From Hydrurus foetidus (lineage: Eukaryota), in contig UYFQ01000576.1 of assembly GCA_900617105.1 (NCBI GenBank), positions 62,001-89,607 of the forward strand: DNA of 27,607 nt, in the 5' to 3' direction. Positions 1 to 27,607 of this stretch are shown here, in pieces; within the stretch, counting starts at the first letter, position 1, and each line of letters starts with the position of its first letter. The notes under the pieces were generated by a model. The model saw nothing but the letters and a program-made list of their open reading frames with translations, was not told where the DNA came from and did not search any database. The translations under genes were made by a program, and so were the position numbers.

Positions 1-550
1 AACAAATACCTGCTATGATATCGCTGCCAGAATCCTGGACGCTGATTCCCATTGGCTCCTATCGCCGCCACCTGTTTCAAGCGATGTAGTTTTGTGAGTC
101 AGCGGAAAAAATGCAATTTATTATAGACCGTGCACTAAGGTGGTCAATTATCATTTTTATAACTAACAAAATAGATTAGTGATGGTTTGTGCACGGTTTA
201 TATGAATCAAGGGACTCATCAGACTATGCTACAGTGAATTTAAAGGGATCAGTGGCGATAAGAAATTGACTCAACTGGCGTCTGTACTGAAGTTTACTTA
301 CATCGGATGAAAGAGCTTTGAGACTACAAGACGGTCAAGTTTCCTAGATCTCAGGGCGTACAGTGCAGTGTTCACAATCTGAGCTACTCTAACACGCATG
401 TAACTCCCTTATCAGTCAAGCAAGAGTCAAGTTTCAAATTAGATGCAATTTCCAGAACAGGGTATTTTGGAGTTGAGTGTGCGACGTGTGAGAAAAATTT
501 ACCGCAGCCGGTGGCGTCAAAGTGCCCCCTCTCCTTTTAATACCCCCTTG

Positions 551-603
551 CTTACGGTGTCGGATTTCAGGGAAAGTTAGAATCGGATTTCGGTTTTTGA
601 AAT
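551..603. repeat. Left portion of the first palindromic repeat unit, split by the 604-5506 insertion
   Basis: CTTACGGTGTCGGATTTCAGGG...TTTTTGAAAT is identical to the starts of the units at ~5786, ~6099 and ~6429 and continues at 5509. Confidence 0.9.
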
Positions 604-842
604 AAGCCGCTCACACAGGAATTCCTTGTACCGGTACCATTTTTTTCTCAAAGTCGAACATACTCGAGCAACCAGATCACAATTCACCACAACTCCAGAA
701 ACGCTTACAATCACAACTATCAACCAATCAAGACGCCGTAAGGATTTTCTAGTAGCTGGTATCGTAGTCAGTCAACCACTGTAGCGGCGAAATCAAAATC
801 GCAATCCTAATCGCGCAGTAGTTCAGGACATTCTGTATCGTT
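604..842 (+). repeat. Left terminal inverted repeat (239 bp)
   Basis: AAGCCGCTCACACAGG...CATTCTGTATCGTT; matches the reverse complement of 5268-5506. Confidence 0.95.
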
Positions 843-856
843 TCTCATTTTTTTCG

Positions 857-3285
857 ATGGGTCGTAAGTGCTGTTGCACTTATACAGACGAGTGTGCCGA
901 GCTTCAGAAACGGCTGACTGCTCTGAAACAGTTTCATCTGTGAGTCGTTGTCTTTTCAAGATCATCATCAACTATCCTCACTGATTATTTGCAGCGAAAA
1001 ATCTCATGAATTATTTCTTGAATTTCAGGGTGGGATTAACTCGAATTCCTAGTCTGACTAAGCTAAGATTTACTGCACCAGCAATTCTATCCGATCACTA
1101 CCGGTGCTCTGTAATTAAACACCTTCGGTTGAGCGATTTGGATGAGCGATTGGAACATTTCGTTGCTTTCAGTCACTGGCATCCGAAGGTGCTAGAGTTA
1201 TTCGACGAAAGTAAGGATGTTGGAGCCAAAAAGATGTTTCCTAGAGTACTGAGCCTCGTTCTCGGTAGAGAAATAGGTCTCGAAAGCTATGACAGATTAC
1301 CGGCGGCAACCTCCTCTCCTACAAGTTACTATGTTAATGTCCCGTCAGCTACGCTACAGTTCTATGACAATTATCTCAATACGGAGTTCATTGACCGTCA
1401 AATTGGTTTTATTGCGTCTGGCGACGGCTTCGTTAGTCCTGATCTTCGGAAATCCTTATCAGCATCTGGAAGCGAGGAAACAGCCGGAAGCTCTTCCCTT
1501 GCTCGGCTATCAACGGTACAGCAGAGATCTTCATTTGTGGCTGCAGAAATACAGTCTGAAGAGAGAAATATGAAAAAACAGAAAGTTGAAGATAGGGATA
1601 GAGCTAGGAGAGAAAAGAGATTATCAACAATAGAACTCATGAGTGAGGATGGTCAGAAGCTGCTGAAAAAATCTGTTGCTGAGGTGAATACGCTCAAAAG
1701 GCAACTTGAAGAGATGGAAAAAAAGAACAAAGCTCTGCGTGAGAAAAAGAAAGAAATGCACTGTGAACTCGACGTTATGAAACAAATAATGTCAAAGAGC
1801 ATAGTCCGCTCTAATATAGTCTGTCCAACATGGCACAAAAACAATCCTAGATTCGTACCCTACTGGCTGGGATTCATAAGTTATGCTGAGTTTACAATTT
1901 ATCACAATTGTTTTTGGCCAGATGTGAGTACTATAGTCCGAATCAATGACGGTAATATAAGTGAATTTGAGAAAAGCATGATCACGAAAATGTTCTTCAG
2001 GAAAGGATTGGAGTTTGAGCTTATCGGTTACATATGGGGAAGAACAAACATTGGACGCTATGTGAGGTCTTGGGCTCCTCTGTGGGGTGAAGTAGGAGCT
2101 GACCTTTCTATCCTGGATATAAACGAAACAATTCTCATTGCGCTTACTCCAGAAGATTACATCAATGGATGTACTGACAAGATATGTGGTCTCGTTGACG
2201 GCAAAGACTTCAAGACAGAGACAATACGGATACACAGCGGGATAACAAGAGCAAGTCATTCTAACAAAGTGAACTGCTCAGCACTTCGTGTTTTATCATG
2301 GATACTTAACAATGGTCTAAATGTGGAGAGATCTGAACCATACTTGGGTCGCGCATCAGAGACACACATTGTCCAAGTTCTGGGTTCTCATGTAGGGGAA
2401 GTTCCTATACGTGAATGTGATAGAGTTCTATACAGTGCTCTGAAGAAATCGAATCATACAAGAGAGTGTCGTGTGCGCGACACAGTGCAGAATACGGGCA
2501 GAATGATTGCATCAGTGACAAGAAACAAAGGAGAATGTATGGAAGGGGACGAAGACGCATCAGCTGTTGACAAGGAGATCACATTCTGCAATCGAGCAGA
2601 CCAGTGGTTTAAAGGTGCTGTTGTAGCTCATGAGAATGGAAGTGTTGTGGAAAAGAGAAAAGCGAGAGTGTTTACTACACTTGATCACGACAACTTAGAG
2701 AAGACCGTCCTAAGATCTGGACCCAACCAATCTCCCGAATCAAAATTGGTGCAACTCAGACGTCTGCAGAGACTGGATGTCGAGTATAGAAATGGCAATC
2801 TAGAAGGCTGTCTGTTGTCTGAATACCTTGAAGTAACCAAGAAGCTCAGGAAAGATATGATAGCTGTCCTGAGGGGACGCCCATTGAAAGGATTAGATGG
2901 AGAGATCCTCGACATGACTGCTCACAACGCTAGACTAGTGGAGCTGCGGCTGCCCCTGCGATTAGGTAAATTTCCAAGGGGTTGGGCAATACTAGCAGAT
3001 AGAGGATTTGCTAATGATGCGACACGTTACCCAAATATGAATGTTCAAATGACACCATCATTTCTGTCGGGTAGAGATCAGTTCACATATTCTGAATTGT
3101 CAGCTGATATGGTTAAATGTAAACTGCGATATATTTCGGAAACAAACTTCGCAAGAGTTACTGATGAAAACTTGTTGACCGATGTCATACCTGCAAGTGT
3201 ATTACCTTATATCAAGGACTGTATTTCCTGGGGTCATGCAAGCGCCAACCTTTGTAAGAAGTACAAAGATAGGAACTATGTGTAA
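857..3285 (+). CDS. ISL2EU/Harbinger-type DDE transposase with THAP-like N-terminus; exons 857-939 and 1029-3285
   Basis: ATG857 opens MGRKCCCTYTDEC. The intron 940-1028 (GTGAGT...TTCAG, 89 nt) splices in frame (CT|G) into ORF 1006-3285. A THAP-like C..C...P...FVAFSHW and a coiled coil precede the core motifs GLVDGKD (D, 2197), HSNKVNCSALR, YLGRASE, ILADRGF (D, 2998), TPSFLSGRDQFT and LRYISETNFARV (E, 3139). Confidence 0.88.
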
Positions 3286-3317
3286 TGTAAGTTGTTTCTT
3301 AAATTTTAGATGAATAT

Positions 3318-5246
3318 TTAATAAACGTATTCTAACAAAATGCCAGTGCTTGACAATGCTTTTACAGATTCTGGAAATATGTCAACAATTTTGCTGTGAG
3401 GTAATAAGAAATTTGTTTGGATTATTCTTATTATACCTAAAAATCCCAGCATGTGAGAGCAGAACATTTGTCCTGCGGGGCAATCGCAGTGTGAATAAGG
3501 ACTTCTCACAAATCTCTCCGCTTCATCATTTCCATCTATCATACGTATCTTGAAAACCAGATTAACAGCGTATGCATTGGCTTTCATCGATGGCGTACTT
3601 TTTATCTGATACATTATGCATTTTACTGCTAAACCCTCAAATTTACAATCTATAAGGCACACCTTCAGTGTTGACAGATCAAAATGTCCGCCGCATATCA
3701 GACGCATTGCTCGATTCTCCACTCCACCACGATGTCCAAATATCTTAAACACGAAGCTCTCATCCACAACTGGTGTCATTGAAGGGTCTCGCATGTGATT
3801 CACATTGAAATCTCCATCTAGATTCCACTTCACACCACCTACACCAACATCAATATTAGCCTCCTCAGGAAGATCGTCCACAGGTATAATTTCTCTCGGG
3901 GTGATTTCAATGAGGAGACTTTTAACGGACTGAACTAGATCGCTGTGAGCAACAGCAGGTGAATAGCGAACCCCCCTAGCGCGCAACCATCTGTTGAGCA
4001 TGTCAGAGGGACACATTAATGGTGGCCACTTCACAAAGTTGTGCTGACTACCCCAAGGCAATAAAAGTCCTCCAGCATTGCGAGGTTGCATTACAGGTAA
4101 CAGTGGGCTCATCGTTCTGATGAAGATGTTGTTATCCATGAAGAGCAGTTTTCTGAAATCTCCTAACTCATGCACCTCATTCAACGGATTATGTCCTAGC
4201 TTATCCATCACGAATTCATCGGTCAATAATAGGTCCTCAATGCCGAGGAGACCCACTTGAACACTGGCATCATCGTCTAAAGAATCAAACTTGAATACCG
4301 GAGGGTGTTTCAGCATGTTGAAGGCGTGCCAAAATTTCACACGGTAATTGGGAAATGCATCTGTGTTCTCACTCCCACTTTCGCTATTTTTTCGTTTTCT
4401 TTTTCCTACTTCTATCTCCTGGAGCATTTTTTCCTTCTCATCTGCTGATGATACCATCCATTTGGAAAGGAAACTCTCAACACTCTTCGGTCCGAATCCT
4501 GTTGGTCGTGCAAGAAAATCGCTCCCTAATAACACGCTGAGGACTCGCCCATGATCGGCTGTCATAATGATACTACCATCGGTGGAAAGTCTTTTGGATA
4601 ACGCCTCTCTGATAACTTCACTATCAAAAAGTATCATCGTGCCTTTTGTTATGCTGACCTTTGTAGCCCATGATTTACTGTTAAGAGGAAAGAAGTCCCC
4701 ATCTTCCGAAAACGTCCCATCCGTTATACCCATATCCTCTAGGTGCTGCAGCCCAGCGTCAGCTTCGTACAGCGACATTACGCAAACAACAGCATTCGTT
4801 GCCGCCCAAGTTTTGATAGTGAGTAGCATGTCCTCCGAGATATACATTGTTGATTTTTGGAGCTTCAGAACTTTCTCTGCATCATCTTCGTCACCGGTCT
4901 GAAGGAGTGCATTTAGTTTCTGAAATGCATCAGCTCTTTCCGATTCCCGGAGAACGTTGGTGTCGAATTTGGCTGGATTCCTCCGGCCATCTAGTACTAA
5001 TACTAGTTTAATAGAAAATCCGTCGCACAGCTTCTTAAATGAGTCCCAGAATTTAGTTATGTAAGCTGAAATATCGACGCGAGGATCAGAGTGAAAATCT
5101 CGGACTAGATTGTCCCTCGATGTCACCAACTTGAACATGTAATTAGAGACATCTACCCCCATAGTTCTGTTCTTCAACACTTCGAGAGTTGTTTCCACCT
5201 TCAGCTCGTCTGGAAATATCTTACTTATTAGATCCTTGATGCCCAT
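3318..5246 (-). CDS. Exo1/XPG/FEN1-family 5' nuclease fused to a SAP-like helix and a C-terminal SWIM zinc finger (transposon ORF2)
   Basis: Starts MGIKDL (ATG at 5246). Nuclease motifs: GVDVS, LVLDG, YEADA, SEDGD, and H3TH LLGSDF..PTGFGPKS. SAP-like LNRWLRARG..HSDLVQSV. SWIM region PSMKANAYAV...CDCPAGQMFCSH (CxC-x5-CxH). Confidence 0.9.
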   Translation of the reverse strand: MGIKDLISKIFPDELKVETTLEVLKNRTMGVDVSNYMFKLVTSRDNLVRDFHSDPRVDISAYITKFWDSFKKLCDGFSIKLVLVLDGRRNPAKFDTNVLRESERADAFQKLNALLQTGDEDDAEKVLKLQKSTMYISEDMLLTIKTWAATNAVVCVMSLYEADAGLQHLEDMGITDGTFSEDGDFFPLNSKSWATKVSITKGTMILFDSEVIREALSKRLSTDGSIIMTADHGRVLSVLLGSDFLARPTGFGPKSVESFLSKWMVSSADEKEKMLQEIEVGKRKRKNSESGSENTDAFPNYRVKFWHAFNMLKHPPVFKFDSLDDDASVQVGLLGIEDLLLTDEFVMDKLGHNPLNEVHELGDFRKLLFMDNNIFIRTMSPLLPVMQPRNAGGLLLPWGSQHNFVKWPPLMCPSDMLNRWLRARGVRYSPAVAHSDLVQSVKSLLIEITPREIIPVDDLPEEANIDVGVGGVKWNLDGDFNVNHMRDPSMTPVVDESFVFKIFGHRGGVENRAMRLICGGHFDLSTLKVCLIDCKFEGLAVKCIMYQIKSTPSMKANAYAVNLVFKIRMIDGNDEAERFVRSPYSHCDCPAGQMFCSHMLGFLGIIRIIQTNFLLPHSKIVDIFPESVKALSSTGILLEYVY

Positions 5247-5267
5247 CAGTGAAACAAACAAGATGTC

Positions 5268-5506
5268 AACGATACAGAATGTCCTGAACTACTGCGCGAT
5301 TAGGATTGCGATTTTGATTTCGCCGCTACAGTGGTTGACTGACTACGATACCAGCTACTAGAAAATCCTTACGGCGTCTTGATTGGTTGATAGTTGTAAT
5401 TGTAAGCGTTTCTGGAGTTGTGGTGAATTGTGATCTGGTTGCTCGAGTATGTTCGACTTTGAGAAAAAAATGGTACCGGTACAAGGAATTCCTGTGTGAG
5501 CGGCTT
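5268..5506 (-). repeat. Right terminal inverted repeat (239 bp)
   Basis: Reverse complement of 604-842. Confidence 0.95.
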
Positions 5507-5508
5507 AT

Positions 5509-6640
5509 CCAATTCTGACTTTTTCGATTTCCGACGCGGAGATTGTCGGAAATTCGGCCTATTTTTCGACAATCTCCGCGTCGGAAATCGAAAAAGTCAG
5601 AATTGGATTTCAAAAACCGAAATCCGATTCTAACTTTCCCTGAAATCCGACACCGTACGGACCGGCCTTATTTCCGATTCCAACTCGGTCGAAAATCGAA
5701 AAAATCGAAAAACCTTGGGTCGGTCGGAAATTTTCTTGAAATCCGATTCCGACTTCCGTGAAATCCGACGCGCATAAGGACCGGCCTTACGGTGTCGGAT
5801 TTCAGGGAAAGTTAGAATCGGATTTCGGTTTTTGAAATCCAATTTGACTTTTTCGATTTCCGACGGAGATTGTCGGAAATTCGGCCTATTTTTCGACAAT
5901 CTCCGCGTCGGAAATCGAAAAGTCAGAATTGGATTTCAAAAAACCGAAATCGATTCTAACCGACACCGTACGGACCGGCCTTATTTCCGATTCCAACTCG
6001 GTCGAAAATCGAAAAAATCGAAAAACCTTGGGTCGGTCGGAAATTTTCTTGAAATCCGATTCCGACTTTCGTGAAATCCGACGCGCATAAGGACCGGCCT
6101 TACGGTGTCGGATTTCAGGGAAAGTTAGAATCGGATTTCGGTTTTTGAAATCCAATTCTGACTTTTTCGATTTCCGACGCGGAGATTGTCGGAAATTCGG
6201 CCTATTTTTCGACAATCTCCGCGTCGGAAATCGAAAAAGTCAGAATTGGATTTCAAAAACCGAAATCCGATTCTAACTTTCCCTGAAATCCGACACCGTA
6301 CGGACCGGCCTTATTTCCGATTCCAACTCGGTCGAAAATCGAAAAAATCGAAAAACCTTGGGTCGGTCGGAAATTTTCTTGAAATCCGATTCCGACTTTC
6401 GTGAAATCCGACGCGCATAAGGACCGGCCTTACGGTGTCGGATTTCAGGGAAAGTTAGAATCGGATTTCGGTTTTTGAAATCCAATTCTGACTTTTTCGA
6501 TGTCCGACGCGGAGATTGTCGAAAAATAGGCCGAATTTCCGACAATCTCCGCGTCGGAAATCGAAAAAGTCAGAATTGGATTTCAAAAACCGAAATCCGA
6601 TTCTAACTTTCCCTGAAATCCGACACCGTACGGACCGGCC
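5509..6640. repeat. Tandem array, ~330-bp period: a 200-bp palindrome (90-bp arms + 20-bp spacer) alternating with a ~110-bp module, joined by GGACCGGCC-TTA
   Basis: 6101-6190 and 6211-6300 are perfect inverted arms. Copies start at ~5788, 6101 and 6431. The ~110-bp module lies at ~5668-5778, ~5980-6090 and ~6311-6420. Confidence 0.92.
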
Positions 6641-7863
6641 TAAGGCCGGTCCTTACGCGCATCGGATCCCACCAAAATCGGAATCGGTTTCCAAGTTCTT
6701 TTCCGATTCCTCATGAGAATCCCATCTTGCGCAGCACTTTTCAAGCAAGAAGAGAATTCTTCAAATCCGACTCTCGACATTTCTGTTTTCTGATCGCCCC
6801 TCGATCGGAATTCATGAGCGATTTCCGATCGAGGAGCGATCAGAAAATAGCTGTCGGATTTCAAGCATCATCGCCACATTTACTGGATTGGCGTCGTAAA
6901 GGAAATCTGGCGTAGAACATTTCGACTCAAATGAAGGGGTTTAAGGTTAGACATCTGAGGTGTAAAGTGACGTCGTCGAAATTGGCACCAGGGAAGAAAT
7001 CGTTCAGTGTCAAGGAATTTTTGAATCGAAGGAAAATTAAACGCATGCTTCCTGTCGAGATAGCAGCGAATCCTGTCTGCAAGAACATTCTGTTCATAAT
7101 ATTTGAGCGCCCGAACATGAATGTCCTTTTCATTCTTCACCTGAGTTGTATGCAACTCGAAGAAGACAAGGAGAATTATCAAGGATTGCGCATCTTTAAT
7201 TAATTTCTGTGGAGCTGAAGAGCGAGGCGCTGCAACGACTTTCAACTTCGGGTGGCGCTGCGATATTTGCTAGATGATTCTGTGAAGAATTCGAATGGTA
7301 GAATGTAGAGATTGGTTGATATGTTCACTGTGATCAGATATCCATGTCGACGATGATCTGAAATACTTTGAGGACTTTTTCCTCTTCTGCTTTCCAGAAT
7401 TCAATTCCGGTAACACTGAGGATATACGGAAAATGTCGACACGGAAACTGACGCAAAAGTGACCAAAAAGTGTGAAAACCGAGAACTTCAGTTCCTGAAT
7501 TGTTACTTTTCACTTTCCGTGGCAGCTGGCCACGGGCTAGTGGAAAAGGAAAGTTCACTTTTCCGTCATGTCGACATTTTCCGTATATTACGACCGCAGA
7601 ATAAAAGTAGCAGTTTCGCACTGAAAAATAGGCCTGCACTGGGGGGGGTGCACAACCAAAAGTCTGGAAGGGGGGGGTGCGCAAGCAATATGTCATGGAA
7701 CTATCGGTGAGTATTATGCAATCTTCCATCTTCCAACTTCTCTAGTCCATCAATTTCACCTGACTGTCGTTGGCTGATAGTTCAAAGTTTGAATATTGGA
7801 TCGAAATCTCTTAGAAATTTTCCGCATCTCCTGTTTGTTTCTGCCATTCTTGTGAAACTGAAA

Positions 7864-8645
7864 ATGAAGTTGCAAAAGAAGATCAGCGTTGCAAAGAAGG
7901 CAGTGAGGAAGACAAAGCCAGTTCTGATTCCCACAATCAAGTGGACGATGACTGACAATTTGTGTCTGTTGTATGCTATTTGGGAGATGTGTACTCCTCT
8001 TCAGAAGCTGATTTTGACGGTAATCCAATTATCAACTTGCATGTAAGGCCAAACCCACCTTCAATTTAGGATGCAATTCTCTCATCATTATCTCCTCTAC
8101 CCTTTCAGATGGACGGGAAGTTGTCATTCGTTGAATCTTTCAAGAAGACCATGAACTTACTGCCCAGTCAGAAGGTTACCAAAGGCATTTCTGCATTGGA
8201 TGTAAATTTATATCTTAGATGGCTTAAATCAGACTTATCTACACGAAACATCAATGCAGAATATGTTTGGAGAAGGGTAAAAAAAGTAGACAAGAGCACT
8301 TCTAGAGACTTCAATGGTGCCAGTGTTTATAAACTAATGAATGGTCGTGTTGGTCAGTACATTCTTTTTGGGAAAGCTAAGTGGAATAATGATGCGCATC
8401 GGAAGCAGATGAAGAGATTGCGGGCTGCTGGTAATGAACGAATTAGATTCAAATTATACGGCATCATTGCTAACGGAACAAAGCAATCTGATCATGCTGT
8501 TGGTGTATTTATTCGTGCTGCTGATGAGCATTTACTTTATGACAACTCCATGCGCAACATTTCTTTAAAACTTACTGCGGACAGTTTAACCAACAAAATG
8601 TCTGATGTTAGCTGCTGCTACATTTTTGATTTGAAATATTTGTAA
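7864..8645 (+). CDS. Putative papain-fold cysteine peptidase (Josephin/C39-like motif order); exons 7864-8019 and 8109-8645
   Basis: The 89-nt GT-AG intron 8020-8108 joins the ORFs in frame (LILT|MDGK). Motifs DNLCLLYAI (Cys), DHAVGV (His) and LLYDN (Asp) are in papain-like triad order. Confidence 0.55.
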
Positions 8646-9241
8646 TATCAATTAATTATTTTATTTGGGTGAAACCCAATTTTTAAGTCGGACAAGGCCG
8701 TATCATGATAGGAACAACAGTTCTTCGTGCTCTGACCCTTCTGATGTGGTCTTGTCTTAACTAAAAGTTAAAAATTTCAATCGATACATTACTTATCTTG
8801 AACAGGTAATTTGCCCATTTTCTATTCAATCAGCTCCATTGAAATGCCAAGTCACCGTGTCATATCACTTATCAACTTTTTTTGAAAGTCACCGTGATTT
8901 ATGCTTTGTATTTACAATATTTGATTACCGCTTTTTACTCTTAACGAAGTAATCATGACTCACCATCTTCTGATGTCTGTTGTTTCTACTGTGTTGACTA
9001 TTCTGATGTCTTTAAGGTATCCGCTCTTCTAATCACGGTGACTTCTGAAAAAGTCACCGTGATTTTTTAGTATTAAAGGTAATCTTTCAATAGGCCACGC
9101 TATTCTCTCACAGTTTCACGCAAATTGCAATTGCCATTGAACTCCTCATGTCTTTTACATGTGTGACTAGTTCGATTTTGCCGTAAAGGTTTCTTTAATT
9201 CGAATGTAACCTTTTTTTATTTAGTCGAGGGATGTAACGCT

Positions 9242-9720
9242 TCATTTTTCAGTCAAGGGATAGTTAATCGAAACGTCCAAAGTTGAGGGATAGTCAATGG
9301 ATGAAGCAGAAATGAATAGTCTGTAATTTTCAATCTGATAATCTGATCCTGCGTGAACCATATCACCTCTGAAGAAAAGCATGCTTGATTTAGGAATGCG
9401 TACTTTTTCATCTAGTGATCCAACATACAAGAATGTGTTTTCCATCAACGCTATCAATGCAGAGTAGTGGAAGACTTTTAAGTCTTTGAGTCGTTTGGAT
9501 GATTTTGGATCTGGCACGTGATCAGTATGAAGTTTTTGTGCTAGATTACCTTTCTGTGATCTAAGGAGCTTGACGCCGATAGTTTTGCATCCTGGGAAAA
9601 CAATCTCTATCGCTTCGAGCACATCACCGATGATGTCTCTCTCATTGCTAACTTTCTGCATTGTTCTCAAAGGTGGCCCAGCTTCTTCTGAGAAAGTGAT
9701 TGGCTCTATATCTCCTTCAG
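9242..9720 (-). CDS. 2OG-Fe(II) oxygenase (PhyH-like double-stranded beta-helix); 5' end uncertain or truncated
   Basis: QKLHTDH (HxD), SALIAL, MLFFRGDMVHAG (distal His), ENYRLF (2OG-binding Arg). The frame is open upstream to a TGA near 9746, with no in-frame ATG before 9661. Confidence 0.72.
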
Positions 9721-9973
9721 TGACTAGATGAGGTCTTCTTTGTTCTCACTATATTCATGTCGTGCACCCCCACCCTTCCACACTTCGAAGTGAGTGTGTA
9801 CCCCCCCTTGTCCACGATTTCAGTGCGAAACTGCTACTTTTATTCTGCGGTCGTAATATCCTCAATGTAAGGTCCGGTAAGTTTTGTTCAGTCGGAAAAT
9901 GGATGAATCGGAAAAGAACTTGGAAACCGATTCCGATTTTGGTGGGATCCGATGCGCGTAAGGACCGGCCTAA

Positions 9974-10101
9974 GGACCGGCCTTATTTCCGATTCCAACT
10001 CGGTCGAAAATCGAAAAAATCGAAAAACCTTGGGTCGGTCGGAAATTTTCTTGAAATCCGATTCCGACTTTCGTGAAATCCGACGCGCATAAGGACCGGC
10101 C
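9974..10101. repeat. Further copy of the ~110-bp array module with GGACCGGCC ends
   Basis: Matches ~6302-6429; it is the continuation of the array after the 6644-9970 insertion. Confidence 0.9.
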
Positions 10102-10500
10102 TAAGGCCACTCCTTATCGCTTACCGCACCATTTTTACGAGAACGAGTTTCTTATCTTCTTGTAAACCTAACTCGACTTTTTTCCCCGGAGTTTCACTCC
10201 TTAAATCCCAGAAACCCAGAAATCCCAGATCCTAAATCTGGGTTTCTAAGTTTTTTGAATTTACGGTCGCACCCAAATCAGATGGAGACGTGACAAACAT
10301 TGAAACTGCAGATTGCATACTAGTTAGCAGCAACGAAGGCGTCATTGAGAACCCTGTCTGAAGTAATCGAGCCGCTGACGATGTGTGACAGTACCACTAC
10401 ATAAAGGGGCAACAATTTTCGGAGTGTTCGCAGATAAACAGAAAGTGGCCAGTTTGTTTGTGTACAGAGGGCCAGGAGTTGTTGACTCTTTGCTGAATCG

Positions 10501-12520
10501 ATGAGAATGCGACCTGCTGTCAAAATAAGAATAGATGATTTAACACCTTCGGCCAGGGGTATAACAGCTAGCGTGCGGGTACTTCTGTGGGGTATAGTGC
10601 AAGTGATTGTCCAGAATGAGGCTGCTCAACCCGAAATACAGAGGGAGAGTGTCCACACTACGTTCGACACTGGATCCAACGACTCCAACTCTCTCCCTTC
10701 TGTTTTTGCTGGTTCAGGGGACAGCGCGAAGCCTGAGCGCATTGGTGCTGTGCAATACCATGTCGATGCCGTGACGAAACTAACTGAGACAAAAAGAAGC
10801 CAGCGCGATAGAGAGTATGAAGAGCAATTTCTTAGTGAGGTGAAGGCATCAAGAAGTGATCTCGAAGATAACATGAAGGAATTCGCCATCCTCAATGGAG
10901 ATCTAGAAGACCAGTTGCCTCTGTCATTTGGCAGAAAAGCTGTATCAAAACCTCATAGAACTCATCTAGACAACGCATACGAGTCACTCTCGCCCGACGA
11001 GAATTATAGTGAGATGATGGAGCTGCCCAAACCCCCACCACTTTTCATGGAGAGCAACATTCATTGGTTGAAAATTTATCGATCAGGAAACGATGAAAGT
11101 CTGCCCTCGCTTTATCAGCTTGTGAGGGTTATAGGATGTGGGCGGAGTAAGTGTGTTGCTGACAAGAAATGTGAAACGACAGTGGTCGAATTTCTAGATA
11201 TGGAGGGAGAAGTTCGAAAGGGAAAAAAACTTGAAGTCGATAGAGACCATCTCCGAGTTTGTCAGTCGATTTCACGTGATGTGAGGAAATCAATTACCGA
11301 CATCTTGTGTTCAGATATAATCGGTCCACCAGGTGAATTACGGTTGCTGAACATGTCGGACTGATTCATACATTTGTACTTTCTGCTGTTATAGCCTTCT
11401 CTCTAATTGCTTTGATTTGGGTGAAGTACTGTTCTACTGGCATCAAACTCTCTCCCTCCCTCTTCCCTCCCTCCCACTTTTATCCTCCACTGCTGCAGAC
11501 GTGCACACGAAGTACTGGGACCAGAGGTTCCGTCTCTTCCGCTTATTCGACAGGGGGGTGCGCATGGACGCAGAGAGTTACTACTCCGTGACCCCCGAGT
11601 GTATTTCGCAACACATAGCAGACAGGCTACTGCAGAGCTTCAGAGTGCCCGAGAAAAAGGAATTGAGCAGCAGGAGTCAGAAGAAGGAGAGACAACGGGA
11701 GAGGAAGAGAGAGAGAGAAAGAGCTATGGCCGCTGCAGCTGGCGATGAGACAGCTGCAGCTGGGAGCGCTGATCTGGCTATCACTGCTGGTCCTGTTCCT
11801 GCTGTTCCGACTGCCAGTGTAACCCAGGCATCGAAGATAAGTCTCGTTCTGGATCTATTTTGCGGGTGCGGGGGCAACGCGATTCCTCTCGCCTCCGTAT
11901 GCGACTCCGTCATTGCCGTGGACATTAATCCACAGAAGCTAGCGGATGCAAGGTGAACAGTCAGATATACTTGATTGCCTGGTCGCTCGCGGCTTCAGTG
12001 GATAATAGTAACGCACCTTTTTTTAAATGTAATCTCACGTGACGCACATATTTCCCTCTCTGATCAATCCCCTCATCTCCATCTCCTCCTCTAAACCCGC
12101 CCTCGTGTATTCGGGCATAGGGTCAACGCGCGTGTGTACAGTATGGAGCAGAAAATAGATTTTGTGTGCGCTGACGCCTACGACATCTTGTCGGCCCTGA
12201 CACCCCCTGACAGCAGCAGCGGTGTGTCGGTGGTGGACGCAATTATCTTGGCGCCTCCTTGGGGCGGTCCCGACTACAACACCCACGAGCGCTTTGACAT
12301 GACTACGGGTTTCCCCTCAGGGGACGGATATGGGTTGATACGACTAGCCGCCCAGGTGTGCGGTAAGATTGTGTGTGTGTTCCCTCGCAATATCGACAGA
12401 AGACAGGTGCAGTCCTTCGCACATCGGCTGGAGATGGACTACTTGATAGAAGACATCTGCCTTTATAGGAAACACAAAATGTCGATCATCTACTTCACTC
12501 GACTTCAAAGTGACTCATAA
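10501..12520 (+). CDS. TGS1: Trimethylguanosine synthase (RNA cap guanine-N2 methyltransferase); exons ~10501-11332, 11499-11952, 12121-12520
   Basis: KYWDQRFRLF..FDRGVRMDAESYYSVTPE.I..HIA, SAM motif VLDLFCGCGGNAI, AVDINP, VNARVY...IDFVCAD, LAPPWGGPDY, FPRN. Both GT-AG introns (11333-11498, 11953-12120) splice in frame. The start codon is uncertain. Confidence 0.92.
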
Positions 12521-13975
12521 CACAAAGTATGAATGATGAAAAAAAGAGAGAGAGAGAAAGAGAGAGGCAAGTGAGAAGCAACTGTGCTGTGGAAAGGGGT
12601 GATGTGACGCGATGCGGCACATGAGGATCAGATCGAAATCATGGATCACAGAAACCACACTGGTCCCCTTCCCTCACCGTCTACGCAAATCCGCTCTCCC
12701 TCCCATTTCACCTTACCTCAGCTCATTCCGGGTCGCAAAGTGTACCTCAATCTCATCCGTCCTAGTCAACTCCTCTCCTCCTAGCGGAGTAGAGTCGTGC
12801 TGAGTAGATTAGGGATGCACAGTACGTGTCAGCGATACGAAGATAGGAGAGGAGAGTAAAGTGTGCTATCGGACATCCAGTCGATAGATATCACGCTCAT
12901 CCTATGTCTTCCGCACCCACAGAGCTCGACTGCTCCATTCTACACAGAAAAGACATCCTATCTCAATTAGGCAAGGAGGAGTAGAGAAGGTAGGATAGGA
13001 GAAGACGTCCATTCTACCTGTTTTGTGGGTGACACGACACGAGAGGACATGTATGACATTGCGGACATACGGGACATTTCCCGCGAGAGAAGAGAACAGA
13101 CGGTCCCTTGAAGCGAGAAGGTACAATGACGATTCGAATCGATCCATTTCCGACAGTGCAGCATGCCTGTGAGTGGCCAGCAGCTCGGCTCTACGGAGAA
13201 CTACATCGGATCGGATCATCGCATCGCACTGCATCGTTTTGCAGCGGAATGCCGGGACATAAACATAACTGTTTTTGTTGCCCTACTTTGGCGGAAAATG
13301 TCCCGTATGTTCGTTATAGTACTGAACTCTGCAAATGTCTCTTACGTTTTTTTGAATCACGAAATACTTCACAAATGTCTTGTATGTTTGTTTCTCAAAT
13401 CATACTCTGCTCCGTAGTATCACAAGCTCAGAAAATTTTATTATCAAAACATAATAAATAGAAGTGAAGTCAGAAAATTGTCCAATTTACGTTGCCGTGT
13501 GCCGTATGCAGCACTGCAGAGCATACATGACTGACTCCTCTGCATTGAGAGACATGTAGGGCAGCGTAGAGGACGTTACTTGACTTGTCTGACATGACTG
13601 AGAGCCAGTCGAGTGGAGCGGAGTCATTGCAGGGCAGCGACTACCTGCCCATCTCATCTCATGACATGACATGTATTTCTCTGACCCTTACCTTTTCCTC
13701 ACCGCACCTCTTGCAAGAGCGAGTAGTGGGAAGACGGACTCGCTCTATCAGAATGCAGAACAAGACAAATCAGACCAACCGTGTTCGAGTTGTACCCGTG
13801 CTCTACTGCGCTGTGTGATAGAGAAGAGAGAGAGAGAGGGGGAGATCTGTGAATGCAGATCACGTACTGTGCTGTACCGTACTTCGCTATACAGGTTCTA
13901 TCCTCTGACCATCTCGTCAATCACCACATCACATCGCATTACATCATTTGACATATCATGTCTAACCCTCGGGTG

Positions 13976-14006
13976 AGAGTCGAGTCGAGTCGAGTCGAGT
14001 TGAGTC
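13976..14006. repeat. (GAGTC)n microsatellite
   Basis: GAGTCGAGTCGAGTCGAGTCGAGTTGAGTC. Confidence 0.8.
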
Positions 14007-14261
14007 TGATCTGTTTGATGATAGGTACTGCAATGATGACTGTTAAGGAGTGCTGCGAAGCAATTCGACGAATTACAATAAATGGTGCTATTCGTGCTTC
14101 CATTCATCTCTCTTCTCTTCTCTTCATTAGGAGAAAGAGGAAGAGGAAGAGAAGGAGTGCAGCGGAGGAGATCTCTGATTCTGATTACAGATAGGAGGTC
14201 CACAGGCAACGAGTGGTGAAACTGTTTCGATGTGACGTGCTCTCGACACGTCTCGGATGAT

Positions 14262-14303
14262 GTCAGGTCAGGTCAGGTCAGGTCAGGTTAGGGCAGGTCA
14301 GGT
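14262..14303. repeat. (GGTCA)n microsatellite
   Basis: GTCAGGTCAGGTCAGGTCAGGTCAGGTTAGGGCAGGTCAGGTC. Confidence 0.8.
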
Positions 14304-14479
14304 CGGGAGAGAGGATCAAGCCACAGTCAGACGTATGGCGACATATAGTCTCTTCTCCTCTCATGTCGTATTTCCTTTGATACCATTCATTTCTCCTCAA
14401 CTTCAACTCGACATGAATCTGCCAGAGCAGGAGAGGGAGGAAGTGATCCCTTGAGTTTTCTTCTTTCTTCTTTTTTCTT

Positions 14480-15991
14480 TCATGACGCGCGTCTCACTAG
14501 TGCAGGCCGGACACTCTGCTCAACGTCTCCGTCATCGTACAGAATATCGAAGGACCCGTCAACTCTAGTCTTAGTGATTTTCCCTCTAAACCACTCCCCT
14601 CCCTCTGCGTAGTTGCCCTCCACGACACTGCCCTCTTGCAGACCGTCAAGAGCTGCATGCTGCAAGGATTGGACTACCACTACCTCCCTGGGTGTTGGCT
14701 CCTTCGCGGTGTGCGCTGCCCCTGCTTGCTGTCTCGAGGGTTCGTCATGTACAATTGCAGTGGAGCCGTTGTGAGTTCTGTGGGAGAGAGCTGCTTGCTC
14801 ACTGGCGATCTCTTTTCCTTTTTCTTTCCCCTTCTCTTCTTCCATCTCCTTGACTTTCGAGGGGAATGCAAAGGTATCCTTCGTGACCCATGCAGCACTA
14901 GACGATTGCTTCTCCGCCACCGACACAACCTGTGCCTGTGCCTTTCCTGTCTGCGAGTCTGAGTCTGCCTTTACCTGTGCGGGCGACACGACATCAGCAG
15001 TGCCTGGCACAACTTTTTGAGGAAAAGGTGCAGAAGTGGATGGGGGCTTTTTGGCTCTCTTGGCGAGGTCTTGCGAGATCGCCCTCGTGGTGTCCAAGAC
15101 CTTGTCGCTCACATCGAACAACATGGACACAGGAACGACCACTCCCACACCCTCCTGTTCCGTAACACCCTTGCTGATTGTGTCACTGTGCCTGCTGAAG
15201 ACAAGTGCCTTCTGCACAGCAACAGCAGCGATGCCCTTGATGTCACCTGCACTCCTCTTCTCAGTCACTTCCCGTGACGCTCTATCGCCAGTAGCAGCAG
15301 CAGCGGCGTCGATCGTGGATGAGCCCTTCTCTCCCTTCAGCTGATCTCGATCTCTCCCTTCTGTGCATTCAACGGATGCTGCTGCTGCCACTGATGTGGG
15401 TGCAGGTGCACGGCTCTTAGGGCCTATGAACTTTTGTCCCGCTGGTGCTAGTGCTGAAGCTGACCCCTGCCCCTGTTCATGCTGATGATCCGCTGCAGAG
15501 GCAGAAGGTCCAGGATCTGATTTCCCACCACCAGCAGCAGCAGTGACTTTGTCACCCTTGACGGTAGCTTCTCTGAGGCGGACATACCATGCCTCCACGC
15601 CCCTTTCCTCCATTCCGTCATCGTACAGCAGGTCGTACATCGCGCTGCTTCTGCTCCCCAGTAATGTCTCGCCCTCGTAAGCCCTCGTCACTGTGCCTGG
15701 AAACCAGTTACCCTTGCCCCGGTACTCGCCCTCCACCTTGGTGCCCTCCAGCAGCAGCACGGCATCTGTGCTACCCGCCCTCAGGTCAACTGCGGAGGAT
15801 ATGAATATGGACTGGGGAGTGGTCTGCGAGTGCGGAGTACCGAACAGGCCGGGCATCGAAGGCAACTTGCGTATCTCCGGATAGCTGATCACTTCGAGCC
15901 GGGTATTCTTGATCGGCGTGGAGTAAACAGACTGAGTGCTGTGTGTATGAGTGCGGATAGGGAGAGCACAGCTGTTAGCCATATTGTTCAT
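14480..15991 (-). CDS. Protein with two Tudor/Agenet-like domains separated by a low-complexity linker (probably the last exon of a gene starting at 16829)
   Basis: LEGTKVEGEYRGKGNWFPGTVTR...YDLLYDDG.EERGV and LQEGSVVEGNYAEGGEWFRGKITK..DGSFDILYDDGDVEQSV. Confidence 0.8.
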   Translation of the reverse strand: MNNMANSCALPIRTHTHSTQSVYSTPIKNTRLEVISYPEIRKLPSMPGLFGTPHSQTTPQSIFISSAVDLRAGSTDAVLLLEGTKVEGEYRGKGNWFPGTVTRAYEGETLLGSRSSAMYDLLYDDGMEERGVEAWYVRLREATVKGDKVTAAAGGGKSDPGPSASAADHQHEQGQGSASALAPAGQKFIGPKSRAPAPTSVAAAASVECTEGRDRDQLKGEKGSSTIDAAAAATGDRASREVTEKRSAGDIKGIAAVAVQKALVFSRHSDTISKGVTEQEGVGVVVPVSMLFDVSDKVLDTTRAISQDLAKRAKKPPSTSAPFPQKVVPGTADVVSPAQVKADSDSQTGKAQAQVVSVAEKQSSSAAWVTKDTFAFPSKVKEMEEEKGKEKGKEIASEQAALSHRTHNGSTAIVHDEPSRQQAGAAHTAKEPTPREVVVVQSLQHAALDGLQEGSVVEGNYAEGGEWFRGKITKTRVDGSFDILYDDGDVEQSVRPALVRRAS

Positions 15992-16246
15992 ATCGTCAGT
16001 GGCAGTAGATCAGAAATTAAAATCCGAGACATCAAATGCAAATCCGAAGCAACGAAAAAGGAGAAACTGGAGAGATTAGTGCGCATGCCTAAGATTACTG
16101 CACAGGCAGTTTGTCTAAATATGGATGAACGTGTTTTGCGAAGTTTAGGCTGTATGATTGGTGTACAGTGTGCTGCACTGCACTGTGGGGATTCTGCGGG
16201 GTGACACCGGAGAACAAGAACAACACGATAATGATCCATACCGTAC

Positions 16247-16829
16247 CTTGGCAGCCTGTAAGGATTGGTAAGGGACAAGTTCGGGAGGGAATAAGTCCCC
16301 GATGCGCATCGATTGTCAAGCTCATCATCATCTACTTCGGAAGAGTTGTTGGATGGCGATGGCTGGTTGACGAGTTTGCGCCTTCGAACACGCAGTTTTT
16401 TCTTCCACGCGAGAACCTCTGCTTCAACATGAGCAGGGTCTTCGCACTGACTGCCACAATCAACTCTAGCAACAGACTGTCGTCCCAGCAACAACCGATA
16501 ATGTGCATCCTTACGAAGTCTTTCCTCGACACCATCTTCATCGTCTTCGTTTTCTTTTGTCTCATCTTCTTGATATAGAAAAGACGGATTAGGAGAGGAA
16601 AGTGACGCTTTCTACAGCATAAAGTCATGCACAGTGAGAAGAATATAGAAGAATGACCTAAGTTGGGGATAATCTTCGCCTTTGATTGCTTTTTGGCTTT
16701 GTAGTACTCAGCAGATGTCAATACAACGGCGCAGAGAAGGACGAATAGCCCAGTTGCAGAGAATGTGATCGTGTAATATTGAAGTGATCTTGAGACAGAG
16801 CGATCAGTGGGAGGTGAGATAATCTGCAT
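16247..16829 (-). CDS. Probable upstream exons (16829-16658, 16568-16247) of the Tudor gene, with an N-terminal transmembrane segment
   Basis: Hydrophobic TITFSATGLFVLLCAVVL. The 89-nt intron 16657-16569 (GT...CTAAT..pyrimidine tract..AAG) joins in frame to EDETKENEDDEDG. A donor AG|GTACGG at 16246 could join in frame to ACACAG|C near 15940. Confidence 0.5.
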
Positions 16830-17322
16830 AAGAGAAGAGTTTCGTTGAGTTGCGATCCATTCGGCGAGTTGCCGATGTTAATTGCGATTTAAGTAACACG
16901 AAAGTATTGTCCGAAAGACTTCGGGTGATAGACCTCATAATTCGATTGAGGACCCAAGTTAGGAAGCATTATTGATGACGGGTTTATATTGCCATAACAC
17001 CCCGAAAATGAGAGGGCGGCAGACAGCACCAGCAGACGAGTATGACGTGACCCCATCAATGACTCAGTAAATTCTAAATAGTTGCTGCCATGCTTGCTGC
17101 TGTCTATTTATTTTGTCTGTTGTCGCAATTCTTTCCCGAGATGTTGGTAACAGTGCAGTTTTGAAAACACCAGCCAGATCGAAGTTGGGAGCAGTCTTAT
17201 CTTCTACGATGTTATCTCAGATCTCTCATCTCTCGTCTAACTTCCAACTTCTAACTTCTAACTCTCGATCGTTGAGGAGCTGTCGAGTCACCGTACCGTA
17301 AACGTAATATGTCGTGAGAATT

Positions 17323-18657
17323 TATAACCGACCGAAGGTCGGTATATTTAGAACCGTACATGTACGTACAACTATTTTGATGGATCTCTACAGGCGGGGC
17401 TCCAAATTGACCAGGTGAATTCATACTCGAAAGGTGGCTTCATTACAATCATTTTTTACAAAATTTCGACGTTGTTGGATATTCTAGGTAGGTCTAGCAA
17501 CTTCTTTGCACCCCGATTGTCGTGCATCTCTGAAACTAGAAAAATTGAAGATAGCGTTTTCTTGTTTGCTGTGTTGCAGAAAATTCACTTTCACGTCGAA
17601 TGCCGCCCAAGAAGCGTCGCCAAAATGACGTTGCAGAGCCAAAAAAGAGCAGGAATCATTGAATACTTTTTCATCAGGTATGAATGCAAAATTTCATCGT
17701 TGCAACCTCTTCAACTCCTTACTCCATGGTAGGAAAATGACCATTTTACGAAGCTTCCACTCAAAAATCACCCTGTAAATACTCGAAAACAGCTGATAGC
17801 GTTCTTCAAAATAGAATCTGACCTATCTAATCATTTCAAAATGTATTTATTACTGTAGGCGCAAATTGTTGATGCTAGCCGAGCTGTAATACTCTCTCCA
17901 GCTTCGGAGAGCTTAGGTTTTCGAGCGCATCAGGTGAGAAAATCCTCGCCAAATCTGATATTGAGTTCATTTCAGCTCGAATTTCACTTCTGAAAATTGA
18001 ACTAATTTTAGAATGCACATGATCATTGAGGTTCAGAAATGTGGCGCAATCGGAGCTGCACTTAAAAAGTCAGTTTCAGAGAGCTGGTGGTTTCGAGCGC
18101 ATCAGGTGAGCAAATCCTCGCCAAATCTGATATTGAGTTCATTTCAGCTCGAATTTCACTTCTGAAAATTGAACTAATTTTAGAATGCACCTGGTCATCC
18201 AGGATCAGAAATGTGGCGCGATCGTAGCATATCTCAAAGCTCAAGTCTCGGAGAGCTTCGTTAGATAGGACACGTCAATATGTCGCATGTTATGAAATCC
18301 AGCGCCATTTCCAAAATTCAAATTAAGTGCACATGTTAAACTTTCTTTGGATTTTTTAAAGTTCAAACAGAGTTCCTAATTTTCCAAACCTAGACAATTC
18401 TAAAGTTTAACAAAACACACGCCATAAGGAGTATTCTGGGAAATCTGTTGCGGTGATTTCATATCTATCCCGAACATGATCATGATTACTCCGAGTATAT
18501 TTACCATTTCTCAAAGTCAATAGGGGTGCTCATGCGATCACAATTCAAATGAAACGAGATTGTTACAAGATTCGTCATCAAAATTACCTAGCAGAAATCA
18601 TACGCCTCAAAGCCTACGGCAGTTACGGTCGGTTCGTTATGCAAAGCATACAGTATT
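17323..18657 (+). mobile_element. Possible non-autonomous Helentron (HINE/DINE-1-like) nested just inside the left TIR
   Basis: 5' AACCGACCG with adjacent inner inverted copy (ACCGACC-GAA-GGTCGGT). 3' CGGTCGGTT (18626-34) followed by the stem-loop TATGC-AAA-GCATA. TT boundaries and an internal tandem duplication. Confidence 0.45.
17917..18232. repeat. Tandem duplication, ~171-bp period
   Basis: TTTCGAGCGCATCAGGTGAG...TAGAATGCAC...CAGAAATGTGGCGC occurs at ~17919 and ~18091. Confidence 0.88.
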
Positions 18658-18984
18658 ATCAAATAATTATTGGGATCATTCTCAGCCGGGTCCGGTTAAT
18701 TAATTAATTCTCAGGAAGATTCTCAGCACCCTATATTTTTAATTTTAATTACATTTTATGAAGATGCAGAGATGCAAAATGATTGTTTCGCTGTCACGCG
18801 ACCTTACAGCTGTAACTGCTTCCAACTGGATTTTTTTTGCTGATGCACTTATAAAAAATGATAAAATAAATAAGATATACATGAAATCATGAGAATTCTT
18901 CGTTGATTAGAATCAGCGCATAATTAAGTTGTCAAGCGAATTACACGAATCAAATTTGAAGAAGATATCCATGAAGACGTTAAC

Positions 18985-19245
18985 GGTGATGCCAGTGGTG
19001 TTGATGATGCCAATGGTGATGATGATGATGATGCTAATGATGATGCCTATGGTGATGCTAATGCTGATGATGCTGCTAATAGTGATGATGATGATGATGA
19101 CGATGATGCTAATGATGATGATGCTGATGGTGCTAGTGCTAATGATGTGACACTGCATTGGGCTCTCTAGGTCGGCGTTTCTCCAGACTACAATGATGAT
19201 ACTAATGATGATGGTGATTATGGTGCTAATGATGATGATAATTTT
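18985..19245. repeat. Imperfect (GAT)n trinucleotide microsatellite, two blocks
   Basis: GATGATGATGATGCTAATGATG... at ~18985-19148 and ~19192-19245. Confidence 0.9.
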
Positions 19246-19296
19246 AATGCAGATTCGCTTGAATGATCAAAAGTATATTTTTCGAAATTATAAAAT

Positions 19297-19500
19297 AGAG
19301 TGTTTGCGATTTCGGATTTTATCCAAAAACGACTTTCAAAGTCGTCTTCTTCAAAGTCATTTTTTACAGAAAAAAAATCTAAAAACGACTTCGTCGGTCA
19401 AGAGGGCCGAACTCATTTTAGGTGATGCCTTTTCATTTTTTTGGGAAGAAAACGACTTTGAAAGTCGTTTTTGAATAAAATCCGAAATCGCAAACACTCT
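19297..19500. mobile_element. ~204-bp MITE with ~50-bp TIRs (AAT TSD, or TA if read 1 bp shorter at each end)
   Basis: AGAGTGTTTGCGATTTCGGATTTTAT.CAAAAACGACTTTCAAAGTCGT versus ACGACTTTGAAAGTCGTTTTTG.ATAAAATCCGAAATCGCAAACACTCT; AAT at 19294-96 and 19501-03. Confidence 0.8.
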
Positions 19501-20570
19501 AATCAAGAACAACTTAATCAAAATATTGGAGGTCTTTTAAACGCTTAATGGGGGCATAATTAATCTGTTCTTCGAAACATACTCACAATCTCTCTCATAA
19601 TCTAAACAGCCTCTTGATATCTGATAGCCAAGAAGGATAAAAATGTAGCCAGGTCATGAGTACGCGACGTCATGACTAGAATGACAAGCGTCCAAAATTT
19701 ACTGCCAATCGCACGGCGGCACTGATAGAGGCTCCTTCTACCTGATTCCAATTGCTGAGACAACCAACAATATCTTTATGTAACTCTGAGTTTGAGTTTA
19801 GGTGGTTCAACGCCCAATATTATTCTTAGTACTTTTTTTCTCAGTTAATCAATTCCTGTAGTTCTCTCTCACCACTAATTTTCAGTAATTAATTCGTATT
19901 TCAAATAATTCTCACGAAATCCATTCTCACGACATATTACGTTTACGGTATTACGGTTTTTTATTTTCTTCGATATCAGCCAAAATATGATCATTTTTGC
20001 ACGTTTCAAGAGTAGCAGTGAAGCGCAACTCAACTTTCTTCGAGAACTGTCAACTTTGGGATACGTGAGACATTATGATCTTGATAGATCTTGTAACTGA
20101 TCTTTGGCTCAGCAGCTATTCGAGTTCAAAATCGCCCATTTTGGAGCGAAAACAGTGATTTTGACAGAGGTCAAAATTTCCCACATGAAAACGGGGAGAA
20201 AGTTTTCCGTGATTTTAAGTGTATTTCCGATAAATCCTAGTACCACATTTGAGGACAAACAAAGGGCACTCGACGGTAGAGTGTTTGTGTTGGGATTTCG
20301 GTGAATCCGGGGAGGATTCAGTGACTCCGCGTAAGTCGAGTTAGGACCCAAGACTCGTGAAATAAGACCTCTGTTTAATCAGGCCACAATTCACCGCCAT
20401 CATACGAAAAAATCATAGATTTTTGCCGTAGGATTCTATGATATTTTCCGTTATCCCAATTCATCATGAAACGATAGAAGTCAAGCTATAGATTCGAATT
20501 TCAAATTGATTTACAAAATCAAAGTGGTTTGTACAGCTTTTCCTGCAGTTCACTACCACATTTTTTCAAT

Positions 20571-27607: not shown

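Follow-up and report, generated by a model that had tools for sequence, protein, structure and literature searches.

The stretch of DNA analysed here (27,607 nt, hereafter the window) carries a single copy of a 4,903-bp element, at 604–5506, in which a putative DDE transposase gene (gene 1) and a gene for an Exo1-type nuclease (gene 2) face each other between inverted ends of 239 bp (Table 1). These terminal inverted repeats (TIRs) start with AA and differ at one position only (712), and together with the palindromic AT on each side they form inverted arms at 602–842 and 5268–5508. When the flanks are fused over one AT, the resulting sequence is identical to that of the adjacent 330-bp repeat, the 71-nt empty-site join being found once (at 6118) and the 31-nt join five times; the complete TIRs, the AT duplication and the verifiable empty site claimed in an earlier note on this DNA are thus borne out. 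End contigs in four of four runs contain the AT, with the break falling 0–2 nt outside it, and at the single site examined the AT has A on its left and C on its right. Since the left TIR ends so close to the start of gene 1, it is likely to hold the gene 1 promoter. The element is likely an intact and recently moved transposon. Run depth in its interior (473 and 464, against 96–111 on three long flank contigs) hints weakly at several near-identical copies.

Table 1. Positions of the element, its genes and its target within the window
Feature	Position	Strand	Basis or remark
Target, array of a 330-bp palindromic repeat	551..6641 (pieces 551-603, 5509-6641)	.	
Left target-site duplication (AT)	602..603	.	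Sequence and empty-site matches
Left TIR, 239 bp	604..842	+	Sequence self-comparison; ends 14 nt before gene 1 ATG
Gene 1 exon 1 (predicted), Cys-rich start of THAP-like finger	857..939	+	Similar first exons in L001, L005
Predicted 89-nt GT-AG intron	940..1028	+	Sequence and relatives
Gene 1 exon 2: zinc-finger-like part, coiled coil, HTH region, DDE core	1029..3285	+	
DDE-core insert, ~190 residues, between first and second Asp	2386..2952	+	Helical domain T core 2563-2877
Gene 2 stop codon	3318-3320	-	
Gene 2 C-terminal SWIM-like module	3321..3839	-	C587-x-C589-x6-C596-x-H598 at 3453-3488
Gene 2 SAP-like helical module	3882..4094	-	Relatives, ESM Atlas
Gene 2 Exo1-type (XPG/FEN1 superfamily) 5' nuclease domain, active site intact	4287..5246	-	Pfam, profiles, conservation
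Right TIR, 239 bp	5268..5506	-	Ends 21 nt before gene 2 ATG
Right target-site duplication (AT)	5507..5508	.	Empty-site matches

The two genes and their products

Gene 2 (5246–3318, minus strand) is one open frame of 642 codons and opens with a nuclease domain that reaches the Pfam cut-offs of both XPG_N (28.5 bits against 22) and XPG_I (24.9 against 24.9). Among solved structures human Exo1 comes closest (E 4.8e-7), and profile comparison of the nuclease domain prefers Exo1 (E 2e-51) over the next family by 12 orders of magnitude (Rad2 5e-39, FEN1 5e-37, GEN1 6e-23). Acidic residues occupy all seven FEN1/Exo1 positions and are conserved in the filled rows of the alignment: D32 (82/87), D86 (86/90), E161 (94/99), D163 (D or E, 95/96), D182 (95/96), D184 (94/96) and D243 (101/106), accompanied by the basic K93 (84/87) and R100 (89/92). 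Conservation at these nine catalytic positions is at least 94%, in nuclease proteins that share only some 20–30% identity. Like eukaryotic EXO1, gene 2 has seven carboxylates with the E-A-D pattern, the arch Lys/Arg and an N-terminal Met-Gly; it differs from EXO1 in its identity of ~20–30%, in a C-terminus replaced by SAP-SWIM(-T) and in being transposon-encoded.

This C-terminal module resembles animal SAP+SWIM proteins: the CxCx(n)CxH motif is kept at 104/110, 107/111, 101/105 and 106/108 of the rows, and the top ESM Atlas clusters for the region are SAP+SWIM (0.93 and 0.91), with Pfam SWIM appearing below cut-off in 8 of 70 relatives. Pfam calls none of SAP, SWIM, THAP or DDE on the two window proteins, for which these labels rest on relatives and on ESM Atlas. 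YqaJ as an identity for gene 2 was rejected, the domain being found in 0 of the 70 relatives scanned, in 0 of 12 locus ORFs and not in gene 2 itself. The Exo1/XPG assignment, the seven acidic positions, the SAP/SWIM module and the absence of YqaJ had all been proposed in the earlier note; the SAP/SWIM module is supported by resemblance, and the other three hold. XPG may have taken the place of YqaJ, as that note infers, or YqaJ that of XPG, or XPG may be an independent gain. A predicted model of gene 2 from a 15-row alignment (pLDDT 43) was left out of the analysis.

The same note had described two uninterrupted convergent genes, which stands for gene 2, a single frame facing gene 1, and probably fails for gene 1. 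For the latter, the most likely start codon is ATG 857, and removal of a predicted GT..AG intron leaves a single open frame of 779 residues; in two relatives (L001 and L005) the first exon is comparably Cys-rich and the intron lies in the same place. Numbered as in P0002, which starts at 988, the catalytic residues are D404 (2197), D671 (2998) and E718 (3139), conserved in 51/51, 50/50 and 50/50 rows. They fit the PHIS motif D..K..D(11-19)P(18-28)R(3)E as D404-22-K427, D671-18-P690-23-R714-3-E718, the spacing from first to second Asp being stretched by the insert. DDE_Tnp_4 is found in 29 of 56 transposase relatives at E ≤ 0.05; HTH_Tnp_4 is weak in eight of the 56, above cut-off in P0150 and carried by ESM Atlas neighbours, and is not called on the window transposase itself. 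Pfam THAP is found in 0 of 56 relatives, in rows mostly lacking exon 1; in gene 1 itself the Cys-rich exon 1 is followed further on by a His motif. One Atlas neighbour (0.90) is named 'is4eu-1 dr', IS4EU being an older name for ISL2EU. The predicted gene 1 model (pLDDT 83.8) and Tn5 transposase align over 196 residues, in a range (338–765) that spans the insert, at Z 9.3 and rmsd 4.8; Foldseek returned no match for the model at E ≤ 0.001, and PDB sequences compared with profiles for the DDE halves and for T gave nothing useful. Motif, Atlas neighbours, Pfam hits in relatives and fold alignment support the ISL2EU-like transposase that had been claimed.

As described in passages of PMC4482050, PMC4122938 and PMC9179366, ISL2EU elements (PHIS) share with the window element the AT duplication, two ORFs, a length near 4.8 kb, a TIR length within 6–259 bp, the PHIS core motif, an HTH_Tnp_4-like region and a 5'→3' nuclease, here a predicted one, encoded by the second ORF. 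In ISL2EU, however, that ORF is YqaJ whereas gene 2 has the Exo1/XPG fold, the TIRs usually start with GG rather than AA, and the target context, A-AT-T, may differ from that of the present element, which is A-AT-C at our one site; the ~190-residue core insert and the split and permuted relatives are, going by those passages, peculiar to the present element. The 25 families of PMC4482050 are all animal, while the host of the window is likely a freshwater microbial eukaryote. PIF/Harbinger elements have a related DDE core and two genes, both of them needed (PMC9179366, in part). Their 3-bp TWA duplication and Myb/SANT partner are both lacking here, and Harbinger membership is ruled out by the AT duplication and by the absence of a Myb/SANT second ORF; a Harbinger-type transposase elsewhere in the window gave no profile match to gene 1 (probability 0.2%). 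KolobokE, KolobokD and Dada are likewise DDE transposons with an exonuclease of their own, proposed to process transposition intermediates; they belong to other superfamilies, their nucleases are lambda-like PD-(D/E)xK or DEDD (3'→5') rather than XPG/Exo1, and the relevant passages mention no split core (PMC9587614, PMC3706591). In the literature searched we found no description of an ISL2EU-like element paired with an Exo1-type nuclease.

Gene layouts among relatives

Six metagenome loci (L001–L006), in a locus sample of seven that may miss further forms, define three layouts of the facing gene pair other than that of the window, which is N-HTH-D1-T-D2E facing XPG-SAP-SWIM. The core is contiguous in L004; it is split in L001, L002 and L005, where the transposase comes in two halves that face each other, the second fused to the nuclease; and it is reciprocally split in L003 and L006. 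Single XPG-SAP-SWIM-T-D2E frames occur in 14 stored sequences, near-identical cluster members counted, and N-HTH-D1 stands alone in seven. In three of the seven loci XPG and transposase parts share a contig, the other four being cut by contig ends, and two of those three (L002 and L004) contain frameshifts. No relative was confirmed in viral contigs or found in prokaryote genomes, plasmids and phages.

The insert in the window transposase contains a domain, T, that in relatives forms the tail of the nuclease protein. A profile built from 26 such tails free of DDE parts scores 39.5 bits on residues 526–630 of the window transposase, against 8.9 for the best of 470 scored shuffles, and the window nuclease stops exactly where T begins in relatives. 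The residues between two marker motifs number 26 in six contiguous cores and 212–248 in inserted cores, and the core breaks at the same place in all forms. T is all-helical in the gene 1 model, and there is no support for its being a YqaJ remnant; likely it sits on the transposase because the two facing genes exchanged ends. The insert, the gene 1 intron and the shuffling of domains were absent from the earlier note.

Geometrically, every layout, that of the window included, is one central inversion away from the split form. Such inversions would exchange the 3' ends of gene 1 and gene 2 and leave the element alive, an exchange that might be tolerated because identical TIR promoters drive both convergent genes and the two products would work in one assembly. 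N-HTH-D1 facing XPG-SAP-SWIM-T-D2E would by one inversion become the window layout, with the core re-joined and T inside it. The boldest reading, which we hold to be less likely than not, makes the window copy such a re-joined descendant of a naturally split transposase, within a protist ISL2EU-like clade whose heteromeric transposase would combine an Exo1-type 5'-strand cut with a core drawn from two genes, their ends reshuffled by inversion. About as credible is a history lacking any split ancestor of the window copy, in which the transposase took up T in one direct step or the split layouts derive from the inserted one. Inversion is reversible, so that the step from inserted to split is as short as its converse; a contiguous core, on the other hand, cannot become inserted by one inversion, and it is from the split layout that the contiguous, inserted and reciprocal ones each lie a single step away.

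Trees bear on both histories. Two separate-domain trees place the window family together with split rows at moderate support: at 86/91 in a tree of 110 columns in which P0231 is wrongly labelled contiguous, and at SH-aLRT 86 in a second tree whose 'ends after SWIM' class takes in truncated proteins too, which inflates its count of changes. P0231 proved to be an internal deletion of an inserted core and was left out of later trees. Neither supermatrix resolves this nesting, and AU tests reject one origin for no layout (p 0.40, 0.33, 0.30, 0.12), so that inserted cores may form one clade (p-AU 0.33); both points count for the history without a split ancestor. The reciprocally split L003 is sister to the split P0056 (100/99). 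The order of layouts is not fixed by these trees. As can be seen, the DDE fold of this family has a natural split point, after the half with the first Asp and before the strand with the second, which tolerates splitting, reciprocal swapping and an insertion of ~190 residues, and which is useful for considering the evolution of multi-gene transposons and the design of two-component transposases.

Role of the nuclease

We favour, at a probability of about one half, a reading in which the DDE transposase and the Exo1-type nuclease-SAP-SWIM protein act as one two-protein transposase, the nuclease likely cutting or trimming the 5' (non-transferred) strand at the element ends. The transposase would bind the TIRs, nick the 3' ends and join them across a target staggered by 2 bp at AT; the nuclease, which SAP/SWIM/T would keep in place at the ends, would remove the 5' flank or flap, as TnsA does for TnsB. 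In Tn7-like elements the TnsA nuclease cuts the non-transferred strand and the DDE enzyme TnsB cuts and joins the transferred strand, according to passages of 10.64898/2026.05.05.722991; that system is bacterial, has an unrelated nuclease fold and needs TnsC, and a like division of labour here is drawn by analogy. The in-frame fusion to half of the DDE core in relatives places the nuclease at the transpososome, which favours 5' processing there, perhaps as the required step inferred in the earlier note, and gene 2 in this way bears on the role of the second gene in ISL2EU elements generally. The core alone may nonetheless cut both strands, since PIF/Harbinger and Spy relatives transpose without a nuclease partner (PMC4122938, in part). 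Complex prediction, run without alignments on gene 1 residues 375–765 and gene 2 residues 385–642, scored 0.09, which speaks neither for nor against an association.

A rather less probable course of events is that the transposase excises alone and the tethered nuclease resects the empty donor site from its 5' ends, so that homologous recombination copies the element back and copy number rises. Exo1 is a resection enzyme, the nuclease domain is indeed closer to Exo1 than to Rad2, FEN1 or GEN1, and YqaJ/lambda-type enzymes too degrade DNA 5'→3' as exonucleases; Exo1 has 5'-flap activity as well, however, so that family assignment does not decide the matter. Tethering is accounted for equally well by resection, but host EXO1 could do the same job, and the element's own ends would be at risk at the transpososome unless shielded.

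Less probable again, we judge, is a mainly structural need for gene 2, in which SAP/SWIM/T, much as the Myb partner does in Harbinger, would bind the ends and help the complex to assemble, with nuclease activity tidying the integration gap or helping modestly. T is present in every complete layout, on either gene, and the several unrelated accessory exonucleases of the Kolobok and Dada lineages (passages of PMC9587614 and PMC3706591) suggest an optional, exchangeable helper. Against this stand the strict conservation of the nine catalytic positions in such divergent proteins and P0148, which keeps XPG-T-D2E with no SAP-SWIM seen. That gene 2 is a captured host EXO1 carried as cargo is very improbable: Exo1 is its best solved relative and one host-like EXO1 (P0170) is among the best 150 matches, the only one in the nuclease tree, but the one-off capture raised in the earlier note is largely ruled out by a large and deeply diverse nuclease-SWIM family that adjoins or is fused to transposase parts in other contigs, by the SAP-SWIM-T and in-frame DDE-half fusions and by the fixed convergent layout. 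The intact active site of gene 2 and the fusion to half of the core in its relatives point to 5' processing at the transpososome, and the apparently intact, compact copy in the window makes the role of the nuclease open to direct assay.

Element ends and insertion site

The earlier note had described the element (604–5506) as having complete TIRs, an AT duplication and an empty site, and all three stood up to analysis: the element is real. Inverted arms lie at 602–842 and 5268–5508; once the palindromic AT is excluded, they are TIRs of 239 bp that differ from each other only at 712. When the two flanks are brought together across one AT, the result is exactly the neighbouring 330-bp palindromic repeat, with one match to it for a 71-nt join and five for a 31-nt join. 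In public sequencing runs, the contig carrying the left end contains the AT and breaks 0–2 nt outside it (4/4 runs), and the element interior is found as a single 4,485-nt contig with 5 differences in two runs, which may be the source of the window itself. Because the TIRs are near-identical and the frames open, the sequence suggests that the element inserted recently. The host is probably a freshwater microbial eukaryote, as indicated by a GT–AG intron, TTAGGG repeats and the presence of the sequence in metagenomes from freshwater, sediment and air.

The element end (602–646) is also matched, over 34–45 nt and with 4–6 differences, by a deep contig in runs X1, X2, X3 and X6 (4/4), in which the match is preceded by 118–131 other bases that are identical in all four runs. 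This contig may be a sister repeat, or an element end lying inside another repeat.

The transposase and nuclease proteins

Gene 1, the transposase gene, was thought to be uninterrupted. This is likely wrong: an ATG at 857 combined with an intron at 940–1028 gives an open 779-aa frame, and two related metagenome loci, L001 and L005, have a comparable Cys-rich exon 1 and an intron at the identical junction. Pfam gives the window protein no name; its assignment as ISL2EU-like is supported by its relatives, with 29 of 56 matching DDE_Tnp_4 and 8 of 56 HTH_Tnp_4 (E ≤ 0.05), and by its ESM Atlas neighbours, which are DDE_Tnp_4+HTH_Tnp_4 clusters (0.90). Residues D404, K427, D671, R714 and E718 (numbered on the frame starting at 988) are invariant across filled rows of the alignment and agree with the PHIS motif in the available part of PMC4122938, save for a long gap before D671. 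The best alignment of the predicted structure (pLDDT 83.8) is to Tn5 transposase (Z 9.3, rmsd 4.8, 196 residues), and since it spans this gap, the prediction is of a core that closes with a helical insert inside it.

The gene 2 protein meets the Pfam cut-offs for XPG_N and XPG_I, and a 50-row profile places it nearest Exo1 (2e-51), followed by Rad2 (5e-39), FEN1 (5e-37) and GEN1 (6e-23). The acidic residues noticed at seven active-site positions are indeed a family feature: these carboxylates, like arch residues K93 and R100, are retained in 94–99% of filled rows of a 132-row alignment, with identity among relatives mostly 20–30%. The C-terminus contains C-x-C-x6-C-x-H, and of 70 relatives 8 show a Pfam SWIM match that does not reach the cut-off. 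For residues 395–642 the nearest ESM Atlas entries are cnidarian and arthropod SAP+SWIM clusters (0.93 and 0.91); a YqaJ+SAP cluster at 0.80 is a lead only. YqaJ, which the earlier note held to be missing from the second gene, was found in 0/70 relatives and 0/12 locus ORFs. The family is large: at E ≤ 1e-10 it numbers 385 representatives, although some of those outside the 150 listed may be host nucleases. A transcriptome is the source of one relative, P0042.

Linkage and permutation of the core

Scanning metagenomes with patterns from the core's second half gave seven loci. Matches were confirmed against a fused protein, so the sample is biased towards this clade. The proposed pairing recurs in these loci: XPG shares a contig with transposase parts in three of the seven (L001, L002, L004) and SWIM in four, the other contigs ending too early. 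Where both genes are present (n = 6), they are convergent, with 38–126 nt separating the last codons. For the window's own family the evidence is indirect: its two protein clusters have members on equal-size contigs in five cases (4824, 4491, 5241, 4749 and 4433 nt).

Parts were defined by domain profiles as N (finger, coiled coil, HTH), D1 (first Asp half), D2E (second Asp and Glu half), T (a helical domain) and X (XPG-SAP-SWIM). In the contiguous layout N-D1-D2E faces X-T (L004, whose copy is frameshifted; cores of this type number 13 with protein P0231 set aside), in the split layout N-D1 faces X-T-D2E (L001, L002, L005; counting near-copies, 14 proteins are full fusions and 7 have D1 only), and in the reciprocal split N-D2E faces SWIM-T-D1 (L003, L006). 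The window element has the inserted layout, N-D1-T-D2E facing X (34 proteins, fragments counted), and a single-frame fusion, SAP-SWIM-T-N-D1-D2E, is represented by P0150 (1,102 aa; 3 members of equal length). In all layouts the core breaks at a single spot. The identity of the window insert as T was tested with a profile made from 26 nuclease-protein tails without a DDE part, the tail boundaries being set by another profile for which the window family was the seed. It scores 39.5 bits on gene 1 residues 526–630 against 8.9 for the best shuffle (470 scored of 500), and window gene 2 terminates where T starts in its relatives.

With the two genes drawn facing each other, the split layout is one central inversion from each of the contiguous, reciprocal and inserted layouts. 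Both start codons lie ≤22 nt from the identical TIRs, so such an inversion would exchange 3' ends only. Trees agree with this in part: in the D2E tree (support 86/91) and in the gene 2 tree (SH-aLRT 86) the window family falls together with split rows, and L003 is sister to the split protein P0056 (100/99). Supermatrix trees did not fix the basal branching, and AU tests rejected a single origin for no layout. Descent of the window copy from a split ancestor is somewhat more likely than not.

Two further proteins, P0107 (XPG joined to D1) and P0148 (XPG-T-D2E without SAP-SWIM), may be deletion products. The database entry for a split-type fusion, P0233, names it a hypothetical protein from the MAG of a Crocinitomicaceae bacterium; it was not found in GTDB genomes, and its contig is likely a eukaryotic one binned into that MAG.

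Nuclease role, precedents and neighbouring features

Enzymes of the Exo1 family cleave 5' flaps and also resect 5' ends. Where the core is split, two of its three catalytic acids come from the nuclease chain, so the nuclease would have to be in the active transpososome. The favoured reading, at roughly even odds (about 0.5), is that the nuclease would cut or trim the 5' strand at the element's ends, a role likened to that of TnsA beside TnsB in Tn7-like elements (10.64898/2026.05.05.722991, available part). A tentative second reading has gene 2 resecting the donor site and thereby favouring copy-back repair; that it is mainly a structural partner seems doubtful, and mere cargo is highly improbable.

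The element seems to work like ISL2EU and shares its duplication, size and core-motif features (available parts of PMC4482050, PMC4122938 and PMC9179366), but lacks YqaJ and the GG terminus (PMC4482050, likewise). Accessory exonucleases are already known in Kolobok and Dada (PMC9587614 and PMC3706591, in part), so the theme of a transposon-borne nuclease is not new; the novelty appears to lie in the fold of the nuclease and in a core that is split or permuted. Neither an XPG/Exo1 partner nor a split PHIS core is described in the literature searched, which included the available parts of these papers and of PMC12730594, with Repbase and most subscription papers outside its scope; the family may be catalogued there.

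Elsewhere in the window, no TIRs were found around the Harbinger-type frame in 19500–23300, and the 42-bp inverted repeat likely bounds another TIR element.

Features of the window
Feature	Position	Strand	Remarks
Gene 1 long frame	985–3285	+	start codon missing
Gene 2	5246–3318	-	642 aa
330-bp internally palindromic repeat array	5507–6641, 551–603, 9908–10117		insertion target; very deep in runs X1, X2
42-bp perfect inverted repeat	7585–9859		weaker arms further inside; encloses two frames
Enclosed frame	8070–8645	+	no Pfam match
Enclosed frame	9242–9745	-	no Pfam match
RNA cap guanine-N2 methyltransferase gene	11351–12520	+	two exons of the gene; Methyltransf_15; ordinary host gene
Frame with two Tudor/Agenet-like repeats	14480–16009	-	weak Pfam matches
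Harbinger-type transposase frame	20478–21878	+	Plant_tran E 3.8e-33, DDE_Tnp_4 E 1.1e-10
163-aa frame facing it	22097–22588	-	no Pfam match
Short TTAGGG run	23210–23345		
Pure A/T hexamer	25936–27604		~278 copies; extends to window end
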